DNA from: Hyphomicrobiales bacterium
Lineage (GTDB): Bacteria; Pseudomonadota; Alphaproteobacteria; Rhizobiales; Beijerinckiaceae
Direction of reading: 5' to 3'
Length of the DNA: 64,000 nucleotides
Assembly: GCA_016716745.1 (NCBI GenBank)
Contig: JADJVD010000006.1
Location: 53,840 to 117,839, forward strand
Shown here: piece after piece, positions 1-64,000 of the stretch
How positions within the stretch are numbered: position 1 is the stretch's first letter
How the letters are laid out: each line of letters opens with the position of its first letter
Made by a program: the position numbers and the translations under genes
Notes under the pieces: generated by a model
Told to the model about the DNA's origin: nothing
Database searches by the model: none
What the model saw: the letters and a program-made list of their open reading frames with translations, nothing else

Positions 1-474
1 GACGACCGCCAGCGGTTCGCCGAACGCCGCCTCGGCTACCGATACGCCGTCCGGAGCCACGACAGCTTGCGCCGCGTCGCACACGATGCGCTGGCGGAAG
101 CCGCCCTGCACATGTGGAAAGCGCATCGCCGATCCGTAGAAGCGCATGTCGAGGCAATGCATCTGCAGGCCGCGCAGGCAATAGCTGCAATGATTGCACG
201 GCCGGCTTGGGTTGACGGCGACGGTCTGCCCGACGCGCAAGCCGCCGACGCCCGGCCCGAGCCGCTCGATCACGCCGGCGATCTCGTGGCCGAGCACCAT
301 CGGCTCCTTGACGCGCACGACGCCGAAGCCGCCGTCATGATAGTAATGCAAGTCCGAGCCGCAGATGCCGCCCGCGCCGATCTTGACGAGAACCTCGCCC
401 GCCCCCGGTTCGCCGAGCGGAACCTCCTCGATGCGCAGATCGTGGGCGGCGTGAATGACGGCGGCGAGTGTCAT
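1..474 (-). CDS. zinc-type (MDR) alcohol/polyol dehydrogenase, L-idonate 5-dehydrogenase-like; only the N-terminal part is present because the gene runs off the left edge
   Basis: Not in the ORF track because it is open at the window edge. The reverse complement from ATG (472-474) reads MTLAAVIHAAHDLRIEEVPLGEPGAGEVLVKIGAGGICGSDLHYYHDGGFGVVRVKEPMVLGHEIAGVIERLGPGVGG, with the GxCGSDLH and GHE motifs of MDR dehydrogenases. The listed + ORF 67..492 is its antisense shadow. Confidence 0.8.
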   Translation of the reverse strand, partial: MTLAAVIHAAHDLRIEEVPLGEPGAGEVLVKIGAGGICGSDLHYYHDGGFGVVRVKEPMVLGHEIAGVIERLGPGVGGLRVGQTVAVNPSRPCNHCSYCLRGLQMHCLDMRFYGSAMRFPHVQGGFRQRIVCDAAQAVVAPDGVSVAEAAFGEPLAVV

Positions 475-549
475 GAGCGACTCGGGGGATGAGCGTTTCC
501 TGAAAGAACGCTATCCTCGGCCCCAGCGGGCGACAAGGCGGGGCGGGGG

Positions 550-1887
550 ATGGAACGACGGGTCTGGTTGCGCGATCCGCAGGCGATCCTCGCCGACGGC
601 GCGGCGCGCGGCGTCGTCATCGCGGGCGCGCGCATCGTCGAATGCGTCGGCGCCGGGCGCGAGCCGTCGAGCCCGGTCGACGCCGTGTTCGACGCCGGCC
701 GCCATGTCGTGCTGCCGGGCCTCGTCAACACCCATCATCATTTCTATCAGACGCTGACGCGCGCGCATCCGCATGCGATCAACAAGGAGCTGTTTTCCTG
801 GCTCGTCGCGCTCTATCCGGTGTGGGCGCGGCTCGATCCCGACAGCTTCCGCCTCGCCGTGCGGCTCGCGCTCGTCGAGTTGCTTCTGTCGGGCTGCACC
901 ACGGCGGCCGATCATCACTACGTCTTTCCGCGCGGCCTCGAGAACGCCATCGATATCGAGGTCGAGGAGGCGAGGGCGCTCGGCCTGCGCATGACGGTGA
1001 CGCGCGGTTCGATGAACCTGTCGCAGAAAGACGGCGGTCTGCCGCCCGACAGCGTGGTGCAGGACGAGGACGAGATTCTCGCCGACAGCGAGCGCGTTCT
1101 GTCGCGCTGGCACGAGCCCGGCGGGGGCGCGCGCATACAGGTCGCGCTCGCGCCCTGTTCGCCGTTTTCTGTGACGAAGCGGCTGATGCGCGAGACCGCC
1201 GCGCTGGCGGAGCGTTTCGATTGCGCGCTGCACACGCATCTGGCCGAGACGGCGGACGAGGAGGCCTATTGCCTGTCAAAATATGCGTGCCGTCCCGTCG
1301 ATCTGCTTGAGGAGACAGGTTGGCTGAACGAGCGCGCCTGGCTCGCGCACGGAATCCATTTCGACGACGCGGAGGTGGCGCGGCTCGGCCGTCACGGCGT
1401 CGGCGTCTGTCATTGCGCGACTTCGAACATGGTGCTCGCCTCCGGCGTCTGTCGCACCAAGGAGCTGGAGGCGGCGGGCGTGCGCGTCGGCCTCGGCGTC
1501 GACGGCTCGGCCTCCAACGATTCGTCGAACATGATGGAGGCTGTGCGCCACGCGCTGATGATCGGGCGTCTGCGCTACGGCGCGGCCGCGGTGACGCATC
1601 TCGACGCCCTGAGATGGGCGACCGAGGGAAGCGCCAGATGCCTGCGCCGCGCCGACATCGGTCGCATCGCGCCGGACATGCAGGCCGACCTTGCGCTGTT
1701 CCGTCTCGACGAGCCGCGCTTTTCCGGCGCGCACGATCCGCTCGCCGCGCTCGTGCTGTGCGGCGCCCACCGCGCCGACCGCGTCATGATCGCGGGCGAA
1801 TGGAAGGTGATCGACGGCGCGCCGGTCGGCGTCGATGTGGCCGAACTTGTGGCGCGCCACAGCGCGGCGGCGCGGCGCTTCGCGTGA
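550..1887 (+). CDS. amidohydrolase-superfamily deaminase (8-oxoguanine deaminase / SsnA-like)
   Basis: 445-aa ORF with GGGGGA just upstream of the ATG. The metal-binding motif PGLVNTHHHFYQTLTRA and the overall length are typical of this family. Confidence 0.75.
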   Translation: MERRVWLRDPQAILADGAARGVVIAGARIVECVGAGREPSSPVDAVFDAGRHVVLPGLVNTHHHFYQTLTRAHPHAINKELFSWLVALYPVWARLDPDSFRLAVRLALVELLLSGCTTAADHHYVFPRGLENAIDIEVEEARALGLRMTVTRGSMNLSQKDGGLPPDSVVQDEDEILADSERVLSRWHEPGGGARIQVALAPCSPFSVTKRLMRETAALAERFDCALHTHLAETADEEAYCLSKYACRPVDLLEETGWLNERAWLAHGIHFDDAEVARLGRHGVGVCHCATSNMVLASGVCRTKELEAAGVRVGLGVDGSASNDSSNMMEAVRHALMIGRLRYGAAAVTHLDALRWATEGSARCLRRADIGRIAPDMQADLALFRLDEPRFSGAHDPLAALVLCGAHRADRVMIAGEWKVIDGAPVGVDVAELVARHSAAARRFA

Positions 1888-1891
1888 GGGA

Positions 1892-2809
1892 TTAGGCTTC
1901 GCCGAGCGCCGCGAGCACGGCCGCGCGCGTCGGCAGCGGCGCCACCGCGCCGTAGCCTTGCGTGGAGAGCGCGGCGGCGGCGTTGGCGAAACGCGCGGCG
2001 CGGAACGGGTCGTTCGTGCGCAGATATTCGGCGAGAAACGCGCCGTCATAGGCGTCGCCCGCGCCCGTCGCGTCCACCGCCTCGACGCGCACGCTGGCGA
2101 TGCGCTCGCGCCGATCCGGCGTCGCCACCAGCGAGCCGTCGGCGCCGAGCGTCAGCGCGACGATTTTCGCGCCGAGCGAGAGATAGAAGTCCGCGATCGC
2201 GTCCGGGTCGTCGAGGCCGGTCAGCTTCTGCGCGTCGTCGAGACCGGGTCGCGCGATGTCGGCGCTGCGGATCGCCTCGTGAATGATCGCGCGGGCGCGC
2301 CGCAGCGGCCACAGCTTCAGGCGCAGATTGGTGTCGTAGCAGACGATCCGGCCGGCCCCGCGCGCCGCGTCGATGGCGGCGAACACCGCGTCCGCCGCGC
2401 TCGCCGAGATCGCCTGGCTGATCGCCGAGACATGCAGCGCCCTGGCGCTCGCGACATAGGCCTGCGGCACGTCGGTGGGCGCCACGCGGCTCGCCGCCGA
2501 GCCGGCGCGCATGTAGGAGAACTCGTGCCCCTGCGGCCCGTGCGTGACAAAGTAGATGCCCGTCGCCGCGCCCGCGTCGATGCGCACCTGCGAAACGTCG
2601 ACGCCCTCGCCGCGCCACATCTCGAGAATGGAGCGGCCGAACACGTCGTCGCCGAGCGCGGTGAAATAGCCCGTGCGCGCCCCGCAACGCGCCGCCGCGA
2701 CAATGGCGTTGGAAGTGTCGCCGCCCACGCCCGGCCGATAGCCGTCCGAGCCGCGCGTCTGGTTCAGCTCGATGAGCGGCTCGCCCATGCCAACGATGTC
2801 GAGTGTCAT
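1892..2809 (-). CDS. PfkB-family sugar kinase (2-dehydro-3-deoxygluconokinase-like)
   Basis: This is the C-terminal 305 aa of the artefactual 931-aa ORF 1892..4687. The start was taken at MTLDIVGMGEPLIELN (ATG 2807-2809). The C-terminal motif DATGAGDAYDGAF is the PfkB signature. Confidence 0.8.
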   Translation of the reverse strand: MTLDIVGMGEPLIELNQTRGSDGYRPGVGGDTSNAIVAAARCGARTGYFTALGDDVFGRSILEMWRGEGVDVSQVRIDAGAATGIYFVTHGPQGHEFSYMRAGSAASRVAPTDVPQAYVASARALHVSAISQAISASAADAVFAAIDAARGAGRIVCYDTNLRLKLWPLRRARAIIHEAIRSADIARPGLDDAQKLTGLDDPDAIADFYLSLGAKIVALTLGADGSLVATPDRRERIASVRVEAVDATGAGDAYDGAFLAEYLRTNDPFRAARFANAAAALSTQGYGAVAPLPTRAAVLAALGEA

Positions 2810-2944
2810 TTTAAGGCGCCGATCCCCCTGCGGCGCGGGACTGTATGCGCTTGCGCCAGCCCGCGCCAGTGGCGCGGCTTGACCGGCCGCGCCGGCGAGG
2901 GCCATCTGGGGCGACGGGCGCAAGCCGCTGCGACAGGAGCCTGC

Positions 2945-3373
2945 ATGAGCGATCTCGATCTGGCGAAAGCGCGCGCCATCCTCGACGCCGCCCTGGCGGA
3001 AGGCAGGGCGCGCGGCTTGAAGCCGCTCTCCGTCGTCGTGCTCGACGGGCGCGGCGCGCTGGCCGCCGCAGCCTCCGAGGACGGCGTCAGCCTGATGCGC
3101 TGGAAGATCGCGATGGGCAAGGCGCAGGCCGCGCTCGGGCTGGGCCTCGGCTCGCGCGCCGTGGGCGTCATGGCGGTGGACCGGCCCCATTTCACCGGCG
3201 CGGTGGCGGCGATGGCGCCGGACGGATTCGTGCCGGTCGCCGGCGGCGTGCTGATCCGCGCCGCGGGGCGCATTGTCGGCGCGGTCGGCGTGTCGGGCGA
3301 TGCGTCGGACAATGACGAGGCGGCGGCTGTCGCCGGAATCGCGGCGGCGGGCCTCGCCGCTGACGCAGGCTGA
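2945..3373 (+). CDS. GlcG/HbpS-like (DUF336) putative heme-binding protein
   Basis: MSDLDLAKARAILDAALAEGRARGLKPLSVVVLDGRGAL...GAVGVSGDASDNDEAAA, 142 aa, which is the typical GlcG pattern. The start was taken at the internal ATG 2945 of ORF 1835..3373. Confidence 0.7.
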   Translation: MSDLDLAKARAILDAALAEGRARGLKPLSVVVLDGRGALAAAASEDGVSLMRWKIAMGKAQAALGLGLGSRAVGVMAVDRPHFTGAVAAMAPDGFVPVAGGVLIRAAGRIVGAVGVSGDASDNDEAAAVAGIAAAGLAADAG

Positions 3374-3388
3374 GGGCAGGGGAGCGGA

Positions 3389-4639
3389 ATGGTCGATTTC
3401 AGGAACATGCGCATCGACGGCGCGCGCCTGTGGGACGCGCTGATGGAGATGGCGAAGATCGGCGGCACGCCGGCCGGCGGCTGCAACCGCCAGACGCTGA
3501 CCGATCTCGACCGGCAGGGGCGCGATCTGTTCGCCCGCTGGTGCCGCGAGGCGGGCATGACGATGCGCGTCGACAAGATGGGCAATATGTTCGCCCGCCG
3601 CCCCGGCCTCGACGACAAACTGGCGCCGGTGATGCTCGGCAGCCATCTCGACACCCAGCCGACCGGCGGCAAGTTCGACGGCGTGCTCGGCGTGCTCGGC
3701 GCGCTCGAGGTGGTGCGCAGCCTCAACGACATGAATGTGCGCACCCGCCGCCCGATCGAAGTCGCGAACTGGACCAACGAGGAGGGCGCGCGCTTCGCGC
3801 CCTCGATGATCGGCTCGGGCGTGTTCGCCGGGCATTATACGCTGGAGGAGGCCTACGCCGCGCGCGATCTCGAAGGCGCCGAATTCGGCGCCGAACTGAA
3901 GCGCATTGGCTATGTCGGCCCGGACGAGGCGGGCGGGCGGCCGATCCACGCCTATTTCGAGCTGCATATCGAGCAGGGCCCGATCCTCGAGGACGAGAAG
4001 ATCGACATCGGCGTCGTCACCCACGGCCAGGGCCAGCGCTGGTACGAATACGCGATCAAGGGATTCGAGAGCCATGCCGGCTCCACCCCGATGCCGCGCC
4101 GGCGCGACGCGCTGCTCGGCGCCGCGCGCATCGTCGAGCTCGTCAACCGCACTGCGCTCGCCCACCCGCCGCTGGCGATGGGCACCTGCGGGGTGATCGA
4201 GTCGAAACCCGGCTCGCGCAACGTCATCCCGGGCGAGGTGTTTCTCACCAGCGAATTCCGCCACCCGGACGACGCCGTGCTCAGCGCCATGGACAAGGCG
4301 CTGCGCGAGGGCGTGGCCGAGATCGCCGCGCGCGGCCGGCTCGAGATCGAGATGCGCGAGATTTCCTACTATCCGCCTGTGCCGTTCGAGGCGAGCTGCG
4401 TCGCCGCCGTTCGCCGCGCCGCGCAGGAGCTCGGCTATTCGCATCGCGACATCGTGTCGGGCGCAGGCCACGACGCCTGCTGGGTCGCGCTCGTCGCGCC
4501 GACGGCGATGATCTTCACGCCCTGCGTCGACGGCGTCAGCCACAACGAGAGCGAGACGATCTTGCCGGAATGGGCCAGCGCCGGCGCCGACGTGCTGCTG
4601 CGCGCCGCGCTCGAGAAGGCGGAAGTCGTCGCCGCCTGA
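3389..4639 (+). CDS. M20-family Zn-dependent hydrolase (N-carbamoyl-L-amino-acid hydrolase / allantoate amidohydrolase-like)
   Basis: 416-aa ORF. MGNMFARRPG, GSHLDTQPTGGKFDG and NWTNEEGARFAPSMIGSG are characteristic of AmaB/AllC-type amidohydrolases. Confidence 0.8.
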   Translation: MVDFRNMRIDGARLWDALMEMAKIGGTPAGGCNRQTLTDLDRQGRDLFARWCREAGMTMRVDKMGNMFARRPGLDDKLAPVMLGSHLDTQPTGGKFDGVLGVLGALEVVRSLNDMNVRTRRPIEVANWTNEEGARFAPSMIGSGVFAGHYTLEEAYAARDLEGAEFGAELKRIGYVGPDEAGGRPIHAYFELHIEQGPILEDEKIDIGVVTHGQGQRWYEYAIKGFESHAGSTPMPRRRDALLGAARIVELVNRTALAHPPLAMGTCGVIESKPGSRNVIPGEVFLTSEFRHPDDAVLSAMDKALREGVAEIAARGRLEIEMREISYYPPVPFEASCVAAVRRAAQELGYSHRDIVSGAGHDACWVALVAPTAMIFTPCVDGVSHNESETILPEWASAGADVLLRAALEKAEVVAA

Positions 4640-4868
4640 CAATCGCGTCCGCACGATGCGGCGCCGCGCAGGAATGCGACGACGCACAATGTGCGCGGCC
4701 GCACCTCCGCGCCGGCGCGCGCCGCGCTATCGGCTTCGTCCTGACGACGCCATAGGGGCGTCACACTTGTCCGTCACACCGTGAGCATCAACGCCGCGAC
4801 GTTACGCGACGACGGCGGGATCGTCGGCTTTCGGGCCGCGGTCGATCGACAAGCGATGGGAGAGGCGC

Positions 4869-5264
4869 ATGGCGCGGTCATTTGGCAAGGCGAGCGGGGA
4901 GGCGGACCCCACCATGATCGAGGATCTTCTGCACTCCTGCGCCTATGCGCCGGTCGCCCGCGCGGCGCTCGCCTCGATCGGCGGCGCCTTCGCGGAGGAG
5001 GTTCGCCGCTTCGCCGAGTCGCGCGACATGGCGGCCGGCGTGTTCGCCGCTCGTGCGGTCATTCGCTACGGCCGCCGGGCCACCGACGAGAGCCTTTTCG
5101 ACCTGGCGCGTCTGATGCAGGGCTCGGACCAGCCGGTTCTCGCCGGATTGCGCGAAATTCTGGCTCAGGCCATCGGCGAGCGGGACGCCGACGGGTCCGG
5201 ATCCCGCGAATCCTCGCCGCCGCCGAGGAGCCGCGCGTCCGAGAGGCCGCGCCTCTCGCTCTGA
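4869..5264 (+). CDS. hypothetical protein
   Basis: 131-aa ORF with a strong GC3 bias and GGGAGAGG 5 nt upstream of the ATG. I do not recognise a family. Confidence 0.4.
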   Translation: MARSFGKASGEADPTMIEDLLHSCAYAPVARAALASIGGAFAEEVRRFAESRDMAAGVFAARAVIRYGRRATDESLFDLARLMQGSDQPVLAGLREILAQAIGERDADGSGSRESSPPPRSRASERPRLSL

Positions 5265-5283
5265 GGTTCGCCGGCGGCGCCGA

Positions 5284-5748
5284 TCAGGCGTCGCCGACGG
5301 GCAGGGGGCGGTAATAGGCCGAGGCGACTTTCTCGAAGCGCCCGCGCAGCGAGGCCTCGAGCCCTGTTTCGGCGTCCTCGTCGCCGGCCCCGCCGCCGAT
5401 CTCCAGCACCACGCCCTTGCAGCCGCGCTCGCGGGCGATGCGCTCGGCGGCGGCGACGATGGCGGCGTTAAGCACCGGGCTCGGCACGCCGCTGCAGGCG
5501 AGCGCCTGAACCCTCAGGACCCGGCCGTGCCGGAGATCCTGCTCGACCTCGTGGGTGAACAGCGCATGGGCGTAGCCGCGCGAATCCTCGATGGCGACGA
5601 CGTCCGAGCCGGCGCCGGGGCGATCGCGCGCGTCGAGATAGGCGAGCCAGTCTTCGAGTTTCAGGGCGGGATCGAAAAAATGGACGAGCGCGAAACCGCG
5701 GCCGGCGCGGTCGCGCTCCAGTCGCACGGCGCGAAAGGCCCCCTCCAT
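5284..5748 (-). CDS. hypothetical protein, divergent from the FNR regulator gene
   Basis: ORF 5284..5811 trimmed to the internal Met (MEGAFRAVRLERD...). The longer version would cover the FNR box. Codon bias is coding-like and no family is recognised. Confidence 0.45.
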   Translation of the reverse strand: MEGAFRAVRLERDRAGRGFALVHFFDPALKLEDWLAYLDARDRPGAGSDVVAIEDSRGYAHALFTHEVEQDLRHGRVLRVQALACSGVPSPVLNAAIVAAAERIARERGCKGVVLEIGGGAGDEDAETGLEASLRGRFEKVASAYYRPLPVGDA

Positions 5749-5810
5749 AGTCCGCAGCCTCGAACCGATTTCTCCCACCAAGCAAAATAGGCTTGAGCCG
5801 TCCCCCCACA

Positions 5811-5824
5811 TTGATGCATATCAA
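5811..5824. promoter_or_regulatory. perfect FNR/FixK box TTGAT-GCAT-ATCAA in the divergent intergenic region
   Basis: Exact match to the TTGAT-N4-ATCAA consensus. It lies about 56 nt upstream of ATG 5874 and about 70 nt from the divergent ATG 5748. Confidence 0.7.
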
Positions 5825-5873
5825 CTCCGTCCGGGCGGCCGATCGCTCGGCCGCGTTCGACGTCGGCGGAGCG

Positions 5874-6632
5874 ATGGGAATGGCGAGAGTCTCGGCGCAT
5901 GACGGGGACGGGCCGCATTCCTTGCGGGTCGGGTGTTCGCATGCGACCTGCGAGACGATCTGCGCCGACTGCCCGGTGCGGGGGCTCGCCGTGTGCTCGG
6001 CGCTCGAGCCGGAGGAGCTCGACGAGTTCAGCCGCCTTTCCCAGACCGTGCATCTGCCCGGCAAGGCGACCCTGATCGCGCAGGACGAGGAAGCCGAATA
6101 CATCTTCAATCTGACAGCCGGGGTGGTGCGGCTTTACCGCCTGCTGTCGGACGGTCGCCGCCAGATCGTCGGCTTCGCCCTGCCGGGCGATTTTCTCGGC
6201 CTGGCGATGACGAAGCGCAACACCTTCTCGGCGGACGCGGTGGCCCCGGTCGCCGCCTGCCGCTTTCCGCGGGAGGTTTTTGCGCGCTATCTTGCGGAAA
6301 AGCCGCATCTTTTGCGGCGTCTGCATGAACTCTCCACGCACGAGCTGACGCTGGCGCAGGACCAGATGGTGCTGCTCGGCCGTCGCACGGCGGAGGAGAA
6401 GGTGGCCGCGTTCCTGATCGCCTTCCGCGACCGCTGGAGCCGCATCAACCAGGCGCATCTGCACATTCCGCTGCCGATGAGCCGGCAGGACATCGGCGAT
6501 TTCCTCGGCCTCACCGTCGAAACGGTGAGCCGGATGATGACGAAGCTCGCCCGCGACAAGGTGATCGTCATCGTCCCCGACGGGGTGCGCATTCTCGACG
6601 AGAAGAAGCTCGAATCGCTCTGCGCCGGCTGA
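5874..6632 (+). CDS. FNR-type CRP-family transcription regulator with an N-terminal Cys cluster (FnrN/FnrL-like oxygen sensor)
   Basis: ORF 5793..6632. The start was moved downstream of the FNR box to ATG 5874 (5880 is also possible). The N-terminal CSHATCETICADCPVRGLAVC resembles the FNR Cys pattern C-x3-C-x2-C-xn-C. A cNMP-like domain and a C-terminal HTH (SRQDIGDFLGLTVETVSRMMTKL) are present. Confidence 0.85.
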   Translation: MGMARVSAHDGDGPHSLRVGCSHATCETICADCPVRGLAVCSALEPEELDEFSRLSQTVHLPGKATLIAQDEEAEYIFNLTAGVVRLYRLLSDGRRQIVGFALPGDFLGLAMTKRNTFSADAVAPVAACRFPREVFARYLAEKPHLLRRLHELSTHELTLAQDQMVLLGRRTAEEKVAAFLIAFRDRWSRINQAHLHIPLPMSRQDIGDFLGLTVETVSRMMTKLARDKVIVIVPDGVRILDEKKLESLCAG

Positions 6633-6721
6633 AACCGGCTGGGCGGTTCGCGCGACGTTGAGTCGCGCGCCGGGATTTGGCGCAACTCGCCCGAAAGTGG
6701 CGCCTCGCGCCGACTAACCGC

Positions 6722-6735
6722 TTGACTTGAATCAA
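6722..6735 (+). promoter_or_regulatory. FNR/FixK box TTGAC-TTGA-ATCAA upstream of ccoN
   Basis: 9 of 10 match to TTGAT-N4-ATCAA, about 95 nt upstream of the ccoN ATG. This is the classic arrangement for fixNOQP/ccoNOQP promoters. Confidence 0.7.
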
Positions 6736-6827
6736 TGTTGGCGGGATTGCGGCAGACGATGTTGCGGCACAACAGGCGGGCGGAGTCGCATCCGCGCCCC
6801 CGCGCGCCTGCAGTTGGGGATAGGGCC

Positions 6828-8504
6828 ATGGCAGAATCCACGCTTGCAAGTCCGTCAGGCGGACCAATCAAGAGATCAATGACATTCGGCGAGATTGGCG
6901 TGTCGATCGCCTTGGTCGCGCTGGCTGCGCTCTCGCTGCTGATCGCGGCGAAGGCGTACACGCCCGAATATGCGTTCCACGCCTATCTGTTCGCCGCCGC
7001 GAGCGTCGGCGGAATCTACGCGATCGTCTCGCGCTACATGGGCGGCCGTCCGGTCGCGGCGCAGGAGATCGACGGCAAGCCGAACTACAACATGGGCCCG
7101 GTCAAGTTCGCCGCGCTCATCTCGATGTTCTGGGGCATCGCCGGCTTCCTCGTCGGCGTCATCATCGCCCTGCAGCTCGCCTATCCGGTCATGAATCTGG
7201 ACCTGCAGTGGATCCAGTTCGGCCGCCTGCGCCCGCTGCACACCTCCGCGGTGATTTTCGCCTTCGGCGGCAACGTGCTGCTCGCGACGTCCTTCTACGT
7301 CGTGCAGCGCACCTCGCATGCGCGCCTGGCCGGCGACCTCGCCCCGTGGTTCGTCATCCTCGGCTACAACTTCTTCATCCTGATCGCCGGCACGGGCTAC
7401 CTGCTCGGCATCTCGCAGAGCAAGGAATACGCCGAGCCGGAGTGGTACTCCGACCTCTTCCTCACCGTGGTGTGGGTCGCCTACCTGCTGGTCTTCCTGG
7501 CGACGCTCTGGAAGCGCAAGGAGCCGCACATCTACGTGGCGAACTGGTTCTATCTGGCCTTCATCGTCACCATCGCCGTGCTGCATCTCGGCAACAACGC
7601 CACGATCCCGGTTTCGATCTTCTCGGCGAAGTCGTACATCGTGTGGGCGGGCGTGCAGGACGCGATGTTCCAGTGGTGGTACGGCCACAACGCGGTCGGC
7701 TTCTTCCTCACCGCCGGCTTCCTCGCCATCATGTACTACTTCGTTCCGAAGCGGGCGAACCGTCCGGTGTATTCCTACCGGCTGTCGATCGTCCACTTCT
7801 GGGCGCTGATCTTCCTCTACATCTGGGCGGGCCCGCACCACCTGCACTACACCGCGCTGCCCGACTGGGCGCAGACCCTCGGCATGACCTTCTCGATCAT
7901 GCTGTGGATGCCCTCGTGGGGCGGCATGATCAACGGCCTGATGACGCTGTCGGGCGCCTGGGACAAGCTGCGCACCGATCCGGTGCTGCGCATGATGGTG
8001 GTGTCGGTCGCGTTCTACGGCATGTCGACCTTCGAGGGTCCGCTCATGTCGATCAAGGTCGTGAACTCGCTCTCGCACTACACCGACTGGACGGTCGGTC
8101 ACGTGCATTCGGGCGCGCTCGGCTGGGTCGGCTTCGTCTCCTTCGGCGCGCTCTACTGCCTCGTCCCGTGGCTGTACAACCGTCCGGGCCTGTACTCGCT
8201 GAAGCTGGTGAACTGGCACTTCTGGATCGCGACCCTCGGCATCGTGCTCTACATCAGCTCGATGTGGGTGGCGGGCATCATGCAGGGCCTGATGTGGCGC
8301 GCCTACACCTCGCTCGGCTTCCTTGAGTACTCGTTCATCGAGACGGTCGAGGCGATGCACTACTTCTACGTCATCCGTGCGCTCGGCGGCGCCTTGTTCC
8401 TCGTCGGCGCGCTGATCATGGCGTGGAATCTCTACAAGACGATCACCTCGCCGAGCGTCGAGGCGGTTCCGGCGGGCCGTTCGCAGCTCGCCCCGGCGGA
8501 GTGA
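6828..8504 (+). CDS. ccoN: cbb3-type cytochrome c oxidase subunit I
   Basis: ORF 6735..8504 with the start moved to ATG 6828 (MAESTLASP...), downstream of the FNR box. It is a multi-TM heme-copper oxidase sequence ([35 protein letters not shown]). Confidence 0.95.
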
Positions 8505-8511
8505 CATCATC

Positions 8512-9258
8512 ATGGCTGCACACGACACCTCATTCTGGTCCAAGCACCAGATCCTCGAGAAGAACTCGATCATCCTGGTCATCGGCATCCTGCTGATGAT
8601 CTCGGTGGGCGGTATCGTCGAAATCGCGCCGCTCTTCTATCTGAAGAGCACGATCGAAAAGGTGGGAGGGGTCCGCCCCTACACCCCGCTAGAGCTCGCC
8701 GGCCGCGACATCTATGTGCGTGAAGGGTGCTACACCTGCCACTCGCAGATGATCCGCGCGCTGAAGGACGAGGTCGAACGCTACGGCCACTACTCGCTGG
8801 CGGCCGAGAGCATGTACGACCACCCCTTCCAGTGGGGCTCGAAGCGTAACGGGCCGGATCTCGCCCGCGTCGGCGGCAAGTATTCGGACGACTGGCAGCG
8901 CGCGCATCTCGCCGCGCCCCGCTCGGTCGTTCCGGGTTCGATCATGCCGAATTACGCCTTCCTGTTCGACCGTGAGCTCCGCCTGGAGCATCTGGGCGAG
9001 CACATGACGATCCAGTCGATCGAGGGCGTGCCCTATACGCAGGAGCAGATCGCCAATGCGGCCGTGGACGCGGCGGCGCAACTCAACCCGGACGACAAGA
9101 ACGCCTCGGCTTTCGCCAAGCGTTGGCCGACCGCGGTTGTGCGCACTGTCGCCAAGCCCGGCAAGATCACCGAAGCGGACGCCGTCGTCGCGTATCTCCA
9201 GATGCTCGGCACGCTCGTCGACTTCAAGATCTACGACGAAAAGGCGAACCTGCGCTGA
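8512..9258 (+). CDS. ccoO: cbb3-type cytochrome c oxidase subunit II (monoheme)
   Basis: 248 aa, N-terminal TM anchor, single heme c site CYTCHSQMIR. It starts 8 nt after ccoN. Confidence 0.95.
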   Translation: MAAHDTSFWSKHQILEKNSIILVIGILLMISVGGIVEIAPLFYLKSTIEKVGGVRPYTPLELAGRDIYVREGCYTCHSQMIRALKDEVERYGHYSLAAESMYDHPFQWGSKRNGPDLARVGGKYSDDWQRAHLAAPRSVVPGSIMPNYAFLFDRELRLEHLGEHMTIQSIEGVPYTQEQIANAAVDAAAQLNPDDKNASAFAKRWPTAVVRTVAKPGKITEADAVVAYLQMLGTLVDFKIYDEKANLR

Positions 9259-9282
9259 CGCGCGACAATCGGGAGCGGCTTC

Positions 9283-9435
9283 ATGGGTGCGATGTATACC
9301 TGGGTGCAACTTGCGGCGCTGATCGGCGTCTGCCTCACCTTCGGTCTGATCGTTCTCTACGCACTGTGGCCGGGCAACCGGAGCCAGTTCGATGAAGCCG
9401 CTCAAGTGCCCTTCAAAGAGGATTCGGAGCCATGA
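9283..9435 (+). CDS. ccoQ: cbb3-type cytochrome c oxidase small subunit
   Basis: Absent from the ORF track. ATG 9283 to TGA 9435 reads MGAMYTWVQLAALIGVCLTFGLIVLYALWPGNRSQFDEAAQVPFKEDSEP (50 aa, one TM helix). Its stop overlaps the ccoP start (ATGA), and it sits in the canonical position between ccoO and ccoP. Confidence 0.8.
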   Translation: MGAMYTWVQLAALIGVCLTFGLIVLYALWPGNRSQFDEAAQVPFKEDSEP

Positions 9436-10322
9436 GCTCACATAACGATCATGCTGCGCCGGTCGATCCGGTCACCGGCATGGCCACGACGGGCCACAGC
9501 TGGGACGGGATCAGCGAACTGAACACGCCGCTTCCGAAATGGTGGCTGTGGATTTTCTACGCGACCATCGTCTGGGCGCTCGGCTACTTCGTCGTCTATC
9601 CGTCCTGGCCGCTCGCGCAGGGCTACATGCCGGGCATCTGGAACTGGTCGTCGCGCGCCGCCGTGTCGGCGGACGTGGCCGAGCTCCAGAAGATGCGGTC
9701 TGCCGACAACGCCAAGCTGGCGGCGATGCCGCTGGCGGACGTCGCCAAGGACCCGAAAATGCTCGCCTTCGCCCAGGCGCAGGGCAAGGCGGCCTTCGGC
9801 GACAACTGCGCGCCGTGCCACGGCGCGGGCGGCGGCGGCGCCAAGGGCTACCCCAACCTGAACGACGACGACTGGTTGTGGGGCGGCAAGATCGACCAGA
9901 TTCTCGAGACCATCGCGGTCGGCATCCGGTCCACCCACGCCCAGACCCGCGCCGGCGCGATGACCGCCTTCGGCGCGGCCCCCTCGCCGATCCTCAACAA
10001 GGACCAGATCGGCCAGGTCGCCGATTACGTCCTGTCGCTGTCGGGCAAGGCGGATCCGAAGGCCGACGTGAAGGCCGGCCAGCAGATTTTCGCCGAGAAC
10101 TGCGCCGTCTGCCACGGCGATAACGCCAAGGGAAATCAGGACCTTGGCGCGCCGAACCTGACGGATGCGATCTGGCTCTACGGGGCGGACAAGGCCACGA
10201 TCGTCGAGGCTGTGACCAACGGTCGCGGCGGGGTCATGCCGACTTGGAGCGGCCGACTCGATGACACAACTATCAAGTCGCTGGCCGTCTACGTCCACAC
10301 GCTCGGCGGCGGCGTGAAGTAA
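9432..10322 (+). CDS. ccoP: cbb3-type cytochrome c oxidase subunit III (diheme)
   Basis: 296 aa, N-terminal TM, two CxxCH sites (CAPCHG, CAVCHG). Confidence 0.95.
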   Translation: MSSHNDHAAPVDPVTGMATTGHSWDGISELNTPLPKWWLWIFYATIVWALGYFVVYPSWPLAQGYMPGIWNWSSRAAVSADVAELQKMRSADNAKLAAMPLADVAKDPKMLAFAQAQGKAAFGDNCAPCHGAGGGGAKGYPNLNDDDWLWGGKIDQILETIAVGIRSTHAQTRAGAMTAFGAAPSPILNKDQIGQVADYVLSLSGKADPKADVKAGQQIFAENCAVCHGDNAKGNQDLGAPNLTDAIWLYGADKATIVEAVTNGRGGVMPTWSGRLDDTTIKSLAVYVHTLGGGVK

Positions 10323-10331
10323 CTGTCCTGT

Positions 10332-10353
10332 CCGTCGCTTTTCGGGGCGACGG
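10332..10353 (+). terminator. weak hairpin after ccoP (CCGTCGC-N8-GCGACGG followed by TTGAAAT)
   Basis: 7-bp stem read directly from the sequence, with a poor U-tract. It may only attenuate between ccoNOQP and ccoGHIS. Confidence 0.3.
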
Positions 10354-10455
10354 TTGAAATCGCGGCGCGGGGGAGTAGGTATCGTCGCCATGGCGACGCC
10401 GCCTCCGCGCCGTGCGCTTTTTCGGACACCAGCCGGCGGGGCCGGTGAGGAAAGG

Positions 10456-11949
10456 ATGCGACGAATGAGCCTCGGCGTTGAGCGGGCCCCCACACCCGCG
10501 CCCTCCGCTGACGCGCCGGCCGTGGTGAGCGCCGACGACATCGAACTTTATCGTTCGAGACGGAAGATCTACCCCAGAGCACGCACGGCCGCTTCCGCTC
10601 CATCAAATGGGCGCTGCTGATCGTCACGCTCGGCATCTACTATTTCATGCCGCTCATCCGCTGGGATCGCGGCCCGCATTCGCCGAGCCAGGCGGTGCTG
10701 CTCGATATGCCGAACCGTCGCTTCTATTTCTTCTGGATCGAGATCTGGCCGCAGGAAGTCTATTTCATCACCGGCCTGCTGATCCTCGCCGCGCTGACGC
10801 TGTTCCTGATGAACGCGGTCGCCGGCCGCGTCTGGTGCGGCTATCTGTGCTGGCAGACGGTGTGGACCGATCTGTTCCAGATGATCGAGCGCTGGACGGA
10901 GGGCGACCGCCGCGAGCACTACAAGGCCGACCAGCAGCCCTGGACCGCCCAGCGAGTCGGCCGCCGGGCCCTGAAGTACCTGCTCTGGCTGATGGTCGCC
11001 TGGTGGACGGGCGGCGCCTGGGTTCTCTACTTCTCGGACGCGCCGACGCTCGTGAAGCAGCTCCACCTTCGAGGCGCCCACCATCGCCTACATCTGGATC
11101 GGCATCCTGACGGTGACGACCTTCGTGTTCGGCGGCTTGATGCGCGAGCAGGTGTGCATCTACATGTGCCCGTGGCCGCGCATTCAGGCCGCGCTCACGG
11201 ACGAGCACGCGCTCAACGTCACCTATCGCTATGATCGCGGCGAGCCGCGCATGTCGGTCAAGAAGGCGACCTCGCTGCGCGCCGCCGGCAAGCCGGCCGG
11301 CGATTGCGTCGATTGCGACCAGTGCGTCGCCGTGTGCCCGACGGGCGTCGACATCCGCAAGGGCCTGCAGCTCGATTGCATCCAGTGCGGCCTCTGCATC
11401 GACGCCTGCAACAACGTCATGGCCAAGATCGGTCGCCCGGCGGATCTCATCGCCTACGACACCGACATCAACGTCAAGCGTCGTCAGGCGGGTCAGGCCG
11501 AAGAGTTCCACATCATGCGGCCGCGCACATGGCTGTATGCGGGCCTCATCGCGCTCGTCGCGGGCATCATGCTGGCGGCGCTGCTGATGCGCAACGACGT
11601 CGGCGTCAACGCGATGCATGATCGCAACCCGATCTTCGTCAGCCTGTCAGACGGCTCGTTGCGCAACGCCTATACGGTCAACCTCCTCAACAAGAGGTCC
11701 GAGCCGCGCACCTTCGTCCTGCAGGTCGACAATCTGCCCGGCGCCAAGGTGGAGACGGCGGGCCAGGCGGGTGAGGAAAACGGCTCTCCGGTGATCGAGG
11801 TCGGCCCCGACCAGTCGCGCCAGATGCGCGTGCTGATCACCATGCCGCCGGGCGCCAAGGTCGCCGCGCAGACGCCGATCAGCTTCAAACTCGTCGACAA
11901 GAAGACCGGCCGCGTCGCCACGCACGCCGACCACTTCTTCGGTCCGTAA
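10456..11949 (+). pseudogene. ccoG: cbb3 oxidase assembly ferredoxin/cupric reductase CcoG (FixG), reading frame interrupted twice
   Basis: Three collinear FixG-like segments lie in frames 1, 0 and 1. The first is MRRMSLGVERAP...ELYRSRRKIYP (from ATG 10456, with GAGGAAAGG upstream). The second is QSTHGRFRSIKWALLIVTLGIYYFMPLIRWDRGP...RRFYFFWIEIWPQEVYF...GRVWCGYLCWQTVWTDLF...APTLVKQL. The third is TFEAPTIAYIWIGILTVTTFVFGGLMREQVCIYMCPWPRIQ...CVDCDQCVAVCPTG...CIQCGLCIDAC to the stop at 11949. The junctions are at the C-run 10572-10575 and near 11061-11066. The total length is a multiple of 3. Confidence 0.85.
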
Positions 11950-11961
11950 CGGAGATCCGAC

Positions 11962-12495
11962 ATGTCAGCCATTCCGGACCCCGAAAATCCCACGGCCGGC
12001 AGCGACTACACGCCGGGCGGCTTCAAGCTGACCGGCAAGCGCGTCCTGTTCATGATGCTGGCCTTCGTCGCGACCTTCGTGACGGTGGACATCTACATGT
12101 TCTCCGTCGCCCGCTCGACCTTCGGCGGGCTCGTCACGCAGGCCTCGTTCCGCGAGGGCGTGAAGTATGACGAGCAGATCGCGGCCAGCCGCTCGCAGGA
12201 GGAGCGCGGCTGGAAAGTCGACGCGCAGGTCGCGCCCGCCGAGGGCGGCGCCGCGGTGATGGTGCGGCCGGTCGACAGGGACGGCAAGCCGATCGTCGGC
12301 CTCACCGGCTCTGCCACCTTCTCTCATCCCACGGACGCGCGTCACGACGTGGCGGTGGAGCTGACGGAGACGAGCGCCGGCGTCTATGCCGGGCGGGGCG
12401 CGCCCACGCCCGGCGCCTACACGCTCATTCTCGATCTCGCCCGCAATGGCGAGCGCATGTTCATGTCGCGGAACCGCATCAACGTCGGCTCCTGA
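11962..12495 (+). CDS. ccoH: cbb3 oxidase assembly protein CcoH/FixH
   Basis: 177 aa with a single N-terminal TM (VLFMMLAFVATFVTVDIYMF). It sits directly after ccoG. Confidence 0.85.
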   Translation: MSAIPDPENPTAGSDYTPGGFKLTGKRVLFMMLAFVATFVTVDIYMFSVARSTFGGLVTQASFREGVKYDEQIAASRSQEERGWKVDAQVAPAEGGAAVMVRPVDRDGKPIVGLTGSATFSHPTDARHDVAVELTETSAGVYAGRGAPTPGAYTLILDLARNGERMFMSRNRINVGS

Positions 12496-12501
12496 GGCGC
12501 G

Positions 12502-14736
12502 ATGGCCGAAGCGGTCGACTATTCCCTCTTCGTTGACCGTTCGGGCGACGGCGCCTCGCGCATCGAGTTCGCGGTCGAGGGCGGCGAGGCGCCGCTGTCG
12601 ATCAGCGCCATCGAGCGCACGCTCGCCGCGCTGCCGGGGCTCGACGACGCGCGCCTCAATCTGACGAAGCGCCGCGTCACGCTCGCCTGGCGCGACGCCT
12701 CGTTCGATCCGGCGACGGCGATCGCGGCGTTGCGCGAGCTCGGCGTCAAGTCGCATCCCTTGCGCGTCGATCACGGCGAGGAGGCCGAGGCGCGCCACGC
12801 GCAATGGCTGCTGAAGTGCGTTGGCGTCGCCGCTTTCGCGACGATGAACATCATGCTTCTGTCGGTGTCGGTGTGGGCGGGCAACGCCACCGACATCTCG
12901 CCCGAGACGCGCGATTTCTTCCATTGGCTGTCGGCGCTGATCGCCATTCCGGCCGTCGCCTACGCCGGCCAGCCTTTCTTCCGGAGCGCCGCCGCCGCGC
13001 TCGGCCGGCGCGAGTTGAACATGGACGTGCCGATCTCGCTCGGCGTCCTGCTCGCCGTCGGCATGTCGCTCTACGAGACCGCCAATCACGCCGAACACGC
13101 CTATTTCGATTCGGCGACGATGCTGCTGCTGTTCCTGCTGGCCGGCCGCTTTCTCGACCAGTCGATGCGCCGGCGCACCCGCGCGGCGGCCGGCAATCTC
13201 GCCGCGTTGAAGGGCGAGACCGCGCGCCGCCTCGGCGCCGACGACGAGCCGGTGACGGTGCCCGTCGCCGCCCTTCAGCCGGGGGATCGCGTTGTCGTGC
13301 GGCCGGGCGAGCGCATCCCGGCGGACGGCGTCGTGCTGAGCGGGGCTTCCACACTCGACGACAGCGTCATCACCGGCGAGACGGCGCGCCGGCCGGTGGC
13401 GGCGCAGGATCGCGTGCACGCCGGCGGCCTGAATTTCGAGGGCGCGCTGGTCGTCGAGGTCACAGCGGCGGCGGCGGATTCGCTGCTCGACGAGATCGAA
13501 CGGCTGGTCGAACGGGCGGCCGACGCCAAATCGCGCACGCTGCGTCTCGCCGATCGCGTCGCCCGTCGCTACGCGCCGGTCGTGCATGTCACCGCCTTCG
13601 CCACCGCCGTCGGCTGGATCCTCGCCGGCGCGGGCGTCCATGCCGCCATCGTCACGGCGATCGCCGTCCTCATCATCACCTGTCCCTGCGCGCTCGCGCT
13701 CGCAGTGCCGGCGGTGCAGGTGGTGGCGAGCGGCGCGCTGTTCCGCGCCGGCGTGCTGCTCAACGCCAGCGATGCGCTGGAGCGCTGCGCGGGCGTCGAC
13801 ACCATCGTCTTCGACAAGACCGGCACGCTGACTCTGCCCGAGCCCGGCGTCGCCAACCGCGCCGACGTCGCGCCCGATCTCGTCGCCGCCGCCGGCCGTC
13901 TGGCGCAGTCGAGCCGTCATCCGCTCGCGCTGGCGCTCGCCCGCGAGGCGCGCGACCGCCGGCCCCTGCTGGACGCGGCGGAGGAGCCCGGCCGCGGCGT
14001 GCGCGCCGTGATCGAGGGGGTCGAGGCGCGGCTGGGATCGCCGTCGTTCTGCGATGTCGCCGCGCCGGCGCCGGCGTCCGGTTCGACCATCTGCTTCCGC
14101 CTCGGCGAGCGCACGGCCGTGTTCGCCATCCGCCAGACGCTGCGTCCGGCCGCCGTCGAAACCGTGCAGGCGCTGGCGCGCACGGGGCTGCGCCTGATCA
14201 TCCTGTCGGGAGACGCGCCGGCGGCGGTCGCGCCCATCGCCGAAATGCTCGGCGTCGCCGAGGCGCGCGGCGGCCTCAAGCCCGCCGACAAGATCGCCGC
14301 CGTCGAGGCGCTGAAGGCGGAAGGGCGCACGGTGCTGATGGTCGGCGACGGGCTGAACGACGCGCCGGCGCTCGCCGCCGCCGACGCCTCGCTCTCGCCC
14401 ATCGCCGCCGTCGATCTCGCCCGCGCGCAGGCGGACGCCGTGTTTCTCGGCGAGACGCTCGCGCCGGTCGCCGACATGCTGCGCGTCTCCCGCAAGGCGA
14501 TGGCGCTGATGCGCCAGAATCTCGGCATTGCGGTCGTCTACAACCTCGTCGCCGTGCCGCTCGCCATTCTGGGCTATGTCACGCCGCTGGTCGCGGCCGC
14601 CGCCATGTCCGGCTCCTCGATCATCGTCACATTGAACGCCTTGCGCGCCGGGCCGATCCGGCCGAAGGATCGGGACAGGGCCGCGCCTGTCAACATCGAG
14701 GCGATGCGCGCGCTCGCGCCGGAGGTTCTGCCGTGA
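12502..14736 (+). CDS. ccoI: copper-translocating P1B-type ATPase CcoI/FixI
   Basis: 744 aa. Motifs present are CPC (ITCPCALALAVP), DKTGTLT and GDGLNDAPAL. Confidence 0.95.
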   Translation: MAEAVDYSLFVDRSGDGASRIEFAVEGGEAPLSISAIERTLAALPGLDDARLNLTKRRVTLAWRDASFDPATAIAALRELGVKSHPLRVDHGEEAEARHAQWLLKCVGVAAFATMNIMLLSVSVWAGNATDISPETRDFFHWLSALIAIPAVAYAGQPFFRSAAAALGRRELNMDVPISLGVLLAVGMSLYETANHAEHAYFDSATMLLLFLLAGRFLDQSMRRRTRAAAGNLAALKGETARRLGADDEPVTVPVAALQPGDRVVVRPGERIPADGVVLSGASTLDDSVITGETARRPVAAQDRVHAGGLNFEGALVVEVTAAAADSLLDEIERLVERAADAKSRTLRLADRVARRYAPVVHVTAFATAVGWILAGAGVHAAIVTAIAVLIITCPCALALAVPAVQVVASGALFRAGVLLNASDALERCAGVDTIVFDKTGTLTLPEPGVANRADVAPDLVAAAGRLAQSSRHPLALALAREARDRRPLLDAAEEPGRGVRAVIEGVEARLGSPSFCDVAAPAPASGSTICFRLGERTAVFAIRQTLRPAAVETVQALARTGLRLIILSGDAPAAVAPIAEMLGVAEARGGLKPADKIAAVEALKAEGRTVLMVGDGLNDAPALAAADASLSPIAAVDLARAQADAVFLGETLAPVADMLRVSRKAMALMRQNLGIAVVYNLVAVPLAILGYVTPLVAAAAMSGSSIIVTLNALRAGPIRPKDRDRAAPVNIEAMRALAPEVLP

Positions 14737-14882
14737 ACGTGCTGATCTATCTCGTTCCGCTCGCGCTCGGCGTCGGCCTGATAGCGCTGTTCGCCTTCTT
14801 CTGGGCGCTGAAGAACGGCCAGTTCGACGATCCCGACGGCGCCGCCCATCGCATCCTCTCGGACGACGATCTGAAGAAATGA
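14733..14882 (+). CDS. ccoS: cbb3 oxidase maturation protein CcoS/FixS
   Basis: Not listed as its own ORF. GTG 14733 overlaps the ccoI stop (GTGA). It reads VNVLIYLVPLALGVGLIALFAFFWALKNGQFDDPDGAAHRILSDDDLKK (49 aa), the typical FixS sequence. Confidence 0.85.
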   Translation: MNVLIYLVPLALGVGLIALFAFFWALKNGQFDDPDGAAHRILSDDDLKK

Positions 14883-16042
14883 AAGCGTCGGACCGTCTCG
14901 CGAGCGTGCCGCGCGCCGGGCGCCTCGCCTGCTTCTGTCCGCCGGGCGTCGCCCCGGACGAGGAGGAGCGGGCCGCCCCCTCCGCGCTGTCGCGCTACGC
15001 GCTGACGCTCACCGTCGTCGGCTTCGCCCTGTCGGTGCTCGCGCAGACGCTCGCCATCGGCATCCTTCCCATCGCCGGCCTGCTGATCGCGCCGACGCCG
15101 GGCCTGTCCACCGCTCCCTATGCCGCCCTGCTGCTTGGCGCGGCGGTGGCGACCTTCCCGGCCTCCTTCCTCGAAGGCGCCTTCGGGCGGCGCGCCGCCT
15201 TCGCGCTCGGGGCCAGCCACGGCGTCGCCGGCGGGCTGGTGATGGCCTGGGCCATCGGAGCGCAGCATTTTGTCGCCTTCTGTCTCGGCGCGTTCTGGCT
15301 CGGCGTGGCGCAGGGCTTCAGCCTGTTCTACCGCCATATCGTCGGGCTCGACGCGCGGGCAGGCGCCTCGCGGGCGATGGCCACCGTGTTCGGCGCCGGC
15401 GCCTTCGCCGGCCTCGCCGGTCCGGCGCTCGCCGCCTTCGCCGCCGACATGGCGCCCTCACAGGTCTATGCCGGCGCCGCCGCCACGGCCGCCTTCGTGC
15501 AGGTGGCGGTGATGGCGCTGGCGCTCGCCGCGCCGGTCGGCGCCGCGATCAGCACGGACGCCGTGCTGCGCGAGCCCGAGCCGCTCGCCTGGCGCGACAT
15601 GGCCGCGCCCACCGCGCTCGGCGCCGTCGCCTGGTTCGCCATGACGGCGATCATGGTGGCGAGCCCCGGCGCGATGATCGGCTGCGGCATCGCCGCCAGC
15701 GCGGCCACCGGCGCGGTCGCCTGGCATGTCGTGGCGATGTACGCGCCGGCCCTCGTCGTGCCGTGGCTGGCGCGCTGGATCGGCGTCGGCCCGCTCGCCG
15801 CGCTCGGCCTGGCGCTGATCGCCTTCGCCAAGTGGATGACGCTCGGCGCCGACCAGTATCTCGCCTTCGTCGTCGCGCTGATCGTCGTCGCGGTCGGCTG
15901 GGCGTGGACGACGGCGGCGGCGACGCAATGGCTGCATTCGGCCGGCGGAACGCCCTCGCGCCTGCAACTGGCGCTGCACGACGCCGCGCTGTTCGCCTCG
16001 GCGGTGGCCGGCGCGCTGATCGCCGCGCCGAAGATCGGCTGA
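14879..16042 (+). CDS. MFS-type membrane transporter
   Basis: 387 aa with about 12 predicted hydrophobic helices. Its ATG overlaps the ccoS stop (ATGA), so it is probably cotranscribed. Confidence 0.75.
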   Translation: MKASDRLASVPRAGRLACFCPPGVAPDEEERAAPSALSRYALTLTVVGFALSVLAQTLAIGILPIAGLLIAPTPGLSTAPYAALLLGAAVATFPASFLEGAFGRRAAFALGASHGVAGGLVMAWAIGAQHFVAFCLGAFWLGVAQGFSLFYRHIVGLDARAGASRAMATVFGAGAFAGLAGPALAAFAADMAPSQVYAGAAATAAFVQVAVMALALAAPVGAAISTDAVLREPEPLAWRDMAAPTALGAVAWFAMTAIMVASPGAMIGCGIAASAATGAVAWHVVAMYAPALVVPWLARWIGVGPLAALGLALIAFAKWMTLGADQYLAFVVALIVVAVGWAWTTAAATQWLHSAGGTPSRLQLALHDAALFASAVAGALIAAPKIG

Positions 16043-16046
16043 GCCA

Positions 16047-17933
16047 ATGCGCGCGCCCACGCTCCCGCGGCTCGAGCCCGAGGAGCGCGACGCGCTGCTG
16101 CTCGCCGCCGCGCCGGCGACGGCGCTGGCGCTCGGCGCGGCGTTGTGGACGGCGGGGCGCGCCGATCTCGCCCATTGGACATGGATGGCCGGCGTCCTCC
16201 CCGTGCTCGCCGCGCTGGTCGTCTCCATCGTGCGCTCGCTCGCCAAGGGCGATTTCGGCCTCGACGTGATCGCCGGCTTCGCGATGGCGGGCGCGCTGGC
16301 GACGGGGGAGGCGCTCGCCGGGTGCGTCGTCGCGCTGATGCTGTCGGGCGGGCAGGCGCTCGAATCCTACGCCCAGCGCCGCGCCCGCCACGAGATGACG
16401 GCGCTGCTCGGCCGCGTGCCGCGCGCGGCCAGCGTCTATGTCGGCGGCCGGCTCGAGACGCGCGGGATCGAGGCGATCCTGCCCGGAGACCGGCTGCTGA
16501 TCCGCGCCGGCGAAGTCCTGCCCGTGGACGGGCGGCTCGCCAGCGCCGGCGCTGCGCTCGACGAATCCGCGCTCACCGGCGAGTCGCTGCCGGTCGACTA
16601 TCGCGAAGGCGCCGAACTCGACAGCGGCGCAACCAACGCCGGCGAGCCGTTCGATCTCGTGGCGCTGCGGCCGGCCGCCGAATCGACCTACGCCGGCGTC
16701 GTTCGTCTGGTCGAGAGCGCCCGCCGTTCGCGCGCGCCGATGTCGCGCCTCGCCGACGCATATGCGCTCGGCTTTCTCGCGCTCACCGCCGCGTTGACGG
16801 CGCTCGCCTGGGCGCTGACGGGCGACCCGCGCCGCGCGCTCGCGGTTCTCGTCGTGGCGACGCCGTGTCCATTGATTCTGGCCGTCCCGGTGGCGGTCGT
16901 CGCCGGCATGTCGCGCTGCGCCCGGCGCGGCGTGCTGGTGAAGTCGGCGGCCGTGCTGGAGGCGCTGCCGCAGGTCCGCAGCCTGCTGATCGACAAGACC
17001 GGCACCTTGACCACCGGCCGGCCGCGACTGGTCGCCGTCGAGCCTGCGCCGGGCGTCGCCGAGGTCGACCTCGTGCTTTTCGCCGCCTCGCTGGCGCAGG
17101 GATCGCAGCATCCGGTGTCGGCGGCTCTCGTCGACCATGCCCGGCGGGACGGCCTGTCGCTCGCCGCGCCGACGCGCGTCAGCGAGCAGGCGGGCGTCGG
17201 CGTGACCGGCGAGGTCGCCGGCCGGCTCGTCGCGCTCGGCCGACCCGACGCGGATGACGGCAGCGAACCGCCGCCGCCCGGCGTCCTCGCCGTCGCCGTC
17301 GCGCTCGACGGGCGGCCCGCCGGCCGCCTGCTGCTCGCCGATCCGGTGCGGCCCGAGGCGGCGCAGGCGCTCGCCCGGCTGCGCGCCGAGGGCCTCGCGC
17401 GCATCGTCCTGGTCTCCGGCGACCGGGCTGACGTGGCGGAGCATGTCGGCCGCGAACTCGGCCTCGACGCGGTGGTCTCTGAGGCGACGCCGGCCGAAAA
17501 GCTCGCCGCCGTCGCCGACGCGCGTCGCTTCGGCCCGGTGATGATGGTCGGCGACGGCGTCAACGACGCGCCGGCGCTCGCCGCCGCCGATGTCGGGATC
17601 GCCATCGCCGCGCGCGGCGCGGCGGCGGCGTCCGAGGCGGCGGACGTCATCCTCGTCGCCGACAGGATCGACCGGATCGGCGAGGCCATCGCCGTCGCCC
17701 GCCGCACGCGCGAGATCGCGGTGCAGAGCGTCGTCGCCGGCCTCGGCCTGTCGCTCGCCGGCATGGTCGCGGCCGCCTTCGGCTTCCTCACCCCGCTCGC
17801 CGGCGCGCTGTTGCAGGAGGCGATCGACGTCGCCGTCGTGCTGAACGCGCTGCGCGCGCTCGGCGGTCAGACGCCCGAGGCCGCGCCCGTCGCGGCGAGC
17901 GCGCCGCGCGCCGCCGAGAGCGCGGCGGCCTGA
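16047..17933 (+). CDS. heavy-metal P1B-type ATPase with a TPCP transmembrane motif and no N-terminal CxxC domain (P1B-5-like)
   Basis: 628 aa. Motifs present are VVATPCPLILAVP, DKTGTLT and GDGVNDAPAL. It starts 4 nt after the MFS stop. Confidence 0.9.
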   Translation: MRAPTLPRLEPEERDALLLAAAPATALALGAALWTAGRADLAHWTWMAGVLPVLAALVVSIVRSLAKGDFGLDVIAGFAMAGALATGEALAGCVVALMLSGGQALESYAQRRARHEMTALLGRVPRAASVYVGGRLETRGIEAILPGDRLLIRAGEVLPVDGRLASAGAALDESALTGESLPVDYREGAELDSGATNAGEPFDLVALRPAAESTYAGVVRLVESARRSRAPMSRLADAYALGFLALTAALTALAWALTGDPRRALAVLVVATPCPLILAVPVAVVAGMSRCARRGVLVKSAAVLEALPQVRSLLIDKTGTLTTGRPRLVAVEPAPGVAEVDLVLFAASLAQGSQHPVSAALVDHARRDGLSLAAPTRVSEQAGVGVTGEVAGRLVALGRPDADDGSEPPPPGVLAVAVALDGRPAGRLLLADPVRPEAAQALARLRAEGLARIVLVSGDRADVAEHVGRELGLDAVVSEATPAEKLAAVADARRFGPVMMVGDGVNDAPALAAADVGIAIAARGAAAASEAADVILVADRIDRIGEAIAVARRTREIAVQSVVAGLGLSLAGMVAAAFGFLTPLAGALLQEAIDVAVVLNALRALGGQTPEAAPVAASAPRAAESAAA

Positions 17934-19411
17934 TCCCGCGCGTCGATCCGCAGCCAGGCAATCTCACCGGCCCCGCGCGCGGTCTGCGCGGCGACGACCT
18001 CGACGCCCGCGTCCGACGGATCGCCGCGCCGCGCCGCGACCCGCGCCCGCAACGCTTCGTCCGGCGCGTCGAGCCAAAGCCCGAGAAAGCGCACGCCCGC
18101 CGCGCAGGCGACGGCCTCGATGGCGGCGCGCGCATCTGCGCGGTCGAACACCGCGTCGGCGACGACCGCGCCGCCCGCCGCCAGCGCGCGCGCCGCCTCC
18201 TCGTAGAGCCGCTCATAGACGCGCGCCGACGCCTCCGGCGCATAGGCTTCGGCCGGCAGCGTCGTCGTCGCGGCGACGCCGAACATCGCCTTGCGCAGCC
18301 GGTCGCTGGCGAGGTGACGCGCGCCGGGCGCCGGCCCGACATCGGCCGCGAGCCCCCGCGCCAGCGTCGACTTGCCGGAGCCGCTGAATCCGCCGACCGC
18401 GACCAGCATCGGCGTCGCCGGCGCGAACAGGGCGCGCGCGAGATCGAAATAGCCGCGCGCCGCGCGGCCGGCCGCGCTCGCGGCGGGATCGGTCGCCTCG
18501 CCCGCGCGCGTCGCCTCCACATGCGCGCGCACGGCGGCGCGCGTCGCCATGAACAGCGGCATGAGCGCCAGCCCGTCCGCCTCGTCCGCATGGTCGAGGT
18601 AGCGGTTGAAAAGTTCGTTGGAGAGATCGCGCCGGCCGAGCCGCGTCAGATCCATCAGCGTGAAGGCGATGTCGTAGAGAACGTCGGTGGTCGCCAGCGC
18701 GGCGTCGAAGTCGAGCCGGTCGAACATCGTCGGCTCGCCGTCGAGAAGGCAGATATTGGCGAGCGTGAGGTCGCCGTGACAATGCCGCACGCGCCCGGCC
18801 GCGCGACGCGCCTCCAGCAGCGACGCCTGCGCGCCCCGCGCCGCTTCGCAGGCCGCGATCAGCGCTTCGCGCGCCTCCGCCTCGAACAGCGGGCTGGCGC
18901 GCAGCCCCTGCGCGTTGATCGCCTGCGCGCGCGCCAGTCCCGCCGCGCCGCCGCCCTGCCGATCGGGCGGCTCGGCGGCGTGGAAGGCGGCGATATGCGC
19001 GGCGAGGGTCTCCAGCGTCGCCCGGTCGAGCCGGCCCTCGCGCACCACCGTCTCCATCAGATCGCGCGCCGCGAAACGCCGCATCTCGACCAGCGCGTCG
19101 ACGAGCGCGCCGTCGCCGTCGAGGCCAAGCAAGCCGTCCGCCGCGCGGCGGATCTGGCGCGCGCCGCGATAGAGGCGCGGCGCGGCGCGGCGGTTCAGGG
19201 CGAACTCTGTCTCGCAGGCGGCCGCGCGTCGCTCCGGCGTCGAGAAATCGACATAGGGCAGGCGCACCGCGCGCTTCAGCTTCCACGCCGTGTCGGCGAA
19301 CAGCAGCACGGTTGAGATGTGCGTCGTGACGATCTCGGGCGCCTCGCCGCTCGCCGCGCGCGCCGCCGCGCGGAGAAAGTCGATGGTCTCGCTCTGGTCC
19401 TCGCAGATCAT
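17867..19411 (-). CDS. bifunctional aminoglycoside-phosphotransferase-like kinase / P-loop ATPase protein
   Basis: 514 aa. It has an APH-type catalytic loop (HCHGDLTLANICL, DRLDFD) and a C-terminal Walker A (GGFSGSGKSTLA). Confidence 0.8.
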   Translation of the reverse strand: MICEDQSETIDFLRAAARAASGEAPEIVTTHISTVLLFADTAWKLKRAVRLPYVDFSTPERRAAACETEFALNRRAAPRLYRGARQIRRAADGLLGLDGDGALVDALVEMRRFAARDLMETVVREGRLDRATLETLAAHIAAFHAAEPPDRQGGGAAGLARAQAINAQGLRASPLFEAEAREALIAACEAARGAQASLLEARRAAGRVRHCHGDLTLANICLLDGEPTMFDRLDFDAALATTDVLYDIAFTLMDLTRLGRRDLSNELFNRYLDHADEADGLALMPLFMATRAAVRAHVEATRAGEATDPAASAAGRAARGYFDLARALFAPATPMLVAVGGFSGSGKSTLARGLAADVGPAPGARHLASDRLRKAMFGVAATTTLPAEAYAPEASARVYERLYEEAARALAAGGAVVADAVFDRADARAAIEAVACAAGVRFLGLWLDAPDEALRARVAARRGDPSDAGVEVVAAQTARGAGEIAWLRIDARDQAAALSAARGALAATGAASGV

Positions 19412-19479
19412 GCCGGAGCTTTGCGCCGGGCGGCGCGCCGTGGCAACCTGTCCGAGGCCGGAGATGAGCAGAGGCAGGC

Positions 19480-20535
19480 ATGGATCGCGACAAGCTCGAA
19501 CGATTGCGCGCCCGCTATGCGGACGCCGCCGGCGCGCACATGTACGACCCGCATTTCGCCGCCGTCGCCGCCTCCCAGTTTCAGGGCGACCGGCGCAAAT
19601 GGCCCTTCGCGGGCGTCGCGACGCTGATTGGCGCGCCGTATCGGCCCGAGGCGCAGGACAGCGCCGATTTCGGCGGGCTCGACGTCGCGCTCGTCGGCGT
19701 GCCGATGGATCTCGGCGTCACCAACCGCCCTGGCTCGCGTTTCGGCCCGCGCGCGGTGCGTGCGGTGGAGCGCATCGGCCCTTACGAACATGTGCTGCGC
19801 ATGGCGCCGCTGACGGATTGCGCCATCGCCGACATCGGCGACGTGTCTATGCGCTCGCGCTACGATCTGGCGGGATGCCACGCCGACATCGAGGCCTTCT
19901 ACAAGCGCCTCGTCGGCGCGGGCGTCGTTCCGTTGTCGGTCGGCGGCGACCATTCGATCAGCCTGCCGATCCTCAAGGCCGTCGGAGCCGACCGTCCCGT
20001 CGGCATGATTCACATCGACGCCCATTGCGACACCAGCGGGCCTTACGAGGGCTCGAAGTTCCATCATGGCGGGCCGTTCCGCGCCGCCGTGCTGGAGGGC
20101 GCGCTCGATCCCGAGCGCACGATACAGATCGGCATTCGCGGCGCGGCCGAATATCTCTGGGAGTTCTCCTACGAGAGCGGCATGACGGTGATCCACGCCG
20201 AGGAGCTGGACCGCCTCGGCCTCGATGCGGTGATCGCCAAGGCGCGCGCCGTCGTCGGCGAGGGGCCGGTCTATGTCTCTTTCGACATCGACAGTCTCGA
20301 CCCCGCCTTCGCGCCTGGCACCGGCACGCCGGAGATCGGCGGGCTGACCAGCGCGCAGGCGCTCGCCATCCTGCGCGGCCTGAAGGGGCTCGACGTCGTC
20401 GGCGCCGACGTCGTCGAGGTCGCCCCGCAATACGACGCGACGACGAACACCGCCCAAGCCGGCGCGCAGATGCTCTTCACCATCGCCTGTCTCGCCGTCG
20501 ACGCGCTGAAGGCGCGTCGCGCGCGCGGCGCCTGA
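19480..20535 (+). CDS. arginase-family ureohydrolase (agmatinase / guanidinobutyrase-like)
   Basis: 351 aa. The Mn-binding motifs GGDHSISLPI, HIDAHCDT and SFDIDSLDPAFAPGTGTPE are present. Confidence 0.9.
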   Translation: MDRDKLERLRARYADAAGAHMYDPHFAAVAASQFQGDRRKWPFAGVATLIGAPYRPEAQDSADFGGLDVALVGVPMDLGVTNRPGSRFGPRAVRAVERIGPYEHVLRMAPLTDCAIADIGDVSMRSRYDLAGCHADIEAFYKRLVGAGVVPLSVGGDHSISLPILKAVGADRPVGMIHIDAHCDTSGPYEGSKFHHGGPFRAAVLEGALDPERTIQIGIRGAAEYLWEFSYESGMTVIHAEELDRLGLDAVIAKARAVVGEGPVYVSFDIDSLDPAFAPGTGTPEIGGLTSAQALAILRGLKGLDVVGADVVEVAPQYDATTNTAQAGAQMLFTIACLAVDALKARRARGA

Positions 20536-20550
20536 AGTCGGGAGAGCGCG

Positions 20551-21141
20551 ATGCCGGTCGTCGGCGCGATCGAGAAATACGGCGGCGCCGTCACGTCGCT
20601 GAACGCCATCGCGGCGCTGCCGGCGCGCCGGGTGGAGGAGAATCTCGGCTACGGCCGCGGGCGCCTTTCGCAGGGTTATTGCATCCTGCTGCTGAAACAG
20701 AAGCTGACGCCGGACGATTTCGAGTTCGAGGGCACGACGCTGCGTTCGGGCGGTCGCGCCGGCCTGCCGGCCGACAACATCGCCGCCGACCGCACGCGCC
20801 GCCGCGTGCATGACGACGTGATGGCCGAGTATGGCGGGGGCGGCTATCGCTCGTTGCAGACGCGCACGCTGCTCACGATTCCGTTGACCGGCGCAAGCCG
20901 CGTCGCCAAGGTGCTGCCGACGATCCGCCATAACGACAAACTCGCGCCGAGCGAGCAATACCCCATGGGCGGCGGCTTTCGGCAATGGACGCTGAAGCGC
21001 CCGTGCGATTTCCTCGTCGCCGCCTTCGTCGACGACAACGGTTTCGCGCATACGAAAGACCTGTCACTGTCGCTGCGCGACGACGAACCGCATGTCGTCG
21101 ACAACCGCATGCGCATCTATCGCTATCTGGAGACCGCATGA
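20551..21141 (+). CDS. hypothetical protein (no family recognised)
   Basis: 196-aa ORF with non-repetitive composition and high GC3. It starts 16 nt after the ureohydrolase stop, and its stop overlaps the next ATG (ATGA). Confidence 0.55.
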   Translation: MPVVGAIEKYGGAVTSLNAIAALPARRVEENLGYGRGRLSQGYCILLLKQKLTPDDFEFEGTTLRSGGRAGLPADNIAADRTRRRVHDDVMAEYGGGGYRSLQTRTLLTIPLTGASRVAKVLPTIRHNDKLAPSEQYPMGGGFRQWTLKRPCDFLVAAFVDDNGFAHTKDLSLSLRDDEPHVVDNRMRIYRYLETA

Positions 21142-21371
21142 GCGAGCCGACGCAGGGCCTCCTCCGCGTGCGCGCGATGGTCTGCGCCCGCTGCGGCGCC
21201 GCCTTCTCCTGCACGCTCGGCGGGCCGTGCTGGTGCTCGCAGGAGGATTTCCGCCTGCCGCTGCCGGCCGCGCCGCCGGCCGAGGGCTCGACGGACGATT
21301 GCATGTGTCCGTCCTGCCTACGCGATCATGCGGCGCGGCTCATGAAAAAACGCGGAGCCGACGCGCGGTGA
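21138..21371 (+). CDS. cysteine-rich CWC-family protein
   Basis: MSEPTQGLLRVRAMVCARCGAAFSCTLGGPCWCSQEDFRLPLP...CMCPSCL (77 aa). The CxxC...C...CWC pattern is present. It is the internal ATG of ORF 20985..21371. Confidence 0.65.
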   Translation: MSEPTQGLLRVRAMVCARCGAAFSCTLGGPCWCSQEDFRLPLPAAPPAEGSTDDCMCPSCLRDHAARLMKKRGADAR

Positions 21372-21465
21372 TCGCGCTTGCGGGCGCCGCCGCGCCGTGC
21401 CCCGATGCGGCCGGCCGCACGGGCCTGAACCGGACGAGTCCCCCAAGGGACCAAAAGGACTGTCG

Positions 21466-22305
21466 ATGCGTTTGAAATCGTTTCTTCTCGGCGCGGTCGC
21501 GCTGGCCGCGCTGTCGGGCGCGGCGTTCGCGCAGACCAGGACGCTGACGATCGCCACCGAAGGCGCCTATGCGCCGTGGAACTTCACCGAGCCGAGCGGC
21601 AAGCTCGCCGGCTTCGAGATCGAGCTCGCCGCCGACCTCTGCGCCCGCATGAAGGTCGAGTGCAAGATCGTCGCGCAGGATTGGGACGGCATCATTCCCG
21701 GCGTCAACGCCGGCAAGTTCGACGTGATCATGGCCGGCATGTCGATCACCGAGAAGCGCAAACAGTCCATCGCCTTCTCGACGCCCTACGCGATGACGCC
21801 GAACGGCTTCACCACGCTGACGACGACGCCGCTCGCCAAGCTGCCCGGCACGGGCACGATCCTGTCCTTCGACAAGGACGGCCCGGCCGCCGAGAAGGCG
21901 CTCGAGGACATGAAGGCGCTGCTCAAGGGCAAGGTGATCGGCGTGCAGACCTCGACCACCAACGCCAACGTGATGGAGAAGTATTTCAAGGGCGTCGTCG
22001 ATCTGCGCGAATACAAGACCGCCGAACAGCACGACCTCGATCTTCTCGCCGGGCGCGTCGACGCGGTGTTCGCCAGCCGCGTCGCCGAGACCGCGAACCT
22101 GAAGAAGCCCGAGTTCAAGGATCTGGCGCTTGTCGGCCCCGGCTTCATGGGCGGCCTGCTGGGCGAGGGCGTCGGCGTCGGCCTGCGCAAGGCCGACACG
22201 GAGCTGAAGGCGAAGTTCGACGAGGCGATCAAGGCCGCCGTCGCCGACGGCGTCATCAAGAAGCTCTCCGAGAAATGGATGGGCGTCGACATTTCGCCGA
22301 AGTGA
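21466..22305 (+). CDS. ABC transporter periplasmic substrate-binding protein, family 3 (Lys/Arg/Orn/His/opine type), paralog A
   Basis: Signal peptide MRLKSFLLGAVALAALSGAAFAQ, followed by TLTIATEGAYAPWNF...DWDGIIPG. Confidence 0.9.
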   Translation: MRLKSFLLGAVALAALSGAAFAQTRTLTIATEGAYAPWNFTEPSGKLAGFEIELAADLCARMKVECKIVAQDWDGIIPGVNAGKFDVIMAGMSITEKRKQSIAFSTPYAMTPNGFTTLTTTPLAKLPGTGTILSFDKDGPAAEKALEDMKALLKGKVIGVQTSTTNANVMEKYFKGVVDLREYKTAEQHDLDLLAGRVDAVFASRVAETANLKKPEFKDLALVGPGFMGGLLGEGVGVGLRKADTELKAKFDEAIKAAVADGVIKKLSEKWMGVDISPK

Positions 22306-22405
22306 GCCGCGCCAACGCGGACCCGCGAGGGCGCCGCGCGGTCGTTGACGTTGCGCCGGCCGTCCTGACCATGGGCGGCCGGCGCAAGCGATTCTGGAGG
22401 GGGCG

Positions 22406-23425
22406 ATGGGGTTCGATCTTCACGGCGAGCGGCTGGACCGCGCCGCCTTGCGCGCCCGCGTCGGCGATCTCGCGCAGGTCGCCGGCCTGCGCAGCTTGAC
22501 GCTCGAGGACGGGCAGGGCAGGGGCCAGCGCCTGATCGAGATGGAGACCGGCGGCGGCCTGTCCGTCGAGATCCTGCCCGACCGCACGCTGGACATCGGC
22601 CAGGTGCGCTATCGCGGCGTTCCGGTCGCCTGGATCGGCCCGAACGGCCTGCGCTCGCCCTTCCTGCCCGGCGTGCCGGAGCACGGCCACTCGCCGATGG
22701 AGCGCGGCATCGCCGGCCTGTTGACGACCTGCGGCTTCGAGCATGCGCGCCTGCCCGCGGCGCGGCCGCGCCCGCCGGGCTTTCTCGATGCCAACCACCC
22801 GCTGCATGGCTCGATTCCCTTCACACCCGCCGACGGCGTGTCGGCGCGGCAGGTCTGGTCGGGCGAGAATGGCGCGCTGCGCGTCGAGGGTCGCGTCACG
22901 CAATTCACTCTCGACGGCCCCTCCTACGAATTGCGCCGGCGCATCGAGGCGCCGGTCGGCGGCGCGACATTGATCATCGAGGACGAGGTGGAGAACATCG
23001 GCCACGCCGACGCGCCGCTGATGGCGCTCTACCATTTCAACTTCGGTTGGCCGGCGGTCGGCCCCGGCGCGCGCTTCGAGATGCGCGACGGGTCCGGGCG
23101 CTGGGCGGGCGCTCCGCTGACGCCGCTCGGCGGCGAGCCGGCGCGGGCGGTCGACATCTGCGCGGCGCCCGCCTTCGAGGGGCGCGCGGCGGCGCGATTG
23201 GCCGGCGGCGCCGTCGATGTCGAAATCGCCTTCGATCCCGCGACTTTGCCTTACGTCCAGACGTGGCGGCGCACCGAGCCCGGCCTCAACGTCTTCTCCA
23301 TCGAGCCGATCACCAACCGCCTCGCGCCGCGCGCCGAGCTGGAGGCGGACGGGGAAATCCGCACGCTCGCGCCGGGCGCTGTCGCAAGGATGAGCTTCGC
23401 GCTCGGCTTTTCGGCGCGGGACTAG
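22406..23425 (+). CDS. DUF4432 / aldose-1-epimerase-fold protein
   Basis: 339-aa ORF whose sequence pattern (LHGSIPFTPA, ALYHFNFGWP, FSIEPITN) is typical of the DUF4432 mutarotase-like family. Confidence 0.65.
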   Translation: MGFDLHGERLDRAALRARVGDLAQVAGLRSLTLEDGQGRGQRLIEMETGGGLSVEILPDRTLDIGQVRYRGVPVAWIGPNGLRSPFLPGVPEHGHSPMERGIAGLLTTCGFEHARLPAARPRPPGFLDANHPLHGSIPFTPADGVSARQVWSGENGALRVEGRVTQFTLDGPSYELRRRIEAPVGGATLIIEDEVENIGHADAPLMALYHFNFGWPAVGPGARFEMRDGSGRWAGAPLTPLGGEPARAVDICAAPAFEGRAAARLAGGAVDVEIAFDPATLPYVQTWRRTEPGLNVFSIEPITNRLAPRAELEADGEIRTLAPGAVARMSFALGFSARD

Positions 23426-23529
23426 GCATTTTTGGGCTTGCGCGCGAATGCGGCGCCGATACGCTTTCCCTTGGAGCCGCAGGGAGCGGCGAGGCCTCCA
23501 GAGAAGGCCGCAGGGAGAGGGGATTGAGT

Positions 23530-24372
23530 ATGGCGTTCATCCGCACGCTTGGACTGGCGGCCGCCGCCGTGATCGCCGCGACGGGCTTTGCCGTCGCGCA
23601 GTCGAAGTCGATCACGATCGCGACCGAGGGCGCCTATGCGCCGTGGAACTTCACCGAGGCGAGCGGCAAGGTCGTCGGCTACGAGGTCGATCTGGCCGCC
23701 GATCTGTGCAAGCGCATGAAGGTCGAGTGCAAGGTCATCGCGACCGACTGGGACGGCATCATTCCCGGCCTCAACGCCGGCAAGTACGACGCCATCATGG
23801 CCGGCATGACGGTGACCGAGAAGCGCAAGGAAGTCATCGACTTCTCGATTCCCTACGGCGCGACGCCGAACGGCTTCCTGACCACCAAGTCGAGCCCGCT
23901 CGCCAAACTGCCGGGCACGGGCAGCACCTACTCGCTGGTGAAGGACGCCGACGCCGCCAAGAAGGCGATCGAGGACATGAAGGCCCTGCTCAAGGGCAAG
24001 TCCGTCGGCGTGCAGGTGTCGACCACCAACGCCGCCTTCGTCGAGAAGTACTTCAAGGGCGTCGCCGACATCCGCGAGTACAAGACGACCGAGCAGCACG
24101 ATCTCGATCTGGCGGCCGGGCGCATCGACGCGACCTTCGCGGCGATGTCCTACCAGAACGACGTGATCAAGAAGCCCGAGAACAAGGACTTCGCGCTCGC
24201 CGGCGCGACCTTCACGGGCGAGGTGCTCGGCATCGGCGTCGGCGTCGGCCTGCGCAAGACGGACGCGGCGCTGAAGGCCTCCTTCGACGAGGCGATCAAG
24301 GGCGCCCTCGCCGACGGCACGATCAAGACGCTGTCGATGAAGTGGTTCGGCTTCGACGTCACCCCGAAGTGA
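23530..24372 (+). CDS. ABC transporter periplasmic substrate-binding protein, family 3, paralog B
   Basis: MAFIRTLGLAAAAVIAATGFAVAQ signal peptide. By eye it is roughly two-thirds identical to paralog A over its full length. Confidence 0.9.
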   Translation: MAFIRTLGLAAAAVIAATGFAVAQSKSITIATEGAYAPWNFTEASGKVVGYEVDLAADLCKRMKVECKVIATDWDGIIPGLNAGKYDAIMAGMTVTEKRKEVIDFSIPYGATPNGFLTTKSSPLAKLPGTGSTYSLVKDADAAKKAIEDMKALLKGKSVGVQVSTTNAAFVEKYFKGVADIREYKTTEQHDLDLAAGRIDATFAAMSYQNDVIKKPENKDFALAGATFTGEVLGIGVGVGLRKTDAALKASFDEAIKGALADGTIKTLSMKWFGFDVTPK

Positions 24373-24415
24373 GCCGGGCCCGCTCGGCCACGAAGGCCTG
24401 AAACGACGAACAAGA

Positions 24416-24442
24416 CCGCCCCCGCGTCGAACGCGGGGGCGG
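24416..24442 (+). other. GC-rich stem-loop between the binding-protein gene and the permease genes (CCGCCCCCGCG-TCGAA-CGCGGGGGCGG)
   Basis: Perfect 11-bp stem with a 5-nt loop and no U-tract. Confidence 0.5.
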
Positions 24443-24476
24443 GCGCTGCCGGCGCGCGCCGGAAAAGCGGGGGGCG

Positions 24477-25190
24477 ATGTCGGCTTTCGAACTGCTCGGT
24501 TTCGGCGAGAAGGGCTGGGGCGCGCTGCTGCTGCAGGCGACGGCGATGACGCTGGCCGTGACCCTCACCGCCTTCTTCTTCGGCGGCGTGTTCGGCGCCG
24601 TCGTCGCGCGCGGCAAACTGTCGGACAGCATGGTCGCGCGCGTCGCCGGAGACGTCTACACGACCGTGCTGCGCGGCGTGCCGGACTTGCTCGTCATCTA
24701 TCTTTTGTATTTCGGCGGCAGCCAGCTTCTGTCCTCGCTCTACCGGCTCGTCACCGGCGAGACGGGCTTCATCGGCATCAACGCCTTTCTCACCGGCGCG
24801 ATGGCTGTCGGCGTCGTCTCCGGCGCCTATCAGGCCGAGGTGTTCCGCGGCGCCTATCTGGCGATTCCGCGCGGCGAGATCGAGGCGGCGCGCTCGGTGG
24901 GCATGTCGGGCTGGACGCTGTTCCACCGCATCGTGCTGCCGCAGGTGCTGCGTTTCGCGATCCCCGGCCTCGGCAACGTCTGGCAGCTCGCGTTGAAGGA
25001 GTCGGCGCTGATCTCCGTCACCGGCCTCGTCGAATTGTTGCGCCAGTCGCAGGTCGCCTCGGGGTCGACGCGCCAGCCCTTCGTCTTCTACTCCGCCGCC
25101 GCCGTCCTCTATCTCGTGCTGACCAGCGTCTCGACCTGGACATTCAACAAGGCCGAGTCGACCGCCATGCGCGGCGTCAGGAGGGCGTGA
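24477..25190 (+). CDS. ABC transporter permease (HisQ-like)
   Basis: 237-aa polytopic membrane protein with the polar-amino-acid permease pattern (EAARSVGMSGWTLFHRIVLPQ). Confidence 0.9.
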   Translation: MSAFELLGFGEKGWGALLLQATAMTLAVTLTAFFFGGVFGAVVARGKLSDSMVARVAGDVYTTVLRGVPDLLVIYLLYFGGSQLLSSLYRLVTGETGFIGINAFLTGAMAVGVVSGAYQAEVFRGAYLAIPRGEIEAARSVGMSGWTLFHRIVLPQVLRFAIPGLGNVWQLALKESALISVTGLVELLRQSQVASGSTRQPFVFYSAAAVLYLVLTSVSTWTFNKAESTAMRGVRRA

Positions 25191-25915
25191 TGGATTTCGC
25201 CTTCTACAGCGAGGTGATCTGGCGCCTGCTCGGCGGTCTGCCGATGACGCTGAACATCGCCTTCGTCTCGGTGGCGGTCGGCGGTCTCTTTGCGGTCGGC
25301 CTGGCGCTGATGCAGGAATCCGGCGTCGCCCCGCTCGTGTGGATTTCGCGCGCCTATGTCTTCGTCTTCCGCGGCACGCCGCTGCTCGTGCAGATGTTCC
25401 TCATCTTCTACGGGCTGAGCCAGTTTCCCGAGATTCGCGCGAGCTGGGCGTGGACCTATCTGCGCCAGCCCTATTTCTGCGCCGTCCTCGCGCTCGCGAT
25501 GAACACGGCCGCCTACACGGCCGAGATCCTGCGCGGCGGCCTTCAATCGGTGCCCTTCGGACAGATCGAGGCGGCGCGCGCCTGCGGCATGTCGCGCGTA
25601 ACCCTGTACCGCCGCGTCGTCCTGCCGATCGCCGTGCGGCAGGCGCTGCCGGCCTACGGCACCGAGCTGATCCTGATGGTGCGGGCGACCGCGCTCGCCT
25701 CGATCATTACGATCATGGAGATCACCGGCATCGCCCAGAAGATCAATTCCGAGACGTTTCGCGCCATCGAGGTGTTCGTCTGCGCCGGCGTGATCTATCT
25801 GGCGATCAATTTCCTGCTGTCGCGCGTCGTCATGGCGCTCGAACACTGGCTCACCCCGCATTTGCGCGCCATGCCGCACGAGCAGCTTCTGGCGAAGGTT
25901 GGAGACAAGCTCTGA
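25187..25915 (+). CDS. ABC transporter permease (HisM-like)
   Basis: 242 aa with the EAARACGMSRVTLYRRVVLP motif. It overlaps the preceding stop by 4 nt. Confidence 0.9.
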   Translation: MMDFAFYSEVIWRLLGGLPMTLNIAFVSVAVGGLFAVGLALMQESGVAPLVWISRAYVFVFRGTPLLVQMFLIFYGLSQFPEIRASWAWTYLRQPYFCAVLALAMNTAAYTAEILRGGLQSVPFGQIEAARACGMSRVTLYRRVVLPIAVRQALPAYGTELILMVRATALASIITIMEITGIAQKINSETFRAIEVFVCAGVIYLAINFLLSRVVMALEHWLTPHLRAMPHEQLLAKVGDKL

Positions 25916-26703
25916 TGGCCGAAGGTTCTGCGGCGGTTCCTGCAGTCAGCGTCCGTGATCTGCGCAAGAGCTTCGGCGCGCTCGAAGTGCTGAAGGGCGT
26001 CTCGTTCGACGCCCATGACGGCGACGTGATCTCCATTCTCGGCGCCTCGGGCTCGGGCAAGAGCACGCTGCTGCGCTGCATCAACATGCTGGAGACGCCG
26101 AGCGCGGGCGACGTCGTGGTCGCCGGCGAGACGATCAAGCTGCGCCAGCGCCGCGACGGGCGGGTGGAGCCGGCGGACCATCGCCAGATCGACCGCATCC
26201 GCAGTGGCCTGTCGATGGTGTTCCAGGGATTCAACCTGTGGTCGCACATGACGGTGCTCCAGAACGTCATGGAGGCGCCCGTGCATGTGCAGAAGCGCCC
26301 GAAGGCCGAGGTGCGGGACGAGGCGATGGCGCTGCTCGCCAAGGTCGGCATCGCCGACCGGGCCGGCTACTACCCCTCGCATCTTTCCGGCGGCCAGCAG
26401 CAGCGCGCGGCCATCGCCCGGGCGCTGGCGATGAAGCCGAAAGTGATGCTGTTCGACGAGCCGACCTCCGCGCTCGACCCCGAACTCGTGGGCGAGGTTC
26501 TGCGCGTTATGCGGGCAATTGCCGAAGAAGGTCGCACGATGCTCGTCGTCACCCACGAAATGGGCTTCGCCCGCGACGTGTCGAACCGCGTCCTGTTCCT
26601 GCATCAGGGGCAGATCGAGGCGGACGGGCCGCCGCAGGAGCTGTTCGGCGCGTCGAAATCGGAGCGTTTTCGCCAGTTCATCGCCCGTCACGCCCAGGGC
26701 TGA
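25915..26703 (+). CDS. ABC transporter ATP-binding protein (HisP-like)
   Basis: MAEGSAAVPAVSVRDLRKSF... with Walker A GASGSGKST, signature LSGGQQQR and Walker B MLFDEPTSALD. Its ATG overlaps the previous TGA. Confidence 0.95.
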   Translation: MAEGSAAVPAVSVRDLRKSFGALEVLKGVSFDAHDGDVISILGASGSGKSTLLRCINMLETPSAGDVVVAGETIKLRQRRDGRVEPADHRQIDRIRSGLSMVFQGFNLWSHMTVLQNVMEAPVHVQKRPKAEVRDEAMALLAKVGIADRAGYYPSHLSGGQQQRAAIARALAMKPKVMLFDEPTSALDPELVGEVLRVMRAIAEEGRTMLVVTHEMGFARDVSNRVLFLHQGQIEADGPPQELFGASKSERFRQFIARHAQG

Positions 26704-26745
26704 ACCTGCATCCGGACGTTTGGCGCAGGCGAGCATGCCGCTTGC

Positions 26746-26760
26746 TGGCATATCGCTTGC
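26746..26760 (+). promoter_or_regulatory. candidate sigma-54 (-24/-12) promoter TGGCAT-N5-TTGC
   Basis: TGGCATATCGCTTGC matches the TGGCAC-N5-TTGC spacing exactly and ends 57 nt upstream of GTG 26818. No enhancer-binding protein gene is seen nearby. Confidence 0.35.
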
Positions 26761-26817
26761 CTATAAACTGATCGCGGCGCCTGCTGTCGGGCGCGACGTG
26801 GGGCATGGAGAGCGCGC

Positions 26818-28254
26818 GTGGCGGGGCCGGGACTGCGGTTCGACGAAATGGGCGGGCAGGGCGAGGCCGTCCGCCAGACTTACGAGCGTCTCGCGCAATG
26901 GCTGAACGACACGCCTGCCGACCTGCTCGCCTCGCGGCGTCGGCAGGCCGAACTGCTGTTCCGCCGCATCGGCATCACCTTCGCCGTCTATGGCGACAAG
27001 GAGGCGACCGAGCGCCTCATCCCCTTCGACATCGTGCCGCGCATTCTCTCGCGCGCGGAGTGGGACCGGCTGGAGAAGGGCCTGATCCAGCGCGTGCGCG
27101 CGCTCAACATGTTCCTCGCCGACGTGTATGGCGCGCGCGAGATTCTGCGCGCCGGAATCGTGCCGGCCGATCTCGTCTACAAGAACCCTGGCTACCGCCC
27201 CGAGATGGCGGGTCGCCCGGTTCCGCACGACGTTTACGTCCACATCGCCGGCATCGACATCATCCGCGTCGACGAGCGGGATTTCTACGTTCTCGAGGAC
27301 AATGCGCGCACGCCTTCGGGCGTCTCCTACATGCTCGAGAACCGCGAAGTGATGATGCGGCTCTTCCCCGAGCTGTTCGCCAACCACCGCGTCGCCCCGG
27401 TCGAGAACTATCCCGACGCGCTGCTGGCGACGCTGCGCTCCGTCGCCCCGCGCACCGCGGGCCGCGATCCGGCGGCGGTGCTGCTGACGCCGGGACAGTT
27501 CAATTCGGCCTATTACGAGCACTCGTTCCTGGCCGACAAGCTCGGCGTCGAACTCGTCGAGGGGCGCGATCTCTTCGTGCAAGACGACGTGGTCTACATG
27601 CGCACGACCGAGGGGCCGCGTCGCGTCGACGTGATCTACCGCCGCATCGACGACGACTTCCTGGATCCGCTCGCCTTCCGTCCCGACTCGGCGCTCGGCG
27701 TGCCCGGCCTCATGCACGCCTATCAGGCGGGCAACGTCACGCTGTGCAACGCGGTCGGCACGGGCGTCGCCGACGACAAGGCGATCTACACCTACATGCC
27801 GGACGTGATCCGCTTCTACCTCAACGAGGAGCCGATCCTGAAGAACGTGCCGACATGGCGCTGCCGCGAGGCGGACGCGTTGAAATATGTGCTCGACAAT
27901 CTCGGCGATCTCGTCGTCAAGGAGGTCAACGGCTCGGGCGGCTACGGCATGCTCGTCGGCCCGCATGCGAGCAAGGCCGAGATCGAGAGTTTCCGCGCCA
28001 AGCTCGCGCGCGATCCGGCGAACTTCATTGCTCAACCGACGCTCTCGCTCTCCACGGTGCCGACCTCGTTCGACGAGGGCGTGCGCCCGCGTCATGTCGA
28101 TCTGCGGCCGTTCGTGCTGTCGGGCTCGGACGGTGTGCGCGTGGTGCCGGGCGGGCTCACCCGCGTCGCCATGAAAGAAGGATCGCTCGTCGTCAATTCC
28201 AGTCAGGGCGGAGGCACGAAGGACACCTGGGTGCTCGACGATCTGGGAGCCTGA
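26818..28254 (+). CDS. circularly permuted ATP-grasp type 2 protein (DUF404/DUF407)
   Basis: 478 aa. The sequence (GITFAVYGDKEATERLIPFDIVPRIL, VVKEVNGSGGYGML, GGLTRVA) is typical of this family. It is the first gene of a tight four-gene cluster. Confidence 0.85.
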   Translation: MAGPGLRFDEMGGQGEAVRQTYERLAQWLNDTPADLLASRRRQAELLFRRIGITFAVYGDKEATERLIPFDIVPRILSRAEWDRLEKGLIQRVRALNMFLADVYGAREILRAGIVPADLVYKNPGYRPEMAGRPVPHDVYVHIAGIDIIRVDERDFYVLEDNARTPSGVSYMLENREVMMRLFPELFANHRVAPVENYPDALLATLRSVAPRTAGRDPAAVLLTPGQFNSAYYEHSFLADKLGVELVEGRDLFVQDDVVYMRTTEGPRRVDVIYRRIDDDFLDPLAFRPDSALGVPGLMHAYQAGNVTLCNAVGTGVADDKAIYTYMPDVIRFYLNEEPILKNVPTWRCREADALKYVLDNLGDLVVKEVNGSGGYGMLVGPHASKAEIESFRAKLARDPANFIAQPTLSLSTVPTSFDEGVRPRHVDLRPFVLSGSDGVRVVPGGLTRVAMKEGSLVVNSSQGGGTKDTWVLDDLGA

Positions 28255-28293
28255 CGCCGCGCCGCTGACGCCATCGAATTTCGGACCCATTCC

Positions 28294-29250
28294 ATGCTTT
28301 CGCGCACCGCCGACAATCTTTACTGGCTCGCCCGCTACATGGAGCGGGCGGATTATCTCGCCCGCGTCGTCGAGGTGACGCGCCGCATGGCCAATCTGCC
28401 GCGCGCCTATGGCGGCGTCGCGACGGAATGGGACAGCGCGCTGATTTCCTCCGGCGCGGAGGAGGCCTTCGCGGCGACGGGCCTCGAGCCGAACGAGACC
28501 AACGTCACCTGCTTCCTCACCTTCGACGAGAACAACCCGTCGTCGATCCGCAACTGCATCGAGCTTGCGCGCACCAACGCGCGCGCCGTGCGCACCGCGC
28601 TGACGCACGAGATGTGGGAGGCGATCAACGGCGGCTGGCTCGAGATCCGGCGGTTCGACGCGCGCCGCAACGGGCAGGGCATGCTCGACGCCGAAGACCT
28701 GACGCAGTTCCTCGAACTCGTGAAGGAAGTGTCGGTTCAGTTCGACGGTTCGGCCTACCGCACCATGCTGCGCAACGACGCCTACTGGTTCTCGCGTCTC
28801 GGCATGTATGTCGAGCGCGCCGACAACACCGCGCGCATTCTGGACGTGAAGTATCACGTGCTGCTGCCCGATGTGGAGACGATCGGCGGCTCGCTCGACT
28901 ATTTCCAGTGGACCTCGGTGCTGCGCGCGGTGTCGGCGCTGACCGCCTATCACTGGGTCTATCGTCAGAGCATCAAGCCCTGGCTGATCGCCGATCTGCT
29001 CATCCTCAAGGCCGAGATGCCGCGCTCATTGCTCTCCTGCTACGAGAACATCTCGCACTTTCTCGATCTCATCGGCAAAGCCTATGGCCGGCAGGGCCTC
29101 GCCCAGCGTCAGGCCCGCCAGCTCTATGCGCGTCTCGAACATGCGCGCATCGAGGAGATTTTCCAGACCGGCCTGCACGAATTCATCACCGCCTTCATCG
29201 ACGACAACAATCGCATCGGCGGCAGGATCGCCGAGCAATATCTGGTGTGA
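28294..29250 (+). CDS. alpha-E domain protein (DUF403)
   Basis: 318 aa. It begins MLSRTADNLYWLARYMERADYLARV, the hallmark start of alpha-E proteins. Confidence 0.85.
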   Translation: MLSRTADNLYWLARYMERADYLARVVEVTRRMANLPRAYGGVATEWDSALISSGAEEAFAATGLEPNETNVTCFLTFDENNPSSIRNCIELARTNARAVRTALTHEMWEAINGGWLEIRRFDARRNGQGMLDAEDLTQFLELVKEVSVQFDGSAYRTMLRNDAYWFSRLGMYVERADNTARILDVKYHVLLPDVETIGGSLDYFQWTSVLRAVSALTAYHWVYRQSIKPWLIADLLILKAEMPRSLLSCYENISHFLDLIGKAYGRQGLAQRQARQLYARLEHARIEEIFQTGLHEFITAFIDDNNRIGGRIAEQYLV

Positions 29251-29256
29251 GGCGCC

Positions 29257-30069
29257 ATGCGTCTGCGCGTTCGCAACGAGATCGTCTGCCGCTACCGGCC
29301 GGCCGCGACCAACGTCGTCGGCCTGATGCGGCTCACCCCGCGCGACCATTACGGACAGCATGTGATCGACTGGTCGATCGACGTCAGCGTCGATTGCCGT
29401 CTGCGCGTCTCGGAGGACGCCTTCGGCAATCAGGCGCACGCCTTCGAGGTGACGGGCCCGCTCGAAACGTTGACGATCGAGGCGACGGGCGAGGTCGACC
29501 TGTTCGACTCCACCGGCTTCGTGCGCGACGCCATCGAACGCTTTCCGGTCGAGCTTTATCTGCGCGAGACGCAGGCGACCGCGGCCGATCTCGCCCTGCG
29601 CGCCTTCGCCGACGAGGCGATGGCCAAAGCGCCGGCGCCGCTCGGCGCCATGCACGCGCTGATGGGCGCGTTGCACGAGCGCGTGACGTGCGATCCCGCC
29701 GCAGCGCCGGTCGACAGCGCGAGCGCCGCCTTCGCCGCCAGGTCCGGCGCGGCGGCGGATCTCGCGCACGCCTTCATCGCCGCCGCGCGGCATTCGGGCG
29801 CGCCGGCCCGTTTCGTCTCGGGCTACGCGGCCGATCCGCAAGGCGAGGGCGCGAGCGCGCACGCCTGGGCCGAGGTCTGGCTCGACGAATATGGCTGGAT
29901 CGCCTTCGATCCGGCGGCCAACGTCTGCCCGCACGGGCGGCATCTGCGCGTCGCGATTGGCCTCGAGCGGCTCGGCGCGGCGCCCCTGCGCAGCGTGCGC
30001 GGCGGCTATGGCGAAGAGCAGGTGGCGTCCGAGGTCGCCTTCGTCGCGCCATACCGGCAGGAACAATAG
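29257..30069 (+). CDS. transglutaminase-like cysteine peptidase family protein
   Basis: 270 aa with a transglutaminase-core pattern (ARFVSGY...AHAWAEVWL...GWIAFDP). Confidence 0.8.
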   Translation: MRLRVRNEIVCRYRPAATNVVGLMRLTPRDHYGQHVIDWSIDVSVDCRLRVSEDAFGNQAHAFEVTGPLETLTIEATGEVDLFDSTGFVRDAIERFPVELYLRETQATAADLALRAFADEAMAKAPAPLGAMHALMGALHERVTCDPAAAPVDSASAAFAARSGAAADLAHAFIAAARHSGAPARFVSGYAADPQGEGASAHAWAEVWLDEYGWIAFDPAANVCPHGRHLRVAIGLERLGAAPLRSVRGGYGEEQVASEVAFVAPYRQEQ

Positions 30070-30162
30070 CCGCCTTGAGAATGGCCGCCCCGCCGACAGT
30101 TGCCTTGCGGGGCCGGGCGCGACGCGCTATCGGCCGCGCATGAACCGCTGGAACCTGATCCG

Positions 30163-30912
30163 ATGACCTATTGCTGCGGCGTCCTCGTGCGCGAGGGGCT
30201 GGTGATGATCGCCGACACGCGCACCAATGCGGGCCTCGACGACATCTCCACCTTCCGCAAGCTGCACAACCTCTCCGAGCCTGGCGAGCGGCTGATCTCC
30301 ATCGCCAGCGCGGGCAACCTGTCGATCACCCAGAGCGTCGTGTCGCTGGCGAGCGAGGGGCTCGAGAATCCGGAGACCGGCGTCGTCGAGCGCCTGTCGG
30401 ATGTCGGCTCGATGTTCAAGGCCGCGCAACTGCTCGGCCGCTGCATCCGCAAGGTGCGCGACATCGAGGGCGCGGCGCTCGACAGAATGGACATCGCCTT
30501 CAAGATCACGCTGCTCGTCGGCGGTCAGATCAGGGGCGACCGCCTGCGCCTGTTCATGCTGTATTCGGCCGGCAACTTCATCGAATGCACGCCGGACGCG
30601 CCGTTCCTGCAGATCGGCGAACACAAATACGGCAAGCCGATTCTCGACCGGGCCGTGACCTTCGACACCGAGCTGTACGACGCGCTGAAGATCGGCCTTA
30701 TCTCGATGGATTCGACGATGCGCTCCAATCTCGGCGTCGGCATGCCGATCGACGTGCTGGTGATGCGCCGCGACGCGCAGCTCGCCGAGGTCGATCATCG
30801 CATCGATTCCAGCGACGCCTATTTCCGCGATCTGCGCGACCGCTGGTCGTCGGCGCTGCGCGCCGCGCATATCGCGATTCCGAAGCCGCCTTACGGCGCC
30901 GGCGCGCCGTGA
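30163..30912 (+). CDS. Anbu (ancestral beta-subunit) proteasome-type peptidase
   Basis: Internal ATG of ORF 30100..30912. MTYCCGVLVREGLVMIADTRTNAG has Thr directly after the initiator Met, as in Ntn-hydrolase/proteasome beta-like proteins. Confidence 0.8.
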   Translation: MTYCCGVLVREGLVMIADTRTNAGLDDISTFRKLHNLSEPGERLISIASAGNLSITQSVVSLASEGLENPETGVVERLSDVGSMFKAAQLLGRCIRKVRDIEGAALDRMDIAFKITLLVGGQIRGDRLRLFMLYSAGNFIECTPDAPFLQIGEHKYGKPILDRAVTFDTELYDALKIGLISMDSTMRSNLGVGMPIDVLVMRRDAQLAEVDHRIDSSDAYFRDLRDRWSSALRAAHIAIPKPPYGAGAP

Positions 30913-30924
30913 CGGCGCCGCGCT

Positions 30925-32028
30925 TCACGCCTCCAGCAACGCGCGCACATGGCGCGCGATGGCGAGCGAGGCGGTGAGCCCGGGCGATTCGATTCCGAAC
31001 AGATGCGCCAGCCCCGTGAGCCCATGCGCGCGCGGACCCTGGATGAGAAAGTCCTGCGTCCCCGCCTCGGGCGGCGCGATCTTCGGGCGCACGCCCGCAT
31101 AGCCGGGCGCCAGCGCCCCGTCCGGCAGGGCCGGCCAGTAGCGGCGGATCGCGGCGTAGAATGTGTCGCCGCGCGCGGGATCGACCGCATAGTCGAGCCG
31201 CTCGATCCATTCGACGTCCGGCCCGAATTTCGCCTGCCCGCCGAGATCGAGCGTCAGATGCACGCCGAGCCCGCCGGGCTGCGGCACGGGATAGATCAGC
31301 CGTGTGAACGGCGAGCGCCCCGTCAGCGTGAAATAATTGCCCCTGGCGAAGAAGGCGCGCGGGGCGAGCCGCGCGTCGTAGCCGGCCATGCCCTGCGCCA
31401 GGGCCGGCGCGCCATGGCCGGCGGCGTTGATCAGCCTGTCGCAGGCGAGCGTCATCGCCTCCGCCCCGCCTGTCTCGACGACGAAGCCGCGCGCCCCTGC
31501 CGCGATGCGCGTCACCGGCGCGTGAAAGGCGAACATCGCGCCTGCCGCCTCCGCCTCGCCCTTCAGCGCCAGCATGTAGCCGTGGCTGTCGATCACGCCG
31601 GTCGAGGGCGAGACGAGCGCCCCCGCGCAGGCGAGCGCCGGCTCCATCGCCAACGCCTCGTCGCGCGAGATCGCGCGCAGATCGTCGACGCCGTTGGCCG
31701 CCGCCCGCGCCCGGATCGAGTCGAGCGTGGCGACTTCCGCCGCGTCCGCCGCCACGATCAGCTTGCCGCAGCGCCGATGCGCGATCCCGTGCGCGGCGGC
31801 GTAATCGTAGAGCAGGGCGCGCCCCTCGACGCAGAGCCGCGCCATCAGCCCGCCCTTCGGATAGTAGATGCCGGCGTGGATCACTTCGGAATTGCGCGCC
31901 GAGGTCTCCATGCCGAAGGACTCGTTGGCCTCCAGCACGACGACCTCGCGCCCCGACAACGCCAGCTCGCGCGCGATGGCGAGCCCGACGACGCCGGCCC
32001 CGATGACGATGGTGTCGACTCGCTCCAT
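30925..32028 (-). CDS. FAD-dependent oxidoreductase (L-2-hydroxyglutarate oxidase/dehydrogenase-like)
   Basis: 367 aa with an N-terminal dinucleotide fold, [19 protein letters not shown]. Confidence 0.8.
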
Positions 32029-32131
32029 CCCGCGACCTTAGGCGCCGCGACGGCAAACGCCAGCCGAGCGCAGACCCCGGGCGAACGCCGCCCGCCTTGC
32101 CAGCGCCGCCTCGATCCGCCACAAACCGGCG

Positions 32132-33130
32132 ATGCGCCCCGACGAATTGCGCTTTTCCGTCGCCCCGATGCTCGATTGGACGGACCGGCATTGCCGGATG
32201 CTCCATCGCGGCCTGTCGCGGCGCGCGCGGCTTTACACCGAGATGGTGACGACGGGCGCGATCATTCACGGCGACCGGGCGCGCTTGCTCGGCTTCGATT
32301 CGCGCGAGCAGCCCGTCGCGCTGCAACTCGGCGGCTCGGACCCTGCCGATCTCGCCGCCTGCGCCCGCATCGGCGCGGCGGAGGGCTATGCCGAGATCAA
32401 CCTGAATTGCGGCTGCCCGTCCGACCGGGTGCAGAACGGCGCCTTCGGCGCCTGCCTGATGAAGTCGCCGGCCGCCGTCGCCGAGGCCGTGGCCGCGATG
32501 AAGGGCGCCGTGCGCATCCCGGTGACGGTGAAGTGCCGCATCGGCGTCGACGATCAGGAGCCGCGCGAGGCGCTGTTCGCCTTCGCGCAGGCGGTGATCG
32601 CCGCCGGCGCCGACGCGCTGATCGTCCACGCCCGAAAGGCCTGGCTGCAAGGCCTGTCGCCGCGCGAGAACCGCGACGTGCCCCCGCTCGACTATCCGCT
32701 GGTGCGCGACCTCAAGCGCGCCCATCCCGCGACGCCGGTCGTGCTGAACGGCGGCCTCGCCGATCTCGATCGGGCGAAGGCGGAGATCGAGGGGCTCGAC
32801 GGCGCGATGCTCGGCCGCGCCGCCTACCAGTCTCCCGAGCTGCTGCTGCGGGTCGACCCGGACTGGTTCGGCGAACCGGCCCCGGCCGCGGACGCCTTCG
32901 AGGCGGTCGAGGCCTATGTCCCGTATATGGAGGCGCAGCTCGCCGCCGGCGTGCGCCTCGCCGACATGACGCGCCACATGCTCGGCCTGTTCGCGGGACG
33001 GCCCGGCGCGCGGCTCTGGCGGCGCCATCTGGCGACCGAGGCGGTCAAGCGCGGCGCCGGTCTCGACGTCCTGCACGCCGCCCTCGCGCATGTGAAACGC
33101 CCCACGGAGACGGATCGCGATGCAGCCTGA
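32132..33130 (+). CDS. dusA: tRNA-dihydrouridine(20/20a) synthase
   Basis: 332 aa. FSVAPMLDWTDRHCR and EINLNCGCPSDRVQNGAFGACLM are DusA signatures. Confidence 0.9.
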   Translation: MRPDELRFSVAPMLDWTDRHCRMLHRGLSRRARLYTEMVTTGAIIHGDRARLLGFDSREQPVALQLGGSDPADLAACARIGAAEGYAEINLNCGCPSDRVQNGAFGACLMKSPAAVAEAVAAMKGAVRIPVTVKCRIGVDDQEPREALFAFAQAVIAAGADALIVHARKAWLQGLSPRENRDVPPLDYPLVRDLKRAHPATPVVLNGGLADLDRAKAEIEGLDGAMLGRAAYQSPELLLRVDPDWFGEPAPAADAFEAVEAYVPYMEAQLAAGVRLADMTRHMLGLFAGRPGARLWRRHLATEAVKRGAGLDVLHAALAHVKRPTETDRDAA

Positions 33131-33563
33131 GACGACGCTCGACCCCGCTATCGAGGCCAAGGTGCGCGCCAGCTTCGCCGCGCAATCGGCGATGCGCACC
33201 ATCGGGGCGCGGCTCGCGTCGGTGCGGCCCGGCGCGGTCGAGATCGAGTTGCCGGCGGCCGATCACATCAACCAGCAGCAAGGCTTCGCGCATGGCGGCG
33301 TGATCGGCATGATCCTCGACAGCGCCTGCGGCTACGCCTCCTTCACGACGATGCCGCTCGACTGCGAGGTCGTCAGCATCGAGTACAAGATCAACTTCCT
33401 GCGCCCCGCCGTCGGCGAGCGCTTCGTGGCGCGCGGGCGGGTGACGCGGCCGGGCCGCACTGTCGCCGTGGCGCAGGGGGAGGTGGTGGCGGTGACGAAC
33501 GGCGCCGAGCAGACGGTGGCCGTCATGCTGGCGACGATGGCGGTGGTGAAGGCGCCGGCTTGA
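33120..33563 (+). CDS. PaaI-family hotdog-fold thioesterase
   Basis: 147 aa with the GFAHGGVIGMILDSACGYA motif. Confidence 0.8.
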   Translation: MQPETTLDPAIEAKVRASFAAQSAMRTIGARLASVRPGAVEIELPAADHINQQQGFAHGGVIGMILDSACGYASFTTMPLDCEVVSIEYKINFLRPAVGERFVARGRVTRPGRTVAVAQGEVVAVTNGAEQTVAVMLATMAVVKAPA

Positions 33564-33570
33564 GGCGCGC

Positions 33571-34404
33571 TTACGGCTTGTCGCGCACGTCGACGCCGGC
33601 GACGGCCGACGGTTTCCACGTCTTCGCGCCGATCTGCCCCAGAAATTCGAGCGTCAGATCGACGACCTTGCGCTTGGTCGAGGAGGCGCCGAGTCCGCCG
33701 AGCGCGAAATGCGTCGCGTTCGGGATCACGGCGAAGCGCTTCTGCGTCGAGGCAGCGCCCTCGAAGGCGGCCGCGCGCGCGCCGCCCTCGCCGGGATCGC
33801 GCGTGCCGGTGACGAACAGCACGGGCTTCTTCACGCCGGCCCACGCGTCCGCGGCGAAGACGCGGCCGACGCCCGGCGACGACAGCGCGACATAGGCGTC
33901 GAACCTGTCCTTGCCCGTGACGGCGAAGCGCGGCCTGGCGCCGGCCTCGATCAGCGTGGTGACGGCGCCGTTGGCGTGGCCGGCGAGCGCCAGCAAGGGC
34001 GGCCGGCACGTCTTGGTGGCGAAGCCGTAGGCGGCGTCGAGTTCGAGCGCGCGCTCCTTGTTGGAGGCGAGGTCCGCCTCGTCGCCCGTCGTCGGGCGCA
34101 GCCGGCCGGCGCGCACGAGCCGCCCCTGAAACACGGCGCGGCCGCTTTCCAGATGCCGCATGACGATGACGCGATAGCCCTGCGCCACCAGCGCGCCGGA
34201 CAGGAAGCGCATCGCGTCGACGCGCGCGCCGAGGCCGCGCGAGAGGATCACCGTCGGCGCGCATTTGGCGCCCCCCTTCGCCTCGAACACGCGCAGCGCC
34301 GCCTGACCGCCGTCGGCGGTCGGCACGTTGAGCGCGGTTTGCGCCGAGGCCGGCAGCGTCGCCGCAAGGAAAATCAGGGCGGCGGCGCGGAAGAGATTTC
34401 GCAT
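33571..34404 (-). CDS. secreted alpha/beta-hydrolase-fold protein (dienelactone-hydrolase-like)
   Basis: 277 aa with signal peptide MRNLFRAAALIFLAATLPASAQ. The family call is based on overall pattern only. Confidence 0.6.
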   Translation of the reverse strand: MRNLFRAAALIFLAATLPASAQTALNVPTADGGQAALRVFEAKGGAKCAPTVILSRGLGARVDAMRFLSGALVAQGYRVIVMRHLESGRAVFQGRLVRAGRLRPTTGDEADLASNKERALELDAAYGFATKTCRPPLLALAGHANGAVTTLIEAGARPRFAVTGKDRFDAYVALSSPGVGRVFAADAWAGVKKPVLFVTGTRDPGEGGARAAAFEGAASTQKRFAVIPNATHFALGGLGASSTKRKVVDLTLEFLGQIGAKTWKPSAVAGVDVRDKP

Positions 34405-34526
34405 GGAATCGGCAAGTCCTTCGCCCGACGGGGGGCAGAGTCGCTTCCCGCACTATCGCGGTTTTTTCGTGGTGAGGCGACGCGACATGTGGCACGCAGG
34501 CCCGTGCCGCCACGCAAGGACGCCCG

Positions 34527-35360
34527 ATGTTCTCGATCCCCGTCGCCGATCTCGCCTTTCTCGCCGCCGCGCTGGTCGTGGCAGGGGCGGTCACCGGCTT
34601 GCTCGCCGGCGTGTTCGGCGTCGGCGGCGGCGCCGTCGTCGTGCCGATTCTCTACTGGTGCTTCGGCTTTCTCGGCGTGCCCGAGGACATTCGCATGCCG
34701 CTCTGCGTCGGCACGTCGCTGGCGGTGATCATCCCGACCTCGATCCGCTCCTTCAACGCCCACCGCGCCAAGGGCGCTGCGGACACCTCGATCGTGCGCG
34801 CTTGGGCGGTCCCGGTGGTGCTCGGCGTCCTCGTCGGCAGCCTGATCGCCCGTTACGCGCCGGCCGGCGTGTTCAAGGGCGTGTTCGCAGGCGTCGCCTT
34901 CGTCAGCGCCATCCGTCTGCTGTTCGGGCGCGATTCGTGGCGGCTGCCCGGCGAATTGAAGCCCGGTCCGCTGATGTCGGCCTACGGTCTCGGCATCGGC
35001 GTTCTGTCGACGCTGATGGGCATCGGCGGCGGACAATTGTCGAACCTGTTCATGACGCTCTACGGCCGCCCGATCCATCAGGCGGTGGCGACCTCCGCCG
35101 GCCTCGGTGTGCTGATCTCGATTCCCGGCGCGCTCGGCGCGGTCTATGCGGGCTGGCCGCAGATGAGCCGGCTGCCGCCGCTCTCGCTCGGCTACGTCTC
35201 GCTGATCGCCTTCGCGCTGATGGTGCCGACCAGCATGTGGACGGCGCCGATCGGCGCGCGCCTGGCGCATCGTCTGTCGAAACGCCGGCTCGAGGTCGCC
35301 TTCGGCATTTTCCTGCTGCTGGTTTCGATGCGCTTTCTGGCGAGCCTGCTCGGCTACTGA
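34527..35360 (+). CDS. TauE/SafE-family anion exporter
   Basis: 277 aa, polytopic, with the GVFGVGGGAVVVP motif repeated as GIGGGQL. Confidence 0.8.
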   Translation: MFSIPVADLAFLAAALVVAGAVTGLLAGVFGVGGGAVVVPILYWCFGFLGVPEDIRMPLCVGTSLAVIIPTSIRSFNAHRAKGAADTSIVRAWAVPVVLGVLVGSLIARYAPAGVFKGVFAGVAFVSAIRLLFGRDSWRLPGELKPGPLMSAYGLGIGVLSTLMGIGGGQLSNLFMTLYGRPIHQAVATSAGLGVLISIPGALGAVYAGWPQMSRLPPLSLGYVSLIAFALMVPTSMWTAPIGARLAHRLSKRRLEVAFGIFLLLVSMRFLASLLGY

Positions 35361-36181
35361 AGCGCCGGCGCGAGCAGCGCCGCCAGCATCGCGATCTCGG
35401 CGAGCTGCTCGGCCGCGCCGGCGACGTCGCCCGTGGCGCCGCCGATTTGCCGGCGCGCGATCTGCGTCATGGCCAGACTCGCGGCGAGCGCGGCGAGGAG
35501 CGCGACGAGCGTCGCCGTCGCCGACAGTCCGACGAGCTGCGCCAGACCGAGCGAGATCGCCGCCGACAGAACGAAGCCGATGGCGAGCGTCGCCGGCGAT
35601 GGCTTCATCGCCGCCCACATCGCCCCGTCCGTCCGCGCCGGATCGAGCAGGGCGAGCGGCGCCAGCGCGGCCGTGCGCGCGACGGCGCCCAGCATGATCA
35701 AGGCGCCGGCGGCGGCGAGCGCGCCCGACCGGTCGAGCAGCGCCGCGAGCGCGGCGGCGCGGGCGAGAATCGAGACGACGAGCGCCGCCCCGCCGAACGT
35801 CCCGATCCGGCTGTCGCGCATGATCTCGAGCTTGCGCTCGCGCGTGCGCCCGCCGCCGAAGCCGTCCGCCGTGTCGGCGAGCCCGTCCTCGTGGAAGGCC
35901 CCGGTCGTCAGCATCGAGGCGGCGAGCGTCAGCGCCGCGACGAAGCTCGCGGGCAGGCCGGCGGCGGCGAGCGCGGCCAGAACCAGCGCCGCGGGCAGGG
36001 CGATCAGCGCGCCGGCGAGCGGCAGCCAGCGCGCGCCGCGCCGGAAGTCGAGCATGGCGTGGGGCGCGCGCTCGAAGCCGAAGGCGGGGACCGGCAGGCG
36101 CGAGTAGAAACGAAGACAGCGCAGCAGGTGCTCTGCCGCGCTGGCCGGGTCGGAGGAGTCTTCGCGTCGCGCGTCGGTCAC
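35354..36181 (-). CDS. cobS: adenosylcobinamide-GDP ribazoletransferase (cobalamin synthase)
   Basis: 275-aa membrane protein with FYSRLPVP and GAFHEDGLADTADGFGGG motifs. Confidence 0.85.
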   Translation of the reverse strand: MTDARREDSSDPASAAEHLLRCLRFYSRLPVPAFGFERAPHAMLDFRRGARWLPLAGALIALPAALVLAALAAAGLPASFVAALTLAASMLTTGAFHEDGLADTADGFGGGRTRERKLEIMRDSRIGTFGGAALVVSILARAAALAALLDRSGALAAAGALIMLGAVARTAALAPLALLDPARTDGAMWAAMKPSPATLAIGFVLSAAISLGLAQLVGLSATATLVALLAALAASLAMTQIARRQIGGATGDVAGAAEQLAEIAMLAALLAPALQ

Positions 36182-36227
36182 GCCGCGCTTGTCGCGCGTT
36201 TGCGCGGGGCTTGTCGAGCCGGGCGGC

Positions 36228-36449
36228 TCAGATGATCAGCGTGCTCACGGCGGCGGCGACGACTGTCGCGGCGGCGGCGATCAGCGCGGCCGAGAAGACG
36301 ACCTCGCGGACGGCGATGCGGTGGTGGAGGGTCATTCTCGTCATCCTGTGCGGGCGCGTCTGCGCGGGTCTGCTGGTCGCCTCGGCGGCGTCGACCGTCT
36401 TGTCGCGCAGGCTGAGCATGGTTTCGGTGCGGCTGCGCACGGCGCTCAT
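36228..36449 (-). CDS. small hypothetical protein with a C-terminal hydrophobic helix
   Basis: 73-aa ORF with high GC3. The C-terminus VVFSAALIAAAATVVAAAVSTLII is hydrophobic. It ends 46 nt upstream of cobS. Confidence 0.3.
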   Translation of the reverse strand: MSAVRSRTETMLSLRDKTVDAAEATSRPAQTRPHRMTRMTLHHRIAVREVVFSAALIAAAATVVAAAVSTLII

Positions 36450-36565
36450 CTGACTGGCTCCGAGGCGGCGGCTCGCGACGCTGCGGCCGCAACCACGGAG
36501 GCCGTCGCCACGGCGGCGGCGGACATCGAGATGACGAGGGCGAGCGACAGGAGAACGCGGGACAT
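36446..36565 (-). CDS. very small hypothetical protein (39 aa) with a signal-peptide-like N-terminus
   Basis: Not in the ORF track. It reads MSRVLLSLALVISMSAAAVATASVVAAAASRAAASEPVR, and its TGA overlaps the ATG of the next small ORF (ATGA). No clear SD sequence is present. Confidence 0.2.
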   Translation of the reverse strand: MSRVLLSLALVISMSAAAVATASVVAAAASRAAASEPVR

Positions 36566-36690
36566 GACGCAGGCGAGGACAGAGGGAAAAGGTGGCGCGC
36601 AGATGGCGAAAAGCCGGATTGCGCGCTTCTTTGAATAAACTATGCCCGGAACGGTTAGCGCCCGATTAAGCGGCGCGGCCTTGCCCGTGG

Positions 36691-36731
36691 CAAAAACGAC
36701 GAACGCTCCGGCCTCGTCGGTCGGAGCGTTC
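36691..36731 (-). terminator. rho-independent terminator after TRAP binding-protein gene 1
   Basis: On the minus strand: GAACGCTCCG-loop(11)-CGGAGCGTTC followed by GTCGTTTTTG. Confidence 0.7.
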
Positions 36732-36763
36732 GCGCGATGGCGTGATCTGCGTGCGGCTTTCGT

Positions 36764-39317
<2,554 letters not shown>

Positions 39318-39409
39318 TCAGGGGAATCTTAGGCGCGTTTCTTAAACCGACGGCGAGACATGGCGTTCATGGTCGAACGCGAAGAACGCCGAAGGCGAGG
39401 GAGCGTGTC

Positions 39410-39913
39410 ATGGCCGAGAGTCTGTTCAATCGCGTGCGGCGACTTGTCGCCGCCAACACAGCCGAGCTGCTGGAGCGCTCGGCCGGCGAGGCGCCGATCG
39501 CCGCCGCCCTGCGCGCCGTCGAGGCGGCGCGCGCCGAAGCCCTCGCCGAGCGCGAAACGGCCGCCAATCAGTTACGTCAGGCCCAACGCCAGCGCCGCCT
39601 CGTCGCCGAGCATCTCGGTCAGCTCGCCGAGAAGGCCGAGATCGCCGTGCGTCAGGGGCGGGACGATCTGGCCGCCGTCGCCCTGTCGCGCCAGATCGAC
39701 CTCGAGGCGCAAATCCCGCTGCTCGACGCGGCCGCCGCCGAGGCGCAGGCCGAGTCCGCCAAGCTCGAAGTCTGCATCGAGGCGCTGTCGGCGCGCGTCG
39801 ACGCGCTCGTCGCCCATCTGCCGAGCGCCCGCGCCTTCGAGGCGCGCGAGAGCCGCGACGCGGCGATCCTGCGCCGCCTCGCCGAACTGAAGGCGTTCCG
39901 CCGCGCCGGCTGA
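39410..39913 (+). CDS. PspA/IM30-family coiled-coil protein (short)
   Basis: MAESLFNRVRRLVAANTAELLERS... is collinear with the PspA N-terminus (FSRFADIVNANINALLEK) and is followed by coiled-coil sequence. GGGAG lies 7 nt upstream. Confidence 0.6.
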   Translation: MAESLFNRVRRLVAANTAELLERSAGEAPIAAALRAVEAARAEALAERETAANQLRQAQRQRRLVAEHLGQLAEKAEIAVRQGRDDLAAVALSRQIDLEAQIPLLDAAAAEAQAESAKLEVCIEALSARVDALVAHLPSARAFEARESRDAAILRRLAELKAFRRAG

Positions 39914-39930
39914 GCGCCGCGGCGATGACC

Positions 39931-41028
39931 TCACTCGACGACGATGCGCGGCGCGGCCCGCCGCGCCCCCTCGGTCAGGCCGGTCCAGACCGTGCGGGCG
40001 ATCTGCTTGTAGATCTTCGCCTGGTCGCTGTCGGGCTGCGTCGCCACGATCGGCAGGCCGGCGTCCGACGTTTCGCGGATCGCCATCGTCAGCGGCACCT
40101 CGCCGAGGAAGGGCGCGCCGAGCTTCTCGGCCTCATGCCGCGCCCCGCCATGCGAGAAGATGTCGGAGCGTCCGCCGCAATGCGGGCAGACGAAATAGCT
40201 CATGTTCTCGACGATGCCGAGGATCGGAACGTCGGTCTTCTGGAACATCGCGACGCCGCGCCGCGCGTCGATCAGCGACAGGTCCTGCGGCGTCGAGACG
40301 ATGACGGCGCCCGACAGCGGCACGGTCTGCGCCAGCGTGAGCTGCGCGTCGCCGGTGCCGGGCGGCATGTCGACGATCATCGCGTCGAGCTCGCCCCAGG
40401 CGACCTCCTTCAGCATCTGCGTCAGCGCCGACATCACCATCGGCCCGCGCCAGATCATCGGCGTGTCCTCCTCGACGAGGAATCCGATCGACATGATCTT
40501 CAGCCCGTGCGCCTCGAGCGGAATCATCTGCCGGCCATAGGCGACCTGCGGCTTGCCGCGCAGCGCGAACAGGCGCGGCATGGACGGCCCGTAGATGTCG
40601 GCGTCGAGCACGCCGACCTTGAGGCCGAGGCTGGCGAGCGCGAGCGCGAGGTTCACGGCCGTCGTCGACTTGCCGACGCCGCCCTTGCCGGAGGCGACCG
40701 CGATGATGTGGCGCACGTCGGGCAGGGGGCTGCCGGCCTTGGCGACGGGCTGGCGCTGCGGCGCGCCGGGGCCGGAAGCGACCGGCCGGTCGGCCGTCAG
40801 CGTCACCAGCGCGCTGGCGACGCCGGGCAGGGCGCGCAGCACGTCTTCGGCCTGCCGGCGCACGGCCTCGGCCGCCTGCGCCTGCGCGGGCTCGACGACG
40901 ATCGCGGCGTAGACTTTGTCGTCTTTGGTGGTCACGCCGGCGAGCGCGGGCGAATTGGGCAACGGCGTGACGCCGTCCGGCGCCTTCACCTGCGCCAGAG
41001 CCTTCATGATCTCGTCGCGGCTGACCAA
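39931..41028 (-). CDS. apbC: Mrp/NBP35-family iron-sulfur cluster carrier ATPase
   Basis: AVASGKGGVGKSTTAVNLA P-loop and CPHCG motif. The start was placed at TTG 41028 (GGAGGAG 6 nt upstream). The ORF track extends to 41088. Confidence 0.9.
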   Translation of the reverse strand: MVSRDEIMKALAQVKAPDGVTPLPNSPALAGVTTKDDKVYAAIVVEPAQAQAAEAVRRQAEDVLRALPGVASALVTLTADRPVASGPGAPQRQPVAKAGSPLPDVRHIIAVASGKGGVGKSTTAVNLALALASLGLKVGVLDADIYGPSMPRLFALRGKPQVAYGRQMIPLEAHGLKIMSIGFLVEEDTPMIWRGPMVMSALTQMLKEVAWGELDAMIVDMPPGTGDAQLTLAQTVPLSGAVIVSTPQDLSLIDARRGVAMFQKTDVPILGIVENMSYFVCPHCGGRSDIFSHGGARHEAEKLGAPFLGEVPLTMAIRETSDAGLPIVATQPDSDQAKIYKQIARTVWTGLTEGARRAAPRIVVE

Positions 41029-41138
41029 GGTCGTCTCCTCCACCCTGCAAGGGAAACCGCCGATATAGGGCGCGGCCGGGCGGGTCAATTGCGCGCAGCC
41101 GCCTTGCCTGTGCGGCCGAAGGAAGCGTAGGACTGGCC

Positions 41139-41918
41139 ATGCCCCGCTCGGCGCCCGCCTTCGCCTTGATATTGCTGACGCTCGCCGCGTTCTGCGGCCC
41201 GGCGCGCGCGCAGGATCAGCGCGCCGTCCGCATCGCCGCCGAAGGCGCCCGCCCGCCCTACAACACGCTCGACGCCAAGGGCGAGCTCGCCGGCTTCGAG
41301 ATCGACCTCGGCAGGGCGCTGTGCGCGGCGGCGAAGCTCTCCTGCTCGTTCGTTTCGCAGGAATGGGACCAGATGCTCCCCGGCCTGGAGGCCAAGAGCT
41401 ACGACGCCGTCATGTCCGCGATGGAGCCGACCGACGAGCGCCGCGCGCACGCCATCTTCGGCGCCCCCTATGTGCGCATGCCGCTGGCCTTTCTGGCCGC
41501 GCGCGGCCGCAAGCCCTGGGCGGTCGATCCGGCCGCCCTCGCCGGCAAGGCGATCGGCGTCGAGGACGGATCGCCCGCGATGAACTGGCTGCAGGACCGC
41601 TACAAGCAGGCCGAAATCCGCCCCTACGCCTCGCTCGAGGAGGCGATTCTCGATCTGGCGGAAGGCCGGGTCGAACTCGTGCTCGGCTCCAAGGACGCGC
41701 TGACCGAGTTTCTCGACAAGCGCCGCGAGGCGCAATGCTGCCGCCTCGTCGCCGACGCCCCGCGCGACCCCGACTACCTCGGCGAGGGCTACGCCATGGC
41801 CTTCCGCAAGGGCGACGAGGAGCTCCGCGCGACATTCGACGCCGCCCTGAAACAGGCGCTGGCGGACGGGACCTACGACACGATCCGCAAGAAGTATTTC
41901 GCCTATCCGATCTACTGA
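41139..41918 (+). CDS. periplasmic substrate-binding protein, family 3 (orphan)
   Basis: 259 aa with signal peptide MPRSAPAFALILLTLAAFCGPARAQ and a polar-amino-acid binding-protein pattern. No permease or ATPase gene is adjacent. Confidence 0.8.
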   Translation: MPRSAPAFALILLTLAAFCGPARAQDQRAVRIAAEGARPPYNTLDAKGELAGFEIDLGRALCAAAKLSCSFVSQEWDQMLPGLEAKSYDAVMSAMEPTDERRAHAIFGAPYVRMPLAFLAARGRKPWAVDPAALAGKAIGVEDGSPAMNWLQDRYKQAEIRPYASLEEAILDLAEGRVELVLGSKDALTEFLDKRREAQCCRLVADAPRDPDYLGEGYAMAFRKGDEELRATFDAALKQALADGTYDTIRKKYFAYPIY

Positions 41919-41934
41919 CCCGGCCGGGCGTGAC

Positions 41935-42083
41935 GCGCCCTGTCATTCCGGGCGGTGGCGCGGCCGCCGGGAACTCATGTCATCCCCGGCGGCGGCGCAG
42001 CCGCCGGGAAGGGGATCCAGCCCTGCCGTCGCGCCGCATGGATTCCCTTCCCCTCGCTCCGCTCGGCCGGGAATGACAGGCGC
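41935..42083. repeat. REP/MITE-like nested palindromic intergenic element
   Basis: The outer inverted repeat is GCGCCCTGTCATTCCGGGC (41935-41953) and GCCGGGAATGACAGGCGC (42066-42083). An inner imperfect inverted repeat is GGGAAGGGGATCCA/TGGATTCCCTTCCCC. A perfect 9-bp hairpin CCCGGCGGC-N6-GCCGCCGGG lies at 41985-42008. Confidence 0.6.
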
Positions 42084-42167
42084 CCGCGCCTTCCGCCTTG
42101 AACGGCGTCGCCCGATGTGGGAATCGGCGGGCGGGGCGCGCGTCGCGCCCGGCGGAGGGCGGGGCCG

Positions 42168-43034
42168 ATGGCCAAAGTCGCATTTCTCGGATTGGGCGTG
42201 ATGGGCTTCCCGATGGCGGGGCACCTCGCCGCCAAAGGCCACGACGTCACCGTCTACAACCGCTCCGCCGCCAAGACGAAGGCGTGGACGGACAAGCACA
42301 AGGGCAAGTCGGCTCCGACCCCGCGCGAGGCGGCGACGGGCGCCGAGATCGTGTTCTGCTGCGTCGGCAACGACGACGATCTGCGCTCGGTCGTGCTCGG
42401 GCCGGACGGCGCCTTCGCCGGCATGGCGAAGGGCGCGATCCTGGTCGACAACACGACCGCCTCGGCCGACGTCGCCCGCGAACTGGCGGCGGCGGGCGAG
42501 AAGATCGGCGTCGCCTTCATCGACGCGCCGGTCTCCGGCGGGCAGGCCGGCGCCGAGAACGGCGCCCTCACCGTGATGTGCGGCGGCGACGCGGCCGCCT
42601 ACGCCAGGGCCGAGCCCGCGATCATGAGTTTCGCCCGCGCCTGCCGGCTGATGGGCGGCTCGGGGGCGGGGCAGCTCACCAAGATGGTCAACCAGCTCTG
42701 CATCGCCGGTCTGGTGCAGGGCCTGTCCGAAGGGCTGCACTTCGCCATGAAGGCGGGGCTCGATCCGCTGGCCGTCGTCGAGGTGATCTCCAAGGGCGCC
42801 GCGCAGAGCTGGCAGATGGAGAACCGCTACAAGACGATGGCCGCCGGCAAGTTCGACTTCGGCTTCGCCGTCGACTGGATGCGCAAGGACCTCGCCATCT
42901 GCCTCGGCGAGGCGCGCCGCAACGGCGCGAATCTGCCCGTCGCCGCGCTGGTCGACCAGTTCTACTCCGAGGTGCAGAAGATGGGCGGGTCCCGCTGGGA
43001 CACCTCGAGCCTGATCGCGCGCTTGCAGCGGTGA
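42168..43034 (+). CDS. NAD(P)-dependent 3-hydroxyisobutyrate dehydrogenase-like oxidoreductase
   Basis: MAKVAFLGLGVMGFPMAGHL dinucleotide fold plus the DAPVSGG motif. It is the internal ATG of ORF 42117..43034. Confidence 0.85.
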   Translation: MAKVAFLGLGVMGFPMAGHLAAKGHDVTVYNRSAAKTKAWTDKHKGKSAPTPREAATGAEIVFCCVGNDDDLRSVVLGPDGAFAGMAKGAILVDNTTASADVARELAAAGEKIGVAFIDAPVSGGQAGAENGALTVMCGGDAAAYARAEPAIMSFARACRLMGGSGAGQLTKMVNQLCIAGLVQGLSEGLHFAMKAGLDPLAVVEVISKGAAQSWQMENRYKTMAAGKFDFGFAVDWMRKDLAICLGEARRNGANLPVAALVDQFYSEVQKMGGSRWDTSSLIARLQR

Positions 43035-43097
43035 GTTCATCCCGCGCGTGAGGCGCGGGCGGCCCGCGCCCTGATTCTCTACATGAACATGAAGAAA

Positions 43098-43129
43098 GCC
43101 GGCGAAGGGATTCGCCGGCTTTCGTTTTT
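43098..43129. terminator. bidirectional terminator hairpin between convergent genes
   Basis: GCCGGCGAA-GGGA-TTCGCCGGC followed by TTTCGTTTTTA on the + strand. It is preceded by GAAGAAA, which is a T-rich tail on the - strand. Confidence 0.7.
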
Positions 43130-43235
43130 AACGCTAGGCGCGACCGCTCAGCGGCACGGCGGCAGGCCCGGCCGTCCGCACGGCCGCGGCTGCTGCGGCG
43201 GCGGCGCGGGACGCGGCGGCTGCGCCACCGGCCGC

Positions 43236-43370
43236 GGCGCCTGCATCGCCGGCGCGGGGCGCGGCGCCTGCATCACAGGCGCCGGACGCGGCGGTTGCAT
43301 CACCGGCGCGGGGCGAGGCGGCTGCATCACCGGCGCGGGACGCGGCGGCTGGACCACCGGCCGCGGCTGC
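43236..43370 (-). repeat. about five tandem 27-bp coding repeats (PRPAPVMQP units)
   Basis: GGCGCCTGCATCGCCGGCGCGGGGCGC and close variants, read directly. Boundaries are approximate. Confidence 0.8.
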
Positions 43371-43496
43371 TGGATGACCGGCCTCGGCTGCTGGACGACA
43401 GGGCGAGGTTGCTGAACCACCGGCCTCGGCTGTTGGATCACTGGGCGCGGTTGCTGGACGACGGGACGCGGCTGCTGGATGACCGGCCTCGGCTGC
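43371..43496 (-). repeat. six tandem 21-bp coding repeats (PRPV[I/V]QQ units)
   Basis: TGGATGACCGGCCTCGGCTGC at 43371 and again, identical, at 43476, with four diverged copies between them. Confidence 0.85.
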
Positions 43497-43599
43497 TGCT
43501 GGATCACCGGCGCAGGTTTCGGCTGCATCACGGGCGCAGGCTTCGGCTGGATGACCGGCGCGACCGGGGCAGGCTGTGTCGTCACGGGCGGCGTCGGCC

Positions 43600-44800
<1,201 letters not shown>

Positions 44801-46282
44801 GCTGGCCGAAGAACCCGACCGGCGGCGGCGGCCGCACGCCGTCCGGCACGCGGCTGCGGCCCGGCAGCGGGATCGGCAGCGGGATCGGCAGCATGCCGCC
44901 GAAACCGCCCTGAGGCGGCGGCGGGGGCGGCGGCGGATACCAGTCCGGCTCGCGCGGCGGCAGGAAGCCGAAGCGCGGGGGCGGCGGCAGTTCGTCCTCG
45001 AACACCACGGCCGGCCGGTCGTCGAAATAGACCATCTCGTCCGGCGGCGGCGGCGGCACGTCGTAGGGAATCGCATCGAATGTCGGCGGCGGCGCGATCT
45101 GCGCCTGCAGCCGCGTCAGGCGGCGGCGCGCGTCGCCGGCGTGCGGTCCGCGCGGATAGCGCCGCAGATACGACCAGTAGGCCTCGGGCGAATTGGCCGA
45201 AACCGTTCGCCGCCACGTCACCGCCTCGCGCCGCGCCGCCAGCATGGCGCGGGCGCGCCTGGCCAGCGGATCCTGCGGATAGAGGGTGACGAACTCCTGA
45301 TAGGCGTCGATCGTGTCGCGCTCGACCGCGACCGCGAAGGCCTCGCTCGCCCCGCCATAGTCGCGCATCGGCTTGCTTTGCGAGACCGGCGGGGGCGGCG
45401 GCGGCGCGTCGGGCGCGCGCTCGAGCAGCGTGAAGCCGTCGACGATCGCCGAGGCGTGCCACGGCGTCTGCGCGCCCTTCGTCGCCTCGATGGTGCGCAG
45501 CCGCGCGCGCTGGAAGATGCCGTCGGCCGTCAGTCCGCCCTCGCGCAGCGCCTCGGCCAGCGCCAGCGCATAGGCGCCGTAGGGGCCCGCCTCGTTCGGC
45601 GGCTGCGTGCCCGGCGCGGCGTTGAAGGCGATCAGCGAGCCTTTGTCGGGCTCGAGATAGGCGAGGCCGCCGGCGATCGGCGAACCCGGCCGCACGAACG
45701 GATTATTGCGCGCCGCGTCGAGCACGAGGAAGCGCGCCTTGGCCGGGCTCGCGCCCATCTGGCGCGCGAAATCGCCGACGCGGAGCCCCTCGCTCGGAAT
45801 GTCGGCTTCGGTCTGAACGCGCGCGTCGACCGGCAGCAGGAAGTTGTCGCCGTCGATCTGCACGCCCCGGCCGGCGAAATAGACGAAGGTCACCGTGTCG
45901 GCGCCCGCCTCCTGCGCGGCTCCGGTGAAGTCGCGCAGCGCCTGACGCAGCGTCATCTGGTCGGCGTCGCGCACGCCCGTCACCTCGAAGCCGGCGCCGC
46001 GCAGCGCCTCGGCGATCAGCCCCGCGTCGTTGACGGAGGTGGCGAGGGCGGCGTTCGGATACTCGCCCTGTCCGATGACCAGCGCCAGACGACGCTCGGC
46101 CAGCGCGTCGGTCGCCGATGTGGCGACGACGACGAAAAGAATGGCCGCCCGCCAGCGCTCCCAGCGCGTCCGCGAGATGGACTTCGACGTTCTTTTCATT
46201 GCGGCCTCCATGCCCGGTCGCAGACTTCATGTCTCCGGTCGCAGGCTCCAATCTCGTCAGTGAACCTGCGCTGAACGGCAAG

Positions 46283-46939
46283 TCATTGTCGCGCGTCAAG
46301 AATTGCGCGGACGTCGTGACGCACGAGCGGAACCAGATCGCGCCCGAACCATGTCTCGCGCGCAATCCAGGCGTTATTGCGCCAGGAGGGATGCGGCAGA
46401 ATGATCATGCGCGGCGTCGCGGCGTCATAGATCTCGCGCCAGCGCGTCAGGCGCGCGCCCAGCGTTTCGCCGCGCGGCGTCAGGCCGAGGCGGGCGAGAT
46501 GCCAGTCCTGCGCGTAGCGGCCGATGAGCAGGATCAGCCGGATGTCGGGCAGCGCGGCGAGCGCGCTCTCGCGCCAGGCCGGCGCGCATTCGCGCCGCGG
46601 CGGCAGGTCGCCGCCCTTGGCGTCCTGTCCCGGAAAGCACAACCCCATCGGCAGGAAGGCGATGCGCGTCGCGTCGTAGAAGGTCGGGCGGTCGAGCCCC
46701 ATCCAGTCGCGCAGCCGGTCGCCCGAGGGATCGTCGAAGGGCAGGCCGCTGGCGTGCACGCGCGCGCCCGGCGCCTGGCCGGCGACGAGGATGCGCGCCG
46801 TGGGCGAGGCGTGGAACACTGGCCGCGGCTCGTGCGGCAGGGGCGCGCCGGCCGGCGCGTCGCGGCAGATGCGGCAGGCGCGGATGCGCCGCGCCAGCCG
46901 CGCGAAGGCGGCCTCAGAACTCGACGACGAGGCCGTCAT
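46283..46939 (-). CDS. uracil-DNA glycosylase superfamily protein
   Basis: 218 aa with motifs ILVAGQAPG and ILPHPSWRNN. Confidence 0.8.
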   Translation of the reverse strand: MTASSSSSEAAFARLARRIRACRICRDAPAGAPLPHEPRPVFHASPTARILVAGQAPGARVHASGLPFDDPSGDRLRDWMGLDRPTFYDATRIAFLPMGLCFPGQDAKGGDLPPRRECAPAWRESALAALPDIRLILLIGRYAQDWHLARLGLTPRGETLGARLTRWREIYDAATPRMIILPHPSWRNNAWIARETWFGRDLVPLVRHDVRAILDARQ

Positions 46940-47657
46940 GCGCCGGAATGCAGCCTGCGGCCCGCATGTCGCGCTCGCGGGCCATCGCCGACTCGCTCAT
47001 ATGCGTGACGACCAGCTTGCGCGCCTCCAGACTCGGCAGCCGGTCGAGCAGGGTCGGCCAGTCGATATGCGCATGGGCGGGCGCGTAGCCGGAATAGCAT
47101 TCGACCACGAACAGATCGGCCCCGCGCGCCGCCTCGACCAGATTGGGCGTCCACGACGTGTCGCCGGAATAGCCGAAGATCCTGTTGTCGCCCTCCACCC
47201 GCACGGCGGTCGCCGGCGCGCCGGAGGGATGCACGACCTCGAACGTGTCGACGCGGAAATTCGCCACGAAGGCGGGCTCGCCGGGGCGGATGTCGACCGC
47301 CTGCCAGCTGAACGTCCAGTGCAGCGCGCTGGAGCCGGGAAACATCGCCTCGAGCGCCATGTCGAGGCGCGCCCGCAGGCCGGGGGGGCCGAAAATCAAC
47401 AGCGGCCGGCGCCGGCGCGCCACGAACTGGCATTCGAGCAGCAGGAAGGGCAGGCCGCCGAAATGATCGCCGTGCAGATGCGTGATCAGGATCGCGTCGA
47501 CGTCGTCGGTCGAAAAGCCGAGCCGCTTCCACGAGGTCAGCGCCGACGCGCCGAAATCGACCACGATGGTCGAGCCTTCGGAGTCGAGGCGCATGCAGGT
47601 GTGCGCCCGCCCGCCCGATCCGAACGCATCCCCGCTGCCGACGACGGTGAGTTTCAT
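46914..47657 (-). CDS. MBL-fold metallo-hydrolase
   Basis: 247 aa with the ILITHLHGDHFGGLPF (HxHxDH) motif. Confidence 0.85.
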   Translation of the reverse strand: MKLTVVGSGDAFGSGGRAHTCMRLDSEGSTIVVDFGASALTSWKRLGFSTDDVDAILITHLHGDHFGGLPFLLLECQFVARRRRPLLIFGPPGLRARLDMALEAMFPGSSALHWTFSWQAVDIRPGEPAFVANFRVDTFEVVHPSGAPATAVRVEGDNRIFGYSGDTSWTPNLVEAARGADLFVVECYSGYAPAHAHIDWPTLLDRLPSLEARKLVVTHMSESAMARERDMRAAGCIPAHDGLVVEF

Positions 47658-47671
47658 GGCGCGCCGTCCGA

Positions 47672-48283
47672 TTACGCCGAGGCGCTCGGACGGGCGGCGA
47701 CCTCGTCCCGCCAGCGACGGACATGCGCGAGGTCGTCAGGCAGGGCGATGCGCGCGAATTTCATGAAATCGACCGAGATGTAGCCGGTGATGTCGGCGAC
47801 GCTGAAATCGTCGCCGGCGACGAACCGCCGGTGAGCCAGTTCGGCGTCGAGGAACTGGAGAAACGCGAGCGCCCGCGGACGGTTCACTTCGGCGAGTTGG
47901 GGAATTTGCGGAGTCTCCATCTCGCGCATCGCCGGGTGGGTGTGGCGAAAGGCGAGCTGGATCGGCGTCATCAGCCCGAACTCGACGCGGCGCTGCCACA
48001 TCTCGATCAGGGTGCGCGACATCGGGTCGCGGCCGAACAGCGGCGGCTGCGGATGCGTCTCCTCGAAATAGCGGCAGATCGCGATCGATTCGGAGATCGC
48101 CGTTCCATCGTCGAGCACAAGCACCGGAATCCGCTGCAGCGGATTGAGCGCCGTGAATCCCTCGTCCTTCTGTTCCATCTTCGCCAGATCGACGGCGACC
48201 GTGGGAACGCTGACGCCCTTTTCGGCGAGGAACATGCGCACGCGGCGCGCATTCGGCGCCACTCTGGAATCGTAGAGCTTCAT
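47672..48283 (-). CDS. glutathione S-transferase
   Basis: 203 aa with an N-terminal thioredoxin-like GST domain (RIPVLVLDDGTAISESIAICRY). Confidence 0.85.
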   Translation of the reverse strand: MKLYDSRVAPNARRVRMFLAEKGVSVPTVAVDLAKMEQKDEGFTALNPLQRIPVLVLDDGTAISESIAICRYFEETHPQPPLFGRDPMSRTLIEMWQRRVEFGLMTPIQLAFRHTHPAMREMETPQIPQLAEVNRPRALAFLQFLDAELAHRRFVAGDDFSVADITGYISVDFMKFARIALPDDLAHVRRWRDEVAARPSASA

Positions 48284-48614
48284 CGCGAAAATCCGGTCTG
48301 CGCCGCGGCGGCCCCGACGCGCGAACCGATGCGCGCCTCAATGACTTTCAAGCCGGCCCGCCAAACGGCGGCCGTCCCGATATGTGAACATATTAACACT
48401 CCCGGCCGAACCGAAAACCTGGGGTCGATCCGGGTGCGCCGCCGCCTCATACCGTTCTCCCGCTTCGTCCGCCAGTCTCGGCTCCGGCCGAAAAAAAGCG
48501 CGGCGGAGTCGCGCCGGGCAGGGCGGTGAGGATCGAGCGCGTTCCGAGCCTCGCAACCTAGCCCGCCGTGGGCGCCGCCAGATGTGCGCGGGCGCACAGT
48601 CCACGGGCCGGGCG

Positions 48615-49124
48615 TCAATGCGGCTCGGCGGAATGGCGCGGATGGGTCCGGCGCCAGGATTGCGGCCGCTCGAAGGTCGAGGACCAGACGCCGCGCCGGC
48701 CGTCGCGGGCCTCGGTCTCCTCCCGCTCGTAGGCGCCGAAGGCGACCGCCCATCCGTTGCGGACCTGCGCGGCGTTGAGGTCGGCGCCGCCGATCGTGCA
48801 GCGCGCCAGCCATCGCCCGTACTGGTCGCGCTCGCTCGCCTGGCAGCGCAGATTGCCGCGCTGCGCCTCCCGCTCCAGCGCCGCGCGCGCCGCCTGCCCG
48901 CATCGCCACGGCCGCCCCTCGCGCTGGCAGATCTGGTCGATCTCCGGCGCGTCGACGCCCTTCAGCCGCAGCTCCTCGCCGAACATGCGGATCGAATCGC
49001 CGTCGATCACCGTGGCCGGGCCGTTGAACTGCGTCCGGTTCCACAGCGTCAGCCAGGCCGCCGCCGCGGTCAGCAGCGCGAACACGGCGAGCGTCGCGAA
49101 CAGGGGAGGAGCAGGCCGCCTCAC
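48615..49124 (-). CDS. thermonuclease (SNase-like) family protein, membrane-anchored or secreted
   Basis: 169 aa with an N-terminal hydrophobic segment, followed by VIDGDSIRMFGEELRLKGVDAPE. Confidence 0.75.
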   Translation of the reverse strand: MRRPAPPLFATLAVFALLTAAAAWLTLWNRTQFNGPATVIDGDSIRMFGEELRLKGVDAPEIDQICQREGRPWRCGQAARAALEREAQRGNLRCQASERDQYGRWLARCTIGGADLNAAQVRNGWAVAFGAYEREETEARDGRRGVWSSTFERPQSWRRTHPRHSAEPH

Positions 49125-49264
49125 GCCGGTCCCCTTGCTGGCCGCCCGGCGGCGAAATCGAAATATTTGCGCATTCGAGGCATTGCGGCAGCTTCGCGTT
49201 AACCAGTTTCCGGGAAGGTGATCCAGTCCGTCCGTATGTCCAACGGCCGGTCGGTCCTAGTACT

Positions 49265-50845
49265 GTGGCGTACGCGCGTATCATGAGTGAAGTCACAGCC
49301 GAAATGATCGAGCGCGGTCGGGGAGCCGATCCCGCAGCCGCCGTGCAGCGACGCCGGCAGGCGCAGAAGCTGCGCGAGATGCGCGGCCGGCTGACCGCAG
49401 GCGGCTCGATTCCCAACGCCTTCGAAATCGAACTGATGCGGCTGTTCGCGCACAGCCGCCGCAGCGCGACGCCGGTCGTTGCGGTGCTGGTCGTCGCCAT
49501 CGGGCTGACGGCCTCGCTCTGGGTGCCGTGGCTGTATGTCAGCCTCTGGGTGTCGCTGCTGTTCGTGTCTCTGGCGCTGAGCTTCTGGTTCGCCGCCACC
49601 TATCTCGTCGCCGACGACGCGGAGACGGACGCGCAGGGCTGGCGGCGCAAATTCGCTCTCGCCGAGGCCATTCAGGGCGTCGTCTGGGCGATGGTGGTGG
49701 CGTTGCTGTTGCCGGTGCAGGATCCGGCGGCGCGCACCTTCGTCCTGTTCGTGCTGCTGCTCGTCGCCGCGATGACGGCGATGATCTCGTCGACCATTCC
49801 CATCGCCGTCTATTGCGGCCTGATGCCGATCACCGTCGCGCTGATCGCCTATGCGGCGCCGACCGGCGGTTACGACACCATCATGCTGACCGTGCTGGCG
49901 GTCGGCGCGCAGCTCTATTTCGTCGTTCTCTCCAACCGGCTCTATTCGAGTTCGCTCGAGGGTCTCTCCTTCCGGCAGGAGAAGGACGCGCTGATCGCCG
50001 AACTCGAACAGGCGAAAGCGAACTCCGACGAGGCGCGCCGCCGCGCCGAGGAGGCCAATCTCGCCAAGTCGCGGTTCCTCGCCACGATGAGCCACGAGTT
50101 GCGCACGCCGCTCAACGCGATTCTCGGCTTTTCGGAAGTGATGAAGAACGAGCTGTTCGGCGCCCATGCGGTGCCGGCCTATCGCGAATACGCCGGCGAC
50201 ATCCACAATTCCGGGCAGCATCTGCTGATGCTGATCAACGAGATCCTCGATCTGTCGCGCGTCGAGGCCGGCCGCTACGAACTGAAGGACGAGACGGTCA
50301 ATCTCGCTTATGTCGTCGAGGACTGCCAGCATCTGCTGGCGATGCGCGCCAGGACGAAGAACATCTCGGTCGCCGTGTCGATTGCGCCCGACCTGCCGCG
50401 CGTGTGGGCGGACGAGCGCGCGATGCGCCAGATCACGCTGAACCTGTTGTCCAACGCGATCAAGTTCACGCCGCAGGGCGGTTCGGTGACGGTCAAGGTC
50501 GGATGGACGGGCTCCGGCGGCCAGTATGTTTCGGTGCGCGACACCGGGCCGGGCATTCCCGAAGAGGAGATTCCGATCGTCCTGTCCTCCTTCGGTCGCG
50601 GCAGCATGGCGCTGAAGCAGGCGGAGGAGGGCACAGGGCTCGGCCTGCCCATCGTCAAAGGCCTCGTCGAACTGCATGGCGGCGCCTTCATCCTGCGCTC
50701 GAAAGTCCGCGAGGGAACCAACGCGACCTTCGTGCTGCCGCCCGAGCGCGTGATGGACGCGCTGCCGAAAATCACGATGGACGCCGCCGGCCGGTCGACA
50801 GACGCGCATCAGCCCGATCCCCGGCAGGCCTCCCGCGCCGCCTGA
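49265..50845 (+). CDS. membrane sensor histidine kinase (HisKA + HATPase_c), with no adjacent response regulator
   Basis: 526 aa (GTG start; ATG 49283 is an alternative). It has several TM helices, the H-box FLATMSHELRTPLNAILGF, an N-box LLSNAIKFT and a G-box GTGLGLPIV. Confidence 0.9.
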   Translation: MAYARIMSEVTAEMIERGRGADPAAAVQRRRQAQKLREMRGRLTAGGSIPNAFEIELMRLFAHSRRSATPVVAVLVVAIGLTASLWVPWLYVSLWVSLLFVSLALSFWFAATYLVADDAETDAQGWRRKFALAEAIQGVVWAMVVALLLPVQDPAARTFVLFVLLLVAAMTAMISSTIPIAVYCGLMPITVALIAYAAPTGGYDTIMLTVLAVGAQLYFVVLSNRLYSSSLEGLSFRQEKDALIAELEQAKANSDEARRRAEEANLAKSRFLATMSHELRTPLNAILGFSEVMKNELFGAHAVPAYREYAGDIHNSGQHLLMLINEILDLSRVEAGRYELKDETVNLAYVVEDCQHLLAMRARTKNISVAVSIAPDLPRVWADERAMRQITLNLLSNAIKFTPQGGSVTVKVGWTGSGGQYVSVRDTGPGIPEEEIPIVLSSFGRGSMALKQAEEGTGLGLPIVKGLVELHGGAFILRSKVREGTNATFVLPPERVMDALPKITMDAAGRSTDAHQPDPRQASRAA

Positions 50846-50903
50846 ACGGCGAACTGGACAGATCGCGGCGCGGCGGCCACCCTCCCGCAAGGGAGGACGC
50901 CAC

Positions 50904-52424
50904 ATGCGTTTCGTTCGAGGCCTCGGGCCCGGTCTCGCGCTCGTCGTCGGTCTGGCGATGGCCGCGCTCGCACAGGCGCCCGCCGATCATCCTCCCGCCG
51001 CGCGCGGGCAGGGGCGCGAGCGTCCTGTCGCGGAGAAATCCGTCGGCGCCCGCCTGCCGGAGGATCGCGAGACGCGGCACGAACTGGCGCTGCCGGGCCG
51101 TTCGCTCGCCTTCGCCGCCGTCGCCGGCTCGATCGCGCTGACCAATCCGCAAGGCGCGCCGCAACTCGAGATCGCCTATACCTACTACCGTCGCGAGCCC
51201 TCGCAGCCGAACCGGCCGCTGGTGTTCGCCTTCAACGGCGGGCCGGGCTCGGCCTCCGCCTGGCTGCATCTGGGCGCCCTCGGGCCGTGGCGGCTCGACA
51301 TGACGGGCGCCGCGCTCGGCCCCTCGGCGCCGCCCCTGCTCGTTCCCAACGCCGAGACCTGGCTCGATTTCGCCGATCTCGTCTTCATCGATCCGCCGGG
51401 AACCGGCTTCAGCCGCTTCGTCGCGGAAGGCGACGACCTTCGCCGCACCGCCTTTTCCGTCGACGGCGACATCGAGTTGCTCGGCGCCTTCGTCCGTCGC
51501 TTCCTCGATCGGACGGACAGGCGCGCCGCGCCGAAATTCATCGTCGGCGAGAGCTATGGCGGCTTCCGCGGGCCGTTGCTGGCGCGACGGCTGCAATCGC
51601 ATGAGGGGATCGGCGTCGACGGTCTGGTCCTCGTCTCGCCGGCGCTCGATTTCCGCCGCGCTCCGGCGATGGCGACGCCTGTGGCGGACGCCGCGCGTCT
51701 GCCCTCCTTCGCCGCCGTGGCGCTGGAGGCGCGCGGCGCGTTCGGCCCCGAGGCGATGGCCGCGGCCGAGGCCTACGCGGGCGGCGAGTATCTGACCGAC
51801 CTGATGCGCGGCCCGCGCGACGCGCAGGCTGTCGCGCGCGTCGCCGAGCGTGTGGCGGCGCTGACCGGGCTCGACCGCGAGACGGTGCGCCGCCTCGCCG
51901 GACGCGTCGACGTCGGAACCTTCCGGCGCGAATTCGGCCGCGCCGACGGCCGCGTCGCCAGCGCCTATGACGGCGCCGTTTCGGGCGCCGATCCGTTCCC
52001 GTCGTCGGCGCACGGGAATTTCGAGGATCCGTTCAGCGACGCGGTGGCCGCGCCGCTGACCTCCGCCGTCGTGACGCTGACGCGCGCGACGCTCGGCTGG
52101 AAGCCGGACGGCGCCTACCGGCTCTCCAATCCGGAGGTCAACCAGGCCTGGAACTGGGCGCGCGGCCGCGACCGTTCGGAGGCGTTGTCGGCGCTGGCGC
52201 AGGCGCTCGCGCTCGATCCGCGACTGCGCGTGCTGATCGCGCATGGATACACCGATCTGGTGACGCCGTATTTCGCCACCGCGCTCGCGCTGCGCCAGAT
52301 GCCGGGCGCCGGCGCCGAGCGCATCCGGCTTGGCCTCTTTTCGGGCGGCCATATGTTTTACGCCCGCGCCGCCTCGCGCGTCGATTTTCGCGCGCAGGCG
52401 CGCGCGCTCGTCGCCGGCGAGTAG
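50904..52424 (+). CDS. secreted S10-family serine carboxypeptidase-like protein
   Basis: 506 aa with a signal peptide. Motifs present are FNGGPGSASAWLHLGALGP, FIDPPGTGFS and GESYGG. Confidence 0.8.
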   Translation: MRFVRGLGPGLALVVGLAMAALAQAPADHPPAARGQGRERPVAEKSVGARLPEDRETRHELALPGRSLAFAAVAGSIALTNPQGAPQLEIAYTYYRREPSQPNRPLVFAFNGGPGSASAWLHLGALGPWRLDMTGAALGPSAPPLLVPNAETWLDFADLVFIDPPGTGFSRFVAEGDDLRRTAFSVDGDIELLGAFVRRFLDRTDRRAAPKFIVGESYGGFRGPLLARRLQSHEGIGVDGLVLVSPALDFRRAPAMATPVADAARLPSFAAVALEARGAFGPEAMAAAEAYAGGEYLTDLMRGPRDAQAVARVAERVAALTGLDRETVRRLAGRVDVGTFRREFGRADGRVASAYDGAVSGADPFPSSAHGNFEDPFSDAVAAPLTSAVVTLTRATLGWKPDGAYRLSNPEVNQAWNWARGRDRSEALSALAQALALDPRLRVLIAHGYTDLVTPYFATALALRQMPGAGAERIRLGLFSGGHMFYARAASRVDFRAQARALVAGE

Positions 52425-52549
52425 TCGCTCGCGCAAGTCGGAACTTGTCTGCGCACGACGAGGAACGCGCCGTCTTTCGCGCCTGCGCGGCCGTCGATGA
52501 ACACATTCGCCTCCGCCGCCGCCCCGAGGCGACGGCGCGTCGAGGCGGT

Positions 52550-53572
52550 CTAGCCGCGCTTCGTCGCGACGCCCGCTTGCGCGAAGGTCGCCATGCCCGC
52601 GTGACAGGCGACGGCCGCCTTCACCACGCCGAGCGCCAGCGCTGCGCCGGACCCTTCGCCGAGGCGCATGTTGAGATCGAGCAGCGGCGGCTTGCCGATG
52701 CGCCGCAGCGCCTCCCCATGCGCGCCCTCCGGCGAGCGATGGCCGGCGACGCAATGATCGAGCGCGGCCGGATCGAGCGCGTGCAGGATCGCGGCGGCGG
52801 CGGTGGCGACGTAGCCGTCGAGGATGACGGGAATGCGCGCCAGCCGCGCGGCGAGGATCGCGCCGACCATCGCCGCGATCTCGCGCCCGCCGAGCCGGCG
52901 CAGGACCTCGAGCGGGTCTTTCAGGTGAGCCTTGTGCAGGGCGACGGCCGCCTCCACCGCCGCGATCTTGCGTTTCAGCCCGGCGTCGTCCACGCCGGCG
53001 CCGCGCCCGACCCAGTGCGAGGCCTCGCCGCCGAAGAGCGCGACATAGATCGCCGCCGCCGGCGTCGTGTTGGCGATGCCCATCTCGCCGACGCAGAGCA
53101 CGTCGCAGCCGGCCGCGATCGCCTCCATGCCGAAGGCGATCGTCGCCGCGCAGGCCGCCTCGTCCATCGCCGCGTCCTGCGTGATGTCCTTCGTCGGCAG
53201 CTCGAGCGCCAGCTCGAACACGCGCAGCCCCGCGCCGAAGGTTTCGCAGATCTGGTTGATCGCCGCCCCGCCATTGCGGAAGTTTGCGACCATCGCGGCG
53301 GTGACGGAGGACGGATAGGCCGAGACGCCCTGCGCGGCGACGCCGTGATTGCCGGCGAAGATGGCGACCAGCGGCCGCTCGCAGGTCGGCGGCGTTTTGG
53401 ATTGCCAGGCCGCCAGCCACACCGCGATGTCCTCGAGCCGGCCGAGCGAGCCGGCGGGTTTGGTCAGCTCCGCGTCGCGCCGCGCCACCGCCTCGGCGGC
53501 GACGCGGTCGGCCTCCGGCATCAGCGGCAGCAGGCGGCGAATGTCGTCGAAGGGCAGGCCGGTCTCGCGCAT
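52550..53572 (-). CDS. cobT: nicotinate-nucleotide--dimethylbenzimidazole phosphoribosyltransferase
   Basis: ORF 52550..53662 trimmed to MRETGLPFDDIRRLL. KPAGSLGRLEDIA, GEMGIANTT and LGEGSGAALA are CobT signatures. Confidence 0.9.
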   Translation of the reverse strand: MRETGLPFDDIRRLLPLMPEADRVAAEAVARRDAELTKPAGSLGRLEDIAVWLAAWQSKTPPTCERPLVAIFAGNHGVAAQGVSAYPSSVTAAMVANFRNGGAAINQICETFGAGLRVFELALELPTKDITQDAAMDEAACAATIAFGMEAIAAGCDVLCVGEMGIANTTPAAAIYVALFGGEASHWVGRGAGVDDAGLKRKIAAVEAAVALHKAHLKDPLEVLRRLGGREIAAMVGAILAARLARIPVILDGYVATAAAAILHALDPAALDHCVAGHRSPEGAHGEALRRIGKPPLLDLNMRLGEGSGAALALGVVKAAVACHAGMATFAQAGVATKRG

Positions 53573-53639
53573 CGCGTCTCTCGAAATGAAAAGCCCCGGA
53601 CGCATCGCTGCGTCCGGGGCGAACGATCGGCTCGGCCGA

Positions 53640-55409
53640 TCAGAACTTGAGCGCCGGCGCATCCTCGACGCCCGGCGAGGGCAGCGTGTTCAATTGCTCC
53701 ATCGCCTTGGCCGGGTCAATCGTCGGCTTGGGCGGCTTCTTGCTGATGACCATGCCGGGCAGCATCATCACCAGCGCCACCATGATGACCTGGATGATCA
53801 CGAAGGGCACCGCCCCCCAGTAGATCTGGCCGGTGGTGACGCCGTCCATGCGCTTGCCGGTCACGCGGTCGACATAGCTGCCGCGCGGGGCGACGGAGCG
53901 CAGGTAGAACAGCGCAAAGCCGAACGGAGGATGCATGAAGCTCGTCTGCATGTTCACGCCGAGCATGATGCCGAACCAGATGATCAGCGTCTTGGCGATT
54001 TCCTCCGGCGTCGTCAGGTTGAAGCCCGCCGCGATGGCGAGCGCCGACGGGTCGGTCTTGAACATCGCCTCCGCCGCCGGCCGGATCAGCGGCACGATGA
54101 TGAAGGCGAGCTCGAAGAAATCGAGGAAGAAGGCGAGCAGGAACACCGCCAGGTTGACGACGATCAGGAAGCCGTAGAGGCCGCCCGGCAGCGAGCGCAG
54201 ATGCTCCTCCACCCACACATGCCCGTTCACCCCGTAGAAGGTGAGCGAGAAGATGCGCGCGCCGATCAGGATGAAGATGACGAAGGCCGAGAGCTTGGCC
54301 GTCGACTCCACCGCCTGACGGACGATGGTGAAGTTGAAGCGGTTCGGATTGTTGTCGATGTAGCGCTTGGTGGCCGCCAGCAGCAGCGCGCCGGCCGCGC
54401 CCATCGCGCCGCCTTCGGTCGGCGTGGCGAGGCCGAGGAAGATGGTGCCGAGCACGAGGAAGATCAGCAGCAGCGGCGGCACCATGACGAAGGTCACCTG
54501 CTGGGCGAGGCGCGACAGCAGGCGCACGCCGGTCGCCTTCGCCAGGATCCAGTTGAGGATCGCGATGGCGAGCGAAACGGCCGTGCCGACCGACATGCAC
54601 AGGATGACGAAATCGGCTTCCTTGTAGCTGGTGCGGCTCATCACCCAGTAGCCGATGAAGCCCGAGATCAGCACCAGCGCCAGCAGCGAGAGGAGGCCGC
54701 GCGAGCCGTTGTCCTCGCGATAGGCGATGGCGTCGGCCGGCAGGCCGGGCGCCGCCTTCGGGTCGATCATCGAAACGATGAAGACGTAGCCCGCATACAT
54801 TGCCGACAACACGAGGCCCGGCACGAAGGCGCCGCCATACATCGAGCCGACGTCGGCGCCGAGCTGGTCGGCCAGCACGATCAGCACCAGCGAGGGCGGG
54901 ATGATCTGCGCCAGCGTGCCGGAGGCGGCGATGACGCCCGAGGCCACGCGCCGGTCGTAGCCGTAGCGCAGCATGATCGGCAGCGAGATCAGGCCCATCG
55001 AGATGACGGAGGCCGCCACCACGCCCGTCGTCGCGGCCAGCAGCGCGCCGACGAAGATCACCGCATAGGCGAGGCCGCCGCGCAGCGTGCCGAACAGCTG
55101 GCCGATCGTGTCGAGCAGATCCTCAGCCATGCCGGAGCGTTCGAGAATGAGCCCCATGAAGGTGAAGAATGGAATCGCCAGCAGAACGTCGTTGTTCATC
55201 ACGCCGTAGAGGCGTTCGGGCAGCGATTGCAGCAGCGGCCAGTCGAGGTTGATGACCTGCGGGGCGAGCGGCGCCAGCTCGACGCCGATGAGGAAGAACA
55301 GCAAGCCGCAGGCGCCGAGCGAGAAGGCGACCGGATAGCCGAGCAACAGGAAGACGATGAGCGCCCCGAACATGATCGGCGCGAGGTTGTGGGCGATGAA
55401 GGCGGCCAT
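53640..55409 (-). CDS. dctM: TRAP transporter large permease
   Basis: ORF 53640..55550 trimmed to MAAFIAHNLAPIMFGALIVFLLLGYP (GGAG upstream). It is a 589-aa polytopic protein with the DctM pattern. Confidence 0.9.
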   Translation of the reverse strand: MAAFIAHNLAPIMFGALIVFLLLGYPVAFSLGACGLLFFLIGVELAPLAPQVINLDWPLLQSLPERLYGVMNNDVLLAIPFFTFMGLILERSGMAEDLLDTIGQLFGTLRGGLAYAVIFVGALLAATTGVVAASVISMGLISLPIMLRYGYDRRVASGVIAASGTLAQIIPPSLVLIVLADQLGADVGSMYGGAFVPGLVLSAMYAGYVFIVSMIDPKAAPGLPADAIAYREDNGSRGLLSLLALVLISGFIGYWVMSRTSYKEADFVILCMSVGTAVSLAIAILNWILAKATGVRLLSRLAQQVTFVMVPPLLLIFLVLGTIFLGLATPTEGGAMGAAGALLLAATKRYIDNNPNRFNFTIVRQAVESTAKLSAFVIFILIGARIFSLTFYGVNGHVWVEEHLRSLPGGLYGFLIVVNLAVFLLAFFLDFFELAFIIVPLIRPAAEAMFKTDPSALAIAAGFNLTTPEEIAKTLIIWFGIMLGVNMQTSFMHPPFGFALFYLRSVAPRGSYVDRVTGKRMDGVTTGQIYWGAVPFVIIQVIMVALVMMLPGMVISKKPPKPTIDPAKAMEQLNTLPSPGVEDAPALKF

Positions 55410-55461
55410 GTCGGCTCCGGATCGAATTCGGGTCGCGGTGGGGCGAAGAGGGGGACGGAAA

Positions 55462-56079
55462 TCAGGGCTTGGCGGGCGGCTCGCCGGCGAGCGCGGCTTC
55501 GGCCTTCGCTGCCTCCAGGATGCGCAGCGCCTCGGCCTCGGCCGCCGCATGGTGGCCGCCGCCGAGATTGTCCTCCATCAGCCCTTGCATGATGGCGATG
55601 CGCTTGATGATTTCCGAAACGCCCTGCAACAGCAGCAGCGCGAACCCGATCGGGATCAGGATTTTCGCCGGCCACACGATGAGACCGCCGGCGTTGGGCG
55701 AAATCTCGCCGGACTGGAACGACTTCTGCGCGAAGACGGCGCCGTAGTAGAACATCACGCCGGACACGATCATCAGGAAGAAGATGTGGCCGAGCAGTTC
55801 GATCCAGTCGCGCACGCGCTTCGACAGGCGCGCGTTCACGATGTCGATGCGGATGTGCTCCTGCTGCTGCAAGGTCCACGGCGCGACGAGGAGGAAGGTC
55901 GCGCTGAACAGATACCATTGCAGCTCGAGCCAGGCGTTCGAGCTGGAGCTGACCAGATAACGGATGGTCGCATTGCCCGCCGAGACGAGGACGGCGACGA
56001 GGATGAGCCAGCTCATCAATTTGCCGATGCGCGTGGTGAAGGCGTCGATGAGGCTGCTGAGGTTCAGAAGTCCCGACAC
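55462..56079 (-). CDS. dctQ: TRAP transporter small permease
   Basis: 205 aa with four hydrophobic helices, immediately upstream of dctM. Confidence 0.85.
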   Translation of the reverse strand: MSGLLNLSSLIDAFTTRIGKLMSWLILVAVLVSAGNATIRYLVSSSSNAWLELQWYLFSATFLLVAPWTLQQQEHIRIDIVNARLSKRVRDWIELLGHIFFLMIVSGVMFYYGAVFAQKSFQSGEISPNAGGLIVWPAKILIPIGFALLLLQGVSEIIKRIAIMQGLMEDNLGGGHHAAAEAEALRILEAAKAEAALAGEPPAKP

Positions 56080-56156
56080 TGGCGTTCGCCCCCGAAAATG
56101 AAACGCGCCCTCTCTCGTGGGGGCTTTCGCTTCTTACATGGCAGCCATGCGTTCGC

Positions 56157-57080
56157 CTAGACCCCTTCATTGCGTGCGGCGCGGCGGCGCAGACGCTCGC
56201 GATGAAGGGTGTAAAGCCCTGATCCGACGATCAGAAGAATGCCGAACAGGGCCGAGGCGCCGGGCCGCTCGCCGAAGCCGAGCCAGCCGAACAGCAGGGC
56301 GAATGGGATCACCGTGTAGCGGAACGGCGACACCACCGAGATTTCCCCCGCCCGGAAGGCGCGGATGATCATCAGATTGCCGATCGTCGTCAGGCAGGCG
56401 GCGGCCGCCGTCAGCCCGTAATCGGCGAGGGCGGGCGCCCGCCATTCCTCCCCGAGCCCAAGCGCCAGCCCGCCGAGGCCGGCGGCGAGCGTCGAGGCGA
56501 GCGTCGCCGCGCCCGTCGTCACGTCGGCGGGGAGATAGCGCGTGACGATGTCGCGGATCGCCACGAACAGCGCCACCGCGACGCCGGCGAACACCCACGG
56601 ATTGAGTTCGCCCGCCTGCGGCCGCGCGACGAAAACGACGCCGACGAAGCCGACGAGCGTCGCCGTCCAGCGTCGCCAGCCCACCTGCTCCTTGAGGAAC
56701 AGCGCGGCGATGGCGGTCATGAGGATAGGCGTCGTCTGCGTGATCGTCGTCAGGTCGCCAAGGGTCAGCTTGCCCAGCGAGGAGACGAAGATGACGACGA
56801 CGCAGGCCTCGAGGCTCGCGCGCAGCAGCACGACCGGCCGGCCAAGGCGCAGCACGCCGCGCATCTCGCCGCGCAGGTGCAGCATGCCGAGCACCAGCGC
56901 GAGGGCGAACACCGCGCGCACCGAGATCACCTCGCCCGTCGGCAGGCGGGCGGTGGTGAACTTCATCACCATGTCGCCGAGACTGAAGAACGCCACCGCC
57001 GACACCATCGAGACGATGGCGACGCGATTGGCGGACGGGCCGCCCTGCGGCGCGGCGGTGTCGTCGGAAGGCGCGCGCAT
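56157..57080 (-). CDS. DMT-superfamily (EamA-like) transporter
   Basis: About 10 TM helices with two EamA-like halves. The first ATG is at 57080; the track ORF extends to a TTG at 57164. Confidence 0.8.
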   Translation of the reverse strand: MRAPSDDTAAPQGGPSANRVAIVSMVSAVAFFSLGDMVMKFTTARLPTGEVISVRAVFALALVLGMLHLRGEMRGVLRLGRPVVLLRASLEACVVVIFVSSLGKLTLGDLTTITQTTPILMTAIAALFLKEQVGWRRWTATLVGFVGVVFVARPQAGELNPWVFAGVAVALFVAIRDIVTRYLPADVTTGAATLASTLAAGLGGLALGLGEEWRAPALADYGLTAAAACLTTIGNLMIIRAFRAGEISVVSPFRYTVIPFALLFGWLGFGERPGASALFGILLIVGSGLYTLHRERLRRRAARNEGV

Positions 57081-57182
57081 GGGGCGGGGCGGTGTCGCGT
57101 CGAAGGAGGGGCCGGCCCGCTCGGCGGGCGCGTTGTTCTTGGGCGAGGCGCGCGGCCGCGGCAAGAGGCCGCGGCGCAGACC

Positions 57183-58205
57183 TCACCCGCCCGTCACGCT
57201 CATGTGGCGTCCGACGGCGGGCCGCGCGGTGGCGCGGTCGATCACGAAATCGTGTCCCTTCGGCTTGCGCGCGATGGCCCTTGCGATCGCGGCCTGCAGC
57301 AGATCGTCGTCGGCCGAGGCGCGCAGCGGCGCGCGCAGATCGGCCGCGTCCTCCTGGCCGAGGCACATGTAGAGCGTGCCGGTGCAGGTGACGCGCACGC
57401 GGTTGCAGCTCTCGCAGAAATTATGCGTCATCGGCGTGATGAAGCCGATCCGCCCGCCCGTCTCGGCGACGCGCACATAACGCGCCGGCCCGCCCGAATT
57501 GTAGGGCGTGTCGGACAACGTGAACCGCTGCGCGAGGCGCGCGCGCACCTGCGAGAGCGGCAGATACTGGTCGGCGCGCTGCCCCTCGACCTCGCCGAGC
57601 GGCATCACCTCGATGAAGGTGATGTCCATGCCGCGCCCGTGCGACCACTCGATCAGGCGTTCGAACTCGTCGTCGTTGACGCCGGCGAGCGCGACGGCGT
57701 TGATCTTCACGGCAAGGCCAGCGGCCTGCGCCGCGTCGATGCCGCCGATCACCTTGTCGAGATCGCCCCAGCGCGTCACCGCGCGGAACTTCGCCGCGTC
57801 CAGCGTGTCGAGCGAGACGTTGACGCGCCGAACGCCGCAATCGACCAGCTCGGCCGCGTGCCTGGCCAGTTGCGAGCCGTTGGTCGTCACCGTCAGCTCG
57901 TCCATCGCGCCGGCGGCCAGATGCCGCGACAGCGAGCGGAACAGCGTCATGATGCCGCGACGCACCAGCGGCTCGCCGCCGGTGATGCGGATCTTGCGCG
58001 CGCCGCGCGCCACGAAAGCCGAGCACAGCCGGTCGAGCTCCTCGAGCGACAGCAGATCGGCCTTCGGCAGGAAGTGCATGTCTTCCGACATGCAGTAGAC
58101 GCAGCGGAAATCGCACCTGTCCGTCACCGACACGCGCAGGTAAGTGATTGCGCGGCCGAACGGATCGACAAGCGGATTGGCGCTGAGGTTCAAGGCCTTG
58201 GCCAT
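57183..58205 (-). CDS. moaA: GTP 3',8-cyclase (molybdenum cofactor biosynthesis protein A)
   Basis: Trimmed from ORF 57183..58847 to [39 protein letters not shown] (radical SAM CxxxCxxC). The C-terminal [14 protein letters not shown] is present. Length 340 aa. Confidence 0.95.
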
Positions 58206-58635
58206 GGTCCGTAAAGTCCCGTCCCGGATCGAACGTGTTTCGCCCCGCCCTCTATCATATAGGCGCCCTGAAGGCGAAATCGCCCCTTGCCGCAGGAAGG
58301 CGGACAACGCCGCGTCCCGGTGATGCGACGGTTCGGCGCGGCGACGCCTTATCGGCATTTCGCGGCAGGTCGCCGGAAAGGGCGCGCGCGCCTCCGCGCC
58401 GCGCAGGACGGCGAGCGCCGGCCGGCGCGGATCGGCCGCCGGATTGCCGAAGCGCGCGCCCGCGTCGCGTCCTCGCCGCCCGCGCCGACTGTCCGCTCCG
58501 CAGATCCGGCATGCGCGTCGCGCGGCGCGACGACGTCGTCCTTGTCCCGATGGCGCCAGCCCCCTATTGACGGCTCGAACGCGTTGGCGGGCGGACGGTT
58601 CGTACGCCGCGCGACGCGCATGACGGAGAACGGAT

Positions 58636-59007
58636 GTGAACGAGCCCTGGCCGACGGAATTGCGCCTGCGCGAGGGCGGCAGGACGCTGGCGATCGCCTT
58701 CGACGATGGCGCGCGCTTCGATCTGTCGGCCGAATATCTGCGCGTGACCAGCCCGTCGGCGGAAGTGCAGGGCCACAGCCCGGCCGAGCGCAAGACCGTG
58801 CCCGGCAAGCGCGACGTGCTGATCATCTCGGCGACGCCGGTCGGCAATTACGCCGTGCGCCTCGGCTTCGACGACATGCACGACACCGGCATCTTCAGCT
58901 GGACCTATCTGCGCGCGCTGGGCGCCGAGCGCGAGGCGCGCTGGGCCGACTATCTGGACGAACTCGCCGCCAAGGGCCTGACCCGCGATCCGCCGGCGCG
59001 GCGCTGA
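58636..59007 (+). CDS. DUF971 protein (gamma-butyrobetaine hydroxylase N-terminal-like)
   Basis: 123 aa with a GTG start. It has the typical pattern [26 protein letters not shown]...[23 protein letters not shown]. Confidence 0.75.
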
Positions 59008-59019
59008 GGGCGCGGCGAA

Positions 59020-59048
59020 CGAAAAAGGCCGGGGCGCGCGGCCCCGGC
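59020..59048 (-). terminator. rho-independent terminator after the L,D-transpeptidase gene
   Basis: GGCCGGGGC-GCGC-(G)GCCCCGGCC with a T-tract (TTTTTCG) on the minus strand. Confidence 0.65.
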
Positions 59049-59074
59049 CTCGAGCCTTCGACGGCGAGCCGCCG

Positions 59075-59659
59075 TCAGCGCATCACGACGACGCGCGTGC
59101 CGACGCGGACGCGATCGTAGAGATCGGTCACGTCCTCGTTGGTCATGCGGATGCAGCCCGACGAGACCGCCTGGCCGATCGTCTCCGGCTCGTTCGAGCC
59201 GTGGATGCGGTAGAGCGAGCCGCCGAGATACATGGCGCGCGCGCCGAGCGGGTTCTCGATGCCGCCGGCCATGTGGCGCGGCAGATCGGGACGGCGCTTG
59301 AGCATTTGCGGCGGCGGCGTCCAATCCGGCCACTCGCGCTTGGAGGTGATCGACTTGGAGCCCGACCATTCGAAGCCGGGCCGGCCGACGCCGACGCCGT
59401 AACGGATCGCCTGCCTGCCGGGCAGCACGTAATACAGCCGGCGCTCGCTCGTCGAGATGACGATGGTGCCGGGCGCCTGCGGGCCGGAGAAGGAGACGGT
59501 CTCGCGCGGAATCGCGCTCGCTTTCGGGCGCCCGTCCGACGTCGTGGGCGACGTCATCGGGCGGCGGGTGAGGATGTCGATGTCAAACGGGGCGGCGGCG
59601 GCGGGCAGCGCGGCAAGCGCAACCGCCGCGACGCCCAGCGCGGGCAGAAGACGACGCAT
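59075..59659 (-). CDS. L,D-transpeptidase (YkuD domain)
   Basis: 194 aa with a signal peptide and the catalytic motif YRIHGSNEPETIGQAVSSGCIRM. Confidence 0.9.
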   Translation of the reverse strand: MRRLLPALGVAAVALAALPAAAAPFDIDILTRRPMTSPTTSDGRPKASAIPRETVSFSGPQAPGTIVISTSERRLYYVLPGRQAIRYGVGVGRPGFEWSGSKSITSKREWPDWTPPPQMLKRRPDLPRHMAGGIENPLGARAMYLGGSLYRIHGSNEPETIGQAVSSGCIRMTNEDVTDLYDRVRVGTRVVVMR

Positions 59660-59915
59660 TCAGGATCCTCGCAGTCACAAAATCCACCGCGCCGGAGGGC
59701 GGTCCTGGCGCGGCGATTTTCCGTGTCTACGGCCAAAGCGTTACCGCTTCCATGCGCGACGGGCGCGGCTCACGCGGGTTTGACGGGGCGGCCGGCGTTT
59801 CGGAAGCCGGCGTGTCCTGCGCGCAACATGCCTCGTCATGCCCCGAATGCGGCGGACGCATGGCGCGGGGCGCGCGCCTGCGTCTATGGTCGCCCCCCAA
59901 CGGAAGCGAGACGAC

Positions 59916-62261
59916 ATGCAGATGGATCCGCGCGCGATTCCCGACACGCTGAAATTTGGCGTTGGCCAGCCCGTGCCGCGCGCCGAGGACCCCGTCCTCG
60001 TGCGCGGCGAAGGCGCCTATACGGACGATGTGGCGCTGCCCGGCCAGCTTTACGCCGCCTTCGCGCGCAGCCAGCACGCGCATGGGCGCCTCGTCTCCGT
60101 CGATCTGTCGGCCGCGCTCGCCATGCCGGGCGTCGTCGCGGCCTTCGACGGGGCGGCGCTCGCCCCCTTCGGCTATCGCGGCACGAAGACGGCGCTGCCG
60201 CTCGCCAATCGCGACGGCTCGCCCATGCGGGCGCCCGAGCAGCCGGCGCTGGCGCGCGAGCGGGTGCGCTTCGTCGGCGAATGCGTCGCCTTCGTCGTCG
60301 CCGAAACGCCAGAGGCCGCGCGCGACGCGGCCGAGGCGGTCGCCGTCGAGATCGAGCCGCTTCCGGTCGTGCTCGACGCCGCCGCCGCGCTCGCGGACGG
60401 CGCGCCGCGCCTGTTCGACGAGTTGCCGGACAATTGCGTGCTCGACTTCCACTTCGGCGATTCCGAAAAGACCGCCGCCGCCTTCGCCCGCGCCGCGCAT
60501 GTCGCAAGGCTGCGCATTCTCGACAACCGCCTCGCCGTCTGTCCGATGGAGCCGCGCGCCGCCATCGCCGACTACGAGACCGGAACCGGTCGCTATGTGC
60601 TGCGCGCCCCCTCGCAGGGCGTGTTCGGCATGCGCGCCTCGCTCGCCGGCGTCTTCGGCGTGCCGGCGGACCGGGTGCGCGTGCTGACCGGCCATGTCGG
60701 CGGCTCGTTCGGCATGAAGATTTCGGCCTTCCCCGAATATGTCTGCCTGCTGCACGCCGCGCGCGAACTCGGCCGCCCCGTGCGCTGGACGGACATGCGC
60801 TCGGAAAGTTTCGTCTCCGACCATCACGGCCGCGACATGCTGTTCGAGGCCGAACTCGCCATCGACGCGGAGGGAAATTTTCTCGCCACGCGGATCGTCG
60901 GCACGGGAAACCTGGGCGCCTACACCACGGTCGTCTCGCCGTTGATGTCGTCCGGCCTCGTGATGCGCAACTCGGTCGGCATGTATCGCACCCCGCTGGT
61001 CGAGGCGGCGACGCGCTCGGTGCTGACCAACACCACGCCGATCGGCGCCTATCGCGGCGCCGGGCGCCCGGAAGGCAATTTCATCATGGAGCGGCTGATC
61101 GAGGAGGCGGCGCGAATCTCGGGCCTCTCCGCGGTCGACCTGCGCCTGAAGAACTGCATCCGCGCCGACGAGATGCCGTTCACCACCGCCGTCGGCACGG
61201 TCTACGATTCCGGCGACTTCGCGCCGCTGATCGAGCGCGCGCTGGAGGCGGCGGATTGGGACGGCTTCGCCGCCCGCAAGGCGGAGAGCGAAAGCAGGGG
61301 GCTCATTCGCGGACGCGGGATCGGCGCCTATCTGGAGATCACCGCCGCGCCTGCTAACGAGATGGGCGGAATCACCTTCGATGCGGACGGCGCGGTGACC
61401 ATCGTCACCGGCACGCTCGATTTCGGGCAGGGGCACGGCACCGTGCTGGCGCAGGTGCTGAACACCCATCTCGGCGTGCCGTTCGACAAGGTGCGCCTCG
61501 TGCAGGGCGACAGCGACCGGCTGGTGGCCGGCGGCGGCACCGGCGGCTCCAAGTCGATGATGGCGTCCGGCGCCGCCGTGCTCGAAGCCGCGCAGGAGGT
61601 GATCAAGAAGGGCCGAAAGCTCGCCGCCCACCTGCTCGAGGCCGCCGAGGCCGACATCGAGTTCGCCGACGGCCGCTTCTCCGTCGCCGGAACGGATCGC
61701 GGCGTCGACGTGATGGAGCTCGCCGCGCGCCTGCGCGCCAGCCCGCCGCCCGAGGGCCTGCCGCAAAGCCTCGACGTGACGCATGTCCACAAGCATTCGG
61801 CCTCCGCCTATCCGAACGGCTGCCACGTCGCGGAGGTCGAGATCGACCCGCAGACGGGGGCGACGCGCGTCGTCCGCTACACGATGGTCAACGACTTCGG
61901 CACGGTGGTGAACCCGCTGCTGGTCGAGGGCCAGCTCCACGGCGGCGTCATCCAGGGCATCGGCCAGGCGCTGATGGAGCGCGTCGTCTTCGACGAGGAG
62001 GGGCAGCTCCTGACCGGCTCCTTCATGGACTACGCGCTGCCGCGCGCCGACGACGCGCCGGCCTTCCATTTCGAAAGCCGGCCGACGCGCGCCACCACCA
62101 ATCCGCTCGGCGCCAAAGGCTGCGGCGAGGCGGGCTGCGCCGGCTCCCTCTCCTCGGTGATGCACGCCGTGCTCGACGCGCTGCGCCCCTACGGCGTGAC
62201 CGACATGGACATGCCCGCGACGCCGGAGAAGATCTGGCGGGCGATTGCGGGGAAAGGCTGA
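59916..62261 (+). CDS. molybdopterin-binding large subunit of the xanthine dehydrogenase / CO dehydrogenase family (form II CoxL-like)
   Basis: ORF 59838..62261 trimmed to MQMDPRAIPD. The active-site loop reads TPIGAYRGAGRPEG (AYRGAGR is the form II type, not AYRCSFR). Confidence 0.85.
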   Translation: MQMDPRAIPDTLKFGVGQPVPRAEDPVLVRGEGAYTDDVALPGQLYAAFARSQHAHGRLVSVDLSAALAMPGVVAAFDGAALAPFGYRGTKTALPLANRDGSPMRAPEQPALARERVRFVGECVAFVVAETPEAARDAAEAVAVEIEPLPVVLDAAAALADGAPRLFDELPDNCVLDFHFGDSEKTAAAFARAAHVARLRILDNRLAVCPMEPRAAIADYETGTGRYVLRAPSQGVFGMRASLAGVFGVPADRVRVLTGHVGGSFGMKISAFPEYVCLLHAARELGRPVRWTDMRSESFVSDHHGRDMLFEAELAIDAEGNFLATRIVGTGNLGAYTTVVSPLMSSGLVMRNSVGMYRTPLVEAATRSVLTNTTPIGAYRGAGRPEGNFIMERLIEEAARISGLSAVDLRLKNCIRADEMPFTTAVGTVYDSGDFAPLIERALEAADWDGFAARKAESESRGLIRGRGIGAYLEITAAPANEMGGITFDADGAVTIVTGTLDFGQGHGTVLAQVLNTHLGVPFDKVRLVQGDSDRLVAGGGTGGSKSMMASGAAVLEAAQEVIKKGRKLAAHLLEAAEADIEFADGRFSVAGTDRGVDVMELAARLRASPPPEGLPQSLDVTHVHKHSASAYPNGCHVAEVEIDPQTGATRVVRYTMVNDFGTVVNPLLVEGQLHGGVIQGIGQALMERVVFDEEGQLLTGSFMDYALPRADDAPAFHFESRPTRATTNPLGAKGCGEAGCAGSLSSVMHAVLDALRPYGVTDMDMPATPEKIWRAIAGKG

Positions 62262-62574
62262 AATCGCCAGCCGCGACGAGCGGTTGCGCGACGCCGGCCT
62301 GTGCAGAAGTCTGTGGAGAAATGGTGGGCGCGACAGGTGTGCCATTTTCCCGGTTTTTCGGGCTTTTCTGCGCCCTCACCACCGGAAAAGGAACCTTTGA
62401 AAAGCAAAAGGAATTTTCGGAGGCTCCCTCACCTTCCAAGGGGCTCTTGGGGCGTTTGAGGCGGCCGTGAAGGGCGATCCGGGGCCGTCGCTGGACGCCC
62501 GAGCGCCGATGTCCGGCGGCGTCGAGTGGCAGAGAGCTGGCGCTGGTTGTTCGCACAGCGCCCCGCGGGACCCA

Positions 62575-62735
62575 GGGCGCACACTCATAACCGACAGCTG
62601 GCGACCGCTGCGATGCAAACTGCGGCGAGGAAGTTGACGGCGTTGCGATCGTTTCGCGTCGCCAAGTAACGGACGTCCTTCAGGCGACAGAACATTCGTG
62701 AGACAATGGGGGATAGGGAGCCCCATCGGCTCGCC
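62575..62735 (-). mobile_element. remnant (3' end plus terminal repeat) of a second IS5/IS427-like element, inverted relative to the complete copy
   Basis: GGGCGCACACTCATAACCGACAGCTGGCGACCGCTGCGATGCAAACTGCGGCGAGGAAGTTGACGGCG... aligns base for base, with scattered mismatches, to the reverse complement of 63440-63575. On the minus strand it encodes RMFCRLKDVRYLATRNDRNAVNFLAAVCIAAVASCRL*. The inner boundary is approximate. Confidence 0.7.
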
Positions 62736-63578
62736 TAGGGTCCGGACCCATAAGAGCATTGGCATGATTGGCGGTTTGTGATTCACGGCTTCCCGAAAGG
62801 ACGCGGCGATGGATCGGGATCATTTCTGGCTGACGGACGCACGGTTTTCGAAGATCGAACCGCATCTGCCGACCGATACGCGCGGCAAGGCCCGCGTCGA
62901 CGACAGGCGTGTCATCAGCGGCGCCGTGCACGTGCTGAAATCAGGCGGGCGCCGGGTCGATGCGCCGCCGGACTACGGGCCGAAGAAGACGCTCTACAAT
63001 CGCTACGTGCGCGGGGCGGAGAAAGGCGTATGGGCGGCGCTGTTCGAGGCGCTCGCACAAGCTGGCGGGCCGCCGCCGCAGGTCCTGATCGACTCCTCCG
63101 CCGTCAAGGCGCTCCGCTCGGCGGCGGGCGGAAAAGGGGGAGACAAATCAGGCCATCGGGCGCTCGCGCGGCGGGCGCACGACGAAAATCCACGCGCTCA
63201 CCGACGCTCGACGCCGTCCGCTCGCCTTCATGCTCACCGGCGGCAATGTCGCAGACTGCACGGCCGGCGCGGCGTTGCTCGGCCGCCTGCCCGAATGCGA
63301 AATCCTGCATGGCGACAAGGGCTACGACGCCAATGACCTTCGCCGACAGGTCGAAGAGCGCGGCGCCATGCCGAACATCCCGCCCAAGGCCAATCGCAAG
63401 TGGAAGAACTGCTTCTCGCCGTTCCTCTACCGAAACCGCAACGCCATCGAGCGCATGTTCTGCCGCCTGAAGGACTTCCGACGCGTCGCGACCTGATACG
63501 ACCGCAGCGCCGTCAACTTCCTGGCCGCAGTCTGCATCGACGCGACCGTCAGCTACTGGTTATGAGTCCGGACCCTAA
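62736..63578 (+). mobile_element. IS5-family (IS427-group-like) insertion sequence, about 0.84 kb
   Basis: The terminal inverted repeats are TAGGGTCCGGACCCATAA (62736-62753) and TTATGAGTCCGGACCCTAA (63560-63578), matching 17 of 18. TA flanks both ends of GGGTCCGGAC... and may be a target duplication. Confidence 0.8.
62809..63565 (+). pseudogene. IS5/IS427-type DDE transposase with a frame change and an in-frame TGA
   Basis: OrfA is MDRDHFWLTDARFSKIEPHLPTDTRGKARVDDRRVISG...LIDSSAVKALRSAAGGKGG. The conserved continuation QAIGRSRGGRTTKIHALTDARRRPLAFMLTGGNVADC...NAIERMFCRLKDFRRVAT is in the +1 frame, with the overlap at GGAAAAGGGGGAG (63130-63142). The TGA at 63494-63496 replaces the Arg of the conserved RVATRYDR. 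The frame would otherwise run to YDRSAVNFLAAVCIDATVSYWL* at 63565. Confidence 0.8.
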
Positions 63579-63661
63579 TGCAACACGTCCGCTCTTGACC
63601 CGTTGCTGCCGTCGCCGCGATTTGGTGAGGACGGACGGTCGCTTCCGGAAAGCAGACGCGA

Positions 63662-64000
63662 TCACGTTCGTGCGAAATCCATCACCCAATTGGTTTCCCA
63701 GCTTGCCCCGCTGTCTACTGAGAAAGCCTGTGCCCATCGCGCCGACGAAGCAGTAATGTCGGACCAAGTGAAGCGCACGCGAATGTCGCGACCCTGATAC
63801 GTATCATCGGCGAAGAACGTCCCGGCTCCCGCCTCGAAACGACCAGTGACTGGCACATCAAGTTGTCCCGCGCGCTCGTCAGCCCACCAAATGGACCAAA
63901 GCCGCGTGACCGGATTGAACAGTCGGATTGACGCTGCGCGATAGGTTCCTGCAGGCAATTCGATCCAGTTGTCGTCGACGTTGCCGATGCCGCCGATGAT
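63662..64000 (-). CDS. conserved hypothetical protein; C-terminal part only, gene runs off the right edge
   Basis: The ORF is open to the window end (IIGGIGNVDDNWIELPAGTYRAAS...WSIWWADERAGQLDVPVTGRFEAGAGTFFADDTYQGRDIRVRFTWSDITASSARWAQAFSVDSGASWETNWVMDFART). The local DNA is less GC-rich than the rest of the window. Confidence 0.55.
   Translation of the reverse strand: MIGGIGNVDDNWIELPAGTYRAASIRLFNPVTRLWSIWWADERAGQLDVPVTGRFEAGAGTFFADDTYQGRDIRVRFTWSDITASSARWAQAFSVDSGASWETNWVMDFART

Follow-up and report, generated by a model that had tools for sequence, protein, structure and literature searches.

What does a proteasome-like peptidase do beside an ATP-grasp ligase, and is each member of such a cluster still equipped for catalysis? 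The question is raised by four genes in a 64,000-nt stretch of DNA from a Hyphomicrobiales bacterium (hereafter the window). From sequence alone, the original prediction had read them as a complete Anbu cluster, already described and of unknown role. Both statements agree with the literature (PMC3235984, PMC5666114, PMC6376114, PMC8665760): knowledge of the operon goes back to 2008, and Anbu structures have come from three groups, with no substrate, activity or role known (PMC8665760). In vitro, neither activity of any Anbu on any substrate nor a complex among the operon proteins has been detected (PMC6376114, PMC5666114).

All four predicted open reading frames were confirmed, co-directional and with the predicted limits (Table 1), and their family assignments were upheld by profile and structure-database searches. 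The ATP-grasp gene carries GGAGAG 6 nt 5′ of its start codon. Its product matches CP_ATPgrasp_2 (PF14403) over the entire model (1.7e-171, positions 1-374 of 374), CP_ATPgrasp_1 (3.6e-160) and PDB entry 3N6X (9e-210), and is 60-89% identical to the copies in related operons. Release of phosphate from ATP by the Yersinia bercovieri Anbu-operon ATP-grasp is the only published activity for a homologue (PMC6376114). The product of the adjoining gene covers the model of the all-helical Alpha-E domain (PF04168) in full (3.1e-93, positions 1-294 of 294), and that of the third matches Bact_transglu_N (2.1e-16) and Transglut_core (4.6e-24). The fourth protein scores just below the cut-off of the generic Pfam Proteasome model (22.2 bits for 22.4); matches to solved Anbu structures span nearly its whole length, C-terminal helix H5 region included (5LOY, 1.7e-78, query residues 2-244; 5NYJ, 5.7e-70; 5NYF, 5NYW and 5LOX).

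Table 1. Features of the Anbu locus (window positions unless a contig is given) and of its paralogous system.
Feature	Position	Strand	Basis or remark
Sigma-54-type -24/-12 element TGGCAT-ATCGC-TTGC (predicted)	26746..26760	+	58 nt 5′ of ATP-grasp GTG start
Circularly permuted ATP-grasp (COG2308-type amidoligase), 478 aa, GTG start	26818..28254	+	Pfam, PDB
Alpha-E protein (COG2307), 318 aa, two ER motifs (YMERAD, YVERAD)	28294..29250	+	Pfam, translation
Transglutaminase-like protein, 270 aa, N-terminal beta-sandwich and transglutaminase core	29257..30069	+	Pfam, AlphaFold2
Ala166 codon, catalytic Cys position	29752..29754	+	Alignments: GAAADLAH here, GVCQDFAH in relatives
His202 (29860-29862) to Asp218 (29908-29910), kept members of the Cys-His-Asp triad	29860..29910	+	Alignments
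Tail Y-R-Q-E-Q and stop codon, disordered, Gln-rich	30052..30069	+	pLDDT, composition
Anbu (Anbu-1 type proteasome-like Ntn hydrolase), 249 aa, Met-Thr start	30163..30912	+	PDB, alignment
Second ATP-grasp/Alpha-E/transglutaminase system, same genome	contig C2, ~3688-10506	-	Paralogy

The genes are separated by gaps of 39, 6 and 93 nt, and each has a GC3 of 0.86-0.88, as is usual for genuine genes at the genome's GC content of 68%. Only 12 nt separate the Anbu stop codon from the end of a convergent FAD-oxidoreductase gene, so that the unit consists of exactly four genes. On the other side, an amino-acid-type ABC importer, with its own stop codon, lies directly upstream of the operon. The co-occurrence expected of a conserved operon was found: of 103 Hyphomicrobiales loci that surround an Anbu homologue in related genomes, 76 keep the order ATP-grasp/Alpha-E/transglutaminase/Anbu, as do 28/40 loci of a class-wide survey, far beyond chance. 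The proteobacterial Anbu operon (Pseudomonas putida PP_2685-2688; P. aeruginosa, Yersinia bercovieri and Hyphomicrobium Anbu; Valas & Bourne 2008, Fuchs 2017, Piasecka 2018) comprises these four families in identical order. It also shares with the window locus the Anbu-1 active site and S1 pocket, the lack of a propeptide and of an AAA+ partner, and regulation of the nitrogen-limitation type; in the window, regulation is predicted from a conserved sigma-54 element. The operon has no AAA+ ATPase gene beside those for ATP-grasp, Alpha-E and the transglutaminase-like protein. The locus is thus a canonical Anbu-1 operon of four known families, from an uncultured alphaproteobacterium of Methylobacteriaceae/Beijerinckiaceae type, and as such the cluster is not new.

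The catalytic residues of Anbu are intact. The protein begins MTYCCGV, with Thr directly after Met as predicted, and this Thr is invariant in 22 relatives, as are M1, D18 and K33 (precursor numbering; T2, D18 and K33 correspond to Thr1, Asp17 and Lys32); there is no propeptide. Its S1 pocket (T20, F30, S48, L52, T55) fits, with two conservative changes, the amphiphilic Anbu-1 pattern of P. aeruginosa Anbu (T20, F30, T48, L52, S55; Fuchs 2017, PMC5666114), a protein that binds epoxomicin and MG132 (PMC5666114).

The description of the cluster as complete holds for gene content and fails for the transglutaminase-like member, whose catalytic Cys is replaced by Ala. The AlphaFold2 model of this protein is confident (pLDDT 93.3) and its top structural match is 3ISR, a putative transglutaminase-like cysteine protease of Cytophaga hutchinsonii (TM-score 0.77, Foldseek E 1.7e-19). 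The two share the two-domain fold, a Bact_transglu_N beta-sandwich followed by a papain-like core, and the His and Asp align; 3ISR, however, has Cys (GVCRDFAH) where the window protein has Ala166. The same column holds the Cys of TgpA 6G49, and in the model Ala166 sits at the N-terminus of helix 166-179. The fold is thus homologous, with a Cys-His-Asp triad that is incomplete, and the protein therefore cannot act as a thiol transglutaminase or protease. This also sets it apart from the canonical proteobacterial operon.

Among relatives, His and Asp are invariant in 120/120 closest homologue clusters and 40/40 class-wide operons. On a tree of 75 related operons the state of the Cys position requires at least five changes. 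The loss seen in the window is common to a deeply diverged five-member clade, is old within it, and all five members retain a full-length open frame. In two other loci (L030, L033) the transglutaminase-like gene is gone altogether, leaving ligase, Alpha-E and Anbu. In nature, the transglutaminase-like partner can do without thiol chemistry. Repeated Cys loss with His and Asp kept, together with gene loss on at least two occasions, weakens models centred on a cysteine transglutaminase or protease activity.

Could the gene then be a decaying relic, with ATP-grasp, Alpha-E and Anbu as the only members that count in this lineage? Besides the missing nucleophile and the two deletions, its rate of evolution speaks for this: identity to the same-genus copy is 63%, against 83-88% for the other three genes, and dN/dS between window and L021 is 0.49, against 0.19-0.26. 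Its evolutionary rate is about 2-3 times that of the neighbouring genes, with dN/dS of 0.42-0.57 in the Cys-less clade, which indicates that selection is partly relaxed, and two Cys-less copies (L120, L121) also lack the His and the Gln-rich C-terminal tail described below. The protein may thus retain merely a residual role. Loss of all function is nevertheless quite improbable in our view: the frames are intact throughout the clade, dN/dS stays below 1, His202 and Asp218 are invariant, the model is confident, the C-terminus is kept, and transglutaminase is the fastest gene also in operons that keep the Cys.

The C-terminal tail is the second distinctive feature of this protein. Residues 266-270 have pLDDT <50 in the AlphaFold2 model. 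Across 119 related proteins, Gln accounts for 25% of the final 12 residues and 3.0% elsewhere, and the window protein keeps a Q-x-Q C-terminus (RQEQ). The conserved tail offers a concrete candidate site for mass spectrometry. The protein might even be not an enzyme in the first place, but the substrate or primer of the system, with a tail that ATP-grasp/Alpha-E modifies or extends and Anbu trims, in a cycle of C-terminal tagging akin to that of RimK or Pup and induced by nitrogen starvation. Such a cycle would explain how the Cys can be lost again and again while His, Asp and tail persist; we regard it as a long shot all the same. Pup-Dop-PafA and RimK-type modification likewise bring together an ATP-dependent amide ligase, a disordered C-terminal tail bearing Gln/Glu and a proteasome-type hydrolase. 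The likeness is by analogy only: the PafA ligase has a glutamine-synthetase-like fold, unlike ATP-grasp, and the Anbu system has no Pup homologue.

The sole promoter-like element of the operon is a predicted sigma-54 -24/-12 site, conserved across the order. It fits GG-N10-GC in a context like TGGCAC-N5-TTGC and lies at a suitable distance from the start codon. Of 74 related operons, 53 have a TGG-N8-TTGC element in the 220 nt that precede the ATP-grasp gene; the reverse strand gives 3, and shuffled sequences a mean of 1.05 (maximum 5). The 21 operons without it include the Bosea clade. No sigma-70-like site was found between 26500 and 31200. The genome encodes rpoN (C1:317680-319173, 410.6 bits) and ntrC (C4:451099-452541, 698.3 bits); the two scores exceed the curated cut-offs, and there are three further NtrC-like matches. 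These features are consistent with the published NtrC-dependent induction in P. putida, where the genes for Anbu, transglutaminase and two hypothetical proteins (PP_2685-2688) rise 11-37-fold under nitrogen limitation, a response assigned to NtrB/NtrC (PMC7801951; also PMC5666114, PMC6376114). No NtrC-type upstream site was recognisable 5′ of the window promoter, so the choice of activator is a guess; the operons share no palindrome, and a TGCT-N9-AGCA site lies upstream in the Bradyrhizobium clade only. The conserved Hyphomicrobiales promoter carries the nitrogen-limitation link beyond Pseudomonas and points to a condition and to mutants in which a phenotype could be sought.

The four genes might instead be mere neighbours, with Anbu transcribed from a promoter within the 93-nt gap that precedes it and playing a part of its own. 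That gap is wider than the other two, and the same is true of relatives (median ~128 nt); unrelated genes are inserted in it in L026 and L135, Anbu stands without partners in about 20 related loci, and in P. putida PP_2685 (Anbu) is less induced than PP_2686-2688 (PMC7801951). Against a separate unit, gene order and strand are conserved in most of the related loci, and the gap itself contains no sigma-70 or sigma-54 match, no terminator, no Rfam match and no significant fold. Within the operon, no internal sigma-70 promoter was found and terminator-like sites are not in excess. We consider such a separation very unlikely.

We favour, with a probability of roughly 0.55, an RpoN-driven system for nitrogen recycling in starvation, composed of a ligase (ATP-grasp and Alpha-E), the Anbu hydrolase and a non-thiol adaptor. 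The four genes would be transcribed as one unit that depends on RpoN and is activated by an enhancer-binding protein, most likely NtrC under nitrogen limitation, as in P. putida. ATP-grasp and Alpha-E would jointly form amide bonds on a peptide or protein carboxylate; their pairing is supported by a fusion of the two in one 819-aa open frame on contig C2. Anbu, a predicted hydrolase with intact catalytic residues, would cleave the peptide or isopeptide bond so formed, or a related one. As a whole, the system would recycle nitrogen from protein or peptide during starvation. The transglutaminase-like protein would perform no thiol chemistry here; its task would be that of a binding subunit or adaptor for a partner containing Gln/Glu, comparable to erythrocyte protein 4.2 (band 4.2). 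That protein belongs to the transglutaminase family, is non-catalytic and lacks the active-site Cys, its fold being kept for a structural or binding function. It is among the structural matches of the window model, a remote one (TM-score ~0.33), and differs in being eukaryotic, multidomain and outside any ligase/hydrolase operon.

Regulation of the nitrogen-limitation type would also suit scavenging of nitrogen from small molecules. Here ATP-grasp/Alpha-E would join a low-molecular-weight amine and a carboxylate (of the gamma-glutamyl-amine or glutathionylspermidine type), and Anbu, with the transglutaminase-like protein where active, would be an amidohydrolase releasing nitrogen, no protein being tagged. 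The nearest solved ligase structure, 3N6X, was deposited as a 'putative glutathionylspermidine synthase', no peptidase activity of Anbu has been detected on standard peptides (PMC6376114), and non-peptide amidases exist among Ntn hydrolases (PMC6376114). The position of the operon directly downstream of the amino-acid-type importer also speaks for this reading. Against it, the importer lies upstream of the sigma-54 site and ends at its own stop codon. Moreover, Anbu forms a large multi-subunit assembly that binds peptide-like proteasome inhibitors (PMC5666114), and in the transglutaminase-like protein both the Gln-rich tail and the beta-sandwich domain point to macromolecules as partners. Overall, this alternative seems unlikely to us.

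What goes beyond the original prediction is Ala166 in place of Cys, the conserved sigma-54 element and the Gln-rich tail, three experimental handles yielded by comparison with about 120 relatives; the cluster itself was already known. The second system of the same genome differs in all three. Its ligase (36% identical), Alpha-E and transglutaminase-like proteins are paralogous to those of the Anbu operon, but it has no Anbu and encodes an extra transglutaminase-like protein (open frame ~1155 aa). Both of its transglutaminases keep the Cys, and it has neither a Gln tail nor a sigma-54 motif upstream. The equivalent paralogous transglutaminase cluster of Burkholderia cenocepacia is under sigma-54/NtrC control (PMC5491218).

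The four co-directional genes that the original prediction presented as a complete Anbu cluster are real, as judged from their open reading frames, composition and profile matches (Table). Third-position G+C of the four ORFs (0.86-0.88) matches that of other real genes in this window of 68% GC. The proposed family of each gene was borne out by Pfam profiles and by sequences of solved structures. The first protein matches the whole CP_ATPgrasp_2 model (1.7e-171) and the solved Methylobacillus protein 3N6X (9e-210), the second matches the whole Alpha-E model (3.1e-93) and carries the ER motif twice, and the third carries Bact_transglu_N and Transglut_core. Anbu, a proteasome-like Ntn hydrolase, falls just under the gathering cut-off of the generic Proteasome model (22.2 against 22.4 bits) and matches all five solved Anbu sequences over its whole length (1e-62 to 1.7e-78). 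In NCBIfam, three of the four proteins matched no model; Anbu gave proteasome-alpha matches, all of them below threshold.

The predicted Anbu N-terminus, MTY with Thr directly after Met, was confirmed. An in-frame TTG at 30100 is not supported as an alternative start, because 22/22 Anbu relatives start at MTY. The catalytic residues of Anbu are intact: Thr follows Met, and all 22 relatives share Asp17 and Lys32 (mature numbering). The S1-pocket residues T20, F30, S48, L52 and T55 correspond to the Anbu-1 pattern (Fuchs et al. 2017, PMC5666114). On the 3' side, a convergent gene for an FAD-dependent oxidoreductase ends 12 nt beyond the Anbu stop codon, and ABC importer permease and ATPase genes lie upstream of the ATP-grasp gene; the unit is therefore of exactly four genes. 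Just past the oxidoreductase gene are a dus (dihydrouridine synthase) gene and a 4HBT thioesterase gene. In many alphaproteobacteria dus (nifR3) precedes ntrBC; here, ntrC is on another contig (C4) of the same genome.

Table. Features of the Anbu locus and of compared loci (window positions unless a contig or locus is named)
Feature	Position	Strand	Remark
Four-gene unit	26818-30912	+	four co-directional ORFs
Sigma-54 -24/-12 element	26746-26760	+	near-consensus TGGCAT-ATCGC-TTGC, in a 114-nt gap, 5' of the ligase gene
ATP-grasp (ligase) gene	26818-28254	+	GTG, first start codon past in-frame stop 26764-26766; GGAGAG 6 nt 5' of the start
Alpha-E gene	28294-29250	+	ATG, 39 nt past preceding stop
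Transglutaminase-like gene	29257-30069	+	ATG, 6 nt past preceding stop
Protein tail ...YRQEQ	30052-30069	+	sole disordered part of the AlphaFold2 model of the transglutaminase-like protein
Anbu gene	30163-30912	+	ATG, 93 nt past preceding stop
dus, then 4HBT thioesterase	32132-33563		
Second system, contig C2 of the window's genome (G000)	~3688-10506	-	outside the window, without Anbu
Transglutaminase-Anbu insert, locus L026	2314-5566		ECF sigma factor with DUF6596, YCII protein, LysR regulator
Transglutaminase-Anbu insert, locus L135	4676-5770		Zn-dehydrogenase-like oxidoreductase, opposite strand to the operon

The cluster is a canonical Anbu-1 operon, in agreement with the earlier statement that it is not new as a kind. 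Iyer et al. reportedly described the same operon in 2009. It was also described by Fuchs et al. 2017 (PMC5666114), Piasecka et al. 2018 (PMC6376114) and Valas & Bourne 2008, and a literature search found no functional paper after these operon descriptions. The added value here is modest: a recurrent loss of the transglutaminase nucleophile, a predicted order-wide sigma-54 promoter and a Gln tail. Anbu is present in 23/41 related genomes. The co-occurrence count proposed along with the prediction found the complete four-gene order in 76 of the 103 loci around Anbu homologues in the window's family and order, in genera including Methylobacterium, Bosea, Bradyrhizobium, Rhodoplanes and Afipia. 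Anbu is solitary in ~20 of these loci, some of which are short contigs, and the transglutaminase gene alone is missing in two, L030 (genome G006) and L033 (G015). Both come from same-family genomes and keep ATP-grasp, Alpha-E and Anbu, the transglutaminase gene having gone entirely; in L030 another ATP-grasp paralogue (32% identity) lies directly 3' of Anbu. In an even draw of 300 alphaproteobacterial genomes, the orthologous triad (ATP-grasp, Alpha-E, transglutaminase-like) is found in 40, with Anbu downstream in 28 and absent there in 12. Two oddities, a seeming transglutaminase-Anbu fusion in locus L120 and a stop codon within the Anbu gene of locus L041, proved to be coordinate artefacts. 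The inserts found between transglutaminase and Anbu genes at two loci (Table) consist of unrelated genes, and they indicate that Anbu is separable from the other three genes.

The transglutaminase-like protein reads G-A-A-A-D-L-A-H at the active site, against G-V-C-Q-D-F-A-H in relatives. Its Ala166 aligns with the Cys of solved 3ISR (GVCRDFAH) and of P. aeruginosa TgpA; the triad residues His202 and Asp218 are kept. The AlphaFold2 model is confident (pLDDT 93.3, pTM 0.91), and has 3ISR as its top structural match (TM-score 0.77). In it Ala166 is at the N-terminal end of helix 166-179, the position that the nucleophile takes in papain-like enzymes and transglutaminases. Among the weaker structural matches is protein 4.2, a non-catalytic transglutaminase relative. 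Ala166 is no sequencing slip, because an 86%-identical metagenomic protein and a same-genus copy also carry Ala. As read from its sequence, the protein is thus a transglutaminase homologue with a dead nucleophile, incapable of thiol catalysis. Three other transglutaminase-like genes of the same genome keep the Cys.

The frequency of Cys-less copies varies by sample. Among the 120 closest homologue clusters, 49 lack Cys (38 Ala, 4 Ser, 3 Gly, 3 Pro, 1 Phe) with His and Asp invariant. Cys is missing from 16 of the 80 Anbu-linked copies in the order's species-representative genomes (Asp present in all, His lost in L120 and L121) and from 4 of 40 in the class-wide sample, where His and Asp are invariant. 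Most of the ~140 site-covering sequences among the best 150 representatives are Cys-less and only 52 have full Cys-His-Asp (His sometimes lost, Asp nearly invariant), in a sample that was clustered at 50% identity and over-weights fast-evolving lineages and query-like sequences. In ten Cys-less representatives (P0124-P0273) Ser takes the place of the nucleophile and both His and Asp remain, possibly a Ser-His-Asp hydrolase variant of the fold. An explanation in which Anbu makes the thiol redundant, so that Cys would be lost where Anbu is present, was rejected: in the class-wide alphaproteobacterial sample, Cys is missing from 2 of the 28 triads linked to Anbu and from 2 of the 12 without it.

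Is the Cys-less gene kept, or decaying? A tree of 75 operons, built from the ATP-grasp, Alpha-E and Anbu proteins, requires at least five changes between presence and absence of Cys. On it the window groups with its two congeners and two more genomes; none of these five has Cys, which makes the loss an old one in their clade. The main alternative is that the gene is a partly decayed relic. Its dN/dS in the Cys-less clade, 0.42-0.57 against 0.13-0.36 for the three neighbours, marks faster evolution, yet it stays below 1; transglutaminase is the fastest gene in Cys-keeping operons too, and the Cys-less gene of the clade is still open and full-length. Most likely, the protein has been retained for something other than catalysis, for instance binding or an adaptor function.

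Upstream of the ligase gene, the putative sigma-54 element is conserved. Of 74 related operons, 53 have TGG-N8-TTGC within 220 nt upstream of this gene and 21 lack it; the reverse strand gives 3 such cases, and shuffled sequences give 1.05 on average (maximum 5). TGG and TTGC are kept and spacer bases vary. The genome encodes RpoN and NtrC, over curated cut-offs, and three further NtrC-like activators. No NtrC-like palindrome was found in 26500-26760. A search for a common activator site upstream of the element gave only a Bradyrhizobium-clade palindrome absent from the window: TGCT-N9-AGCA, ~88 nt upstream of the -24 element in L060, L071, L076, L079, L080, L083, L089, L094, L097 and L119, a candidate clade-specific enhancer-binding-protein site.

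Separate transcription of Anbu, as its separability from the triad might suggest, is a rival reading. Inside the operon we found no sigma-70-like promoter, terminator excess, Rfam family or significant fold, and a search of the 93-nt transglutaminase-Anbu gap for a regulatory RNA, promoter or terminator found nothing (fold z-score +0.63, no sigma-70 or Rfam match). In Burkholderia cenocepacia, a paralogous transglutaminase cluster depends on sigma-54 and NtrC (PMC5491218). Together with the conserved element and the presence of RpoN and NtrC, this makes a single RpoN-dependent transcript, induced by nitrogen limitation, the best-supported reading, though an inferred one. The ATP-grasp/Alpha-E pair would catalyse ATP-dependent amide ligation, Anbu would hydrolyse peptide or isopeptide bonds, the transglutaminase-like protein would bind, and the whole would serve nitrogen recycling in starvation. 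A rival is a small-molecule amide pathway. For the ligase, published activity is limited to hydrolysis of ATP, seen with the Y. bercovieri protein (PMC6376114), and the activity evidence in print for Anbu is inhibitor binding only (PMC5666114).

The paralogous system on contig C2 encodes a large transglutaminase-like protein (open frame ~1155 aa, GSCRDSAW) and a small transglutaminase (GVCQDFAH), both with Cys intact, and an 819-aa open frame in which ATP-grasp is fused to Alpha-E, a fusion that speaks for joint action of the two. No sigma-54 motif was found upstream of it.

The transglutaminase-like proteins of these operons (the window and loci L021-L167) also carry a Gln-rich, disordered tail. 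In 119 alphaproteobacterial proteins (one row, L120, wrongly extracted), the last 12 residues are 25% Gln, compared with 3.0% elsewhere, and 98/119 have at least two Gln there; the C-terminal residue is Gln in 51/119 and Ser in 34/119 (mostly ...QS). Speculatively, the tail could be a site acted on by the ligase. Anbu-less triads also have it; the contig C2 system and those Cys-less copies that are most degenerate do not.

Follow-up and report, generated by a model that had tools for sequence, protein, structure and literature searches.

Organization of the Gene and Its Product

The window (the whole 64-kb stretch of Hyphomicrobiales DNA that was analysed) carries on its minus strand a gene coding a protein of the pseudo-orthocaspase type. 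From its amino terminus the protein consists of a putative signal peptide, a pseudo-p20 domain, a helical pair resembling CpoB/BamD, a Pro-rich linker and a long low-complexity tail that closes with Cys-x7-Cys (Table 1); the gene and its motifs lie where the first-pass annotation, made from the letters of the DNA, had placed them. The mechanical ORF (46211..43134) spans 1025 aa and is in the wrong frame beyond residue 607. The corrected product, counted from the Met at 46199 and with one extra C deleted, has 1016 aa. Met5 of the mechanical ORF is favoured as the true start by the spacing of GGAGG to the ATG at 46199. The ortholog from a sister genome (L082) is called from the equivalent Met, begins MKKTSK and is read in one uninterrupted frame.

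Table 1. Features of the pseudo-orthocaspase gene and its 3' flank (coordinates are those of the window).
Feature	Coordinates	Strand	Basis
Pseudo-orthocaspase gene, whole	43148..46199	-	ORF list, GC3, corrected translation, sister ortholog
Shine-Dalgarno GGAGG	46205..46209	-	sequence; 5 nt 5' of the ATG at 46199
Putative Sec-type signal peptide MKRTSKSISRTRWERWRAAILFVVVATSATDALA	46098..46199	-	sequence and homologues; judged by eye
Peptidase_C14 (caspase/p20) domain, predicted to be catalytically dead	45450..46094	-	Pfam; AlphaFold2 and Foldseek
Asp62 (D of NDA), first S1-pocket aspartate	46026..46028	-	alignments
Arg115 codon, catalytic-His position (YFAGRGVQ)	45867..45869	-	alignments
Asp165 (LDA), second S1-pocket aspartate, 2 residues N-terminal of the former Cys	45717..45719	-	alignments
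Ala167 codon, catalytic-Cys position (VLDAARNNPF)	45711..45713	-	alignments; invariant in the 40-sequence family alignment
Two-hairpin helical (TPR-like) domain, repeated motif xAYxxFLxxYPxxPxAxxAR	45096..45359	-	AlphaFold2, profiles
Pro-rich linker (PPPPP runs, LPIPLPIPLP)	44802..45095	-	sequence; low pLDDT
Gly/Gln/Met-rich tandem repeats (GMGGMQGQGMQGQGG, KPGLPTPPTG)	43607..44801	-	Tandem Repeats Finder
CCC run with one surplus C, +1 frameshift	44391..44393	-	sequence, GC3 switch, L082
Gln/Pro/Arg/Val-rich repeats (QQPRPVV/I, PPRPAPVMQ)	43181..43606	-	Tandem Repeats Finder, corrected translation
C-terminal Cys loop CGRPGLPPCR and stop codon	43148..43180	-	corrected translation, homologues
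GC-rich hairpin of 13 bp, located between the pseudo-caspase gene and the dehydrogenase gene convergent with it	43094..43123	.	sequence

A frameshift in the repeat tail had gone unmentioned in the first-pass annotation. The site reads ctg ccc t/acc (the slash marks the break), the remaining repeats cta cct acc, and at ~44400 the high GC3 leaves frame 0 and continues in frame +1. Past this point no stop interrupts frame +1 for 414 codons, its GC3 is ~0.9, and the corrected translation terminates with the C-terminal Cys motif of the family. Most likely the homopolymer was misread during sequencing of this metagenome-assembled genome, since the sister genome is without the extra C; it could also be genuine in the source strain. 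The 1025-aa ORF is missing from the protein collection, in which the products of the neighbouring genes are present. Note that the repeat tail disrupts assemblies and annotation, many database entries being "partial" or frameshifted.

In the putative signal peptide a basic n-region precedes a hydrophobic core of 12 residues and an AxA site, with the predicted cut after A-L-A and before ERR. Homologues all start with classic signal peptides, e.g., SLPVHA/QNQEKR. The signal-peptide-like amino terminus pointed out earlier is real, as judged by eye and by its conservation across the family, and the term "secreted" applied to the protein reaches as far as predicted Sec export across the inner membrane.

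The Caspase-Fold Domain and Its Lost Catalytic Dyad

Residues 40-254 match Peptidase_C14 (PF00656) with an E-value of 2.5e-27 (96.5 bits versus a cut-off of 21.4) over profile positions 1-225 of 233. The caspase core of the AlphaFold2 model (pLDDT 80-93) has a caspase/paracaspase fold, whose top Foldseek matches are MALT1 (E 5e-8) and caspases (caspases-1, -3, -7, -8, -9 and -11, at E 1e-5 to 3e-4). Above the thresholds of Pfam and NCBIfam no domain besides C14 was recognised, and the NCBIfam search assigned no specific family. The EACC1-associated caspase family (NCBIfam NF047832) was considered as a candidate and rejected (35.3 bits versus a cut-off of 140).

The minus-strand ORF (46211/46199..) reads ...TVTFVYFAGRGVQIDG... 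and ...ARFLVLDAARNNPFV..., and the blocks that the first-pass annotation had quoted as canonical are exactly those of His/Cys relatives (YYAGHGLQ and VILDACRNNPF). The positions of the dyad were assigned by three linked alignments, to the MALT1 His block, to the His/Cys relative P0268 and from P0268 to MALT1. A phmmer search against the PDB sets YFAGRG opposite the YYAGHG block of MALT1, in agreement with the 40-sequence family profile. BLASTP to P0268 (45% identity) leaves no gap between the two blocks and places R115 under the H of VYYAGHGVQ and A167 under the C of VVLDACRNNPF. P0268 itself aligns with MALT1 over YYAGHG and LLDMCRK (E 1.7e-14). Profile and linked alignments thus bear out that both dyad residues are substituted, R115 and A167 occupying their positions. 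An alternative His/Cys pair was sought in the domain sequence, which has zero Cys and a single, distant His (W-H-A, residue 252), so that there is no alternative dyad. In place of the catalytic His-Cys dyad of an active C14 peptidase the domain has Arg115/Ala167, and judged from its sequence the protein is a non-peptidase homologue of clan CD (MEROPS C14).

The two aspartates whose role in the S1 pocket is described in PMC6426788 are retained. In the alignments D62 is the counterpart of the Asp in the PLVDV motif of MALT1 and of TbMC2 Asp95. Neither D62 nor D165 varies among the 40 aligned family sequences, and in the wider set Asp predominates at both S1 positions in each dyad class of at least 2 sequences. 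Conservation of the cleft scaffold and of both aspartates would also suit a hydrolase that is still active with non-canonical residues. This reading is highly improbable: the domain is without Cys, all 40 aligned family sequences have Ala at the nucleophile position, and what stands at the His position differs from clade to clade (Y, R, L, I, Q, F, K), unlike a catalytic residue.

Family Distribution and Loss of the Dyad

The family counts 1832 word-indexed matches and 3484 cluster representatives at E ≤ 1e-30. At least 591 stretches were confirmed in species-representative genomes; in that scan the best identity among the matches listed was 57%, and the window's own genome was not among the matches listed. 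Carriers include Bradyrhizobium, Methylobacterium, Rhodopseudomonas, Mesorhizobium, Rhizobium and Nitrobacter, and also Methylocapsa. The family has been linked to phototrophy (PMC6426788); its presence in Mesorhizobium, Rhizobium, Nitrobacter and Methylocapsa indicates that it is not confined to phototrophs.

A census of dyads in 278 domains, taken before the gap filter and before the window itself was added, gave YA (193), RA (27), HC (13) and HA (13). After filtering, the His position is occupied by Y in 191 of 277 domains, by R in 28 and by H in 29, the latter comprising 13 HC, 13 HA, 2 HN and 1 HS. Loss of the dyad is thus clade-wide and no one-off. The change from Cys to Ala is almost fixed across this large Hyphomicrobiales family, and Arg/Ala defines one subclade. 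The RA sequences group together, with the window inside the group, and have the derived residues R160 and F148 in common; members include Methylocapsa aurea WP_202899187.1, P0001 and the sister genome (L082/L083).

The ancestors of the family were exported His/Cys orthocaspases with identical architecture, and the His/Cys relative P0268 also carries the helical-domain motif. In the neighbour-joining leaf order the His/Ala forms adjoin the His/Cys forms, which suggests that the Cys was lost first, the His position then drifting to a clade-specific residue, mostly Tyr.

The gene is under strong purifying selection: compared with L082, p20 has a dN/dS of 0.077 and the helical domain one of 0.032, and the window copy retains 92 of 92 family-invariant positions. 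These values bear on whether the locus is a decaying pseudogene. On that view it would be the remnant of a once active orthocaspase, with the substituted dyad and the frameshift as joint signs of its degeneration. The frameshift does throw the last ~414 codons out of frame, and the missing entry in the protein collection would fit a pseudogene annotation. However, the R/A dyad is common to the whole subclade and to the sister genome, the selection values and invariant positions count against decay, and the surplus base lies in a homopolymer of a metagenome-assembled genome. In addition, the open, high-GC3 frame +1 ending in the Cys motif implies that the frameshift is an error or very recent. 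Decay of the gene is unlikely.

Caspase-fold domains function as dimers. Another alternative is that the protein works as a decoy or regulator of an active orthocaspase, in the style of cFLIP/caspase-8 or TbMCA4. Its dead domain would then pair with a His/Cys paralog and tune the activity or substrate access of that paralog, in place of binding a ligand of its own; precedents are reviewed in PMC6426788. Among the nearest His/Cys relatives a two-domain organization is common, one domain being His/Cys and the other degenerate, as seen in P0169 (HC+LS), P0203 (HC+HN), P0230 (HS+HC), P0248 (YC+HC), P0253 (HC+LC) and P0254 (HC+LS). Against this stand the single-domain organization of the family, its want of a conserved neighbour and the finding of no His/Cys caspase gene within the 64-kb window; Klemencic et al. 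(PMC6426788) argue, moreover, that prokaryotic pseudo-variants probably act independently. A decoy function is unlikely.

Helical Domain, Linker and Tail

Residues 281-370, downstream of p20, are modelled as entirely helical (pLDDT 83-96). The family profile matches CpoB/YbgF (6g5s, E 9e-4) and BamD/YfiO (3qky, E 0.07) weakly in the PDB, and the matches to Pfam TPR_9/YfiO and NCBIfam BamD TIGR03302 all fall below the cut-offs. The first part of the Pro-rich linker that follows is conserved throughout the family.

The tail after residue 440 (~580 residues) is made of 29% G, 20% P, 14% Q and 10.7% M, and yielded zero Pfam matches for its 582 residues even at E 10. The tail of the sister genome is of like type (Met 9.3%). 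Among 174 homologue tails the median Met content is 0.66% and the maximum 4.6%; the content in the window lineage is thus more than twice the highest and ~15 times the median. Inspected by eye, the Gly-rich tail does not have Gly at every third residue, and a collagen-like reading was dropped for this reason. Complete homologues conserve a C-x(2-9)-C motif at the very end of the carboxyl terminus; it is present in 82 of the 174 homologues of at least 600 aa, many of the remaining entries being truncated.

Genomic Context

The neighbourhood in the window lineage (HK-SNase-GST-MBL-UDG) is of housekeeping type, with genes for a histidine kinase, a nuclease, a GST, an MBL hydrolase, a UDG and a dehydrogenase. 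The hairpin between the two convergent genes is likely to be a bidirectional terminator. These window neighbours are missing from 80 homologous loci, except for a histidine kinase in a few. Loci of the Bradyrhizobium type have the gene between dnaE and rpsB-tsf-pyrH-frr-uppS. A conserved operon hinting at function was sought in the homologous loci and none was found. A link to a defence system or to gasdermin-type proteins was rejected, the PADLOC result being a weak match to a generic "caspase" (E 1.2e-6).

Relation to Known Caspase-Like Proteins

Pseudo-orthocaspases of Rhizobiales with the dyads YS, YA, FS, QC and HA and long domain-less tails were described by Klemencic, Asplund-Samuelsson, Dolinar and Funk in 2019 (PMC6426788), whose pseudo-p20 alignment includes a member of the present family, Methylobacterium platani A0A179SI59 (YLAGYGLQ). 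The gene has the features of that class, namely a p20 with substituted dyad, the retained S1 Asp pair and a prolonged domain-less carboxyl terminus, and is a further member of it; the observation made in the first-pass annotation is correct but not new. The YA/YS proteins of Rhizobiales belong to the same family and share the p20 fold, the replacement of both dyad residues, Ala at the Cys position, the S1 aspartates and the long domain-less carboxyl terminus. They differ in having Tyr where the window has Arg, RA not being among the dyads in the text of PMC6426788, and the tail of the window lineage is exceptionally rich in Gly, Met and Gln. A literature search for functional work on the Hyphomicrobiales pseudo-orthocaspase family found none.

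Cyanobacterial YS pseudo-orthocaspases, e.g., SyOC (Synechocystis PCC 6803), share with the window protein a putative export signal and a dead p20 with a conserved acidic S1 pocket, and their function is non-proteolytic (PMC7889975, PMC6426788). They differ by their Tyr/Ser dyad, their Tat-type (not Sec-type) leader and their position in another clade, and are without a CpoB-like helical domain or a giant repeat tail. Among solved structures the paracaspase MALT1 (PDB 3v4o, 3uo8 and others) is the best match in sequence and structure, with YxAGxG and LDxxR blocks and S1 aspartates at the same positions. Unlike the window protein, MALT1 is a cytosolic protein of eukaryotes that carries death and Ig domains; its dyad is His/Cys, and it is active as a protease with specificity for Arg. 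The eukaryotic proteins cFLIP-L and Trypanosoma brucei TbMCA4 also have a caspase fold with lost catalytic residues and act via binding or regulation; they show no orthology to the present family and work with an active paralog.

Proposed Role in the Cell Envelope

The explanation that we consider probable is a Sec-exported pseudo-orthocaspase with a dead cleft that serves as a non-catalytic binding adaptor in the envelope, the frameshift being a sequencing error. The site of binding would be the periplasm or the envelope, where the dead active-site cleft would still take up a basic side chain (Arg/Lys) from a ligand, either peptide or protein, and leave that ligand uncut. The helical domain would bind a partner protein, and the long disordered tail would be a flexible spacer or tether ending in a small disulfide-closed knob, so that the whole protein would act as a non-catalytic binding adaptor. 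The binding or scaffolding role put forward in the first-pass annotation is strengthened in this respect because the S1 aspartates are invariant and a TPR-like domain is adjacent; such a role in the envelope is what we infer for the protein. Note that in the Arg variant the acidic S1 pocket could be filled by the guanidinium of Arg115, which would shut out a ligand and count against a ligand-binding cleft.

A more speculative reading, to which we give little credence, joins two ideas: the Met-rich tail would be a functional periplasmic "methionine bristle" and, separately, Arg115 would plug the S1 pocket of its own domain. By analogy with the Met-rich regions of CopA, PcoA and CueO, the ~400-residue GGM/GMQ tail might serve as a sponge that binds Cu(I)/Ag(I). 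Another possibility is that unfolded chains are held by the tail, as an analogue of the Gly-Met-rich carboxyl-terminal tails of GroEL (PMC11978752, PMC12571646). If true, the bristle would be attached to the cleft of a dead protease in which basic residues are recognised, and the Arg/Ala subclade would represent a self-inhibited state mechanistically distinct from the Tyr/Ala majority.

Returning to the binding adaptor, the present case adds little in principle to the published class. It documents an Arg/Ala subclade, proposes that the residues were lost in the order given above, fills in the domain map (CpoB/BamD-like domain, Cys loop) and provides evidence for the family outside phototrophs. 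Pseudo-orthocaspases are near-universal and strongly conserved putative envelope proteins of Hyphomicrobiales.

Gene limits and caspase domain

The pseudo-caspase gene is on the minus strand and its amino terminal part reads MEAAMKRTSKSISRTRWERWRAAILFVVVATSATDALAERRLALVIGQGEYPN. Residues are numbered from the ORF starting at 46211, so that the true start is Met5. A GGAGG motif lies 5 nt 5' of the second ATG, at position 46199, and the sister-genome ortholog is called from the equivalent Met, which together set the start at 46199, where the first-pass annotation had put it. Pfam places Peptidase_C14 (the p20 domain) on residues 40-254, window 45450-46094 (E 2.5e-27, 96.5 bits against a cut-off of 21.4). 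Note that long mechanical ORFs occur in every frame because the G+C content of the window is 65-77%. Off-frame and antisense ORFs cover 43083-46274, e.g. 43479..46274 (+, 931 aa) and 44200..45462 (-, 420 aa). These very long ORFs are by-products of high G+C and of repeats, not genes; GC3 backs only the frames described here for the pseudo-caspase gene and none of theirs.

The first-pass annotation had proposed that both catalytic residues of the caspase fold are replaced, His by Arg and Cys by Ala. Three linked alignments agree on this placement. In a phmmer search against PDB chains VYFAGRGVQ pairs with LLYYAGHGYE of MALT1, and a profile of 40 family members gives the same pairing. The second uses P0268, a His/Cys-bearing relative that is 45% identical to the window domain and aligns without a gap between the two dyad blocks: opposite R115 stands the His of VYYAGHGVQ, and opposite A167 the Cys of VVLDACRNNPF. 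In the third, P0268 itself matches MALT1 over YYAGHG and LLDMCRK (E 1.7e-14), the blocks with the catalytic His415 and Cys464 of MALT1. A shifted dyad was ruled out because cysteine is missing from the domain and its only histidine is distant. An AlphaFold2 model computed from the family alignment (domain-core pLDDT 80-93) retrieves from the PDB first MALT1 (E 5e-8) and then caspases-11, -3, -9, -7, -1 and -8. The protein is confirmed to have a caspase fold without nucleophile.

The S1-pocket aspartates D62 (NDA) and D165 (LDA) are both invariant in a 40-sequence alignment, and every dyad class has predominantly Asp at the two sites. In MALT1 and the metacaspases they line a pocket specific for basic residues. 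They are likewise kept in pseudo-orthocaspases generally (Klemencic et al., PMC6426788).

Features of the pseudo-caspase gene and its 3' flank
Feature	Position	Strand	Location or remark
Arg115 codon	45867-45869	minus	catalytic-His position
Ala167 codon	45711-45713	minus	catalytic-Cys position
GGM/GMQGQG/KPGLPTPPTG repeats	43607-44801		within the ~580-residue tail
Terminal Cys-x7-Cys, CGRPGLPPCR	43151-43180	minus	extreme C-terminus
13-bp perfect GC-rich hairpin	43094-43123		25 nt past the stop; the pseudo-caspase and dehydrogenase genes converge on it; the plus strand has a T-run

Family size and dyad distribution

The family is large: a word-indexed search gave 1832 relatives, an exhaustive search 3484 cluster representatives at E<=1e-30, and a scan of species-representative genomes at least 591 confirmed stretches. 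Bradyrhizobium, Methylobacterium/Methylorubrum, Rhodopseudomonas, Afipia, Nitrobacter, Mesorhizobium, Rhizobium, Bosea, Methylocella and Pseudolabrys are among the matches listed. Members from Mesorhizobium, Rhizobium, Nitrobacter and Methylocapsa (L021, L023, L029, L043, L044 and other loci; protein P0153) belong to non-phototrophic genera. This spread does not fit the suggestion that ties alphaproteobacterial pseudo-orthocaspases to phototrophy (PMC6426788).

Loss of the dyad extends across the clade and is not a one-off degeneration. Among 278 domains from 269 proteins the pair at the His and Cys positions is Tyr/Ala in 193, Arg/Ala in 27, His/Cys in 13 and His/Ala in 13, the remaining 32 carrying YG, LA, QA, FA, IA, KA, RS and other pairs. 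A later tally, with a gap filter applied and the window itself included, counts Arg/Ala in 28 of 277 domains. All members of the 40-sequence alignment have Ala167, and over 90% have Tyr at position 115. Residual non-canonical catalysis is contradicted by the variability of the residue at the His position. In the leaf order of the tree the His/Cys sequences lie at one end with the His/Ala forms adjoining, which suggests that the nucleophile Cys was lost first and that the His position was free to change afterwards.

Proteins P0169, P0203, P0230, P0248, P0253 and P0254 are tandem two-domain forms with one intact His/Cys p20 and one degenerate p20 (LS, HN, HS, YC, LC). This layout is frequent among the nearest His/Cys-bearing relatives and hints that the pairing of live and dead p20 domains is an old theme in the lineage. 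It is also the one observation that speaks for the window protein acting on an active paralog, as its decoy or its regulator.

The alphaproteobacterial pseudo-orthocaspases in the catalogue of Klemencic et al. 2019 (PMC6426788) number 582, and Rhizobiales account for 96%; YS, YA and FS are the commonest dyads, with QC and HA also frequent. Given this census, and since their alignment contains a member of the window gene's own family, the gene joins an already described class and adds little that is new. It is of the same kind, its subclade being Arg/Ala rather than Tyr/Ala and unnamed in the text of that study. Exported bacterial caspase homologues were noted already in 2012 (PMC3501461).

Arg/Ala subclade and selection

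A neighbour-joining tree gathers the Arg/Ala sequences in what is essentially a single cluster, with the window inside; the derived residues R160 and F148 are common to the cluster and present in the window protein. Named members include Methylocapsa aurea WP_202899187.1 and P0001, a protein with 66% identity from a Methylobacteriaceae metagenome-assembled genome, whose contig has the gene order HisKA, SNase, GST, MBL, UDG, C14 in common with the window. The sister genome GCA_039808725.1 (locus L082, supported by the Logan assembly L083) has the window's gene order, identical VYFAGRGVQ and VLDAARNNPF blocks and 95% amino acid identity over 440 residues. Comparison of the window with L082 gives dN/dS values of 0.077 for p20 and 0.032 for the helical domain that follows it; the former value shows that the dead p20 domain is under strong purifying selection. 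A decaying pseudogene is contradicted both by these ratios and by conservation across the clade.

Leader, helical domain and carboxyl terminal tail

A putative Sec-type leader combines a basic n-region, the hydrophobic core AAILFVVVATSA and, immediately ahead of beta-strand 1, an A-L-A site; homologues have textbook leaders. Residues 285-372 are confidently modelled as an all-helical domain (AlphaFold2 pLDDT 83-96 over 281-370) of two YPxxPxAxxAR-type hairpins. Its family profile matches the TPR domain of CpoB/YbgF, a periplasmic division coordinator (E 9e-4), and BamD/YfiO (E 0.07), the Pfam and NCBIfam matches being sub-threshold. The helical domain is older than the loss of catalysis because P0268 has its motif.

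A Pro-rich linker leads to a low-complexity tail of ~580 residues with tandem repeats (G 29%, P 20%, Q 14%, M 10.7%). Its Met content is far higher than the median (0.66%) and the maximum (4.6%) for the tails of 174 homologues; the sister genome is similar, at 9.3%. Such a composition recalls, by analogy, the Gly-Met tails of GroEL or periplasmic Met-rich copper-binding regions. Complete homologues keep a C-x(2-9)-C ending (e.g. CPPGKCKH, CGKPGEPPCPK, CGHPGGPPCRP) behind otherwise unalignable tails; the terminal cysteines may form a small disulfide loop. The hairpin beyond the stop codon is likely a bidirectional terminator.

The mechanical ORF of 1025 aa is not the real protein. After ...GGMQGGKPGLP its last ~414 residues are Arg/His/Ala-rich nonsense, and nothing but the high G+C keeps it open. 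The +1 frame runs from TPPTGMGGM... through to the conserved Cys motif, and at ~44400 GC3 falls from ~0.9 to ~0.6 in frame 0 and climbs to ~0.9 in frame +1. The minus-strand CCC run at 44391-44393 carries one extra C (ctgccCtacc versus ctacctacc in a later repeat), whose removal gives 1020 aa, or 1016 aa from Met5, with one terminal stop. L082 reads through in a single frame. The 1025-aa ORF is absent from the protein collection, in which its window neighbours are present as 'Rhizobiales bacterium' metagenome-assembled-genome products. On the most economical reading the extra C is probably a homopolymer sequencing error; conceivably it is a very recent genuine mutation. Database homologues are often 'partial' or show clear frameshifts within the tail (e.g. 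P0067) and contigs end inside it (e.g. L081, L082), which identifies the tail as hostile to assembly. Published lengths and 'partial' flags are consequently unreliable for the pseudo-orthocaspase family.

Gene neighbourhood

Upstream on the same strand are SNase-like, GST, MBL-fold hydrolase and UDG genes, with a divergent histidine kinase beyond; downstream is a convergent 3-hydroxyisobutyrate-dehydrogenase-like gene. The HK-SNase-GST-MBL-UDG block is kept solely in the closest relatives and is absent from 80 other loci (L001-L080). In many of these, from Bradyrhizobium-type genomes, the ortholog is flanked by dnaE on one side and rpsB-tsf-pyrH-frr-uppS on the other; this place in the core genome is stable and differs from the window's context. 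No conserved operon partner emerged across the loci compared, the 64-kb window holds no second C14 gene and no defence-system signature was found.

The MBL-fold hydrolase gene (46914-47657, minus) overlaps the downstream UDG-family gene (46283-46939, minus) by 26 nt. It scores 26 bits against Pfam Anti-Pycsar_Apyc1 (cut-off 50), has zero PADLOC matches and probably codes for a generic MBL phosphodiesterase. At ~14740-17933, in the part of the window where G+C peaks (up to 0.77) and AT skew is strongly negative, are a P-type (E1-E2) ATPase gene and a match to FixS (cbb3 oxidase maturation); they look unrelated to the pseudo-caspase.

Proposed function

The gene codes for a strongly conserved caspase fold without nucleophile, predicted from its leader to be exported, with S1 aspartates intact; a TPR-like domain and then a long disordered tail come after it. 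This organization supports the initial interpretation of binding or scaffolding instead of proteolysis. A peptide or protein would be bound in the dead cleft through a basic residue and left uncut; the helical pair would bind a partner and the tail could act as spacer or tether. It is also possible that Arg115 plugs the acidic S1 pocket. The Gly-Met-rich tail and this possible plug are the only features that may merit follow-up.
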